Assembly: GCA_951406725.2 (NCBI GenBank) | Contig: OX597831.1 | Location: 2,418,001-2,482,000 of the forward strand | From: Octopus vulgaris | Lineage: Eukaryota | Reading direction: 5' to 3' | DNA: 64,000 nt | Part shown: positions 1 to 64,000 of the stretch, piece after piece | Layout: the number at the start of each line of letters is the position of its first letter | Position numbering within the stretch: the first letter of the stretch is position 1 | The notes under the pieces: generated by a model | What the model saw: only the letters and a program-made list of their open reading frames with translations | Told to the model about the DNA's origin: nothing | The model's database searches: none | Made by a program: the position numbers and the translations under genes

Positions 1-150
1 CCCTGAGGATGGCTACAAATAAGTAGTGATGATCAACCTTACTGAAAGTTTTTAGTTGATCCCATTTTATCAAAATCCCATCAAATTCAGATTTGTTACC
101 CACACTCTCTATGCTATTCTATATTTTTGAGATGAGAATATGACAAAATT

Positions 151-704
151 TGTGTGTACTCTATCCCATGCAGTTGTGGTAGGTTAGACAAAGGCGAAAC
201 ATTCCACTGACCCACACTGTAGGAACATTGTAAAGTTGTGACACTAGGGGATGTTAAAAAATCAGGTATAGCCGATCATGTATGGAAAAACAGAAACCAT
301 ATCCCACTGTGGGATGAAGTCAAAATAATCAACAGAGAACACCACTGGAAAATACGAAAATTAAAAGAGGCTGCATAGATGCTAGGATACAATAACCTCC
401 TAAGCAGACCTAGTGCAGATATGACTGTAATATAGGAATCAGTATTAAGAAACAATAAAATACTAGGTTTATAAGCCCTAAAATTCACTCTATAATTGCC
501 CACACACATATAGCATAGTGGATAAGCGTACAAGCTACCGACCCTCAGATTCTAAGCTTAATCTCAGGCAGGGACTTGAAAAAAAAAATAGTATAAACGG
601 AAAAATAACATCAGCAACATACCTTAGGAATGAGAACAGTGTACCCCATTAGACAAATAAAGGGTTGGGTTTGAAATTCCACAAGAACACCTGATGAAGG
701 CTGG
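151..704 (+). mobile_element. Penelope-like element 3' fragment (decayed GIY-YIG endonuclease and 3' flank)
   Basis: Interrupted translation CVYSIPCSCGRLDKGET...EH...KSGIADHVWKNRNHIPLWDEVKIINREHHWKIRKLKEAA. Ends at a truncated hammerhead half, AACAC-CTGATGA-AGGCTGG (686-704). Confidence 0.8.
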
Positions 705-2434
705 TCATTTTCATTAGCTCTAGTACTTAACTCATCATCATCATTTTACATCCATTTTCCATACTGGCATGGGTTAGATGGTTTGACCAGTGCTGGTAAG
801 CCAGAGTTCTGCACCAGGCTCCAGTCATCTGTTTTGGCTTAGTTTCTATCACTAGATGCTCTTCCTGATGCCAACCAGGATGTTTTTTACATGCCACCGA
901 CAAGGGTGCCTTTCACATGTCACTAGCACAGGTGCCTTTTAGGTGTCACCAGCATTGGCCATGACCATGATTTCACTTAGCTTGATGTGTCTTCTTGAGC
1001 ACAGCAAATCACCAGATGTCTCAGTCACTACTCCTGTGAAGGATTGTCTTTACTTTTAATGTTCTCTGCAAGAATAAAAGGCAAAGTTGGTGTTGAAGGA
1101 ATTTGAATAGAATCTGAAATTAGCCATGGAACTGAGAAAACTGAAGGACATGGGTGTAAAATTCATTCCTTTTGTAACAGAAGCTCCGAGAACATTTGCT
1201 AACCTAGTGAGACTTCTATCTAAATATGACCAGGACGACCTGTTGCAATTTGTCCTAGTTCTCATTTGCACTTTTGAAAAAACAAGGCAAAAACCTGGTT
1301 AGACAGTTTGAATTGACCAAGAAGGTATGTGAGTTTTTGCATTCCCATCTTCTATCATTCACTCTCACACTGTCCCTGCAGGCATCCAAAATTCCATCCC
1401 AGTTTCCCACTGTCACTAATGAGCAATGTTCCTAGAAACAGTTCTTAATAACTGAAGAAATCAAATCTGCCTGCTCCAGTTGGAGCATAAATGGCCCACC
1501 ACTTTCCTTCATTGCTGCTCACCACAACCACTGATTCAAATTCCAGGTCTCAGAAAACTGTATAATAATTGTAATGCTTCGATTGTAGTTATTGTTCAAT
1601 CCTTAGCGAGCTCAGATCTTGTAGGTCTATGATCAAATATATTCCAGCCATGACCATCTCATCTTTTATTTTGACATAGTGTATCAAAAATTTATCATCA
1701 TCGTCATCTTCCTGTGTCTTGTACAACCATTCATTGAGGTGCTATTCTAAATGTGCTGACAGTCAGGAATTGCCACTGATCTCTGCTGTTCATCATATAC
1801 AGAAGGGCCGCTGTTCTAGTCCTTAATATTGTTTGTTCCTTCTCGAGCCATGCCTGGCTCATAAGGACCGGTTTCCCAGTTTCCTTGGTGTATATGTTCC
1901 CCACCTGGACGGGACACTGGTCCGTCGCAGGTGATCTGCAAGATGCAGGAGGAAAGAGTGAAAGAGTCAGCAGAAGTTTGCCGTTACCTTCTACTGGATC
2001 CGCATGGAGCTTAGGTGTTTCGCTCATAAACACACACATCGCCCGGTCTGAGATTCAAACCCGCGATCCCTCTGCGAGTCCGCTGCTCTAACCACTAGGC
2101 CATGTGCCTCCAGAGTCCTTAATATTGATAGAGCAGAATTCTCTTTGTCTGTTTCTTCTTTATTTTCTTCAACTGTTCTCTGGAGAATGAATTTGAACAG
2201 AGAGTTGTGGTATCTATATCAAATGAGCTTTTGATACTTGACTGTAACAAAGAGTGCTCCCTGCTTACCATCTTATTCGGTGACTTACTGCCTGTCAAAG
2301 TTGCTGTTCTGTGATCTCTGTTTGAGATACATAGCAACCTTATAGAGACATGTGCTAAAATACCTGTTTCTTCATTACATATCAGCTGTACAGCTCCAGT
2401 TTCCATACCCATACTGAAGGATCGAAGCCATTAA

Positions 2435-2654
2435 CCCTTTCATTACTGTATTTATTTTGAGATGCTCTGTGTTTCTTTCAATTACTTTAAATATAACAAA
2501 GAACTTAGTAAAATAACTTAGTTATCATTCAGCTAGTGTTAGGAACGTAAATTGTAACTAAGGTTTGGTGGAAGATTTTAATTCAAACCTTATGAAAACA
2601 AGACATTTGTACTCAGAGCCAGAGCCGGTTTCAGCCGGGTTGGTAATGAAAGGG
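2435..2654. mobile_element. piggyBac-type MITE family A (further copies 11151-11371, 37987-38189, 41348-41567)
   Basis: TTAA|CCCTTTCATTAC...GTAATGAAAGGG|TTAA. Four highly similar copies of about 200-220 bp. Confidence 0.85.
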
Positions 2655-3407
2655 TTAAGAACTTATACATTTTGAGTTTCATTGAAAAGCTAATGGGAAG
2701 TATCTTTTCAATATAACATTCATTTTCATTGTTGCAGCTAAGGCCAGGTCATGTCTTGTTTTTATAAGTTGATAGCAGACATACCTGGCATTGCTCGGAA
2801 TTTAAATGGATTAGTTTGTATATATGGTACAGTTAAGTTGAAATATGTGATACGGGGAAGAGCAGCATTGACGACAAAACATTTTTTGAGTAAATGAAGG
2901 GCTAATTTAACTAAGTGACATGCCATGTGTCTGTCTGGAAGATTTCAGTCCCTAACTTTGTCATGGAAAAGTGGGTGTGTGGTATGCGATTTCTGAATGC
3001 ACCAAAAAGCTCTCAGTGGATATACTCTCCTTTGTAGCTATCGACGCTGCCACCACCATGCTGAACAATCAACTGACATAGGAACTGCAGCTATGTGATA
3101 AATTAAGCCTGTGGGCATGCTCAACAGTGCCACATGAGGGAAATCTACATGAAAGAAATGATGTAGTAAGTGGGGGTGGATTAGCTGAAGCTGTTGATGT
3201 AGCATTCCTGGCCAGGTGAATACCATGCAGCTCATTGCTCTTGCAGTAGTTAAACCTCTCCTATTCATTATAGCCCTACAGGCCATCACAAATGACTGTA
3301 AGACTGGCTGTCCACGGGAACTCCTATATGCTGGTGATCAAATTATCATCAGTATGGCTGAAACAAATAAAAGAATAAAAAATATATAAATATAGATAAA
3401 TTGTAGT

Positions 3408-4146
3408 TGTGATACCTGTGCCGGTGGCACGTAAAAAGCACCATCCGAATGTGGCCGATGCCAGCGCCGCCTTGACTGGCTTCTGTGCCAGTGGCACATG
3501 ACCTGCTGTGCTTGAGGAGACCTATTGAGTCAAGTACCTCAACATCAAAATAAATATCAAATGGAAATTGTAGTTGTGATACCTGTGCCAGTGGCATGTA
3601 AAAAGCACCATGCGAATGTGGCCGATGCCAGCACCGCCTTGACTGGCTTCTGTGCCGGCGGCACGTAAAAAGCACCAACCAATCGTGGCAACTGCCAGCC
3701 TCCCCTGGCACCTGTGCCGGTGGCATGTAAAAAGCACCCACTACACTCTCGGAGTGGTTGGCATTAGGAAGGGCATCCAGCTGTAGAAACACTGTCAGAT
3801 CAGACTGGAGCCTGGTGCAGCCTCCTGGCTTCCCAGACCCTGGTTGAACCGTCCAACCCGTGCTAGCATGGAAAACAGACGTTAAACGATGATGATGATA
3901 GATATAGTAAAAAACACCATTCAAGCGTGGTCGATGCCAGTGCTGGCTGACTGGTCCCGTGCTGGTGGCATGTAAAAGGTACCCACTACACTCTCAGAAT
4001 GGTTGGTATTAGGAAGGGCATCCATCTGTAAAAACCTTGCCAGATCAGACTGGAGCCTGGTGCAACCTCCTGGCTTACCAGTCCTCAGTCAAACCATCCA
4101 ACCCATGCCAGCATGGAAAGCGGACGTTAAACGATGATGATGATGA
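3408..4146 (+). mobile_element. Tandem SINEs of the (GAT)n-tailed family with internal GTGCCGGTGGCACGTAAAAAGCACC units
   Basis: Body TGGTTGGCRTTAGGAAGGGCATCCAGC...CCAACCCATGCTAGCATGGAAA...(GAT)n. Further copies near 732, 11680, 12535, 21730, 23320, 26735, 27595, 29567, 38720, 40270, 43285, 53750 and 55625. Confidence 0.85.
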
Positions 4147-4367
4147 TGTCAATCCAGGCAAAATACTTGACAAGCTCTCTGTTAATGCAAATGCATCAGG
4201 CTAACAAAATGTTTTTAGATTAGTAAAGAACTCCAGGTAATCTTAAGGCAAGGTCCAATGTTGAAGTCCATCACCAGTCAATTTTGTCAATCCATGGTGG
4301 CATTCACCAATTAAACAGGTCTTTTTCATAGAGTGATATACACGAAAGACACAAATAATGAGCTTTA

Positions 4368-5758
4368 CGAGGAGTGTTCATTAAAGATTTCCTCCTAACC
4401 CACTTCCGGTTATTACAGAAAACGGAACTTGTACAGGTATAATCATACATGTCTCTGCATGTCACATTGTAAATAGTATTCATTTGTCTTTTACGGCTGC
4501 TGAAGTGAACTAAGGTATTATAATGGAGGCAGCAGTGAGGGCGCGTGGCTTAGTGGTTAGGGCATTCGGCTCAACGTTAATTTCACAAGCAAGCTGTTCC
4601 GTTGATCGTATCAGCTGGGACCCTCATCGTCATAACCGGCGGAGTCTTTAAATGGAGGCAGTTGAATGTAGATCAGTGATCAGGTTATTAAACTTGAATC
4701 GTCATACACCAAAAGAGACTTTTAATGAGATGAAAGAAATTTACAGTAACGATGCACCATCATACTATGTAGTCAAGTACTGGCATCGCCAGTTCAAATG
4801 TGGTCGAACATTGGTGGAAACTGCTCCTATTCCTGGATGACCACATTCCACCATTGATGACGACACCATCCGTAAAGTGGCATACACCATTTTGGAAGAT
4901 TGCCACATAACTATTTGGTAACTAGCTCCAAGAAGTGAAGATAAATGTAGGATCCATGGTAAAAAATCAATCATTCACAACCATTTGCATATACAGAACT
5001 TGTGTTCTGGATTCCTCGGATGCTCACACCTTTTCGGAAGCAGGAATGAGTCAGATGCACCCAGGCTCTTTTGGCAATGTGCCAAGAAAGTAAGGAGGAC
5101 TTTTTTGGCAGACTTATCACACAGGATGAAACATGGGTCCATCACTATGATCCTGAGACTAAAGTCCTGTAGAAGCAATGGAAGCATGATAACTCACCAC
5201 CTCCAGAGAAGGCTCGTGTCCAACCCATAGCAGGCAAGGTGGTGCTCACAGTCTTTTGGGATCGGCACAGAGTAGTGATGATGGATTTTCTGGCAAAGGG
5301 CACCACAATTAACAGGGCATATTATGCTTCTCTGCTGCAGAAATTGCAGGGTACCATCAAAGCAGAGAGGTGTGGCATGCTGACCAAAGGGGGCCGTCTC
5401 CTCCAAGACAATGCCCCAGTTCACGATGTGCATGTTGCCCAGATGAATGCACACTCCTGCAGCTATGAAATCCTTCCTCATCCCTCTTACTCCCCTGACC
5501 TCACACCATCTGACTACCACCTCTTTGCAACCATGAAGTATTCTTTGAAGAGGAAGCACTTTTTGGAGGTAAAGTCCTGGCTCCAGATGCAACCTACCAA
5601 CTTCTACAGACAAGGTCTTCATATCTGCATAAAGCAATGGAAGAAGTGTGTCACCATTGGTGGTAGTTATGTAGAGAAGGACTAATAATTATGCCAAGTT
5701 TTGTTTATCCTAGTCTCTGGAAAGTGGGTCAGAGGAAATATTTAATGAACACCCCTTA
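4368..5758 (+). mobile_element. Full-length decayed mariner (DD34D) transposon
   Basis: TA-flanked TIRs (CGAGGAGTGTTCATTAAAGATTTCCTC / GAGGAAATATTTAATGAACACCCCTTA). Frameshifted transposase with WIPRML, DETWVHHYDPETK, DNAPVH and YSPDLTPSDYHLF motifs. Confidence 0.93.
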
Positions 5759-6208
5759 TACATATTTCTTTATTTATGAATCTCTGACTTAAAACTGTTT
5801 CTGATATGCATTATAGCTGCATCAATGGTTCTTTTTACTCAATTTGTCTATTGATTAACCGAAAAAAATTGAATAACCTCAATAAATGCTATCATCATTG
5901 GAATCTGCACATTGAACAAGTGAGAGAGAGGGAGGGAGGTAGTGAATTAGTAGCTGTTAGAATATTGGATAGACTATCCTGCAATATTTGTAATAGTCAA
6001 GGCAGCGTGCTGACAGAATCATTAGTATGCTGGGCAAAATGCTTAGTGGCATTTTGTCTGTCTTCACATTCTGAGTTCAAATTCCTTAGCATTTTATCCC
6101 TTCAGGGTCAATAATATAAGTACCAGTTGAATACTGGAGTCGGTGTAACCAACTTATCCCTTCCCTTAAATTGCTGGCCCTGTGCCAAAATTTGAAACCA
6201 ATGTTTGT

Positions 6209-6590
6209 AGTGGCTTTGTGGTAAGGTAAGTAGCTTGCTTACCAACCACATGATTCCGGGTTCAGATCCCACTGCGTGGCACTTTGGGCAAGGGTCTTCT
6301 ACTATAGCCTCGGGCCGACCAAAGCCTTGTGAGTGGATTTGGTAGACAGAAACTGAAAGAAGTCTGTTTTATATATTATATGTGTGTGTCTGTGTTTGTC
6401 CCCCAACATCGCCTCATAACCGATGCTGGTGTGTTTACGTACCCATAACTTAGCGGTTCGACAAAAGAGACAATAGAATAAGTACTAGGCTTACAAAGAA
6501 TAAGTCCTGTCGTCGATTTGCTCAACTAAAGGCAGTGCTCCGGCATGGCCGCAGTCAAATGACTGACACAAGTAAAAGAGTAAAAAAAAA
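6209..6590 (+). mobile_element. tRNA-headed SINE family with internal microsatellite (copies at about 13750-14125, 15765-16165, 42840-43190, 60685-61035, 63735-63900)
   Basis: Head GTGGC..TGTGGTAAG...GGTTCAG.CCC with A/B-box-like motifs. Conserved body CAAAGCCTTGTGAGTGGATTTGGTAGAC and tail AAGTAAAAGAGTAAAA. Confidence 0.8.
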
Positions 6591-7450
6591 AGTAAAATAG
6601 TACTTCTTCTCGCTGAGTTGTGCTGAGGTTAACTTTACCTTCTTTCCTTCCATATTGGGTTCATTAATATATACCAGTCTGGTGAGGCACTCTTTCCCTC
6701 TCACCAAAACTGCACTCTGTCTCTTCTTCTGCATCAAGGATAGTGGGGTCAGGGAGGTGTCTGCATCTGCTTATGACTGTATGCGCTTCAAGAAAACCAT
6801 TAATCGAAGCATTGTAGTTGTTGATACCAAGGCATTCATTATAAAAGAGTGGTGGCTTGTAAATAAAGGTTGGCAATAAAAAGGGTATCCAACCGTAGAG
6901 AATCTGCCTCGACAAATTCCATCTGACCTATGCAAACGTGGGAAAGTGGATGTGAAAATGATGATCATACATTTATATAGATAATGATGTACACATGCAC
7001 ATATATGTTTACAAACATGCATACATATATACAAACACAAGCATATATATATATATCTTTACACCAACACCTACATACACACACACACACTTATAAACGC
7101 GTTTGCATGCATACATAGAAACACATATATGTATTACATAAATACATCTGCGCAAACACCTACACGCACGCACACACAGATACACACACACAAGATTACT
7201 ATCGCCATCACAACCTTTCCAGTGCTGGGTAATGTGTCAGTTGACATTTTGTGTTTGTGTTAAACATGTCTTGGACTCCATTCTGTAACAGTACAAAGGT
7301 TTCTCCATCAAATGGTCTTTCATGGTTTTAAAGATTGAGATAAGAAAATAATGAAAATGTTGCTAGATTCCTTTTGCATGCAGTTATAAAATACCAATTT
7401 ATTTCTGTTATTGCACGGTTTAGTTAAATATCAAATCTAATGAGTGAAGA

Positions 7451-7570
7451 TGTTTAAATGACGGCCTTTTTTTACTTACTTGTTTAAATGACGGCCTTTT
7501 TTTTCTTGTTTAAATGACGGCCTTTTTTTTTCTTACTTGTTTAAATGACGGGTGTTTTTTTTCTTAGTTG
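7451..7570. repeat. Short tandem array (TGTTTAAATGACGGCC-Tn) x4
   Basis: Four units of about 27-31 bp that differ mainly in T-run length. Confidence 0.85.
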
Positions 7571-8049
7571 TTTACTGATAGGAGGATGATCTGGGTGTTT
7601 TTGGCAAAGATTGTTTTTGTTTGTAATTTTTCCTTCAGTTTTTTCTTCTTTAACCTTAAATTCTAACTTCAACAACAACTCTTGTTTTTAATGACTTGTT
7701 TTTTTTTTAAATTCCCTTATTGTGTCCTTTTTATTTATTTATTTTTTACTCATATTTAAATTTTTATATTTACTTCCCCTTTTTGTTAGTCGTCGATTAT
7801 TCTTTATTTAATTAATTTTTTATTCCTTTATTTCTTTCCTAAGTTTTTGTTATATTTGTCTTCTTTGTTCTTTTATTCTTCTTTTTTATTCCTTTATTTT
7901 CATCTTTTTTATTTTCATTTTCTCCTTTCATTTTTTTCTTTCTCCTTTCTCTCCTTATTTTGATGCATATATCTCCCTACCACATGCACACACACTCACG
8001 CACACACAAATTTACATCTATATAATATGTGTGGTTTTCATCCACTCAC

Positions 8050-8181
8050 AACCATGGAGAGGTGTTGAACCTCTTGCTCATCTTTAATACAGGATGTTCA
8101 CAAAAACACTCCCAGCTGTGTTGCTGTGGAGTGGTGACCATTGTGGATTTCTTTGCATTCACAGCAAGGATGGGAAATCAC
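8050..8181 (-). CDS. Candidate start-codon exon of an unidentified minus-strand gene
   Basis: Strong acceptor ttttcttttattttcag and donor gtgagt bracket 132 nt of unique sequence. One frame runs from an ATG through the donor (MVTTPQQHSWECFCEHPVLKMSKRFNTSPW-, phase 2). I do not recognise the protein. Confidence 0.4.
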
Positions 8182-8494
8182 CTGAAAATAAAAGAAAATA
8201 TTATTGTTTGTGAAGCTGTGGACACCATATTTATCAATATATTTGAATTACTTTAGATATCACAATGTCATGAAATCAAGGAGTGTTTTTGTGGATACCT
8301 TGCTTTTAACTGTGCATATATCAGCAGATGAGAACCCTTATTAACATCAATAGAGAAGATTTATAGAAAATGTATTATAATTAATTTATTTACTTAGTTT
8401 GTATCTATAAAAACTGATACCTGGTATTAACTAAAGGAATATTGAAGTTATAGGATATGCTAACTATATATTAATTATAAACTAAGAGGTATAA

Positions 8495-8740
8495 CATAAC
8501 CTTATCCACCCATTTCTCTGAAAGGAGTATGCCTACACCCCCTGCACCATCCATGTTACCTTGCCAGAAAAATTTGTACCTATGTGCCTTGCCTGTGAGG
8601 ACCTTTGCTGAAGCTCCTCTCCATCTTAACTCTTGTATGCAGCACACATCAACCCGTCTCCTTTCAAGCATCTCTACAATCTCACTAGACCTACCTTTCA
8701 TTGTGCCATTGACAGTGCCAACTCTGAAAACTGGGAAGGG
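8495..8740 (-). mobile_element. RTE-type LINE fragment, AP endonuclease N-terminus
   Basis: FRVGTVNGTMKGRSSEIVEMLERRRVDVCCIQELRWRG...KFFWQG...GGVGILL carries the APE N-terminal motifs. Confidence 0.88.
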
Positions 8741-8825
8741 AATGTGGGTGAAGTTTGGGGAGGAGGGATGTTAATCAGCACCTGAAAAGGAGAGGGTTGT
8801 TGTGATGGTGTTCGTTTGTTAGGCA

Positions 8826-9802
8826 TGTATGTATATTTATATGTATATATATGTGTGTGTGTGTGTATGTGTGTCTGTGTATGTGTATATATGTATATAT
8901 ATATGTGTGTCTGTATATGTGTATATATATGTATATATATGTGTGTGTGTATGTATATATGCATATATATATGTGTGTGTATATATATGTGTGTGTGTGT
9001 ATATATATATATGTGTGTGTGTATATATATATATGTGTGTGTGTGTGTATATATGTATATATGTGTGTGTGTGTGTATATATGTATATATGTGTGTGTGT
9101 ATGTATATATGTATATATATGTGTATGTGTATATATGTGTGTGTGTATATGTATGTGTATGTGTATATATGTGTGTGTGTATATGTATGTATATGTGTAT
9201 GTATATATGTGTATATGTGTATATGTATTTATGTGTATATATATGTGTATATGTATTTATGTGTATATATATGTATATATGTGTATATGTATATGTATTT
9301 ATGTGTATATATATGTGTATATGTATATGTATTTATGTGTATATATATGTGTATATGTATATGTATTTATGTGTATATACATGTATATATGTGTATATGT
9401 ATATGTATTTGTGTATATACATGTATATATGTGTATATGTATATGTATTTATGTGTATATACATGTATATATGTGTATATGTATATGTATTTATGTGTAT
9501 ATACATGTATATATGTGTATATGTATTTATGTGTATATACATGTATATATGTGTATATGTATATATATGTATGTGTATATATTTATATGTATGTGTATAT
9601 ATTTATATATGTGTGTATATATATAAATATTATGTATATGTATGTATATGTATATGTGTTATGTGTGTGTGTGTGTATATATGTATGTATATGTATATAT
9701 ATATGTGTGTGTGTATATGTATGTATGTGTGTGTGTATATATGTATGTATGTATGTGTGTATATATGTATGTATGTATGCATGTGTATATATATATATAT
9801 AT
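8826..9802. repeat. ~1 kb compound (TA/TG) microsatellite-minisatellite
   Basis: Alternating purine-pyrimidine runs with higher-order units of about 30-36 bp between 9220 and 9560. Confidence 0.95.
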
Positions 9803-10018
9803 AAGGGGATACTGAAAAGTTCCTGGCTGTAACTGTATAGTGAAATGACCTGGTTGGAGCTCCAACCTACCAAATTTGTTCACAAGGCCTAGATAAACTG
9901 AAGGACCACTACAATAAGTGTGTGAATCTGAGGGGGGATATGTTAAATAAAATCATATTTAACTGATTGTCCTGTATTTGTTTTTACCTAAAGCCAGGAA
10001 TCTTTCAGCAACTTTTCA
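9803..10018. mobile_element. Mariner-type MITE (related copies at about 33485-33697 and 45082-45282)
   Basis: Inverted ends ...CTGAAAAGTTCCTGGCT / AGCCAGGAA..TTTCAGCA and shared interior CTGAAGGACCAC...GTGAATCTGAG. Confidence 0.7.
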
Positions 10019-10310
10019 TGTGTGTATGCATATATATATATATATATATATATATACTCTTTACTCTTTTACTTGTTTCAGTCATTTGACTGCGGCCATG
10101 CTGGAGCACCACCTTTAATCGAGCAACTCGACCCTGGGACTTATTCTTTTGTAAGCCCAGTACTTATTCTATCGGTCTCTTTTGCCGAACCGCTAAGTAT
10201 ACACACACACAAGCTCTTCTTTCATTCACTGTTTATCTTTTCCATTTGTCTCCTTCCTTCCTGTATCTTTCCCATCATTCACTCCAATTTACTGCTCTAT
10301 ATATTGACAT

Positions 10311-10621
10311 GTGGAGGTGCAATGGCCTAGTGGTTAGGGCAGCGGACTCACGGTCGTAGGATCGCGGTTTCGATTCCCAGACCGGGCGTTGTGAGTGTTT
10401 ATTGAGCGAAAAACACCTAAAAGCTCCACGAGGCTCCGGCAGGGGGTGGTGGCGATCCCTGCTGTACTCTTTCGTCACAACTTTCTCCCACTCTTTCTTC
10501 TGTTGGCCTGCTCGCTTAGCCAGCGTGGTGGCATCATTCAAAGTCTAAAACAATGCGAAGCGCATTGTGACCAGCGATGTGTAACAACATCTGATGGCCT
10601 GGTCAGTCACGTGATCACGTG
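10311..10621 (+). mobile_element. tRNA-derived SINE with 12-bp TSD
   Basis: A box TGGCCTAGTGG and B box GTTTCGATTCC. TSD ATATATTGACAT at 10299-10310 and 10622-10633. Confidence 0.9.
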
Positions 10622-13600
10622 ATATATTGACATACACTGACCATGTAATATTTGATTTCTTTTCCCCCCAACTCATCTCTCTGTAATATTGAATAGAAAT
10701 TATGAGTGTCACATTATTGATTTACGTTTTCTGATTGGTTATCTGTTTAATAAGTATATATATGATACTCCAGAGATTCTTTGCCAATACAACGAAATGA
10801 ATATTTTAAAACATATCACAGCATGAGTGTGTAATTAAAATGTTTGCTTTGCATTCTTATGTGTAATTAAAATGTAGATCTTGATCTGATTTCATTGCAC
10901 AATATCTTAGGTATGCACTTCCACTACAGCCTTGATTTAAGCCACAGCTTTGTGTAAAAATATTTGATTGCTGGAAACTGTGTAGAAGCCTGTTTGATGC
11001 ATGTACATATGAATGTGTGTGTGCGTGTGTCTGTGTGTGTGTGTGTGTGTGTGTAATGTACTGTTTAGTGATAGAAAATTCAACAAAAAAATTACTCCAT
11101 CTGGTGAGAGATAAATATAATTTATTCAAAGGTCACAAAACATGTATTAACCCTTTCGTTACCATATTTATTTTGAGATGCTCTGTGTTATTTTCAATTA
11201 TTTTAAATATAACAAAGAATTTAGTAAAATAACTTAGTTATCATTCAGCTAGTGTTAGGAATATAAATTGCAACTAAGGTTTGGTGGTATATTTTGATGC
11301 AAAACTTATGAAAACAAGACATTTGTACTACAAAGCCAGAGCCGGTTTTGGCCGGGTTAGTAACAAAAGGGTTAGTGCTACTAATAGTTTCATATGTCGA
11401 GAAAAGAAAAGCATCATTCTGCAGGCACAAACCACATATCATAACGAACTAAAATAATTGAATAATAGAAGAAACATGAAAAAAACTGAGAAGGCAGCAT
11501 ATAGGAAACTCAGAAAGTAAACAATGGAAAACGAAAATACAAAAACTAAAATGTAAAAAACAGAGTAAAAAGGTAAAAGAGCTATCCTCCTTTGACTTTA
11601 AATGATTATGTTGGAAAGATATCAAGCCAGTTAGGAATAGGTGGAATTAATATTTAGGGTGGCAGTAACTTCTGCCTTCATCATCATCATCATCATCATC
11701 GTTTAAAGTCCACTTTCCATACTAGCATGGGTTGGACGGTTTGACCAGGATCTGGGAAGCCAGGAGGCTGCACCAGGCCCCAATCTGATCTGGCAGTATT
11801 TCTACAGCTGGATGCCCTTCCTAATGCCAACCACTCCTTGAGTGTAGTGGGTGCTTTTTACGTGCCACCAGCACAGGGTCCAGGGGAGGCTGGCAACAGC
11901 CACGATCGGTTGGTTTCTATGGATGGATATCCTTCCTAATGCCAACCACTTTATAGTGTGTACAGTGTACCATTTTCATGCCTCTGGCACTTGTGAAGCC
12001 ACCAAGTAACTTGGATGGAAAGAAAAGTACAGGAAAATGGATAAGGAAAATGTACCCCCACTCCCCAACTGAGGTAAGGGAAATATTTGAGGGAGGTGGG
12101 GTTATGCCAAGAGTTGAGATCCTGAAGTATGATAGAAGGACAAGCAAAAGTGCTTTGCCATAGAGGTACATGGAACTATGCCACATTATATAAGGGTGGG
12201 TGAGAGTAACTGGAAAATAGATAGAGACAGTAGTAACGGGATGCCAGAGCATCTCAAAATATGAGAAGATGAGTATAAAAGAGGATAGAGACAGTGGATA
12301 AGAAGGTAGAGGAAGGATCAAATATCACAGAATAAGTTGCAGAATGTCAAACAAAAAATATTGGTTACATCACTCTGATCAAATTTCTATTTTGTCCTTA
12401 TGGGCTCATTAAAAAATAAGTCATATACAACTACTGGGTGTTGGTATAATTGATTGAAGCTTGTGCCCCCAGTATGGCAGCAATTCAGTGTCTGAAACCA
12501 CTGATGGAGTAAATGAATAAATTAAAATACGGTTCCGTGCCGGTGGCACATAAAAAGCATCCACTACACTCTCAGAGTGGTTGGCGTTAGGAAGGGCATC
12601 CAGCTGTAGAAACTCTGCCAGATCAAGATTGAAGCCGGGTGCAGCCATTTGGTTCGCCAGCCCTCAGTCAAATCGTCCAACCCATGCTAGCATGGAAAGC
12701 AGACATTAAACGATGATGGTGGTGGTGGTGGTGGTGGTGGTGGTGGTGGTGGCGGCGACGGTGTGTGTGTGTCCCCATTAGCAATGCTCATTTGTTGAGC
12801 AACCAGAGTCAAGCTTTTTATCCCTCTTGATGTAATTCTTTGAAGTCTAATGTCATATGTACTTGATTATGTCAGTTTTTAATGCTGTGATTAGCAGAAA
12901 TAAGTAAATATATAAATAAATAATGTTCAGCAGTAATCAAGTAGTGTTTTACGATACCTCAGCTGTTCCACCAGAATAGAACTCATCATTCTCATAATTG
13001 CAGCTACATGTAATCATCTGTTCATGTTATAACTAGCAACATCATACGAAATCCTGGTACATTTCTTATGAAGATTTGGAACCCTTTTTTCAGCACCAAT
13101 AATATTACGTTCTGTACTCAATACAAATAGAGATTTCTTTCATGGATAATTGTTGAATCCAAACAAAAGGAAATCAATATATCCATTAGCTACACTAACA
13201 GGAGTGTTTGATTCAGTTTAAAGCTTATGTCGTTGCCTTTGATCGATAATTGTTGAAATCCTCAACGGCATTCGCACTTCCTGTGTACATTTATTTAGAT
13301 TTTGTTCAGCATTGGTTTCTGGCAACGACATACAAAAGCTGAATTGCACCTCCTATTTTATCTTATCATTTACCCATTCTTTCCGCAGTTTGTCTAGTAA
13401 TTGTGACGTGATTAACTGAAAAATACATATGTGTTGTAGTGTCTCAAAGTGCTTTTAAAGGACTCAGCTTGACCCAGGTTTCTTAATGTCAATTTGACAA
13501 GAAATAAGTCTCCTCCTTAAAGAGGATGCTAGCTTTTCACAAATAGCACTACCAAGTACAACTTAGGTGATCAAACTAAAGTGACCTAACCAGTAATAAA

Positions 13601-15957
13601 CTTAGTACCAGCTGCAGATCTGAACTTATTACCTACATGTAAGTGGGTGCCTCAGCACCTAATCCATTTGACCATGTCTATTTCAAAGCTGGTAAGATAT
13701 CATATCAAGTAGTGTCCAATCTGTAGAAACTTTGACATACTCTTTTCTCTCTTTCTTTTACTCTTTTACTTGTTTCAGTCATTTAACTGCGCCCATGCTG
13801 GAGCACTGCCTTTAGTCGAGCAAATTGACCCCAGGACTTGTTCTTTGGAAGCCTAGTACTTGTTCTATCGGTCTCTTTTGCCGAACCGCTAAGTTACAGG
13901 GATGTAAACACACCACTATCAGTTGTCAAGCGATGTTGGGGGACAAACAAACACACACGTACATATATACGACGAGCTTTCAGTTTCTGTCTACCAAATC
14001 CACTCACAAGGCTTTGGTCGGCCCGAGGCTATAGTAGAAGACACTTGCCCAAGGTGCCACACAGTGGGAATGAACCCAGAACCATGTGGTTGGTAAGCAA
14101 GCTGCTTACCACACTGCCACTCTTCATCTTTTTCACATTAATTTGAAGTTAAATACCAATACTATGACCAAATGAGGTTCACAGTTATGTTCTATTAATA
14201 TATTCATCTGTTTATAGTATCAGTTTCAAATTTTTGAGGAGGGACTAAGTCAATTACAGCAACCCCAGTGCTCAACTGGCACTTATTCTATCAACTCCAA
14301 AAGGATGAATGGCAAAGTAGACCCTGGTGGAATTTGAACTCAGAATGTAAAGACAGATAAAATGCTGCTAAGCATTTTTTCCAACATGCAAATGATTCTA
14401 CTAGCTCACCACCTGAACTGGTTTGGAATTGGTGATTTCTAATTTCGATATGGTCATGAGTGTTGGGTAATGACCAAAAGTGTATGATGAATACAAGTGG
14501 CCAAATTGGGGTTTCTCTGAAGGATCTCAGAAGTAATGTTACTCGACAGGGTTCAGAGTCTCTTTTTGTTGAGCTTCTCTTCTCTGTATTGAGAGTACCA
14601 TATACTCTCTGGTACATCTGCTCATAGTACCATAGAGCATATGGTATTATGCTCTATAGTACCTGAGCATAGTACCATAGCTCTGGTACTATGGACATGT
14701 GATTAGAATATTACTGGAAAGAACCACAAGACAGTTTCTTCAATTCAAGCCTACTGGCAAGGGACCTAGGGATAGACTAAGAATGTTGGTATCAGTATAA
14801 GACACAGTCAAGTATCCTTCTTGATGCAGGACACTTATGTAACCAATTTTGAAATTTTTCATTCATTCATAGGCAGTTTGTGGTGGCTAAACAGGAATGA
14901 TATGGTTGGATAATATTCATAGTCTCCATTTGGTCATGCTTAGAAATCCAGCAAGAGATTGTAATAACAATTACTTCTGATAGAAACCCTGCAGAGGAGG
15001 TGCCTGAGAACTCTGCTTCCAAGACCCTTTCAGAAATAGTGAGCAGAGAAGATAGATGGATAAATAATTTTGATATCGCAATCCACAAATTATGGTAGGT
15101 TTTTGACATAACTTGACCTTCATGATTATCAAGTATTTTGTGTTTTGTGATCCATTTTCTGTGGGCTGAAGGGATGTCAAGTCCTGAAATCTATTGAATA
15201 CTTTCAGTACTGTTTGGGTAAATTGTTTTGCTGCGACGAACTGTCTACAAATGAATGAAGAATTTCAAAAATGGTTACATAAATATCCTACGTCAACAAG
15301 AATACCTGACCGTATCTTATACCGATGCCAATATTGATCAAATCTGTTGAACAAATGGGGGTGACTTAATGAAATAACAAATTAATCATCCGTAACAGTT
15401 TTGACTATGGTCAATGAAATAATGAAAACTTAATTTCCATTCTAACCTGACTAGAGTGACTACAGGGAGACTATGTCTAATTATTTTCACACAACTAATT
15501 TTCTCATAGGTAAGGTAAAAATTAGAAGTACATTATGGATAATTAAAGACATGCACTGTGCTTCTTTCATAGAAACAATATCCACTTAATTGATGTTTCA
15601 AGTTCAAACCTGCTTCATAGTGACTTGGGCAGATTGTATCAAGTGATGTACACACAACTATATTACCCACCAATAGGAAAAAAATTATAAATATGTGTCT
15701 GTACATATACACATACTTGTCCATATACACATCCATGTACACTTGTGCATAGACATACACATCTCTTTTACTCTTTTACTTGTTTCAGTCATTTGACTGC
15801 GGCCATGCTGGAGCACCGCCTTTAGTCGAGCAAGTCGACCCCGGGACTTATTCTTTGTAAGCCCAGTACTTATTCTATCAGTCTCTTTTGCCAAACCGCT
15901 AAGTGACGGAGACGTAAACACACCAGCATCGGTTGTCAAGCAATGCTAGGGGGACAA

Positions 15958-16000
<43 letters not shown>

Positions 16001-16365
16001 TACGACAGGCTTCTTTCAGTTTCCGTCTACCAAATCCACTCACAAGGCATTGGTCGGCCCGGGGCTATAGCAGAAGACACTTGCCCAAGATGCCACACAG
16101 TAGAACTGAACCCGGAACCATGTGGTTGGTTAGCAAGCTACTTACCACACAGCCACTCCTGCGCTTTTATCTTTATCTTTTACCGTGTCAGTCATTAGAC
16201 TGCGGCCATACTGGAGCACTGCCTAAAATAATTTTTAGTCAAATGAATCAACTCCAGTACTTATTTTTCTTTTATTAAGCCTGCTACTTATTCTATCAGT
16301 CTCTAAGTTACAAGGATGTAAACACACCAACACCGGTTGTCAAGGGATGGTGAGGGACACACACT

Positions 16366-16412
<47 letters not shown>

Positions 16413-16419
<7 letters not shown>

Positions 16420-17200
16420 GTAGTGAATAAATTGTCATTTAAATTAAGCAAAAATGTAAATAACATCAACACCTCATTTTAACAGATATATTTACCAAAC
16501 TTACATAAAAATACCTTGAAATACTAATGAGTAAATTTATTCAATAAAATCACCTTTGGCTTTAACCACAGTCTCCAGACGACTTTGCAATACTCTTCTG
16601 GATGGTCTCCTTGTTTAAGTTGGTGAATGCTGCCATAATCTTTGCCTTCAGTTCATCTTTGGTGTTACAAGGAGTTTTGTTGGTCTCTCGCTCAACTGTG
16701 CCCCACCCATAATAATCAAAGGGGTTGCAGTTCAGTGGGTTAGGTAACTTGATGTTAGGGGTGATGTGGTTGCAGAAATTGTCTGACAGCCATGACTGAG
16801 TGTTCCTGCTTGTGTGGCATGGTGCAGAATCTTGTTGCCAAAGATAGGGTCTTCCAGTATCCACCCTCTTGTCCCAGGGCAGCATTAACTCCTCCAGGCA
16901 CTTGATGTAGGGCCTTCATGTTGAGTCTGAAACCGTGTTGGAAGATGACCGTAGGCATAATGTTGCCATCACTAGTGATCACTCCAAACACCTCTGTAAT
17001 CACCATTAGACTCATCCAGCTCTTTCTGAATTCTCTGCACTGTCCTCAGATTGACACCCAAACACTCTGAAATGTTCATATTGGAGCTTCTGTCATGACT
17101 GCCAAGCAGTACAGAAGGCTGTTTCCAAATTTCTGAGAGAGTGAATTGCATCATGGTGCTGTTTTTCCCACAGATGGTGCCCAACTGACCCTACTATACT
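16413..17200 (-). mobile_element. Decayed Tc1/mariner-superfamily (DD37D/maT-like) transposon
   Basis: VFGVITSDG, WQQDSAPCHTSRNTQSWL and PNPLNCNPFDYYGWG (degenerate PNSPDLNPLD) motifs, plus an N-terminal HTH-like ISECLGVNLRTVQRI. Confidence 0.85.
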
Positions 17201-17714
17201 GTGTATTCATGAAGAAGCCTGGTAGTTTCTGAGATGGTGTCTGTGAAGGGAACTGTTTCATCAGCAATAATCTGCATCTGTTATTATTGTGACTTGGTGA
17301 CAAGAAGTAGATTTTGTTGGAACGATGCTGGGTTCTTTAACTCTTTAGCATTTAAACTGGCCATATCCAACCAAAATATTCAGCCTTTTTCATTTTCAAA
17401 CCAACAAGATCCTACCTCTCATAATGTCATTCTAAAAATAAAAACAACTACTTCATCAAAATCTTGAAGCTACAAGATAATACATAATTAATTCAAACCT
17501 CTGTGAATAAATAAGCATCACATTTTAGAGAGTAATCTGAATAATAAAGGGTTAATTTTGTCAATAGGAATGCAAAGGATGTAGTCTAGGCATCTGATGA
17601 AATAGTGCAAGACACCTCTGTTGATGTTGAAGACACCTGTATTTCCATTCGTTGATCAAATTTTATCTATTATTCTATCTGCTTCTCTTTATATGTGTGT
17701 GTATATACACTTTC

Positions 17715-17720
<6 letters not shown>

Positions 17721-17788
<68 letters not shown>

Positions 17789-17800
17789 CTCTCTCTCTCT
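17721..17800. repeat. (CT)n microsatellite
   Basis: Long CT dinucleotide run. Confidence 0.95.
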
Positions 17801-18152
17801 CAGTCTGACACATACACACGCATACATATATATTCATACGTCCATACATACACCTGCTCATAATTTCCACAACATCCTGCTCTCTGCATAATATCGACTC
17901 ACTATACAAATTCACTTTTTGTTATCTCTGCTTTGGAAGCCAGCTAAGGAAGCTAACAGAAAAGAAGAGGCAGTCTGCTTTGGTTGTTCACAGTCTGGTA
18001 ACCTTTGCTGTTTGTACTCTTAACTTGGTTTCTATGCTGGCACTACTGGAATTGTCACCATCCAAGTATTGCTTAATGTTGCTGTCTTTTTTGTACAGTA
18101 TTCTCCTTGGTTCTTCTAGTCTCGAATCCAATTAGCTGACAGTTTATACATC

Positions 18153-18741
18153 GGGGGGGGGGGGGGACCCCCTTCGGTCACGACACTGACCATGGGATTG
18201 CAACTAGAAAGTTACCCTCCTTGTCACAAGTCTGGGCAAGGTGGTTTATGGAAGACCAGCAGTCACCCATGCATACTTATTTCTTTATTACCCACAAGGG
18301 GCTAAACACAGAGGGGACAAACATGGACAGACATAGGTATTAAGTCAATTACATCGACCCCAGTGTGTAACTGGTACTTAATTTATCGACCCCAAAAGGA
18401 TGAAAGGCAAAGTCGACCTCGGCGGAATTTGAACTCACAACGTAACGCAGACGAAATACCGCTAAGCATTTCGCCCGGCGTGCTAACGTTTCTGCCAGCT
18501 CGCCGCCCATGCATACCGGCCTCCCCTCTCCACGCCACCAGTGTTATCCAAGGGAAAGGCAAAGGGGCGGATACAGCTTGGCACCTGTGACGTCGCAACT
18601 CATTTCTACAGCTGAGCGAACTGGAGCATCGTGAAATAAAGTGTCTTGCTCAAGAACACAACATGCAGCCCGGTCCGAGATTCGAGCTCACAACCTCACG
18701 ATCGTAAGCTCGACGCTCTAACCACTGAGCCATGCGCCTTC
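18153..18741 (-). mobile_element. tRNA-derived SINE containing a nested second SINE (18277-18505)
   Basis: Outer TSD GACAG(T/C)TTATACA (18138-18150, 18742-18754). Inner TSD CCCATGCATAC (18266-18276, 18506-18516). Confidence 0.88.
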
Positions 18742-19251
18742 GACAGCTTATACAAGGTATTAATAAATTAAGAAAAAAATAGTCCAGGTTGCACAAAACC
18801 TCTCATAATAAAAAAATAATGCTGTATTGTAGTGCTTTTGTTTTTAACTCTTCTCAGAGGTCCACCGCTGCTGGATACAATAATATCCATGGTAACAAAG
18901 GCATATGGTGGGCTGGTGCATGAAATGTTTGATGACTAACAACAGATCTCAAGGAATATAATCTCCTTGAACATGATATGTTGGAGATCCCGTGTGTTTA
19001 TGTAGTGTTAGTTGATTGTAGTAATGTAGGTGGTGTGTATGTGAATGAATAGAGTAGTTCATAGCTTATGGGTACAAACCCCACAATACAAGCATTTTGT
19101 TGTGTTGCTGTTGTGGTAGGACATGTAATCCTGAATACTTCAACTTAATTAATAAGTTATATTGTCTTATGAGAAGACTGTTTGGGTTACACTGGTATTG
19201 TATCATCACAGTGACTGGCTGAGTATTCCTGTTACATTTGTTGAATGTCTG

Positions 19252-19286
<35 letters not shown>

Positions 19287-19359
19287 AAACCTCTCTTTCT
19301 CTCACTCTCACTCTCTCTCTGTATACATACATATATACATGCATATACATACATGCTGG

Positions 19360-19895
19360 CTGCCCCCTCGTTATCAAGTATGGCCATCACACGAAGCTTA
19401 ATCAATGTTGTTATCGTGCAATGCCTGTGTAAGAAGATTTCTTTTAAAGTGAGGAAAGGCTGTGCACTGAGTCAATCCCACTCACTAAGCAACAGCAGCC
19501 ATAATCCGAAAAGAAGAACAAGTCAACATCATCGGTAACCACTGAGCCGTAGGTTTTATGTCGGAGTTATCCCAGTTACCTGTGTTACCTTCTCCTAGAA
19601 GAATGCCCTAGGAGTCGTTCACTCTCAATGGTTTAACCGCGCAATCGGGTATTCAGTCTGATTATTTCTATGTCCCCGCGCATGATACAGCCTTAAGACA
19701 TTTATTGGATGGCCGTTGACTCTCAAGAGTTCCTCCGCCCTTTGACGGGTTTTGTTTTTCATCTCACAGACTGTCCAATAAACACCCTCCTCACCAAGCA
19801 AGCTTGGTGGGGTTGCCGGTTTAGTCGCCGACAACCCGACCATGCAACAGGTTGTACTGGGTTCGTGTTACCAGTAGCACTCGAAAGTGACCTGA
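19360..19895 (-). mobile_element. Probable RTE-type LINE 5'-UTR fragment
   Basis: GC-richer, hairpin-rich block containing TAGGGCATTCTTCTAGGAGAAGGTAAC, which resembles the RTE 5'-UTR motif GGGCAACCAGTCTAGGAGAAGGAAAAC as I recall it. Confidence 0.55.
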
Positions 19896-20264
19896 CATAC
19901 ATACATACGATTTCACTTGGCTTAATGAGGCTTCTCAAGCACATCATATTGCCAAAGGTCTTGGTCACCTGTCATTGCCTCCATGAGGCCTAGCATTTCA
20001 TCACTTGATCCAATGTCTTCCTGGATCTACCTCTTTCACAGGTTCCCTCCAAAGTTAGAGATCAGCACTTTTTTGCACAACTGTCCTTGGCCATACACAT
20101 CACATGACCATACCAGCACAGTTGTCTTTCTTGCACACCACATCCGATGCCTGTTTTCTTATATATATCCAAGCCTAATCATGTTTATCTGCATCACTAT
20201 CTTATGTGTGTGTGTGTGTGTTCCAATCCCTTATCTAGTGGTCAGTGTGGAAGCTAGGGATAGA

Positions 20265-21425
20265 TGAGTGGTTTGTGAGAGCTGTACAAGCTTTGTACAG
20301 GGACGCTACCAGTAAGGTGAGGGTTGGCAATGAGTACAGCGAAGAATTCAAAGTTCAAGAAGGAGTTCACCAGGGATCAGTCCTCAGCCCCTCTTGTTCA
20401 TCATAGTTCTCCAGGCAATAACAGAGGAATTTAAGACAGGCTGCCCCTGGAAGCTCCTCTATGCTGATAACCTTGCTCTTATAGCAGAATCACTACCAGA
20501 GCTAGAGAAGAGGATCCAGGAATGGAAGCAAGGTCTAGAATCGAAGGGTCTTAAAGTTAACCTAGCTAAAACCAAAGTTTTAGTAAGTAGGAAAGCAGAC
20601 AAATCCCAAATCCCTTCAGGTAGATGTCCCTGCTCGATCTGTAGAAAAGGCATAGGTAGAAACTCCATGAAATGCTTTGGACACATAAAAGGTGCGGCAA
20701 TATCAGAGGAAGGCTAACAAGGAAAATAACTTTTGTATGTGGAAGATGCACGGGTACAATATATGCTGAAAATGTACAGAAAATAAACTCCATCAACTGT
20801 CAGGGGGAAGCTAGAGGTAGTAGATAGCTTCCATTATCTAGATGACCAAGTTAGTAGTGGAGGTGGAGGCTCTGAGAGTGTAGCTGTGAGAATAAGATTA
20901 GGCTGGGTAAAGTTCAGAGAGCTCCTACCTTTGCTGGCAACAAAGGACCTATCTCTCAGAGTGAAAGGCAGATTGTATGATGCATGTGTGAATAGCTATG
21001 CCAAATGGTAGTGAAACATGTGATGTCAGTATGCATGTTCGACAGAGTGTAAGCATCTTGAGAGAAAAATTTGGCATAAGAGGTATCAGATATGGTGTGC
21101 AGGAGAGATGACTGCACTGATATGGTCATGTGATGCATATGGATGAGAACAGTTACTGATCTCAAATGTGGAGAAAGCCTGTGGGAGAGGAAAACATGGG
21201 ACAGACATGAAGGAAAACATGATGCATATGGATGAGGAGAGCTGTGTAAAGAAGTGCCAGTCTCTAAGTGTGGAGTGTATCTGTGGTAGAGGTAGACCCA
21301 AGAAGACATGATACAAGGTGGTAAAGCTTGATCCTTGAACTTTGAGCCTCACAGAGGCAATGACTAGCAACCGAGACCTTTGGCAATATGCTGTGCCTGA
21401 GAAGACCTGTCAAATCAAGTGAAGT
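20265..21425 (+). mobile_element. 5'-truncated RTE-type LINE (RT C-terminal half and 3' end)
   Basis: VRVGNEYSEEFKVQEGVHQGSVLSPLLFIIVL...LLYADNLALIAES...GLKVNLAKTK, followed by decayed downstream domains. Confidence 0.9.
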
Positions 21426-22145
21426 CATAGTTGTGACTGATATTGGTGTCATGTAACTAGCACCCATGCTGGTGGTGCATAAAAAGCACCTTTTAAGTAT
21501 TGAGCATCATGAAGGCAAAGTGGCTGAGTTCTTTTCAAGTGCAGGGCCTCACAGAGGCAAGTTTCTTTTGAGCATTAGGCCTCATGGAGGAGAGTTCCTT
21601 TCAAGCATTGAGCCTCATGGAAGCAAAGTGGCTGAGTTCCTTTTGAGTGTTTGGCATTATGTCATGCTTGAGAAGACCCATCAAGCCAAGCAAAATCGCA
21701 CTTGTGGCAGATACTGGTGTCACGCAAATGGCACCTATGCTGGTGGCACATAAAAGTACCCATTACGCTCTTGGAGTGGTTGGCGTTTGGGAGGGCATCC
21801 CGCCATAGAAAACCATACCAAATCAGAGTGGAGTCTGGTGCAGCCTTCCAGCTTGCCAGCCCTAGTCAAACCGTCCAACCCATGCTAGCAAGGACAGCAG
21901 ATGTTAAATGATGATGATGATGATGTAAGTATGTATATGGTACCATGTGAAAAGCACAAGTTCTGGTGCCACATAATAAACACCCTGTACATCTTGTAAA
22001 GTGGTTTGCATTAGAAAAGGCATCCAGCCATAGAAACCATACCAAATCAGACAATGGACCCTGATGTAGTTCTCTGACTTGCCATCTTCTATCAGACTGT
22101 CCATTCCATGCCAACATGGAAAACAGATGTTAAATGGTGTCTGTC

Positions 22146-22324
<179 letters not shown>

Positions 22325-22511
22325 ACTTTTGTTCATTGTAACAAACAAATTCACCATGAATAAAGAATTCACTACCAAGTTAGGATTCAGTAAAGAATAT
22401 ACAGAAGAATATATCTTTATTCAATATGTTCAATAATGACCAATTGAAATTTTTCTTTCAATTGATCGCAGTTGTTGGTATGTATACTTGTATGTCTATG
22501 TGTCTGTTTAA

Positions 22512-22733
22512 CCCTTTAGCATTTAAACCGGCCATATCCAGCCAAAAGTATTCTGCTTGTTTTATGTTCAAACTGGTCAGATCTGGTCTCTCACACCAAC
22601 CCTACAATATTGTTTTAAAAATTAACAGCTACCTCATCAAAATCTCATAGTTACAAGATTAATGCATGATTAATTAAAAACAATGTAGATGAAGAAGCAT
22701 TAATTTTGGCAGAATAATGTGAACACTAAAGGG
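22512..22733. mobile_element. piggyBac-type MITE family B (also 17341-17551, about 53555-54040, 61837-62468)
   Basis: TTAA|CCCTTTAGCATTTAAA...CTAAAGGG|TTAA. Confidence 0.8.
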
Positions 22734-24423
22734 TTAAATGTAGATGATTTTTTTGTTGGTTTGGGACAAAGACACTCGCCCAAGATACCATTTAGTGGGA
22801 CTGAACCCAAAACCACATGGTTCGCAAGTAAACTCTTCAACCATACAGCCACGCCAACAGGCTCTCGATTTGAAGTAGTAGTAACTCTTTTGAAACCTCT
22901 ATTGAACACAGATATCGACGAGATGATGTTGATGAGCATGAAAATGGGGTGGGCGAGAGAAGAAATGTTCTTTATCATAGAGGATGAACATTTTCTCCCT
23001 CTGACAGGATAAAGTAAAGTTGTTAGCTATTGTCACCTCACTTCCCATTGTCTTCTATGGAGAAAGGAACAGATTGATTGAATATTGATAATTGTACATT
23101 TATAGAAAGCAACGCTACTTAATTGATGGCACAATATTGATGGTTTTGGAGAGTATTGATTGTTGCTTGAGCTAGAACATAGAGGAGAGAGAGAGAAGGG
23201 CATTGTATGGATGTTGTTAGTATGGATTACCTAAATTGGTAAAGCAATGGAACTAGATGCCTAGCAGTATAATTTCATATTATTTAAGTTCTGAATTCAA
23301 GTCCTGCTGAGGTCTAGTTCATCATCATCATCATCGTTTAACATCCGTTCTCCATGCTAGCATGGGTTGGACGGTTCGACCGGGGATCTGGGAAGCCAGA
23401 AGGCTGCCCCCAGGCTCCGGTCTTATCTGGCAATGTTTCTACAGCTGGATGCCCTTCCTAACGCCAACCACTCCGTGAGTGTAATGGGTGCTTTTTACGT
23501 GCCACCTGCACTGGAGCCAGGCAAGGCTGGCATCGGCCACAGTCGGATTGGTGCATTTTACGTGCCACCTGCACGGAAGCCAGTCGAGGCGGCACTGGCT
23601 TCGGCCACGATTCGGATGGTGCTTTTTACGTGCCACCAACACGGAAGCCAGTCGAGGCGGCGCTGGCATCGGCCACGATTCGGATAGTGCTTTTTACGTA
23701 TCTCCAGTCCAGGGGTCCTGGCATCTGCCAGGTGCCAGTCATAGGATTGGTTCAATTTCGATTTCATCTTTCATATTTAAAATATGGATGGTTTGTAAGA
23801 GGGAGTAGACCTAGCTTAAGACAAAAATAAATGCAAGTTACCCAAAATTCTATTTATGAATGTTGAAAATTAAGGTCATGTACTGGAGTCAATATAGAGG
23901 GTTTCCCTAAACTAACCATCTAATTGTAAAAATAATAGAAATTTATAAAAGAAATTTGAAGACATGAATAAATATATATTTCTCTTTCTGTGTGTGTGTA
24001 TATGTATGCATATATGTATATTTATGTATGTGTGTGTGTGTCTGTGTGTATATATGTGTATTTGTGTATGTCTGTTTGTATATGTGTGTGTGTGCATATA
24101 TATATTCAATAATGAATTAAAAGCAAGGCTAGTGTTGCAAACATTATTGACCACACATGCTCAATGTATGTGCTTTGTTTGTTTGTGACTTTGCTTGGGG
24201 AATGATTCCTTCATAAGTATTGCACTTGGGGAATGATACAGCGCTTGGTGAATGATTCCCTCAAAATACTGGGTATTAAAGCACCCACAAGTCGTAGACA
24301 AGTGAGGTAACTCACCCCCAGTCCAATTTAGGGACTGTTATTTCACCATTTTTGTGGCTTATCAACATCATGTACCTGAATCGAACTGGGGTGAACCGAA
24401 TTGCCAGTCTATGACTATATATA

Positions 24424-24733
24424 TATCACCGTGATCACCATGACCGACCAGGCTATCAGATGTTGCTACACAATGGTCACAATGCATTTCGCATTGTTTT
24501 AGCCTTCAAATGATGCCACCCTGCTGGCTAAGCGAGCAGGCCAACAGAAGAAAGAGTGAGAGAAAGTTGTGGTGAAAAAGTACAGCAGGGTTCGCTACCA
24601 CCCCTCCTGCCGGAGCCTCGTGGAGCTTTAGGTGTTTTCGCTCAAACACTCACAACGCCTGATCTGGGAATCGAAACCGCAATCCTACAACCGTGAGTCT
24701 GCTGCCCTAACCACTGGGCCATTTCACCTCCAC
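24424..24733 (-). mobile_element. tRNA-derived SINE with 15-bp TSD
   Basis: Same family as 10311-10621. TSD CTATGACTATATATA at 24409-24423 and 24734-24748. Confidence 0.9.
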
Positions 24734-25569
24734 CTATGACTATATATAAATAGTGTAAAATCTATTTGCTGGCATGCCACAACAATACATACGCAAGGTT
24801 AAATTTGCTGCTGTTTTCACTATTACTGATTGGTCATGTAAAAAAAAAAAATTGAGTGAAGAAATCCACTCTTGAACTATTCAGACATGTACATTATATT
24901 AAATATGCGGTCCATAATACTTACACAGGGCAGATTCCAAAACAGGTAAATAAAATATAAATGAGTAACAGTAGAGGTACAAGTGTCAATCCATTACAAC
25001 CGTTTCTAACAACTCCTTTAATTGATTAATGAAAACACAGAATGAAACTGTTTTCGTCAGATGAATTCGTAAACTTTCAAATTAAAGGACATTCAAAATG
25101 ATTTAACATGGTTTAAAATCCATGGAGCAGAAACATTTTTCTGTGATTTTGCTACTATTTCAGTTGACAGAATGGATTTACCAGAATAGTGTATATTTGA
25201 TGAGAACATAGAATTTTAGAGGTTAGTAGAGTTTTTATGAGGTGGGAAAGGAATAATTGACTCTAGTGACCCAGTTATCTCTACTTCTAACAAGAGAGGA
25301 GGGTGCAGCTCCATTAGTTGTTTAATGCCTACTGGTCAGTAGCAAGAAGATGATTTATGGTCAGGTCAACCTACTGAATTAACAAGGTCATTTGTGATGG
25401 AACCAATACACAAGTTTTATCTCCACAAGGCAGAGGGCAGTAATAAGGAAGTGAGGGATAGGGAAGGGAGGGTAAAGAGATAAAAGAAAGAAAGAAAGCA
25501 AGCTGAACCAACCTTTACAGCTTTAGATGTGGTTTGTGCTGGTTCATTATTCTTGGACCATGATCATTT

Positions 25570-26250
25570 TTGATTGATGTTATTGTAGACAATCCATTTT
25601 TCATCACCACTGATGATTCATTTAAAAAAAATAAAAAGGGCTGATTTCATTGCATTTGAGATGCATATTGCAAATATTGATTGTTAAGTGAATCTCTTTC
25701 AATGTATGTAGAACCCAAATATCAAGCTTCTTAATGAGTCCAAGACATTCTAAGTGATTTTCAATTGTTGTGTGTGATACATTTAGCCTCTCTGCAATCT
25801 CTCGCACAATTATGTGACAATCAGATTCAATTATGGTTTTGATTTGGTCATCATCAACTAAAGTAGGTCGACCAGAATGTTGGTCATCTTTGAGTGAAAA
25901 ATCTCTAGAACAGAATTTTTAAAACCATTTCTCACATGTGCGTTCTGTGAAGCAATCAACACCACAAACTTCACATTTCTCTTTGTGAGCCTCGGCATCT
26001 TTCTTGCCTTTACAGAAATAAAAAAGCAAAATAAGGTGAAAATATTTGATTTTGCACTCCATGTTAAAATTGACACTGAACTAACAGCTGTAAACAAAAT
26101 TATGTGCAATTTGCTTCTAAAGTAAGCTAATAGTAATGGCTATTAAATGTCAAAACGATAAAAATCATAACATTGACAGAAGTCATTCAAGAAAAATTGT
26201 ACCTTTATCTATTTGCGAAAAACGAAATTACTTTCTTGCCAACCCAATAA
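25570..26250 (-). mobile_element. Mariner 5' fragment (decayed transposase N-terminus and TIR)
   Basis: TIR TATTGGGTTGGCAAGAAAGTAATT. Peptide REIAERLNVSHTTIENHLECLGLIKKLDIWVLHTL (HTH plus WVPHEL-like motif). Confidence 0.85.
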
Positions 26251-27790
26251 ATAATAATATTAGGGTAAAAATGAAGATATATAAAATTTATAAAAGAGAT
26301 ACTAATACAATAAAAGTAAAAAAAATGTTTGAACATATACACAAATTACGGGAGGGTAACGATAAGACATATTAGGTATTAAATATAAGGTAAATAATTA
26401 AAAATTATTTAAAATATATAAAAAAGGGTGTATTCAGATATAAAAATTTAAAAACTTAAAATTGTAAAAAAATATAAGATGTATAAAAATATAAAGTATA
26501 CAACAAGATCTATAAATATATAAACGGATAAAAATAAAAATAAAAGGTTTTTATATTACACGCAATAAATATAAAAAATAAAAGAATAAAGGACTTTTGA
26601 TGCTAGACATTATAATTAGGGGAGGATAAAGACCTGATGTTAATAATAACAGTAAATAAAAATATAGTAAAAAATAAACAAGTTTTTATACAAAAAATAT
26701 ATATCTACTAATAATAAAAAATATAATTTTATAGGGCATCCAGCCGTAGAAACATTGCCAGATCAGACTGGGCCTGGTGCAGCCTTCTGGCTTCCCAGGC
26801 CCCAGATGAACCATCCAACCCATGCTAGCATGGAAAACAGACGCTAACCGATGATGAGGATGATGATGATGATCACCATATATAAAAGATACCAATCTTG
26901 AAAAGGGGTAGATACGTATGATAATCTATTAGGTGGATATAGTACTGGATGAGTTAAGTTTAGATAATTAAATTATAGTCTCATAATTTAAGCTTATGAA
27001 TAGTTATTTCACATTATAGGTTATAAATGGTCAAATCTTGAGAGAGGACTATAAGTACGATATATTAAAGAGCACTTGATTAAATTGGCTATATAAATAT
27101 CATTAGGAGTAACGAGCAAGATGAATATTATATTAAAGTTATGGTAATTAAAGGGTGTAATATTCTTGGTGGGTTACAATGATTCAAAATGTAACAAAGT
27201 CAAGGGAAGGATAACTAGATCCATATCGGTCAGCCACAGACTAATATCTTCTAGCTAGTATTTAATAGAAAGTCAGGTTAGGATCTCACAAGTATAGTCA
27301 GTAAGCTTAGGGTATAAAATATTGTTAGGAAGAAGATGGTTATGAATAAAATAGATAAAAAATTAAAAACTAATAAAGGTGTACTATGCCCAGGGGGAGT
27401 TAGATTATTTGCTATGTAAATTTTTTGGTTTAATCCATAAAGTTCTAAACACCATAGACAATATAAAGGTATGAATTAACTAGATGGGGAAATAATTAGT
27501 CAGACAGAAAAGTTAGCATGCTGTAGAAGTGTGAAAGAATTAGGTGGAGAATAAATATCCAGACAGACAAGTTATATATACATAACTGGCAGCTGTGCCG
27601 GTGGCACGTAAAAAGCACCCACTACACTCATGGAGTGGTTGGCATTAGGAAGGGCATCCGGCCGTAGAAACATTGCCAGATCAGACTGGGCCTGGTGCAG
27701 CCTTCTGGCTTCCCAGACCCCAGTTGAACCGTCCAACCCATGCCAGCATGGAAAGCGGACGCTAAACGATGATGATGATATATATATATA

Positions 27791-27932
27791 GTTAATCCAA
27801 ACCTGAAAACACAAAGAGAAAACACAACAACGTGAGGACGTGGAACAAGTATAGTGTTATTGGACACTCAGGAAAGGAAAGAAAGAAGGAAGGGGAGACA
27901 GAGGGAAAAAAATCACCAACGATACACAGTTA
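27791..27932 (-). mobile_element. Internally deleted copy of the hammerhead-bearing repeat at 32429-32637
   Basis: Reverse complement shares TTCCACGTCCTCACGTTGTTGTGTTTTCTCTTTGTGTTTTCA..TTTGGATTAAC and the 5' flank but lacks the ribozyme segment. Confidence 0.75.
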
Positions 27933-28342
27933 TGATGAAGATTTTGATCAAGAGTTTCATTAAAATACGAACACTTTAGAATAGTTGGTCTCAGAAAGGT
28001 TCGCATTAAAAGAGTTAACTTAATCCCAGATATTATAAAATATACTAATGTATATTTGGTCTAACTTCAATTGTAGTATTGTTTATAATGTCGCAAAATT
28101 TACCTGTTATTTATAAAGAAATTTGTGATTAAATGTTGTGCCATATACACATTTGAAACCAGTTTTGTTATACTAGTTCCTGCATTGAAACTCTGCATTG
28201 ATTCTGCCACCAGAATTACATGGTGAAACTTGCTTCATGTTTTTACTAAAGTTATTTATATTCTAGTTCTTTCATGTTTTTCTCTCAGACTTGGTTATTA
28301 TATTATAATTTTCACTTTCAGTTTTTGATAAAATAACTTCCA

Positions 28343-28384
<42 letters not shown>

Positions 28385-28691
28385 GTATGTATATATATAT
28401 ATATATTCATACACTAACCTCACCTATTGGACACATATAACAGTGGTGGAGGGAGAAACTATTATGAATTCAAATTACAGTTATTATATTCTGCTTCTTA
28501 TATATGTATTTTTTTCCCCTTCAAGCTTAGTTATTATATTATAATTTTCTCTTTTTAGTTTTATTTTTTTGTCTACATCATGTCTAACCTTTTAGACACA
28601 TTTCCAACACCAAGATGTCTGGAGAATAGTAAAACTGTTTTATATTTTAAGTTTAGTTAATATAATGTAGTTGTTATTATTATTGTTGTTG

Positions 28692-28738
<47 letters not shown>

Positions 28739-31091
28739 GTTATTGTTATTTGTTTATTCTATCAACCTGTGTTGTTATAATTTTCTTTCTATTTATTTCT
28801 CACAATATTGCTTACTCAAGTAATGCTAAGTACTTACAGCTAGACTATATGTGTATAATATGTAAATGTATGCAATACACGTGTGTGCATGCACGCACAC
28901 ACACACTCACACGCACCATACTTCTTAACATCTTGATTTTCAACATTGTGTTTTGTTGTGGACAAATGTTCTTGCTGTTGCAAGCCACTTTAACAGAACA
29001 AGCTGAGTGATTCTTAAATCATGACTGTGGCAATACGAGAAAGATGTCTTATCAGTCTTGAAGCCTTCTCCATCCTTATATTCCAACAGAACATCAAGAA
29101 GAAAAACGGAAAATAGAGCAGATGTCTTGTACGCATACACTTGGCTCAAATTGCTAAGAAAGAGAACTGAGGCAAAAACCAGATGTGTTTATGACAGACA
29201 ATCAAAAAGGAAGAATTTATTTTGCTGAACCTAGTGTCATCTCCATCCTGTGTTATATCTGTCTGCGGTAGTTGAGTAGAAGGCACGAGGAATACAAGCT
29301 TTCAGAAAGCCAAGATAAAATAAATGATTACAAAAGGGTAAAGTAGATTAGAGGTTCAAACAGAGGCAAGTAGGAAGGAATGTATTGTCTGTAGAAATAC
29401 TATTTAATAAATATTTTCTTCAAAGTGTCTTATCTTTAGATCAAAGGAGTTCAATAAACAACAAAGGCTGGGTGTTTTAATATTCTATGTCAACTTTACT
29501 GGAGATCTATGAGTTGGATGGTTTTATATTTCCATTATACAATTTGGCACTGTTTCTCAATAAGATCATCATCATCATCATCATCATCGTTTAGCGTCCG
29601 TTTTCCATGCTAGCATGGGTTGGACGGTTCTACTGGGGTCTGTGAAGCCAGAAGGCTTCATCAGGCCCAGTCAAATCTGGCAGTGTTTCTACGGCTGGAT
29701 GCCCTTCCTAACGCCAACCACTCCGTGAGTGTAGTGGGTGCTTTTTACGTGCCACCCGCACTGGTGCCAGACAGAGCTGGCAAACGGCCACGAACGGATG
29801 GTGCTTTTTATGTGCCACCGGCACGAGGGCCAGGCGATCTGAGGGAGATTTGGCTACTATTTCTACCAAGTTGAACAACAAGGAGCTCTGACTTTGAACT
29901 TACTTGTAAGATGGAATAATTCACACTGCAGTAATGTTTGCACTGTGAAATTTTCAAATATTTTGCTGGCTTGCTGTTTAATTCCACCCACAGAAAATAA
30001 TCACCAAAAAAAAAAAGAAAGAAAAAAGAGCAGACCCCCCCCAACCTAATTGTGTACTGAACTATGTGAAATTACAGAACTCTAGTCAAATCACTTTTTA
30101 ATCTAAAATAAAACTGACATTTAGAAACAAGATCTTCATCGTCTTTCTTTAAAAGCCATCTTACATGAATTTTAGCAATCATGAAATTCTTTGCTTGTAT
30201 TGTTCAACAGCTACCAATTCTATAATTATGATTTTATAATTAAAGTCTTGGTTTATTTCTGTTTCCTTTCAGTAATTCTTAATCTTTCTGCTTGAAGCCT
30301 TACTACATTTTCTTCCTGTGTTTCGTTTTGTCTTCTTTTAGTTTTCTTTTTACTTCAAGCCTTGATTTTGCCTTCAGCTTCCTTTCTTTTTCCTTTTTTT
30401 TTTTTTTTTTTCCTTGTGTTTCTTCTTGTCGTTTTGCAACATTTCTTCTACTTTCTGATTCCATTGAGAACTGTAACTTCTTCATGTTTTATAATCTTCA
30501 TCTTCTATCTAATTTGAAGTTGAACAGTTTCTCTGTGGCTGAAAACTTCTCCATACGTTTGACTTGCAATTACTTGCTGTATTCTTCAAAACATGCAAAT
30601 TACACCTTGTTCTTCTCTTTCTAACACAATGTTTCCAACCTTCCCTCTTTATTCCCTTACTCTTACATTTCTCTCTCCCTCACTCTCCTTCATTATGCTC
30701 ACTTACTCACTCACTCACTCATATATGTCATTATTTCTTTTCTTAGTTTCCTCTCTCAACGAAAAGTCTTTCTCTCCCACTTTTCTTCACTATCCCCCTT
30801 CCATATACACATACATATGCACTTTAACATTGTACATTAATATCTTTCTCTCCCTTTCTCCACCCCCCTCTCTCTGTTATTTTATGACATCAGCTCTCTA
30901 ATTTCCTCTCTCTGTTGCAGATCTCTTTCTTTTTTTCCACCTCCCTTGTTTTACTCTATCACTTACTCACACTATGTTTCTCTTCTCTCTCTTTATAACA
31001 TTCCTCCTTATATTTTCTGTCTGCTGCTTACCAGTATTTTTAGTGGTTGACATCTAACTCTCTCTTCACTTCCCTCACTGTCTCTCAACCA

Positions 31092-31124
<33 letters not shown>

Positions 31125-31205
31125 GGAATTTGTATGGGAGCACATGTATGTAAACAGTATAATGCAAATGATATTATTCTGTTATCACTTTCTATCACTG
31201 GAATG

Positions 31206-31244
<39 letters not shown>

Positions 31245-32428
31245 GAGGGATTATTATTCCAAACTTACAGGGAAAAATTCAATTTAGAAATACTAAATCA
31301 AATTTCACAAAATGTAATGTATATATATATAAATTAGAAAAAAAATGAATAAATAAAAAATAAAATAAATAAAAAATATGAAATTGTTCCAGAAAATACA
31401 CTCTATAATATAAATAAAGCCTCTAAATTAATAATGATGAAATATATATACATATGCTGGAACTCTTGTTTTCAAGGTTTACATTGATCATATAGACACC
31501 AGTACAGATTTTGTCAATTTCTGATTATCAAACTGCTAGATTACCTTTTGATGTAAAGAGATACAATGTTTCATACCATTTTGAACCAATATGTATATAT
31601 ACACACACACACACATTTACAACATACACAAGCAGAAACACTCATAATAATCCTTTCTACTAAAGGCACAAGGTCTGAAATTTTGGCAGAGGGGACTGGT
31701 CAATTACATCAACCCCAGTGTTTCATTGGTACTTAATTTATCGACCCTGAAAGGATGAAAGGGAAAATTGACCTCAGCAGAATTTGAACTCAGAACGTAG
31801 TGGCAGATGAAATACCACTAAGCATTTTGGCCAGTCTGCTAATGATTCTGCCAGCTCTCTACCTTAAACACACTCATAATAATAATCATCATTTTATGTT
31901 CACTTTCTATTTTGACATGGATAAGATGGGTTATCATGATCTGAGCCAATTCTTATTCAGAATTGCATTCCTTCTGAGCAGGTTCAAAAACCATGTCAGA
32001 CTCACACATTCCAATTTTATGACATAGAGTAAGTTTGTATGTGTCTCTCTCTCTGTTCCTGTGTACTGACATTGCATAACAGTTGTATAAGTGTCACTGT
32101 TTTACAAGCAATGTCATTCATTTCCAATATTTAGCAAAAACATGTCTGGCCATGGGGAAATATTACCTTGCTTGGAAACAGGTGAGGGTCGGTGACAGGA
32201 AGGGCATCCAGCCATAGAAAATCTGCCTCAATAAACTCTGTCCAACCCATGTAAGGATGGAAGACAGGATGCTAAGACAATCATGATGGTATATATATAT
32301 ATACATGTATTTACATGTATGTATGTGTGTGTGTATCTACATGTATATCTATCTATATATATATATATGTGTGTGTGTGTGTATGTATGTGTGTATATCT
32401 ATATATATACATATACATACATATAAAT

Positions 32429-32632
32429 GTGACCGCGTGTGTACTGTTGGCGATTTTTTTCCTCCGTCTTCCTTTCTCTGGATCTTTCCTTTTCCTATGT
32501 TTCTGACGAAGAGCTCCGCTCGAAACGTAAAACCCTCCTTCTTCCCTTCCTTCCTGAGCATCCAATAATACTATATGTGTTCCACGTCCTCACGTTGTTG
32601 TGTTTTCTCTTTGTGTTTTCATGTTTGGATTA

Positions 32633-32637
<5 letters not shown>
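32429..32637 (+). mobile_element. Short PLE pseudo-LTR-like repeat carrying the hammerhead
   Basis: Embedded between (TA)n/(TG)n microsatellites, contains the minimal hammerhead, and has a second copy in the window. Confidence 0.65.
32499..32533 (+). ncRNA. Minimal type-I hammerhead ribozyme (Penelope-like element type)
   Basis: GTTT-CTGACGA-A-GAGC(TCC)GCTC-GAAA-CG-TA-AAAC: stem I, intact CUGANGA and GAAA boxes, stem II, palindromic ACGT at stem III and a GUA cleavage triplet (cut after 32529). Confidence 0.85.
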
Positions 32638-32683
<46 letters not shown>

Positions 32684-32821
32684 CGGAGATGTACTCGCAT
32701 AGCAAGTAATTTGATCTGAGATCGTGTGCTGAAACGAAAACAATTGCAGCGTGGGAGGTGTTTATAAGCCATTTAAGAAACACACAAAAGCCGTTCGATT
32801 CACTCCAACATTTAAGTTTAA

Positions 32822-32871
32822 TTTGTCAAAATATTTTCGTCGCTAAAATCCGCGACCTGTTCACTGACAAA
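32822..32871 (-). ncRNA. Mirror copy of the variant hammerhead-like motif (left arm of the palindrome)
   Basis: Exact reverse complement of 33311-33360. Confidence 0.6.
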
Positions 32872-33310
32872 GTCCGTGCTGCATCTAAGAAAGTAACAGT
32901 TAGTTCGTCATATATATGTATGTACGTATGTATGTGTGTATGTATGCATACATGTGTGTATGTATGTACGTATTCATGTCCGCACATACGCCTGTGTATG
33001 CATGTATGTATGTATGTATGTATGTATGTATGTATATATGTATGTGTGTGTATAAGCACGCACATACACTCTATAAAACATAAAGTTATAAACGCTACAG
33101 GTTTATAACTTTATGTTTTATAGAGTGTATGTGCGTGCTTATACACACACATACATATATACATACATACATACATACATGCATACACAGGCGTATGTGC
33201 GGACATGAATACGTACATACATACACACATGTATGCATACATACACACATACATACGTACATACATATATATGACGAACTAACTGTTACTTTCTTAGATG
33301 CAGCACGGAC

Positions 33311-33360
33311 TTTGTCAGTGAACAGGTCGCGGATTTTAGCGACGAAAATATTTTGACAAA
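33311..33360 (+). ncRNA. Variant minimal hammerhead-like motif with G3:C8 core (GUGAACA)
   Basis: TTTGTCA-GTGAACA-G-GTCGC(GGATTTTA)GCGAC-GAAA-ATAT-TT-TGACAAA: 7-bp stem I, 5-bp stem II, GAAA box, palindromic AAAATATTTT at stem III. Confidence 0.6.
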
Positions 33361-34058
33361 TTAAACTTAAATGTTGGAGTGAATCGAACGGCTTTTGTGT
33401 GTTTCTTAAATGGCTTATAAACACCTCCCACGCTGCAATTGTATATATATATATATATAAATATATATATGTATATGTATGTATGAGAGTGTACTGAACA
33501 TTTCCTGGCTTTAAGGTTATCACAAAAGCTCAGTTTGGAGGCTCAACCTTCTGAGCTCTTCTACAGGCCTTAGAAAAGCTGACAGTGCTGCAATAAACGT
33601 GAATCTGAGAGGGGGAACATGTTGAATGAAACCCTAATTAACTGGTCTTCCTGTAGTTTCCTTTACCCAAAGCCAGGAACTTTTCACCATCCCCTCGTTT
33701 ATATATAAACGGCATTGATTGGTTGAAATTACCGAAATACAACAACTTTAACAAAAAAATAACTTCCAAAATACAGAATTTTCTCAAAAATGCTAAGAGT
33801 AAAAGATGTTTTATGTGACACATTCTACAAGTATACGAAGTTTGAAAGTGTTTAGTTACAAAAAATTATTTTTTAAATCTTTCGGTGAAAAGGTAAAGAT
33901 CCCTATATTGCAGTAAATGTTACATTTGTAAATCATTTAGTTTCACTGTTTTTCTCATCTTTTCTTTTTATTTTTTTTCTCCTTTTCCCTAGATCCCAGC
34001 CACACTTCCGCAAACAGCAGAAAATCGACAATTAACCATTCCAACTAAGAGCAACTTC

Positions 34059-34130
34059 ATGCACCAAAATATCCGTGTGAAACTTCCTTTTGGAGTTCTT
34101 TTCATGTTTTGCTGCCTGAAATATGAGTGA
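34059..34130 (+). other. Upstream ORF (23 aa) overlapping the predicted LCA5 start codon out of frame
   Basis: ATG at 34059 reads MHQNIRVKLPFGVLFMFCCLKYE*. Its TGA (34128-34130) lies inside ATGAGTGA, overlapping the main ATG at 34123. Confidence 0.6.
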
Positions 34131-34276
34131 TTCTTCGAGTGCTTCTCAGTCATCTGAGGAAAACGAGGTGTTACGTGCATCTCCGTCTGAAAAGGTTGAC
34201 AACTATAGTGAATGCTTCGAGTCAGATGCTGAAAGTGAGGTAACTGTACAAACAAAACAGTCATCAGCGAGGAAAA
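34123..34276 (+). CDS. LCA5: Lebercilin (LCA5-like) coding exon 1, ATG at 34123; the exon itself begins at the 33993 acceptor
   Basis: Long polypyrimidine tract ending in AG at 33992. ORF MSDSSSASQSSEENEVLRASPSEKVDNYSECFESDAESEVTVQTKQSSARK+A|gttagt has a phase-1 donor that matches the phase-1 start of the next exon. The Ser/acidic N-terminus with a YSxxFE motif resembles lebercilins. Confidence 0.75.
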
Positions 34277-35651
34277 GTTAGTTTGTTCCCCTTTGAAGAA
34301 TCTGTTCTTGCTTGCTTTTTTTTTTTTTTTTCGCCAATTCTTTGCCATTTTTTTTATTTATTTATTCATTTTTATTTTTGTTTCATCTGCCAAGAGTTGT
34401 TAAACCATCTTACTAAAAATTCCTTGTGTTATATAATTAAAAAAAAAATGGATACAGGATCTTTCCCAAGTCATATAGACTCATGGGGCCAGTTTCCTGG
34501 TTTCCATGGTGCATAAATTCCTCCCTGGATGGGACACCAGTCTGTCGCAGGATTACTCACTTTTGCCAGCTGGGTGGACTGAAGTAATGGAAATTGAAGT
34601 GTTCTGTTCAAGAACCACAACATGTCGCCAAGTTCAGATATCGAAACCACAATCTTACAATCAGGAGTCCAACACCCTAACCACTAAGCCACATGTCACC
34701 ATAGCTCCTTCTTGAGTCACATAGACTCATGAAACTGGTTTCCCAGTTTCTCTGGCTTATATATTCCCCTCTGGATGAGACACCAATCCGTCGCAAGATT
34801 TCTCATCTTTGCCAGCTGAGTGAATTGGAGCAACGTAAAATAAAGTATTTTACCCTCAAGAACACAGTGTATCGCCCAGTCCAGGAATTGAAACATGTGT
34901 TATATAGATACAGCCCTTTGCTCTGAGTTCAAGTTTTGATGAGTCAACTTTGCCTTTCATCCCTCTGATGTCAACTTTGCCTTTCGTTCCTCATGAAATA
35001 AAGTACCATTCAACCAAATATTGGAACCCTATCAGACTCATTAGTGTATTATGAAAATACCTGGCAATATTTCTTCCATCTCTAAGGCTGTGAGCTGGAA
35101 GAATCATTAGCACACCTGGCAAAGTGCTTAGCAGCATTTCATCCATCTTTACATTCTGAAGTCAACTTTGCCTTTCATCCCATTGGGGTTGATAAAATAA
35201 ATGCCAGTTCAGTATTGTGGTCGATGAAATAAGTACCAGTTGTGTATTGGGGTCGATGTAATCAACTTACCGCCCTCCCCCAAACTTGCTGGCTTTGTAC
35301 CAAAATTTGAAATCAGTATTTCTTCACTAATAACATGTTTCATTCTTACTGGACAACAACAACAGAAAGTGCGTCTAGCTTTAATACTGGCTCTCCAACA
35401 ATTCATTCATAAATAATTAAATTAACAAACTCATCCCACCCATTACAATAGGAAAATAATGATTATAAACTGTTAAGTAAATACACACATACACACATCA
35501 CACATTAATAAATAAAACCTGTGAAGCTTGACATTTGTTGCTTCAACTTGCCATAAACTTCAATAAATTGAACTCTCTTTCTCACTCTTTTCCTTCTCTC
35601 TCTCTTTCACTCTTACCTTACACTTCATTCCCAAATTTTGACACTTTGGTA

Positions 35652-36008
35652 AATAATACAAATAAAAGATTCTTTGCTGACAGCTTAAATTATTGAATCA
35701 CCTCCACCACCACCACTTCTACTACCAATCTTTCTATTCCATCTATTGCTATAGAGACCTGAGGAACACTCTTGACCAGTTGCCTGGTTTTAATATGGTA
35801 TTAGTGGTGGTAATGGTGGTTAATGTGGATGTGACGGTGGGGATGAAAGCTTTGTACTACATCCTCTGAGTCCACATGTTCAAACCTGCTGTTAGTATTT
35901 TTTGTTGTTTCTGTGCAAAACACTTTATTTCAGTTTGTTGAGTTGTTTGGGAATAAGGCATCGGTTCAGTCTAAGAATATTCAGCATCAAACCATTCATT
36001 GTCTGTCT
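35652..36008 (+). repeat. ~350-bp direct repeat, copy 1
   Basis: Colinear and highly similar to 37620-37959. Confidence 0.9.
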
Positions 36009-36339
36009 GTCATCTTAATCCATCCGGTGAGCTCACAGAATCATTTTTGTGTACAAGATGAAATGCTTAGCGGCATTTCTTCCTGCTTTACATTCTGAGT
36101 TGAAATGCTGCTGAGGTCACTTTTGCCTTTCATCCTTTCAGAGTCAATAAAGTACCAGTCAATTATTGGTACTTTATTGACTCTGAACTCCAGTCAATCA
36201 CTGGAGTCAATGCAATCAACTCTCCCTCTCTCTCCTCAAATTTCAGGCATCATGCCTATAGTAGAAAAAATTATTGGATCTAAATTCTAGTTCTTATGAT
36301 ATTTGTTGTTTTTGTTGTCGTCGTCACTGCTTTTGTTTG

Positions 36340-36705
36340 TTTGTTGAGCGAAGCAGTCTTCGTCCTGCAGTGGGAGAAGTCCAAAATGTGGTCCTTTGCT
36401 ATTCATAAGACCCGCAGAAGAGAAAGCAGGTCAACCCCCGACACCGAGAGCATCGACGGATAGATGAATGCGCATCCAGGCTCAGTGGTTGCGTAGGAAG
36501 TCGGGGACAAGAAACAGGAAGAGAGAGCGAGAGAAAGTTGGAGCAAAAGAGTACAACAGGGGTCGCCACCACCCCCTGCCAGAGCCTCGTGGCGCTTTAG
36601 GTGTTTTCACTCAATAAACACACACAACGCCTGGTCTGGGAATTGAAACCACGATCCTCCGACTGCGAGTCTGCTGCTCTAACCACTGGGCCATTGCGCC
36701 TTCAC
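36340..36705 (-). mobile_element. tRNA-derived SINE
   Basis: Head GAAGGCGCAATGGCCCAGTGGTTAGAGCAGCAGACTCGCAGTC...GTTTCAATTCC on the minus strand. Confidence 0.85.
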
Positions 36706-36789
36706 TCGTCGTCGCTGCTGTTGTTGTTGTTGAGCAGATCCAGTTCAGTTCTAATGAGAAGAGCAAAGTTACAGGATTGGAAAGAAAAT

Positions 36790-37400
36790 TATCAATGAAT
36801 AACAAAACATGGAAGTGATGCTACCAAAGCTAAACTAGGCCAAGACCATGCTATCGATGAATCAACAACTTGTAATATTATTCAGAGCATGAAGCTCTGA
36901 CAGTGTTGCCTCATCATTGAATTTCCAAACAACAAGAAGCAGAAGCACTGCAATGATTGAAATGGAACATCTCTTGCTAATTTGGATCGAAGATTGCAAT
37001 AATAAATATATATTCCTTTAAGTCAAATGGCTATCAAAATAATGATTGTTGGTCTGTTAGCAGCTGTTCAAATAGAAATGAAAGAAAATGAAATTGTTGG
37101 AAAAAATTTAACAAAACAATTTCTGGAAGTTCTGGATGGTCCAACAGGTTTAGGAAGTGATTTGAAATCAATAACATTATAGGAAAATGCAGATGGTGGT
37201 ACAGTAACTAGCTATCCTGTTGAACTGATAAAAAAAAATTATTGGAAATGGGGTTTATGTTGAACAAATTATAAATATTGATGAAGCCGGATTGTTTTGG
37301 AAATGAATGGCGAATAAAACTTACTCAGCAAAGAATAATAATTTGCAGCCTGGTTTTGAAAGTAGCTAATGATTAAAGAGTATTATAGTTTGCTTGTGGT
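36790..37400 (+). mobile_element. Decayed Tigger/pogo transposase fragment
   Basis: Interrupted translation MEHLLLIWIEDCN..IPLSQMAIK (CENP-B HTH) and YVEQIINIDEAGLFWK (first catalytic D region). Confidence 0.75.
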
Positions 37401-37619
37401 ATTGCTATGCATATAAATGGTATATTTGGAAAAAAAACCTTTGGGCAATGCAGATGGGGAGTTAGGCAATATATGCAAGGTAATATCAATATATGGAAAC
37501 AAAGAGAAAAAAATACTGTATTCCCTTTTATAGGTTATTTAATAATCCTATATTGTTTTGGGAAAGATCCAAACAGAAGGGAAAAAATAATGCTGACTAA
37601 GCCCTTTCAGTCAGTGTTG

Positions 37620-37959
37620 AATAATACAAATAAAAGCTTCTTTGTTGACAACTTCAATTGAGTTACCACCACCACTTCTACTACCAACCTTTCTATTCCT
37701 TCTATTGCTATAGAGACCTGAGGGACACTCTTGACCAGTTGCCTGGCTTTGATGTGGTATTAGCGGTGGTTAATGTGGATGTGACGGTGGGGATGAAAGC
37801 TTTGTACTACTTCCTCAGAGTTCACCTGTTCAAACCTGCTGTTGGTATTTTTTTGTTGTGTTTCCGAGCAAAACACTTTATTTCAGTTCGTTGAGTTGTT
37901 TGGGAATAAGGCATCGGTTCAGTCTAAGAATATTAAGCATCAGACATTCATTGTCAGTC
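37620..37959 (+). repeat. ~350-bp direct repeat, copy 2
   Basis: Colinear and highly similar to 35652-36008. Confidence 0.9.
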
Positions 37960-38913
37960 TATCAATGTAACACAGGTTTTAATTAATCCTTTCATTACTG
38001 TATTTATTTTGAGATGCTCTGTGTTTCTTTCAATTACTTTAAATATAACAAAGAATTTAGTAAAATAACTTAGTTACCATTCAGTTAGTGTTAGGAACAT
38101 AAATTGTGACTAAGGTTTGGTGGAAGATTTTAATTCAAAGCTTGTACTCAGAGCCAGAGCCAGTTTCAGCCAGGTTGGTAACAAAAGGGTTAAGTCAACA
38201 ACTGTTATCATGGGGTTCATTTCTTCAGATATCCACATAAACCTTTTATATAATATAATATTTGCTGGGAATAACTTGAAATTTGTTCAACTTTCCTCTG
38301 TACTTCATATAGCCTTATTTTTTGACATCTTTGCTGTAAGTTTTTGAACAAAGCAAATTTCTTCAAACATACATGGGTCACTAAATATCTTTGCTTCATT
38401 CATATTTGTCATGATCCTTTCTACTATAGACACAAGGTCTGAAATTTGGGGATAGGGGGATAGTCAATTACATCAACCCCATTGTTCAACTGGTGCTTAT
38501 TTTATCAACCTTGAAAAGATAAAGGGAAAATTTGACCTCTGTTGAATTTGAACTCAGAACATAAAGATAGATGAAATGCCACTAAGTTTTTTTTGTCTGG
38601 CATGCCAACACACCTGCCAGTTCACCACCTTAATTTGATATCAGTCATAATAACATGAATAAACTAAATTCTTTCCATTTCTTTCTGTTCTGTTGTTTTC
38701 CCTACCATAATAATGTAGAAATATTGCCAGATAAGACCGGAGCCTGGTGCAGCCTTCTGGCTTCCCAGATCCCCGGTCGAACCGTCCAACCCATGCTAGC
38801 ATGGACAACGGATGTTAAACGATGATGATGATGATGAATAAATAGTTTATTCAATTTCCTTCTTGTTCTCTCAGTAACTTTTTTTTTTTTTTCGTTTTAT
38901 TTCATTCCTTTAG

Positions 38914-39416
38914 CAATAGTAAAAAAATCTCATAACCACCAGAAGATGAAACGACCTTCCAAGTTCTCTTTGAGGATCACCCCTTCTAGTGACGTTGAAC
39001 AAAAGATTTTATCAGTACGCAAGCTACACAACAACGAACTGAGAAATATGAATGGAGATCTCTTGCTGCAAATTGAGAAGCAGAAGGAAGAAATCCGACT
39101 ATTGAAACGAATGGAATTGCGGCAAGCGAAAATCATCGAAAAATTTGATAACAGCAAAAACAAACTTCCAAGTCTGATTGATTCTCACAACAAAGAATTG
39201 AAAATGCTTCGGGAACAGATACGTAGTCTGAAATTTCGTTATCGAAAATCAGAAGAATCTCTGCGGGAGGCTGATGCTGAATTGGAACGGACAAAAAATA
39301 AGCTGAACAAGTACAAGATACTTCTTGAGGAGGAACAACTGATAGACAGAGCCGAGCTCACTCGGAAGTTGATACTTGCCGAACAAAGGACGGAAGAATC
39401 AGAGAAGAAGATTCAG
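38914..39416 (+). CDS. LCA5: Lebercilin coding exon 2 (coiled-coil Lebercilin domain)
   Basis: Poly-T/pyrimidine tract plus TTAG acceptor at 38913. Open frame ...VEQKILSVRKLHNNELRN...EIRLLKRMELRQAKIIEKFDNSKNKLPSLIDSHNKELKMLREQIR...LIDRAELTRKL...KKIQ|gtaaat (phase 0) fits the lebercilin pattern. Confidence 0.93.
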
Positions 39417-40637
39417 GTAAATTTTTGCCTTTATTTTTATGTTTTTATGATTTGTTTTCCTTTTCAGTTATTTCTACTTTGCAGTGTTGGGGTTGGGGGA
39501 GTGGTGGTGCTGGTGGTGGTGCTGGTGGAATCATTTTAGAGAATCTGATTAACTGTAAGGAGTAGGAGGAGAAACTGTCAAAGATTTTTATGACAGAAAT
39601 CATTATCACATACAGTATTGTAAAGCTGTTATTATTGCAATCACCAGTTATCATTACCGCCACCACCACCACCACCACCATTGTTGTTGTCAGGAGTATC
39701 GTTATTGCTGTTATCGTAATTGTCTCACTGCCATCCATTCCACTGCTTCCTTCTCACCATCATCATTGTTGCTAATAGTTGCACCACCACCACGACAACA
39801 ACCATCACCGCCACCACCACCACCACCTCAACCATTATCACTGTCATCTTTGCTTTCAACGCATAAATACCCTTCACATCTGCAGCCTAATCAAGGCAAC
39901 CACCCTAAAACTAATACTCCTTCATCATCATTATTTTCTTCATCTTATCCCTGACATTGATGTCAATGATCTCTCTCTCTCTCTCTCTCTCCTCCACCCT
40001 TCATAATCATCATCGTCATCATCATCATCACCAATGCTATTATCTCCAAGGCAATGAAGGAGCCATCTCAGTGTACTCATTAAACTTTCTAAAAATAGAA
40101 GTCAAATCTCAAACCCTATGATCTTAAGTAATACGAAAAGTTGTGTTGGTCATGGCTGGAACACCTTTGATTGTAAGTGTGCTCAGTCAGAGCTGACTTA
40201 GGGTTAAACAATGGTAATAACTTCCTCCTCACTCTGATATACTATTTTTAACATCTGTTTTTAACCTCAGTGCCGGTGACACGTAAAAGCACCATCCGTT
40301 CGTGGCCGTTTGCCAGCTCCGTCTGGCACCTGTGCAGGTGGCACGTAAAAAGCACCATCCGTTCGTGGCCATTTGCCAGCTCCTTCTGGCACCTGTGCAG
40401 GTGGCACGTAAAAAGCACCCACTACACTCACGGAGTGGTTGGCGTTAGGAAGGGCATCCAGCCGTAGAAACACTGCCAGATCTGACTGGGCCTGATGCGG
40501 CCTTCCGGCTTCACAGAGCTCCAGTTGAACCGTCCAACCCATGCTAGCATGGAAAACGGACGCTAAATGATGATGATGATGATGATGATGATGTTTTGCC
40601 TCAACGCTTTCTTAATTTGTTTCTTCATTTATACTAG

Positions 40638-40775
40638 AACTTACAGAGCCATACCGAACATCTCGTAAATAATCACAAACACGAAATCAATATCGAGAAG
40701 AGCCAAAACAAGAAGTTGAAAGTCTCTTTACAGAATTTGGAAGAGAGATTCAGTCGGTTGGAACTGCAGCTTTTG
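40638..40775 (+). CDS. LCA5: Lebercilin coding exon 3 (138 nt)
   Basis: tactag|AAC...CTT TTG|gtaagt, phase 0/0. Encodes the coiled coil NLQSHTEHLVNNHKHEINIEKSQNKKLKVSLQNLEERFSRLELQLL. Confidence 0.9.
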
Positions 40776-43229
40776 GTAAGTAGCAAGTTTCTCAACTTGA
40801 AGACACTCCGATCTTAAGGATGTCCTCGTCCCAAATTTTGGTCTGGTAATTTTCAAACTTCAATAAACATAAACACAAGATCTCACTACTTTCACATACT
40901 TTATGAAAATGTTTTGCTAGTGGTTAATAATCTATAGATCAATATAGATATATTGAATGCTTTTGGTCTGCATATTTTCTTTAACTTTTATAGTGTGGAG
41001 ACATGGCAAGTTTAGCTTGGGAACCCTTTACTGAGGTTAAAATTGGTTTAGTTAGTTAGTTAGTTAGTTAATTTGGCTCAAAAGCAAATAGCAAGGCCAT
41101 GTAGGGGGACATGGAGTTAAGTACAGGGTGGTGTTCATGTAAAGAGTTCAGGCCACTTGAGGTCAAGGGAGGCTTTGAACAAACCGGTCGTTGGCATCTT
41201 CACTATCTCGTCTGGCAGCTTGTTCCACGGATCCACAACCCGGACGGAGAAAGCTCCTCTCCTTCGATTGAGATGAAATCGTCGCAGGTAGAGCTTTTCG
41301 GATGAAAATGTAACCTTAATCTTATAGGATGCACAGTAAATTTTTAACCCTTTTGTTACTGTATTTATTTTGAGATGCTCTGTATTTCTTTCAATTACTT
41401 TAAATATAACAAAGAATTTAGTAAAATAACTTAGTTATCATTCAGCTAGTATTAGAAACATAAATTGTGACTAAGGTTTGGTGGAAGATTTTAATTCAAA
41501 ACTTGTGAAAACATCACATTTGTACTCAGAGCCAGATACGGTTTCAGCCGGATTGGTAATGAAAGGGTTAAGCTTCATTTTCAGAAAAAGTAGCATCCTT
41601 GATGCTGAAAAATATGATAGCTCTTTTATATCTGTAGCAGGTAATTATGACAAAACTTGGTGGGGGGGAGCAATTTATATACATATTTATTGCTACAATT
41701 GTATTAGGCTTTATGAAAAACAGACAGCATCAAATTATAAGAAGATCACATTCACAGGAGTTGAAAACTTACTGATTTGCACCTTGCTGCAAAAATGTAT
41801 GGTGTTGATTTTTCATCAACTCTGATTTGGTTTATAGCTGTGAAGGTAGCTATTAGGAGGGATCGCATCGGTTTGAGTATGTAGCTAATAGAACAGCTTA
41901 AGGGCAGAGTTTTTGTGACTGCAGTGAGGTAAGTGAAACTCTCTCTCTCTCTGATACAACACACCAAATTTGGTTTTTTTATAAAGCTGTCGCTACAGAA
42001 CTTTTCTAGAATTATCCGGTGTGCACTTGACTCTCATTTGTTGAAAATGAGGTCTGCACACATTATAGATGCATGAATAACATACAATCGAAAATGAAAG
42101 TGAAAATGAAATCAACCACCATATATTTTAGGCTGATTTAGTCATGTGAATTGGCAACTTAGTGCCAGTCTAGATCTGCAAGAACACGGTGGCGAGCTGG
42201 CAGAAACATTAGCATGCTGGGCGAAATGCTTAGTGGTATTTCGTCTGCCATTACGTTCTGAGTTCAAATTCCTGCCGAGGTCAGCTATGTCTTTCATGCT
42301 TTCAGGGTCGATAAATTAAGTATGTAATCGACTTAATCCATTTGTCTGTCCTTGTTTGTCCTCTCTGTGTTTAGCTCCTTGTGGGTAGTAAAGAAATAGG
42401 TATTTCATCTGCTGTTACGTTCTGAGTTCAAATTCCGCTGAGACCGACTTTGCCTTTCATCCTTTCGGGGTCGATAAATTAAGTACCAGTTACACACTGA
42501 GGTCGATGTAATCGACTTAATCCCTTTGTCTGTCCTTGATTGTCCCCTCTATGTTTAGCCCCTTGTGGGCAATAAAGAAATAAGAACAAGAATGGAAGTA
42601 AACTGCAGAAAAACTTAGGTATGGTTGTGTGGTTAAGAAGCTTGCTTTGCAACCATATGGGAAGGCACATAGCTTAGTAGTTTGCGTATTCCGCTCAAAA
42701 TCATAAGGTTGTGGATTTGATTCCCAGCAGTGTGTTGTGTCCTTGAGTAAGACACTTTGTTTCACATTGCTCCACTCTGCTCAGCTGAGTTGTACCTGCA
42801 ATTGAAAGGACCAGCAGCCTTCTCAGAATTTTTAGTCAAATGTATCGACCCCAGTACTTCCTTTCTTTTTATAAGCCTTGGTACTTATTCTGTCAGTCTC
42901 TTTTGCCAAACTGCTAAGTTATGGGGGACGTAAACACACCAGCACCAGTTGTCAAGTGGTGGGTGGGGGTGGGAGGAAAACAGACACAAAGACCTACACT
43001 CACACACATATGTATACATATACGTATATACAATGGGCTTCTTTCAGTTTCCATATACCAATTCCACTCACAAGGCTTTGGTATGCACAAGGCTGTTGTT
43101 GAAGACATTTGCCTAAGGTGCCACACAACGAGACTGAACCCAGGACCATGTAGTTGGGAAGCAAGCTTCTTACTACACAGCCATACCTTTGCCTAATACA
43201 TATATGTGTACACACACACACACACAAAC

Positions 43230-43288
<59 letters not shown>

Positions 43289-43899
43289 TCATCATTTAAC
43301 ATCCATTGTCAATGCTGGCATAGGTTGGATGGCTTGACCAGGAGTGGTAAGCTGAGGGGCTGCACCAGACTCCGGTCTGATTTGGCATGGTTTCTACAGC
43401 TGGATGCCCTTCCTAATGCCAACCACTCCAAGAGTGTAAAGGTGCGTTTATGTGCCACTGGCATGGGTGCCAGTTATGTGACACCAGCATTGGCCACATT
43501 GCCTCCGTGAGGCCCAACACTTGAATGGTGCTTTTACATGCCACCAGCATGGGTGCCAATTACATGATGCCAACACCGGCCACGACTACAATTTCACTTG
43601 GCTTGACAGGTCTTCCCAAGCATGGCATACCACCAAAGGTCTCATTCACTAGTCATTGCCTCTGTGGGCCCCACTGTTTAAAGATCATGCTTCACCACCT
43701 CATTCCATGTCTTCCTGGTTCTAGCTCTAACACAGGATCCCTCCACAGTTAGAGATCAGCACTTCTTTACGCATCTCTTGACCACACCAGTGCAGTTGTC
43801 TCTCTTGCACACCACACCTGATGCCTTTTATGCCCAACTTTTCTTTCAAGATGCTTATATACATGCACACACAACCTGTTGAATTTTTACTTTGTGTAG

Positions 43900-44097
43900 G
43901 AAAAGGAGAAAGAATTAGAAGTTTGGAATATTTACAGCAACCGACAAAAAGCTGTTGCCAACAAGTTAAATGGTTCCTTCAACACACCACGATCAACTCC
44001 TTCCGTTAAGAACAAATTTAATGAGAAAATACCTCCTATGACTCCTCCTTTTCATCGTATTAAGAAGTATGAAGAATTAAGAAGACAGAAGGAATTG
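43900..44097 (+). CDS. LCA5: Lebercilin coding exon 4 (198 nt)
   Basis: tgtag|GAA...GAA TTG|gtaagt, phase 0/0. Starts EKEKELEVWNIYSNR, matching the EKERELDIKNIYSNR motif of vertebrate LCA5 as I recall it. Confidence 0.93.
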
Positions 44098-44185
44098 GTA
44101 AGTTGAAATTGAGGAACTGAAATTCTTATTGGCACGTATTTCTGTGTAGGGCTTATTTTGTTTGTTTTGCTCCGTTTATCTAAAC

Positions 44186-44445
44186 CAATGGTTCTCAACA
44201 ATTTTTTTACCTATGGACCCCTTTAATTTCTATTTTACTCAAATGGAGCTTTCATATCCATTCAATGTTTAAAAACAAAAATGCTATTATATTTTTATAG
44301 TAAAATATTAGGAATTGTATAAAAAAAAATTGTTCAACTATTTTGTTTATTGTGGAAATATAACCAATATATTGCACATAACCTTTAACAGCAGAATCTT
44401 ATATGGACCCCGAAGGGTCATGCAGACCCCGGTTGAGAACCACTG
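44186..44445. mobile_element. hAT (Charlie-like) MITE with 8-bp TSD
   Basis: ATCTAAAC|CAATGGTTCTCAAC...GTTGAGAACCACTG|ATCTAAAC. Confidence 0.92.
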
Positions 44446-45598
44446 ATCTAAACCATAATGGTGACCATTACCCCTCATCATTAACTTAACATTGATTTAC
44501 TACTTATTTTATCTGGGGCTCTGTGTATCTTATCTACTCAGTTTTTCTTAGTTGGTCTTAGATATTTCTGAAGTCTGCTATATAGTAACATCTTTAATCT
44601 GGGGCTATGGGACTGCAGTGTGAAGACCCAGAAGAACGACAGACCCATGAATGATATAATTTTGTTATGTTTCAATGAGAGTGGGGGTTCACTTCTTTGG
44701 TATAAACCTCTCACCTAGACTAAAGGACTCCCAAAGATGCCCTTGTGATCTACTCCTTCCATGGATACATTTAAGACGTATCAATTTTTTTAATCTAGCA
44801 TAGTTATGCTTCATTCATTTACAGGACATAATTATCAAGAGCAAGGTGGGTTAAATACATTAGAGTACATTACAATAGACAAAAGATGAACAGTTTATAT
44901 TCTACCACTAATATTGCATTGTGTTATTGTGGACCTGTTAGGTAACTCTTAAATGGCCCAGTCCACCTAGCAGAATATAGCTTCCTAATATTGACTTATG
45001 GTTCATGAATTTGAATTGCTGAGTTCAAATTCAAGTTTTTAGAAAAGTGGAGTTCATTGCAGCTGATTTATTCTAGATATGTGAGGGTGCAGAAAAATTC
45101 CTGGCTGCAAAATTCCTGGCTGGAGGCCTGACCTTCCGAGTTCTTTTACAGAGATTAGAAAAACTGAAGGACCACCGTAATAAGTGTTTGAATCTGAGAA
45201 GTGAATATGTTGAATAAAATCATAATTAACTGATCCTCCTGTATTTTCTTTCACCCAAAGCCAAGAATTTTTCAATACCATTTATATGATATATGAAGAC
45301 AAGATCTTCAGTAGCATCCTAACACATGAGAGTAAAATGAAAAATAAAAAAAAGAAAGAATATTTGAAATATATTACTTGGTCAACTTCTATACTGTTTT
45401 TTTCTACTCTCTACTTTACATTTCTTATTCTAGTTATAAACATAGTATCATTTTCATAACGTGATAATTATAAAGGTCAGCTCACTATCTTAGGACCCAC
45501 AGAATACCACTTGTGGGAGCTTCAGCATGATTGCTTGACCAGCTTGAGATAGCAGACAAATATCCCTCAAATCAAACTGTCATCTTAGAAAATATATA

Positions 45599-46105
45599 CC
45601 GTAAATCCTCGAGTATAATCCACATTTTTTCCCCAAAATTTAAAGGTCAAAATCCTTAGTGTGTACTATATATGAGGTTAACAATGAAAAATATTTTCTA
45701 AGCAATGTCCGAGTCTCTATTTGCTGTCTGGCAATGTTTATTCAAACACATTTTATGATGTTGGCCGCGAAAATATATTAAGCTAAGCCTGAAAGCAATG
45801 AAGTCATAAAAGAATCATCCATAACTTGCAGTAAGCAACATTTATTAAACGTTATTACTGTTATTTCTTTATTTTCTGCAAAAAAAATGCACAAAAAAGC
45901 TACAAGTTTGCATTATGTTATATATACAATAATAATAAAGGACGTTACCGTATACATTTTTACAAACCAAGGACGTTATATAGACCTCCTTGACACAGAG
46001 AAAGGGTGCGTATTATACACAAGGTTTAGGTTTTTCAGAGGTACAGCTCCCTAATAATCCCCTGCGTATTATACTCAAAGGTGGACTATACTCGAAGATT
46101 TACAG
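45599..46105. mobile_element. Tc1/pogo-type MITE with TA TSD
   Basis: TA|CCGTAAATCCTCGAGTATAATCCAC...GTGGACTATACTCGAAGATTTACAG|TA. Confidence 0.88.
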
Positions 46106-46692
46106 TATACATATAAAAAAAGACATTAATAGTCCTGAAAAAATGATGGGTTGGACTTTAGACACTTTTGATCATAAGTTTGCTTCATTTGGTTCAACTT
46201 AGAACTAAACATCATGTTTGGAAAGAATATGAGGAGTGATGGCCTTCATATTCGAAGAGCATTTGCAGATTGATTGCTAAAATAGTATCTGGGAATGAAA
46301 CCCAATCCACATATGTAGTTGATTAGAAACTTTTCACCTACACTGAAAGGCTCAGTATATGTCACTAGATAGTGGTTATTTAAATACTTTGTGAGGTTTT
46401 ATATATACAGTAGGATTATGGCTGTATATTCAGACTATACATCATATCTCTTTGGCATTTTTACACTGTTCATGTATTCCACACTCATTTAAACATCCAT
46501 CATTCCTCTTATTCTTTGTTTCAGCACTCAAAGTATACTATTAACGTCCATCCTAGATTAGCCACCCCCGCTTAATATGTCTATCAAGCCCTTTGATTCT
46601 CCCTTGCTTTATTTCAGTTTCTCAGAAACCTTGTATTCATTCATTCCGTTTATCTGTGTTTTAAAATATTTCTACTTCTGCTTGTCTCACAG

Positions 46693-47829
46693 AAAAGGGC
46701 ACAAGAGAAGCTGGCAATGAAGAATCCTTCCACCGCTCAGAATGCAGGAGATATAAAAAGTGTACAAGATATCAACCATCCAAGTAAAGCATTCAATACA
46801 AAAGTATTGATGTCTGAAAAGCATGGCCACACAGAGAAAATCCCAGAAAAAACAAAAGAAGAGAGCAAGGAGCGGGAGAAGAAGGAAATGAAGTTCACAT
46901 CTGACAGCTATGAGCAAGAGCCAGAAATAGCTGAATGGATGAATACAGACAACAAACAGATGGAAAAGCGAAAGGAAGCAGAGAAGATAAGTGTAAATGA
47001 TGATTTGGGTTACAAATTAAAAAAGATTGAAGAAACAAAACCAAAGGAAGCAATACCAAAGAAGGCACCTGAAGAACCGAAACAGGTCCCCAGTGATAGG
47101 GAAAAGTCAGAATTAAAACAGAAACAAGATGAGGAACGTAGAAAGAAGGATTTACTGCTGGCAAAGTTAAAAGAAATTGATGACAATCCTGAAGTACCTT
47201 TGAAGTCTGATAGCATGTTCTCCAATGAAGATGTGTCGACTAAAGCTGATAATAAAACACATTATTCATTCTCACAGAAGACTGAGAACCTTCACCAGGG
47301 TCGTCCAGTGAATGAACATAACTCTAAAAGAAATTCTCCATTAACATTAAATGGATTCTCAGAAAAAGTCACAGAACCCTTAGATATTAAAAATGATTTA
47401 TTGCTTTTAAAGGACAACTCCATTGAAGATTTTTTTACAAATGATATGTCGTTGGCTTCTTACAAACCTGCGAATGAGTTTAAAGGAAGAAATGGAGACG
47501 CCAGTGATGCTAAATGGCACGAAAAGTCAGTTGGAAAGAACAAGAACAGTATTTTCAAAGAGCTATTTGAAGACACTCCACAAGACAATCTGCCAAGCAA
47601 TGGAGACTTTTTAGGTTTTAAGTATAGTGATGGGGATTCAAACCTCATTGGTTCTTCAGAACCAAATGTTTGGGATGTCGGCGATATGTTGAGAAATGAC
47701 AGCAGAAACAATGAGAAACATTCCACAAAGCTGTTGCCATCTCGTCCGCAAATGAATAGGTTTGAGAAGAGGTCAACATTGGACTCTTTAGACAATTCCA
47801 TGGACAGTGTTGAAGAAATCATTCTTTGA
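46693..47829 (+). CDS. LCA5: Lebercilin terminal coding exon (378 aa + stop)
   Basis: ctcacag|AAA AGG GCA is in frame with ORF 46717-47829. Motifs KKDLLLAKLKEID, YSFSQKTENLHQG, KNSIFKELF and terminal DSVEEIIL* resemble the lebercilin C-terminal blocks. Confidence 0.9.
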   Translation, partial: KRAQEKLAMKNPSTAQNAGDIKSVQDINHPSKAFNTKVLMSEKHGHTEKIPEKTKEESKEREKKEMKFTSDSYEQEPEIAEWMNTDNKQMEKRKEAEKISVNDDLGYKLKKIEETKPKEAIPKKAPEEPKQVPSDREKSELKQKQDEERRKKDLLLAKLKEIDDNPEVPLKSDSMFSNEDVSTKADNKTHYSFSQKTENLHQGRPVNEHNSKRNSPLTLNGFSEKVTEPLDIKNDLLLLKDNSIEDFFTNDMSLASYKPANEFKGRNGDASDAKWHEKSVGKNKNSIFKELFEDTPQDNLPSNGDFLGFKYSDGDSNLIGSSEPNVWDVGDMLRNDSRNNEKHSTKLLPSRPQMNRFEKRSTLDSLDNSMDSVEEIIL

Positions 47830-48150
47830 TGGTGCTTTAGTGGAAATATCATATGCTATGGTATCATGGTTTATTTATTTTGTTATGTTATATTGCAGGA
47901 TATCAGATGAATTTATTTATTTTTTTGTTAAAACAGGGTAAAAAATAAAACCCAAAAAACCCATGACTATAAAGATATACAATGATTTCTTTTTAAGAAA
48001 AAAAATCTCAAATTACTGAGCTTACAAAAATTGATTAAATAAAAAAGTAAATAATTATATTTTGGGGGTTTTTTATATTTGAGGAGCGATACTGTACACA
48101 TATCACATATGTTATATTTATTGTTATGTATAATATATAAATCATATTAC

Positions 48151-48156
48151 AATAAA
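48151..48156 (+). promoter_or_regulatory. Candidate polyadenylation signal of the LCA5-like gene
   Basis: AATAAA about 320 nt after the stop, followed by a GT/T-rich tract (ttctgttgtgttttgtt). Other AATAAA hexamers sit at 47944 and 48038. Confidence 0.45.
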
Positions 48157-48316
48157 TGGTTTCTCTTGTATATTCTGTTGTGTTTTGTTACCATGGTTAA
48201 CAAATATAATTGTGGCTGTGTTGTAGGAAGTTTGCTTCCTAACCACATGGTTCTGGGTTCAATCCCATGGCATAGCACCTTGGACAAATGTCTAGCCCTT
48301 GGGGCCAATAAAAGAA

Positions 48317-48369
<53 letters not shown>

Positions 48370-48952
48370 GTTGATATGCTGGCAGAATTGTTTGCACACA
48401 GGACAAGATGCTTAGTGCCATTTCACCCGTCTTTACATTCTGAGTTTTAAGCTCTGTCAAAGTTGATTTTCGTCTTTCATCCAGTTGAGGTTCATAAAAT
48501 AAGTACCAGCTGAATACTTGGGTTGATGTAATCGACTAGCCCCCTCCCACCAAACTCCAAGTTTTGTGCATATAGTTGACAGAAAGAATTACTATCTTAA
48601 AGCATCAGACAAAATACTTTGCCATATTTATTCCGGTTTTTATGTTCGAGATTCAAATCTCCCTGAAGTCTCAACATGGCCTTTCATTCTTCTGGCAGAG
48701 GTGGGGTGGGGTTAAAGTTAAACACCAGTTAAGTACTGAAGTACTATACCACTCTCTCTACAAATTTCTGGTCTTGTATCTTTTGTTAGGAATTTTTATT
48801 CTTATTAGATTGTTAGAGTGTTGGAAAATACTTTGCTGTATCTCTTTCAGCTCTGTATGTTTGGAGTTCAAATTTCATCAGGGTTAGTTTTGTCTTTTTG
48901 CCCTTTCTGGGGTTGATATGATCGACTACACACAACTTGTGGACTTGTGCCC

Positions 48953-48957
48953 TGTTG

Positions 48958-49000
<43 letters not shown>

Positions 49001-49072
49001 TACTATTATTATTACTATTATTATTATTATTACTATTACTATTATTATTATTATTATTATTATTACTATTAC

Positions 49073-49111
<39 letters not shown>

Positions 49112-49143
49112 TATTATTGTTGTTGTTGTTATTATTATTATTA
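48953..49143. repeat. (TTA)n microsatellite (smaller ones at 28670-28750, 48317-48368, 52410-52445)
   Basis: Trinucleotide run that produces the poly-L/I/Y/N ORFs. Confidence 0.95.
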
Positions 49144-50079
49144 AGGTGGCAAGCTGACAGAATCATTAGCACACCAGATGAAATGCTTAGTGGTATTTCA
49201 TCTGTCTTCACGTTCTGAGTTCAAATACCACTGGGGTTAACTTCGCCTTTCATCCTTTCAGAGTCAGTAAATTAAGTACCAGTGATGTACTGGCCAGGTG
49301 CTTCCAGTAGAAAGAATTACTATTATTATTAAGGTGACGAGTTGATAGACTCGTTAGTACGCTGGACAAAATGCTTAGCAGTATTTCACCCATTGCTACA
49401 TTCTGAGTTCAAATTCTGCTACGGTCAGCTTTGCCTTTCATCCTTTCAGGGACTAGTTGTGTACTAGGGTCAATGTAATCGATTAGTTCCATCCCTTAAA
49501 ATTCTAGGCCTTGTGCCTATAGTAGAAAGGATTATTATTATTATTATTACTACTGAGGCAGTGGGCTAGTAGAGTTGTTAGCATGCAGGACAAAATGATG
49601 AGCAGCATTTCTTCTGTTTTTATGTCCTGCGTTCAAATGCTGCCAAGGTTGACTTTATTTTTCATTCTTTTGAGGTTGATAAAATAAGTACAAGTCAAAC
49701 CCTGGGGTTGATGAAATGCTGGAATCTCAGACATAATTTACAGTATTTCACTTTTATGGTTTGTTTTCAAATCCTAGCATGGTTGACGTTGTCTTTCGTC
49801 CTTCAGAGATCACTAAAATAAATATTACAATCAAACACCGACATTAACCAAGTCTACTGAATCTTTCCCAAAATATGTGAAACCATTCTTAGAAGCAGCC
49901 TCTACCATACTAGAAGAGAGAAATGTATCTTTAAATAAGCTGACAAGAACTTGATCAGAAAGGAAAACACCGGTCTTCAAACCTTTCAGATGAACCTACA
50001 ACACAACTGCTAATACAAGTCCTTCAAGTAGAGAAAGACTGACAATCCTTATCTGCTAAAGGAAATTGGCATGTCACAT

Positions 50080-51560
50080 GAACCAGGGCAGGTCGCAGGG
50101 CTTGCAACCTTATACCTGGGAAGGCAATTCTATGCTGACCAGCAATGATTTTAGTTGCTATAACCAAACCACTGGTCATGATAAATGGGACCTGGTTTAG
50201 ACTGGACCTTCAGGTGGATAGGAACTAGGACGAGGTTATAAACAAGGTGGCCAATCTCTCTCAGAAATGGGTTGAGAGGAAATTGTCTCTGAAAGGACAG
50301 AAAGAAGAGGCTTTTGTCTGCATCATCTTGTTGGTGACCATTTTGCCTTGCCCAAGAAACATCTGACCAGACTGGAGTGCATGCTTTTCTGTTTCTTTTA
50401 GAAGGAACAAGTTCTATTGGTCAGGAGATCCTTCAACTACCAGCACCTGTCTGTGGTGTTTTAACAAGGAAATCACTGATGATGCACAAGCTGCTGACAA
50501 ATCTGCATAAAATATTTTTAACATTATGATGACAATGACAGCAGTGAAAATAAGGGCAAATTGCTCTGTGTGTGTGTGTGTGTATGATTTTCATATGGAA
50601 TCTTTTCATAGCTCTTTCCTTTGTCTGAGCTGCAACCACTGGTTTAGTGAAGACCAAGGTTGGGTGGCTGGCTGGCATCTAGAATGTTGCCAGGCACTCA
50701 TAGCACTCTGCCAGTTAAACAATGCCAACAGTAGGGACAACAGCTCTCACATTTTATAGCAGATTAGAGAAAGGTACAAACAACAATGGCCTAGCCTGGC
50801 CTGGCCTGGAAATGACTCTAGGCACTGACAAGAGTCTAAGAGTCTCTTTTGGAGGACTTCCAAGTTAGAGATTATGGATTAAGATACCTTTTGAAAGTCT
50901 TTGTCGTGGCAGTGCAACTCTGCAGGTAAGAAAGTACTAACAGCTGACTTGCTCAAGATGCATGCAGGCTGATGAAACCATTCTGCATGCTATCATTCAA
51001 TGTTTGTGCATTTCTGAGTTGCAGGCTCGTGTCAAACAGCAGCTGTCATGTGTAGGACGAATCTATCTATCTTACTGATTCTAGAGTAAAAACTGACATG
51101 CCACTTTCCTTTAGCAGATAAGGGTTGTCAGTCTTTCTCCACTTGAAGGTCTTGTATTAGAAGTTGTGTGTAGGTTCATCTGAAAGGTTTGAAGACCAGT
51201 GTTTACTTTTCTGGTAAAGTTCTTGTCAACATATTCAAAGACCATTTGAAGAAGAAGGTGGCATTGCTTTCTAGTGTGTTCAATACAAGGTAGGTGAGAG
51301 TGGCAAGACTGATTGGGCTCACTTTGAATATTCTGAGAAGAAAACTGGAGGAATGCACTTTTGATGCTTTGGTGAAGGGTTTTCCCACAAATTATCCTGG
51401 GGGGACTTCCCCACTATTGGAGGAATTGTCTTGTTGAATTTTTTATTGTTATATGTTTTGTTTTTGTTGACTTCTTTTGATGTAAATTTTGTGATTTATT
51501 TCTGACTTTGTATTGTCCTTAATGTCTTGGTCAATTGTGAGTAGTAAAAGAAACCCTTAT
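50080..51560 (+). mobile_element. Decayed L1/Tx1-clade LINE 3' portion
   Basis: KVANLSQKWVERKLSLKG (W..R.LS..G motif) and C-terminal zinc knuckle TCSRCMQADETILHAIIQC, followed by a T-rich 3' UTR. Confidence 0.7.
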
Positions 51561-52409
51561 TAATATTATTATAAAAGAAATCATCATCATTGTTTAAGGC
51601 AGCAAGCTGACAGAATCATTAGAGCATGAGGGGAAAAAATGCCTTGGGGTATTTGTTCTTTCTTTTTCACATCCTTAGTTCAAATCCTGCCAAGGTTACC
51701 TTTGCCTTTTATTGACTCCTCCAGGGTCAATAAAATAAAGCATTGTTGAAGTACTGGCGTCAACTGTATTGACTTACCCTCTCCCCTCAAAATTGTTAGC
51801 CTTGCACCTTAATTAGAAGCCATAATTATTATTATTATGATTAGTGTAAGGCTGTGAGCTGGCAAAACTGTTAGCATGCTGGGCAAAATGCTTCATGGCA
51901 TTTCATGTTTTTGCATTCTGAATTCCAGTTCCGCTGAGGTTGACTTCACCTTTCGTCATTTCGGGGTTGATAGATTAAGTACCAGTGAAACACTGGTGTT
52001 GATGTAATTGACTAATTCCCTCCCTCAAAATTTCAGGCCTAGTGCCTATATTAGAAAGGATTATTATGGTTATTGTAGGTTTTATCAGACACTCTAATGG
52101 CTCTGCCAATTAATTAACTTCAAGGCCTTTTATCTATCTTAGAAACCGTTATTATTGCCATTATTAATCAAGCACTAGGGTCAATGTAATTGAACAGCAT
52201 CTTCCCCAATATTTCAAGCTTTATACTTATAGGAAAAAGAATTCTATCTGGCAGAGTCATTATCACACTGAATAAAATACTTAGTAACATTTCTTCTTGT
52301 TCTATGTTCTTAGTTATGATGCCACTAAGATACACCGTTCTGGGGTCAATCTAATTGACTTCCTCCACCCCTCAAAAACTACTGGCCCTATGCCAAAATT
52401 TGGGACCAC

Positions 52410-52446
<37 letters not shown>

Positions 52447-52589
52447 ATTAAGGCAGTGAGCTGGCGGAATCATTAGCACGTTGGGCAAAATGCTTTTCGG
52501 CGTTTCATCCATCTTTATGTTCTGAGTTCAAATCCCACTGAGGTCAACTTTGCCTTTCACCCTTTCAGTGGTCAATATATTGAGTACCT

Positions 52590-52815
52590 AAGGCGGCGAG
52601 CTCGCAGAAACGTTAGCCCGTCGGGCGAAATGCTTAGCGGTATTTCGTCTGCTGCTACATTCTGAGTTCAAATTCCGCCGAGGCCGACTTTGCCTTTCAT
52701 CCTTTCGGAGTCGATAAATTAAGTACCAGTTACGCACTGGGGTCGATATAATCGACTTAATCCATTTGTCTGTCTTCTCTATGTTTAACCCCTTGTGGGT
52801 AGTAAAGAAATAAAT
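52590..52815 (+). mobile_element. MetaSINE-like SINE (many decayed copies at 48370-49700 and 51595-53100; others at 42190-42590 and 62906-63140)
   Basis: AAGGCGGCGAGCTGGCAGAA head plus central GACTTTGCCTTTCATCCTTTCGGGGTCGATAAATTAAGTACCAG domain. Confidence 0.8.
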
Positions 52816-55800
52816 AATATATTGAGTACCAGTGAAACACTTAGGACAATGTAATCAACTAGTCCCTTCTCCCAAAATTTCAGGCCTTGTGCCTTTAGTA
52901 GAAAGGATTATTATTATTATTATTAATATTATCCTGGTCAAAGTTGGCAACCTGGCAGAATCATTAGCACTCTGTGCAAAATGTTTAGTGGTATTTCATC
53001 TGTCTTCATGTTCTGGATTGAGCACTGGGGTTGATTTAATCGATTTAACCCCTCCCCCAGAATTGCTGGCATTGTACCAAAATTTAAAACTATTATTATT
53101 ATTATTAATATCATCCTGGTCACAAAAAAATATATGCTGTCATATTAGATCTAAATTCTATTCTACATATGAGCCAAGAATGAAGTCATTTGACCTGCTA
53201 AAAATAGCTGCAAAATATCACTCCCATCACATCCTACTATCTTTAACAAGAAAAGGAAGAACATTTTGAGCATGTTGTCCTATATACTAAAAAACAGGTT
53301 AGTCATGGTTGGAATGCCTTTGATCATAGGGTTTCATGTGGGACTAAATGAAAAACAATCACTATGACCATTCTACTCAATGTGTTACTATGACTACATT
53401 GTAGTGTATACGAGGTATTATCTTGTTTACAGTATATGCTAGTGTCCACTTTGCACTTTTCTTATGCATAAATGCCACAAAAATTGTCATGTGTTTAATG
53501 CAACCATATTATAGATGGGATACTGAGTGTATGTGTGTATAATGAAACATGTATTTATAGCATTTAAACTGGCCATATCTAGCCCAAATATTCTAGCTAT
53601 TTTACATTAAAGCCAGCCAGATTTTACCCCTTACACCTGCCCTACAATGTCATTCTAAAATCAAACAATCACATCTAGCAATGGCCGCGCTCACATAAAA
53701 AGCACCATTTGAGCGTGACCATTGCCAGTACCACCAAACTGGCCCTCGTGCCGGTGGCACGTAAAAGCACCCACTACACTCTCGGAGTGGTTGGCATTAG
53801 GAAGGGCATCCAGCTGTAGAAACTCTGCCAGATCAGATTGGAGTCTGGTGCAGCCATCTGATTCGCCAGACCTCAGTCAAATCGTCCAATCCATGCTAGC
53901 ATGGAAAGCAGGCGTTAAATGATGATGATGATGATGACATCATTGAAATCTCAAAGCTATGAAATAATGCATGATTAATTCAAATCAATGTGAACGAATA
54001 AGCATTACCTTTGACAGAATAATTTGAATGTTAAAAGGTTAAATATATATATAGCTACAGGCATGGCTTTGTGGTTGAGAAGTCTGTTTCCCAACAATAA
54101 GTGCATGATTAATGCAAAATAAGATGAATAAATAAGCATTACATTTGACAGAATAATCTGAATGCTAAAGGGTTAAATCTGGGGAGTTTTTTTCCACAAA
54201 ATACACTTGTAAAGTAGGGATACATCTTATGTGAAAGAGCATTTTATATGCTGACAAATACAGCTCTGAACTTGGATACCATTTTACTTCATTTACTGCT
54301 ATGGCTATGTCATATTCTGTATCTTGTAAGTGTTAGATGATGATTCTGTTAAGTTATTTTAATACGATTCAAGGGTGACAAGGTGGCAGAACCATTAGCG
54401 CTTCTTCTGGCTTTACATTGTGAGTTCAAATGATGTTGAGGTTAACTTTGCTTTCCATTCTCTAAAGAGTCGAAGTGATCACTTTACTCCTCCTCCAAAA
54501 TTTCTGACTTTGTGCCTACATTTGAAAGGATTTTAACACTATTCACAGAAAGTGCTGAGGTTAGAAAGGGTTTGTGGGTTCTAACATGCATGAGTCAGTG
54601 ACAGTGTACTATAGACATCAAATGCCAGGCATTTATCAGTGTTTATGTACATATGAGGGAGAGAGAGGACAAAAGCTAGAGAGTGAGAGATGACTTCATT
54701 CTGTCTTATTATATAATGGATGCACAGAACTTGTTCTATGAACAAGTGGGAACAGGTTTTCACAAATCAAAATGTATGCTATAATGGGGATAGAATCCTC
54801 GAAACACTAGTTATGAACAAACCAGTGTGAGAGCTTCTGTATAGCTCTAAATCTCGCAAATCCCACCTTATCAATTTTCATGAAACAAATAGGAAGATGG
54901 AGTGAATATTATAGTTCTACACAAGCTGTGTGTGCAAAACATAAGCTGGAGTGCTATGGCTGGACTGTCTTTTATCATATGTATGCCCAGTGAACAGTGA
55001 AGGCTGACTTGTGCTGGATTTGGTTAGCTTGGCAGGATAAAAAATAGTGTAGTTAGTATGAGTGGGGAATAGGACATATGAAGTAACTGAATAACGATTA
55101 ATTATATTATTGAAAAATTTCCACATGGTGCCATCTGCATGATGAACACATGTAGGCTACCATACTTGTCTGCCTTTTAATTTTTTTTTTTTTTAGTATG
55201 TTTTCGTACAGAAGTGAAATTTGTGAAGAGATAACTTACTGTATTTTTAAATTCTGAGACATAATTTCGTACCCTGTGATGGCATTCTGTTCGGCCAATT
55301 AACAAGACACTTAATTCTATATGGCCCTTGCTCATGTAGCTGTTTGGGAATTGGTTGATGGGGGTAGGTGTTAATGGGAGTGGAATGAGATGGCTTGGTG
55401 CAGTTGTTTGGATGCAAATGATTTGGTACACCAGACTGGACATTCAGGCTGTTTTGGTGACCGTATATTTTGGCACTGGAGGCACACACACTCTTACACA
55501 TACATGGGTACAGAAATATATAGGTTGAGAGAGAGAGACAGACAAAGAGAGCCATTTCAATTTATTAATAGAACACGAGATTTGACACAAACACACTTTC
55601 CCTCTCTTCATGCACACAGTGAAATCATCATCATCATCATCATCGTTTAACGTCCGTTTTCCATGCTAGCATGGGTTGGACGGTTCAGCTGGGGTCTGGG
55701 CTCACATAAACAGAAGAAGGGAAAGAATGAGAGAAACATTATAATATCTGATATCAAATAAGTCAGCATTGGATCAGCAATGCCAAAACAGCTGTGCCAA

Positions 55801-56434
55801 AACTTCTCATACCCAACTGGGCAAATTAGGGTTAGACTGTCATCATGTCACAATAGCAAGTTAGTTCTCATCATCTTCTTATTGCAACACAATCTTAAAT
55901 TAAGTATCTGCTCTGTATGGATCCTTATTTTTTATGAAAGGAATAATTAAAAAACCTCGTTAATATCATAGTTTGTCTTTTTTACTGCAGGGCTGTGAGT
56001 GAGGATTTAGAGATGGAAGTTGTGAAGTTGTTGTCATCGTCATCATTGCTGCTACCATTTGTGTTGGGTAAAACCTAAGTCGGCCTTGTTTCTGTAAACC
56101 TACAGCCATAGGTGGATTTAGCTGAGCTGATAGAATGTTGTATTCAAACAGCTTCCTTTGTTGTGGCCAGCCTATGTCTATTGAGAAGCTTGAAGCATCC
56201 TGTCTTTTGATTTAAAGCTTGTGAAGACACTGGGGACTTGTTGTTAGGAAAGAATTTCGCTACCACATCAAATAAGTCAACCAGTTACATACAAGCTTGC
56301 TTACTGGCACTGTCAATGCCTTTCTTCACTTCAAACAAATAAATGTTCAGTAAATTAATCTTTTTGTGACCTGTCCTTCACCGAAACAGGATTACTATAA
56401 ACTATGAGTGATGCTAGCTCTAAACTGACTTTAA

Positions 56435-56668
56435 CCCTTTGGAGATGGAACATAATTTGGAGTTTCAGTGCCAAGAAAATGGAACCCTTTTTACAAGCCC
56501 TGCAGAGGTTATGCACTTATTTTTCAAAACAAAATTATAAAAATATAAAGTAATTGCTTTATATATATAAAGCTATATATATTCTCGTAGGAAATTGAAT
56601 GAACTAATACAATCTTCTTCATCATTCAACTTATTGGCCAATAGATCAGCCCTGTTGTCTCCTAAGGG
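56435..56668. mobile_element. piggyBac-type MITE family C
   Basis: TTAA|CCCTTTGGAGA...TCTCCTAAGGG|TTAA. Confidence 0.75.
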
Positions 56669-57194
56669 TTAAATAGATCAAATGAAAAAAATAATAATTA
56701 CATCTCTCTCAAAAAAAAATTAAGCATCATAAAACAAAATGGAAATTTTGGATGTTCTAAGTGCAATTTGTGGATATACCTTATTTAAAGGGTAAACCTT
56801 GATTTGGCTCCAACCTGCATTAAGGATTTTAATTACTTACAAATAACAATGTAATATTTTTACACCAGAAAGATATTTTGTGTTTCACATTTTGATGTAT
56901 GTTTTTTTTTTTTGTATAAATATAATATTCTATATAAGTAGTATCTAACTTAAGTGTTGTTGTTTAATCTTTATGCAGATGGTATCTCTGAGTTATATAT
57001 TCTGTTAACTGTTATATTTTTCTACTACAACCAGTGTTCAATCACATACATTTACTTCATGATTCTTCTGTCACTACTTCATGCATACTCTGAAGTTTAT
57101 GCTTTGCTAACAAGTTCATAATAAAACTGAAACATGTGCAGAATTGTCTCTTGTACTTACTGAAATAAATAATTAAAATATCAACCTGGGACTA

Positions 57195-57203
57195 TTATAT
57201 ATA

Positions 57204-57235
<32 letters not shown>

Positions 57236-57306
57236 ATGTGTGTGTGTGTGTATGTGTGTGTGTGTGTATGTGTATGTGTGTGTATATATATATATGTATG
57301 TGTGTG

Positions 57307-57337
<31 letters not shown>

Positions 57338-57593
57338 ATATATATGTGTGTGTATATGTGTGTGTGTGTGTGTATGTATATATATATATATATGTGTGTG
57401 TGTATATATATATATATGTGTGTGTGTGTATATATATGTGTGTGTGTGTGTGTATATATGTGTGTGTGTGTGTGTATATATATATGTGTGTATGTATGTA
57501 TATATATGTATGTATATATTAGATATTTATTTATATATATATGTATGTATATATTAGATATTTATTTATATATATATGTATGTATATATTAGA

Positions 57594-57639
<46 letters not shown>

Positions 57640-57640
57640 A
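57195..57640. repeat. Compound (TA/TG) microsatellite with three ~36-38-bp TTAGATATTTATTTATATA units
   Basis: Read directly from the sequence. Confidence 0.9.
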
Positions 57641-57714
57641 TATATATTGATAGTAATGGTAAGAAACAAAAGAATGAAAGAGAACTAGATTTTATATAAA
57701 TAGAGGAATTTATC

Positions 57715-57902
57715 TGTAAATGGAAGGATTGGACAAAAGAGAGGAAGGAGTCTAGTTGTTCGTGGGAGAGCAAGGTCGCACCGATACAGTCCTCAATATA
57801 ACAACTGTATAGTTTGGGAGTGGGACCAGTGAATCTTGAAAATATTTGGGCCTCAACGTAGCCAACAAACAGGTTCGCATAGTAATACTTATTCCCATGG
57901 CC
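57715..57902 (-). mobile_element. Penelope-like reverse transcriptase fragment
   Basis: AMG..., YANLFVGYVEAQIF...PKLYSCYIEDCIGAT...LDSFLSFVQSFH matches the PLE RT pattern (AMG-ANLFM-RYIDD, here decayed to YIED). Confidence 0.85.
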
Positions 57903-59024
57903 ACGAGCATTTCTGGCATTTTGCCTGGGCAATTGTCATTGATGATCTTCCTTGGTCACAGGTGGCAGCCATCATCATCATTATTACATATATATATATT
58001 TATGATCATCATTATTATATATATATATATAATAATTATGATGGTGGCTGCCACATGTGACCTAAGAAGATGATCACTGACGATTGCCCATGCAAAATGC
58101 CAGTAATGTTCATGCATGAAGATATTGCACCAGCAGTCAGCTTTCACCCAGGTTTGTATCAGTGGACTCCATGCTTGCCATGGTCCCCTCCTACTCGACA
58201 CTCCATGCTCCAACACTGCCACACCACACCACACACCACCACAACACATCATGCCACACCACACACCACCACACCATATCACACCACCCCACATACACTA
58301 ACACTGACTACTTCCCAGCACCCATACCATTATCCACACACCTACACATTACAGATGCACACACACACTCACACATGTACATGTCAAAGTGACCAGTTCC
58401 TATGCACTCGCATACACTTACACACTCACACATGCATTTGCACCTTTGTTTCAGGACCACCAATACTTTATTATCTCCCCTTCTTCCTAGCTCTCCTGTC
58501 TAACTACCTTTGTCCAGCCAGCCTCCATGATTGACCACTAGCTACAAAAGTTTTTTATTCTCTCTGTTTATTTCCTTGTGTTCCTTTCTGTTCAGTGTTA
58601 AGATAGCTTTGAAGATTTGCATTACTTGTCATACAAGGCCTTCTGGTTGGTGGAATTTGAACTCTAAATACACAAGTTGACAGATAATACAAAAAAATCT
58701 GCTATATTCTAACAGTTGAGCTTAATTAAACATCATAGGTTGGTACTTTATTTACTGACCACAAAAAAATGAAAGGCATAGTCGACCATGGAACAAGTAC
58801 TGCAAAGCATTCTTTTGATGGTTTAATACAGACATTGACAACCTTTTTCAAGAAGTAGGCTACATGAGACATGGTACCTCCTTATGTAGGGTGCACTACC
58901 AGAACCATTCAAGGTAATTTTTTGTCAGGCATGCCATTCAGAAAGACCTGTGAGCTGCTGTTTACCCACGATTAGTTTAATGTCTCTACACTGTATGGAT
59001 ACGTATGCATGCTTGAGTGTAGGC

Positions 59025-59062
<38 letters not shown>

Positions 59063-59448
59063 TCATTCTCTTTATTTTAATGTTCCATTTTCCATGTGTG
59101 CATGGGTTAGATGAAACTGTATTGAGGCAGGTGCCCCTCATGTTGAAAATATAAAACTGTTTCCATGTAAGATATTTCCCTTAGACATTTGAACAATGAA
59201 GAGTTCAATGGTTGGCTTTTGTGGAGAATTGCAAACAAATAAACTTGTATAGCGGTGACTTGTGTTTACCATTAGCGTGCTTGTATCAAGACAAAGGGAA
59301 TATGCAAATGCATGCGCGTGCACAAATATATCCATCCATCCATTTATATATGTGTATATATGTATGCACACACACACACACAACAGGCTTTTCCAATTTC
59401 TATTTACCAAATTTCATTCGCAAAGCATTTGTTAACCTGTGGCTGTAC

Positions 59449-60210
59449 ATGTGTGTGTATGTGTGTGTGTGTGTGTGCATATGTATGTTCGTGTGTATGT
59501 GTGTTCATATGTGTGTGTGTGTGTGCATATGTATGTTCGTGTGTATGTGTGCATGTGTGTTCATGTGTGTGTGTGTGTGTGCATATCTATGTTCGTGTGT
59601 GTGTGTTCATGTGTGTGTATGTGTGTGTGCATATGTATGTTCGTGTGTATGTATGCATGTGTGTGTATGTGTGTGTGCATATGTATGTTCGTGTGTATGT
59701 GTGCATGTGTGTTCATGTGTGTGTGTGTGTGTGTGCATATCTATGTTCGTGTGTGTGTGTTCATGTGTGTGTGTATGTGTGTGTGCATATGTATGTTCGT
59801 GTGTATGTGTGCATGTGTTCGTGTGTGTGTGTGTGTGTGCATATCTATGTTCGTGTGTGTGTGTTCATGTGTGTGTGTGTGCATATGTATGTTCGTGTGT
59901 ATGTGTGCATGTGTGTATGTGTGTGTGCATATGTATGTTCGTGTGTATGTATGCATGTGTGTTCATGTGTGTGTGTGTGTGCATATGTATGTTCGTGTGT
60001 ATGTGTTCATGTGTGTGTGTGTGTGTGTGCATATGTATGTTCGTGTGTATGTGTGCATGTGTGTCCATGTGTGTGTGTGTGTATACACCTACACATGTTC
60101 GTGTGTTTGCACCTGTATATATTCATGCATATGTATATGCACCTGCATGTTTTCATGTATGTGTGTGTGCACCTGTATGTGTATTCATCGTGTGTGTGTG
60201 TGTGTGTGTA
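59449..60210. repeat. GT-rich minisatellite (GTGCATATGTATGTTCGTGTGT units)
   Basis: More than a dozen variable-length units. Source of the long Cys/Val ORFs. Confidence 0.95.
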
Positions 60211-60899
60211 ATTGACTTATGTTTGTGAGCAGTAAAATGTACCATCCATACATACAACATACACGTTCTCCATCTAAAAAGAATTCATGTCCTGTCTAGC
60301 TGAAGATATATGAATATGATGAATAACTTGCACAAACATTACATATACACATACACTATACAATACATTAAACACAATGCATACAATAGGCACAGTACAA
60401 CTGTTCAATGATCTTTAACATGTTATTAAGTACAGAGCAAGCTCTAAAAACAGTTTAGCATAGAGAGCGCATTTCTCTTTGAGATTTCCATCAATGATGA
60501 TAATAGTTATAAAGATTTCCAGCATAATTCTATTGATTTCTAACAACTCTGCATTGATTGTGGATGTAACAATAAGTTTGTCTGTATATTTATGTTCTTT
60601 GTTTATTTGTTAGGGATGACGTGTGTATTTGTATGTATGTATGTATGTATGTATGTATGTATGTATGTATTTAGGTATGTATATTCTTTTACTCTTTTAC
60701 TTGTTTCAGTCATTTGACTGCGGCCATGCTGGAGCACCGCCTTTAGTCGAATCAAATCGACCCCAGGACTTATTCTTTGTAAGCCTAGTACTTATTCTAT
60801 CGGTCTCTGTCACCGACCCGCTAAGTTATGGGGACGTAAACACACCAGCATCAGTTGTCAAGCAATGTTGGGGGGACAAATATAGACACACAAACATAT

Positions 60900-60950
<51 letters not shown>

Positions 60951-63900
60951 CATTTATACGATGGGCTTCTTTCAGTTTCTGTCTACCAAATCCACTCACA
61001 AGGCTTTGGTTGGCCCGAGGCTATAGTAGAAGACTAGTCAATTACATTGGCCCTAGTGTTTCACTGGTACTTAATTTATTGACTCTGAAAGGATGAATGG
61101 CAGAAGTCGACCTTGGCGGCATATGAACTACAAACATAACAACAGAGTTTCAAATTGTCATTCAAGAAAACAAAAAGGTGTTCTGGAGGCAATGCATGCT
61201 GTTTTAATGTTACCATGTCAGAGACTACTTAACTTATTGGTACAGAGCACTCAGCCAGTATCAAAGAGGGAGAGGGTTGGCTGCTGGCAACCTTTTCAAG
61301 GTGGTGCCCCAGCATGGCCACAGTCTAATGACTGAAACAAGTAAAAGATAATAGATAAAAGATGTGGCTATCCGTTCGTGAGAGCCACATGGTAAAAGAG
61401 ACCGTTCTGAAGTGAAGTGTAAAGATATAATTGTCAAAAATATGAGTCACATAGATCCTCTGACATACTTCAATATCTTCTTCATTATCATCATCATTAT
61501 CATCATCATCACTGTCGTCGTTTAACATCCATTTTCCATGCTGGCATGAGTCAGATGGCTTGACATGGAGCTGACCTGCAGGGAGCTATCTAGACTCCAA
61601 CTGGATGCTCTTCCTAACACCTTTATGTAAATTGCAAATAAAAGCCATAATGCTGTAGGCCAGATCAAATTCTTCAAATCTGTCTCATGCATGAACGTCT
61701 ATACCCATATCTTCACGGTTTGAGACAATTCTTTCAGCCACCAGTTTTGGAACCAAACTCTCTCTTTCACCAATTTGCAGTGGACATGTTTTACAAGATG
61801 CAATTGGCAAAATTGTGCTACATTAGAATTCATTAACCCTTTAGCATTTAAACCCACAATACCCAGCCCAAATATTCTACCTGTTTATGTTCAGACCAGA
61901 GAGATCTCAGTTTCAGGCCTTGTGCCTAGAGTAGAAAAGAATATTTATCCTCTCTTAAATGTGGATGTTCTGTTAGAACAAACTATACTGTGGCAGATAC
62001 CACGAGAGAAACTCTCACATTGGCTTTTGGTGCAAAATTCACTTTTGTTTGTATTGTTATTATTCATCTTGCACCTTCAAGTAATATAAACATGTGTGCA
62101 TTTTTCATGAAAGTTTCTCTCGTGGCATCTACCGCAGTATAGTTTGTTCTAATAGAACACCCACATTTAAATGGAGATAAATATTACGTCTCGGTAATAT
62201 TGCTTCTGTTGCTAATATAAATTATCCAGAATGTTCCACTTTTCTTGAGGCAATGATTTAAAGCAGATTTAGCTCTTATTTCTAGCAGATCATTAACCAT
62301 GTAAGGGATCCTTTGTTAGTTTGTCAATGCAGCAGAATGTCAGAAACATTCTAAAAATGAACAATCACTTTGTTAATATCTTGAAGCTACAAGATAATGA
62401 ATGGTAGATTTAAAACAATGTGAATAAATAACCATTAGATTTGACAAAGGGACCCGAATACCAAAGGGTTAAAAAGAGCCATAAACAAAACTCTTATGCA
62501 CATTTATGTGGTGTAGTGTATAATAATGTAACAGGAGGAGAGGCCGGTCAACTTTTCATTCTTTATTCAGGTTTTTACTGATAGCTCTTGATCATGCAGA
62601 AATGAACACAGGATGCCATAATTTGTATTTACCATTTAAGCATTTTAGAACCCTTCATTATCTTCACTTGCAAATCTAAATGGAAAGAAATTCAAGAAAA
62701 GATCCTTTGTCACCAAATGTACATTCACCAGTATGATCTTCCAACAAGAATTTTTCACTAAACGTTGAGGAAAATGATGGATTTGATTCCTAAGTACCAA
62801 ATATTTTGACCAGTCAGGTGCCAAATGTATATCATAAAATAGCAAAAAAAAGGCACTTTCCACATGTACAATCAAATTAATTCCAACATATCAGTAGAGC
62901 TTCAGAAGGTGGCGAGCTGGCAGAATCGTTAGCATGCCGGGCGAAATGCTTTGTGGTATTTCATCTGCAGTTACGTTCTGAGTTCAAATTCTGTGGAGGT
63001 CGACCTTGCCTTCCTTCCTTTTTGGGTCGATAAATTAAGTACCAGTTATGCACTGGGGGCGATGTAATCGACTTAATCTCTTTGTCTGTCCTTGTTTGTC
63101 CCCTCTATGTTTAGCCCCTTGTGAGCAATAAAGAAATAAGTAAAGCTTCAGAACTTTGGCAGGGACAAAGTGTTCTTCAGTGATATTGGTATCTAGATTG
63201 TTTGTTGTTGTCCTTGTGGTGACCTCAACAGGAATTCACCTTGCATGGAAAATGAATGCAACAGATGGTTTGCAAGACCATTTGTCAATGAGACTCAAAG
63301 AATGGAAAGAAGAGCATCTGAGGATGGAGGCTTCCTTATTTTCGTTGCATAGCACAAAACTGACAAAAATTCCTATTGCACATTTCTGATTACTGTAGAG
63401 TTATGCAATTCAATAAAGTCTATCAAATACCCTGTAAAAATATTGGCAATTTGACTGATAGAATAAGTACCAGTCTTTAAAAAAAAAAGGAGAAAAATAT
63501 AAGTACTGGGGTTGATTAATTCAATTAAAAATTCTTCAAGGTGGTGCCCCAGCATGGCCACAGTCTAATGACTGAAACAAGTAAAAAAGAAAGGATAATA
63601 AAAGTGATTTTTGCTAGACAAATGATGATAATTACTTTGTTCAAAGACAATGCAGTCAGTTGCTGTTGTTGTTTAGTTCAGACCTGCTATAAAAGGCATT
63701 CCAGCTTTTGTTTTCTTTTCTTTCTGTATTATAGGTGCAGGTGTGGTTGTGCATTATAAGAAGCTTGCTTCCCAACCACATGGTTCCAGGTTCAGTCCCA
63801 CTACATGGCACCTTGGGCAAATATCTTCTACTATAGCCTCAGGCCAAATAAGGCCCTGTGAGTGGATCTGATAGACAGAAACCGAAAGAAGCCCATCGTA

Positions 63901-64000
63901 TATGTTGTTTACATTTGTATTTGTGTACCATTTCTGTTCTTTTCCATCCTTGTTTACATAGACATTTGCTGCTTTCTTCCAAGGAATCTAGTGCTCTTAG

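What the first reader, a model, noticed from the sequence alone, without database searches (positions are those of the whole stretch)
33311..33360. Hammerhead-shaped RNA with a natural compensatory G3:C8 core swap
Seen: every element of a minimal type-I hammerhead is present (7-bp stem I, extra nucleotide after A9, 5-bp stem II, GAAA, self-complementary AAAATATTTT at stem III, UH), but CUGANGA reads GUGAACA. Established: C3 and G8 form a Watson-Crick pair in the active hammerhead fold, and swapped pairs rescue activity in vitro. Inference: a double change at exactly positions 3 and 8 suggests selection for catalysis. This could be a variant ribozyme family on an octopus repeat that CUGANGA-based searches would miss. 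The predicted UUU triplet is normally weak, and I cannot say whether this variant is already described.
Basis: partly seen in the sequence, partly recalled or inferred. Interest (0 to 1): 0.85.

Follow-up and report, generated by a model that had tools for sequence, protein, structure and literature searches.

The report
Retrotransposon hammerhead with swapped core pair
Thousands of copies of an octopus jumping gene (a Penelope-like element) carry a hammerhead-shaped RNA motif whose two paired core letters are swapped (G3:C8 instead of C3:G8); it likely still cuts itself slowly, but cutting has not been shown.

Summary
Confirmed, and not chance. 33311-33360 is a minimal type-I hammerhead (HHR) in the terminal repeat of a Penelope-like retrotransposon (PLE): at least 2,257 copies in this genome, roughly 10^4 by extrapolation. 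G3 is in 66 of 67 and C8 in 64 of 67 copies sampled without looking at the core. Related PLEs carry the same fold at the same place, with C3:G8 (7) or U3:A8 (2), so the swap is a derived natural change. In vitro, C3G/G8C is a known partial rescue.

Against strict selection for catalysis:
- sister families here have U3.G8 or C9;
- a non-pairing G3.G8 sub-lineage has about 20 distinct insertions;
- copies pile up at a likely capped start 15 nt upstream, not at the cut site;
- this window's copy is a fold-back that would bury the motif in read-through RNA.

Best reading: a slow, dimer- or protein-assisted ribozyme that copying does not require. Natural U3:A8 is published. I found no published natural G3:C8, but four key papers were unavailable, and the scan noted G3:C8 motifs before in two other genomes' PLEs (unchecked). 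New variant of a known kind.

The parts
33311..33360 (+). Minimal type-I hammerhead motif with G3:C8 core pair
33318..33325 (+). Core strand: G3 (33318), U4, G5, A6, A7, C8 (33323), A9, extra G (33325)
   Evidence: G3 in 66 of 67 and C8 in 64 of 67 copies
33344..33353 (+). G12-A13-A14, 6-nt palindrome A15.1..U16.1 (33347-33352; helix III possible only between two hammerheads), U17; predicted cut after 33353
   Evidence: cut site inferred from hammerhead numbering
32822..32871 (-). Exact inverted second copy of the motif
33093..33442 (+). Direct arm: 3' part of the PLE terminal repeat (pLTR), 100% identical to the 3' pLTR of full-length copy L047
32680..33093 (-). Inverted (fold-back) arm of the same insertion; 32680-32739 is the extra ~60-nt 'tail'
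33294..33300 (+). Likely capped transcription start (A at 33296): many copies begin here, often with an extra G (inferred, no RNA-end data)
   Evidence: 38 of 67 copies lose homology here (one is a 3-nt deletion); 20 of 38 have G before it, against 0 of 29 that continue
33410..33442 (+). First codons of the PLE ORF (ATG at 33410), ending at the shorter of two 3' ends
32637..32681 (.). (TA)n target microsatellite, left side
33442..33484 (.). (TA)n target microsatellite, right side

Best explanation
This is the minimal hammerhead motif of a Penelope-like retrotransposon with the core pair swapped to G3:C8; it likely still cuts its RNA after 33353, slowly, and would need a second hammerhead or the element's own protein to do so. 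Shown: it lies in the terminal repeat, 50 nt before the start codon of an RT + GIY-YIG-like ORF. A full-length copy has two such motifs 4,261 nt apart (L047). Relatives have the same fold at the same place with C:G or U:A. Inferred: transcription starts about 15 nt upstream of stem I. The two motifs of one tandem transcript would pair through their 6-nt palindromes to form helix III. G3:C8 would replace C3:G8 and hold the 2'-OH of nucleotide 8 at the scissile bond (role recalled from hammerhead structures; PMC8495972 passage says the 2'-OH of G8 is essential). A cut would remove the 58-nt capped leader or release unit-length RNA. Most new copies are made from uncut RNA, so cutting would be a minor or regulatory route, not a step needed for insertion. 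The window's own copy is a dead fold-back fragment whose read-through RNA is predicted to bury the motif.
For: PLE context: pLTR-ORF-pLTR, YVDD, CX3CX2C linker, YIGET..R..EH; two 3' ends 60 nt apart, TA targets. Cross-element covariation: with 3 and 8 free, 10 of 21 loci hit, all on the sense strand after the ORF and all Watson-Crick at 3:8 (7 C:G, 2 U:A, 1 G:C = this family). Shuffles gave 0.09 hits per set, 22% of them paired. Trees nest this family among C:G and U:A elements (100/99; 98/97), so G:C is likely derived. An old sister family, about 42% identical in protein, has the same majority letters in stems I and II: the motif's 3' half is 72% identical, against 41-45% for flanks and 35-36% shuffled. 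Inside the family, lineage-level changes hit loop II (5 of 8 columns) but 1 of 41 core/stem/palindrome columns, and that one keeps pairing as U.G (p=1.7e-4). In vitro: C3G/G8C was the only rescuing double mutant of the CUGA region (PMC9901934) and partly restores a PLE hammerhead that needs its protein to cut (PMC11167929). G3-C8 is reported to do worse with C17 than with G17 (PMC3884650, 'data not shown'); this lineage has U17.
Against: No cleavage data. A G3.G8 form, which cannot pair, occurs in 96 of the first 100 of 171 G8-bearing copies. About 23 of them cluster on contig C16; the 20 loci fetched mostly have different flanks and ends, so a non-pairing source made or converted copies. The two sister families here are also off-consensus: family B has C9 in place of A9 and family C has U3.G8 (10 of 13). 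5' junctions between 33347 and 33369 are spread flat, with 5 of 100 listed rows at the cut site, 2 of them ambiguous (hand tally). Core against 3' flank inside the family is not significant (p=0.59), and no compensatory stem change was seen. The swapped dimer (-27.2 kcal/mol) is no more stable than two monomers (-26.6 to -29.4), and helix III is all A-U. G3.U17 extends stem I in the ground state, like the C3-G17 trap of PMC3884650. The descriptor was written after I had seen the loci, and the loci are related, so they are not independent trials.
Confidence: 0.6

Rival explanations
1. A catalytically dead or near-dead hammerhead descendant. The two-stem fold is kept for another job in the 5' leader (binding the element's protein, promoter overlap, translation control), and the core drifts: C3G first, then G8C fixed by chance or for folding.
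For: All three octopus families have off-consensus cores. G3.G8 copies multiplied. There is no footprint of cut RNA in insertion ends, while the uncut start is heavily used. HHR mutants do not impair insertion by a lizard PLE in vitro (PMC11167929). Naiad PLEs thrive without canonical HHRs (PMC8557442).
Against: U4, G5, A6, G12-A14 and A15.1-U16.1 are all kept across families whose flanks are near unalignable. Of the three possible changes at position 8, the fixed one is the complement of G3. G3:C8 is the majority even in the old-type copies (15 of 18). The palindrome is perfect in this family.
Confidence: 0.32
2. G3 was selected as DNA, because it creates an Initiator-like TCAGT at 33315-33319 in the internal promoter; C8 followed to keep the RNA pair or by chance.
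For: The motif lies 15-65 nt after the likely start. Family C has the related TCATT at the same place. The Initiator consensus is recalled, not from a call.
Against: Copy 5' ends cluster at 33296-33302, not 33317, and the spacing to the start differs by 1 nt between subfamilies.
Confidence: 0.06
3. A chance hairpin in an AT-rich repeat that only resembles a hammerhead.
For: Rfam reports no hammerhead here at E<=10. The folding z-score is only -2.4.
Against: Rfam also missed the canonical C3:G8 motif at 32503 in the same scan. The descriptor gives 0.002 hits per shuffled window. Canonical hammerheads sit at the same position in related elements.
Confidence: 0.02

Closest known systems
Minimal type-I hammerheads of metazoan Penelope-like elements (Cervera and de la Pena 2014, PMC4209133)
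   Same: Sits in the pLTR; extra nucleotide between 9 and 10.1; G10.1-C11.1; palindrome in place of helix III; solo and opposite-strand copies; U17 common; UUU triplet in the Crassostrea example.
   Different: The core reads G3..C8. The Fig. S3 rows in the extracted text begin CUGA or UUGA, none GUGA. The extra nucleotide is G (their consensus H). Stem I is longer (7 bp).
Natural U3-A8 core variant (Perreault 2011, PMC3088659; Schistosoma PLEs, PMC4209133)
   Same: Natural covariation of the same tertiary pair; U3:A8 also occurs in relatives of this element (L068, L069).
   Different: U3-A8 needs two transitions and can pass through a U.G wobble. G3:C8 needs two transversions, and the purine and pyrimidine change places.
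Engineered C3G/G8C rescue mutant (PMC9901934; PMC11167929; review PMC8495972)
   Same: The same two letters; rescue is partial.
   Different: Those are laboratory mutants in other hammerhead backgrounds; this one is natural, fixed in a family of thousands of copies, with U17.
Neptune/Nematis-type EN+ PLEs (as described in PMC8557442)
   Same: RT, then a CX2-5CxxC linker, then a GIY-YIG-like domain; partial tandems, 5' inversions, tail, (TA)n targets.
   Different: The tail is about 60 nt rather than 30-40. Clade placement against reference sequences was not tested.

Membership tests
PLE minimal type-I hammerhead | Located in the pLTR of a PLE, sense to the ORF | tested here: met
   L047 pLTR-ORF-pLTR, motifs at 1242 and 5503
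PLE minimal type-I hammerhead | Stem I and stem II with G10.1-C11.1 and one extra nucleotide after A9 | tested here: met
PLE minimal type-I hammerhead | U4 G5 A6, A9, G12 A13 A14, A15.1-U16.1, H17 | tested here: met
   0 of 11 core columns with a lineage-level change in 67 copies
PLE minimal type-I hammerhead | Literal C3 and G8 (CUGANGA) | tested here: not met
   G3 66/67, C8 64/67; hence filed as a variant, not as a standard member
PLE minimal type-I hammerhead | Watson-Crick complementarity between positions 3 and 8 | tested here: met
   G:C here; C:G and U:A in relatives. Complementarity only; the pair itself was not observed
PLE minimal type-I hammerhead | Palindrome at 15.x-16.x allowing a dimeric helix III | tested here: met
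   6-nt palindrome 33347-33352; dimer energy marginal
PLE minimal type-I hammerhead | Site-specific self-cleavage after H17 | not testable with these tools
   no assay; no genomic footprint; only contigs available
Rfam hammerhead families | Covariance-model match | tested here: not met
   which also missed the canonical motif at 32503, so the miss is not specific to the swap
EN+ Penelope-like element | One ORF with RT and C-terminal GIY-YIG-like endonuclease | tested here: met
   motifs read from translations; homologues named RT-domain proteins. Pfam gave no hit; PDB only a weak RT hit, E 9e-5
EN+ Penelope-like element | pLTR direct repeats, 5' inversions, optional tail | tested here: met
Neptune/Nematis clade | CX2-5CxxC linker and (TA)n targeting | tested here: met
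   CX3CX2C before the endonuclease; TA flanks
Neptune/Nematis clade | RT phylogeny with reference clades | not tested
   no named reference PLE sequences were in hand

The most novel reading that the evidence does not exclude
The first high-copy natural hammerhead with the 3:8 pair inverted and active. One octopus genome holds a natural series of one ribozyme (G3:C8; C3:G8 with C9; U3.G8; and the dead G3.G8 intermediate). The swap is tolerated because the lineage has U17 rather than C17, and cleavage acts as a protein- or dimer-gated switch that removes the capped leader of the retrotransposon RNA.
Probability: 0.3. Interest if true: 0.72.

Novelty: new variant of a known kind. Interest (0 to 1): 0.52.

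Why it matters
The C3-G8 pair defines the active hammerhead fold. Its inversion is the rescue found in exhaustive mutagenesis, yet I found only U3-A8 reported from nature. A fixed natural G3:C8 would close that gap. It would also mean CUGANGA/UUGANAA descriptors miss whole families (about 10^4 copies here), and that some PLEs scored as hammerhead-less may not be. What PLE hammerheads do is an open question. This genome offers matched natural alleles with near-identical stems (G:C, U.G, G.G, C:G with C9) that make 'catalysis or only fold' directly testable, and its insertion ends show that uncut, likely capped RNA is the main template.

Tried and rejected
Rfam scan: no hammerhead hit; the listed matches were unrelated, all below gathering score. 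Pfam: nothing for three ORF pieces.

Splice-acceptor reading of the AG at 33296-97 (branch-point-like and pyrimidine-rich upstream): not favoured, because copies keep the AG and share no upstream exon. It is not excluded without RNA.

A C3:G8 or U3.G8 ancestral subfamily inside this family: not found. Of the 20 double-change loci fetched after, 18 belong to a separate old family C and 2 to this family. No linked site separates old G8 from old C8 copies, so whether G3.G8 is ancestral or derived is open.

Segmental duplication as the cause of the C16 G3.G8 cluster: mostly rejected, since flanks differ (one pair in L230 and the pair L202/L203 look duplicated).

Expression: no RNA holder listed. 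Four runs were laid as contigs. They show the element in organisms A-D with no listed difference at positions 3 or 8 (7 rows not shown), but cannot show ends, strand or RNA status. Used neither for nor against.

The first loose pattern was at chance level in the window (8 vs 6.5).

Twelve of 31 metagenome loci were left out because their protein match stops short of the C-terminal part. Of the 21 scanned, 11 gave no hit: two have under 10 bases after the match, and L071 (U:A) and L081/L083 (C:G with G12 changed) were seen by eye but fail the descriptor.

An exact count of G3:C8 copies was not obtained.

Full report
Observation. The motif is at 33311-33360 as described: 7-bp stem I, core strand with G at 3 (33318) and C at 8 (33323), one extra G, 5-bp stem II opening with G10.1-C11.1, GAAA, a 6-nt palindrome (33347-52), and U17 (33353). 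Stems I and II are the predicted fold. A descriptor with positions 3 and 8 free finds three hits in the window: this motif, its exact inverse at 32822-32871, and an unrelated canonical C3:G8 motif at 32503. In 1,000 shuffles it finds 2 hits, none with stems this long. Rfam finds neither kind.

What it belongs to. The 171 bases around it have 2,750 first-look candidates in the 2.8-Gb genome, and the 40 scored are 99-100% identical. A pattern anchored only on the flanks gives 2,257 copies against 0 for the control. A loose core pattern gives 36,650 against 19,931; 35 of its first 100 rows are this family by eye, which extrapolates to roughly 13,000. About 1 kb upstream in longer copies lies the end of an ORF with an RT motif (YVDD), a CX3CX2C linker and a GIY-YIG-like domain. 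L047 is a full repeat-ORF-repeat copy, with the motif 50 nt before the ATG and again 4,261 nt later; its ORF has breaks. Copies end at two sites 60 nt apart, mostly in (TA)n. These are the marks of an EN+ Penelope-like element (PMC8557442, passages; PMC11167929, section). Pfam gave no hit and the PDB only a weak RT match, so the assignment rests on motifs and architecture. The best named homologue is an Octopus protein that matches many loci here at 98-100%. The window's copy is a truncated fold-back (32680-33093 inverted, 33093-33442 direct). Read-through RNA is predicted to form one long hairpin with essentially no hammerhead fold, whereas RNA starting at 33296 forms stems I and II (probability above 0.93 for four of the five pairs checked, 0.71 for the outermost).

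Is the swap real and derived? I fetched the first 67 of the 100 listed flank-anchored copies. G3 is in 66, C8 in 64, and none has C3:G8. Changes shared by many copies, CpG sites set aside by eye, fall in loop II (5 of 8 columns plus an indel) and the 5' flank. Of 41 core, stem and palindrome columns one varies, and it turns U-A into U.G in 9 copies (Fisher p=1.7e-4, counts entered by hand). The core against the 3' flank is not significant (0 of 11 vs 6 of 67, p=0.59), and no two-sided compensation occurs inside the family.

The stronger test is across elements. Of 31 metagenome loci related by protein, 19 that reach the C-terminal part were scanned together with this family and a sister family B. 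Ten of 21 loci have a best hit, all sense and after the ORF, all complementary at 3:8: 7 C:G, 2 U:A and this G:C. Shuffles gave 0.09 hits per set. The descriptor was written after I had read the loci, and the loci are kin. Protein trees place this family with octopus families B and C (98/97), inside a clade of C:G and U:A elements (100/100), so G:C is likely derived. Family C, found by asking for copies changed at both 3 and 8 (110 matches, control 1; 64 U3.G8 and 6 C3:G8 among 100 listed, by hand), is an old PLE about 42% identical in protein. Its majority stem I and II letters equal this family's, and the motif's 3' half is 72% identical against 41-45% for flanks. That shows homology and long-term conservation of the motif.

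Evidence against strict selection for catalysis. Family C is U3.G8 in 10 of 13 copies taken with 3 and 8 free. Family B has C9, as does L068. In this family 171 copies carry G8, and 96 of the 100 listed are G3.G8. Most may be single mutations, but about 23 share markers and cluster on contig C16, and the 20 loci fetched mostly differ in flanks and ends. So a non-pairing source made or converted copies. G3:C8 still dominates old-type copies (15 of 18), and the order of events is unresolved.

Insertion ends show no trace of cut RNA. Among 100 of 597 listed copies with a break between 33347 and 33369, junctions are flat, with 5 at the cut site (hand tally). By contrast, 38 of 67 anchored copies lose homology right before 33296 (one is a small deletion). 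Twenty of these have a G there, against 0 of 29 continuing copies (p=2e-4 against 0.25). Some of these G's could be templated by fold-back junctions. I read this as a capped start with uncut RNA as the main template (inference). The dimer is marginal in energy, and G3 can wobble with U17.

Mechanism. Most likely a slow, conditional ribozyme (0.6). The two motifs of a tandem transcript, or one helped by the element's protein, would form helix III and cut after U17, 58 nt from the start and 56 nt before the ATG. Published PLE minimal hammerheads are inactive as monomers and weak as dimers (PMC4209133). The lizard one cuts only with its protein, is partly rescued by C3G/G8C and is not needed for insertion (PMC11167929). 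In a full double-mutant scan the G:C swap was the only rescue in the CUGA region (PMC9901934). The main rival is a fold kept without catalysis (0.32).

Novelty. Natural U3-A8 is published (PMC3088659, section 8; PMC4209133). I found no report of natural G3:C8 in eight library searches or in what I read:
- PMC4209133: parts 1-2 of 4 of the text, parts 1-2 of 3 of supplement 2 plus a term search; supplement 1 could not be searched, and figures came as scrambled text.
- Passages only: PMC3884650, PMC8495972, PMC6765202, PMC8557442, PMC10085705, PMC13725137, PMC7229834, PMC6155905, PMC11014351, PMC9901934.
- Part 1 of 5 of bioRxiv 10.64898/2026.07.22.740005.
Not held, so unseen: Lunse 2017 (PMC5785218; its title reports numerous small hammerhead variants in PLEs), Przybilski and Hammann 2007, Martick and Scott 2006, Arkhipova 2017. 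Any of these or their supplements could already hold it. This scan's notes list G3-C8 motifs with an extra nucleotide behind PLE-like RTs in two other genomes; these are unchecked AI notes. Verdict: a real, well-supported new variant of a known kind, activity unproven; interest 0.52.

Noticed in passing
window 32499-32533 (+), within a repeat of about 32431-32635: A second, canonical C3:G8 minimal hammerhead (4-bp stem I, 4-bp stem II, 4-nt palindrome, A17) of a different repeat family, 150 bases from the swapped one; also missed by Rfam.
   Followed up: partly
L062-L065 (G000 C17, C22, C15, C27): Sister PLE family B with many open 1,312-residue frames and a hammerhead with C in place of A9; the same C9 occurs with U3:A8 in metagenome locus L068.
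   Followed up: partly
L157-L174, L207-L219: Old PLE family C with U3.G8 core and the same stem letters as the family studied here.
   Followed up: yes
G000 C16 1.7-10.6 Mb (L220-L239): About 23 G3.G8 copies with shared markers confined to 9 Mb of one chromosome but at different insertion sites: local hopping or local gene conversion, unexplained.
   Followed up: partly
L066:4973 and L087:2358: Further natural core variants in related PLEs: U15.1-A16.1 (L066); G5A with G15.1-C16.1 and a one-pair stem II (L087).
   Followed up: no
window 33298-33321: A 7-codon upstream frame starts at 33298 and stops at the TGA inside the hammerhead core; probably incidental.
   Followed up: no
window about 33984-34200 (+): An acceptor-like site followed by an ATG and a short open stretch may be a host exon, which would put the insertion in an intron; not checked.
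   Followed up: no
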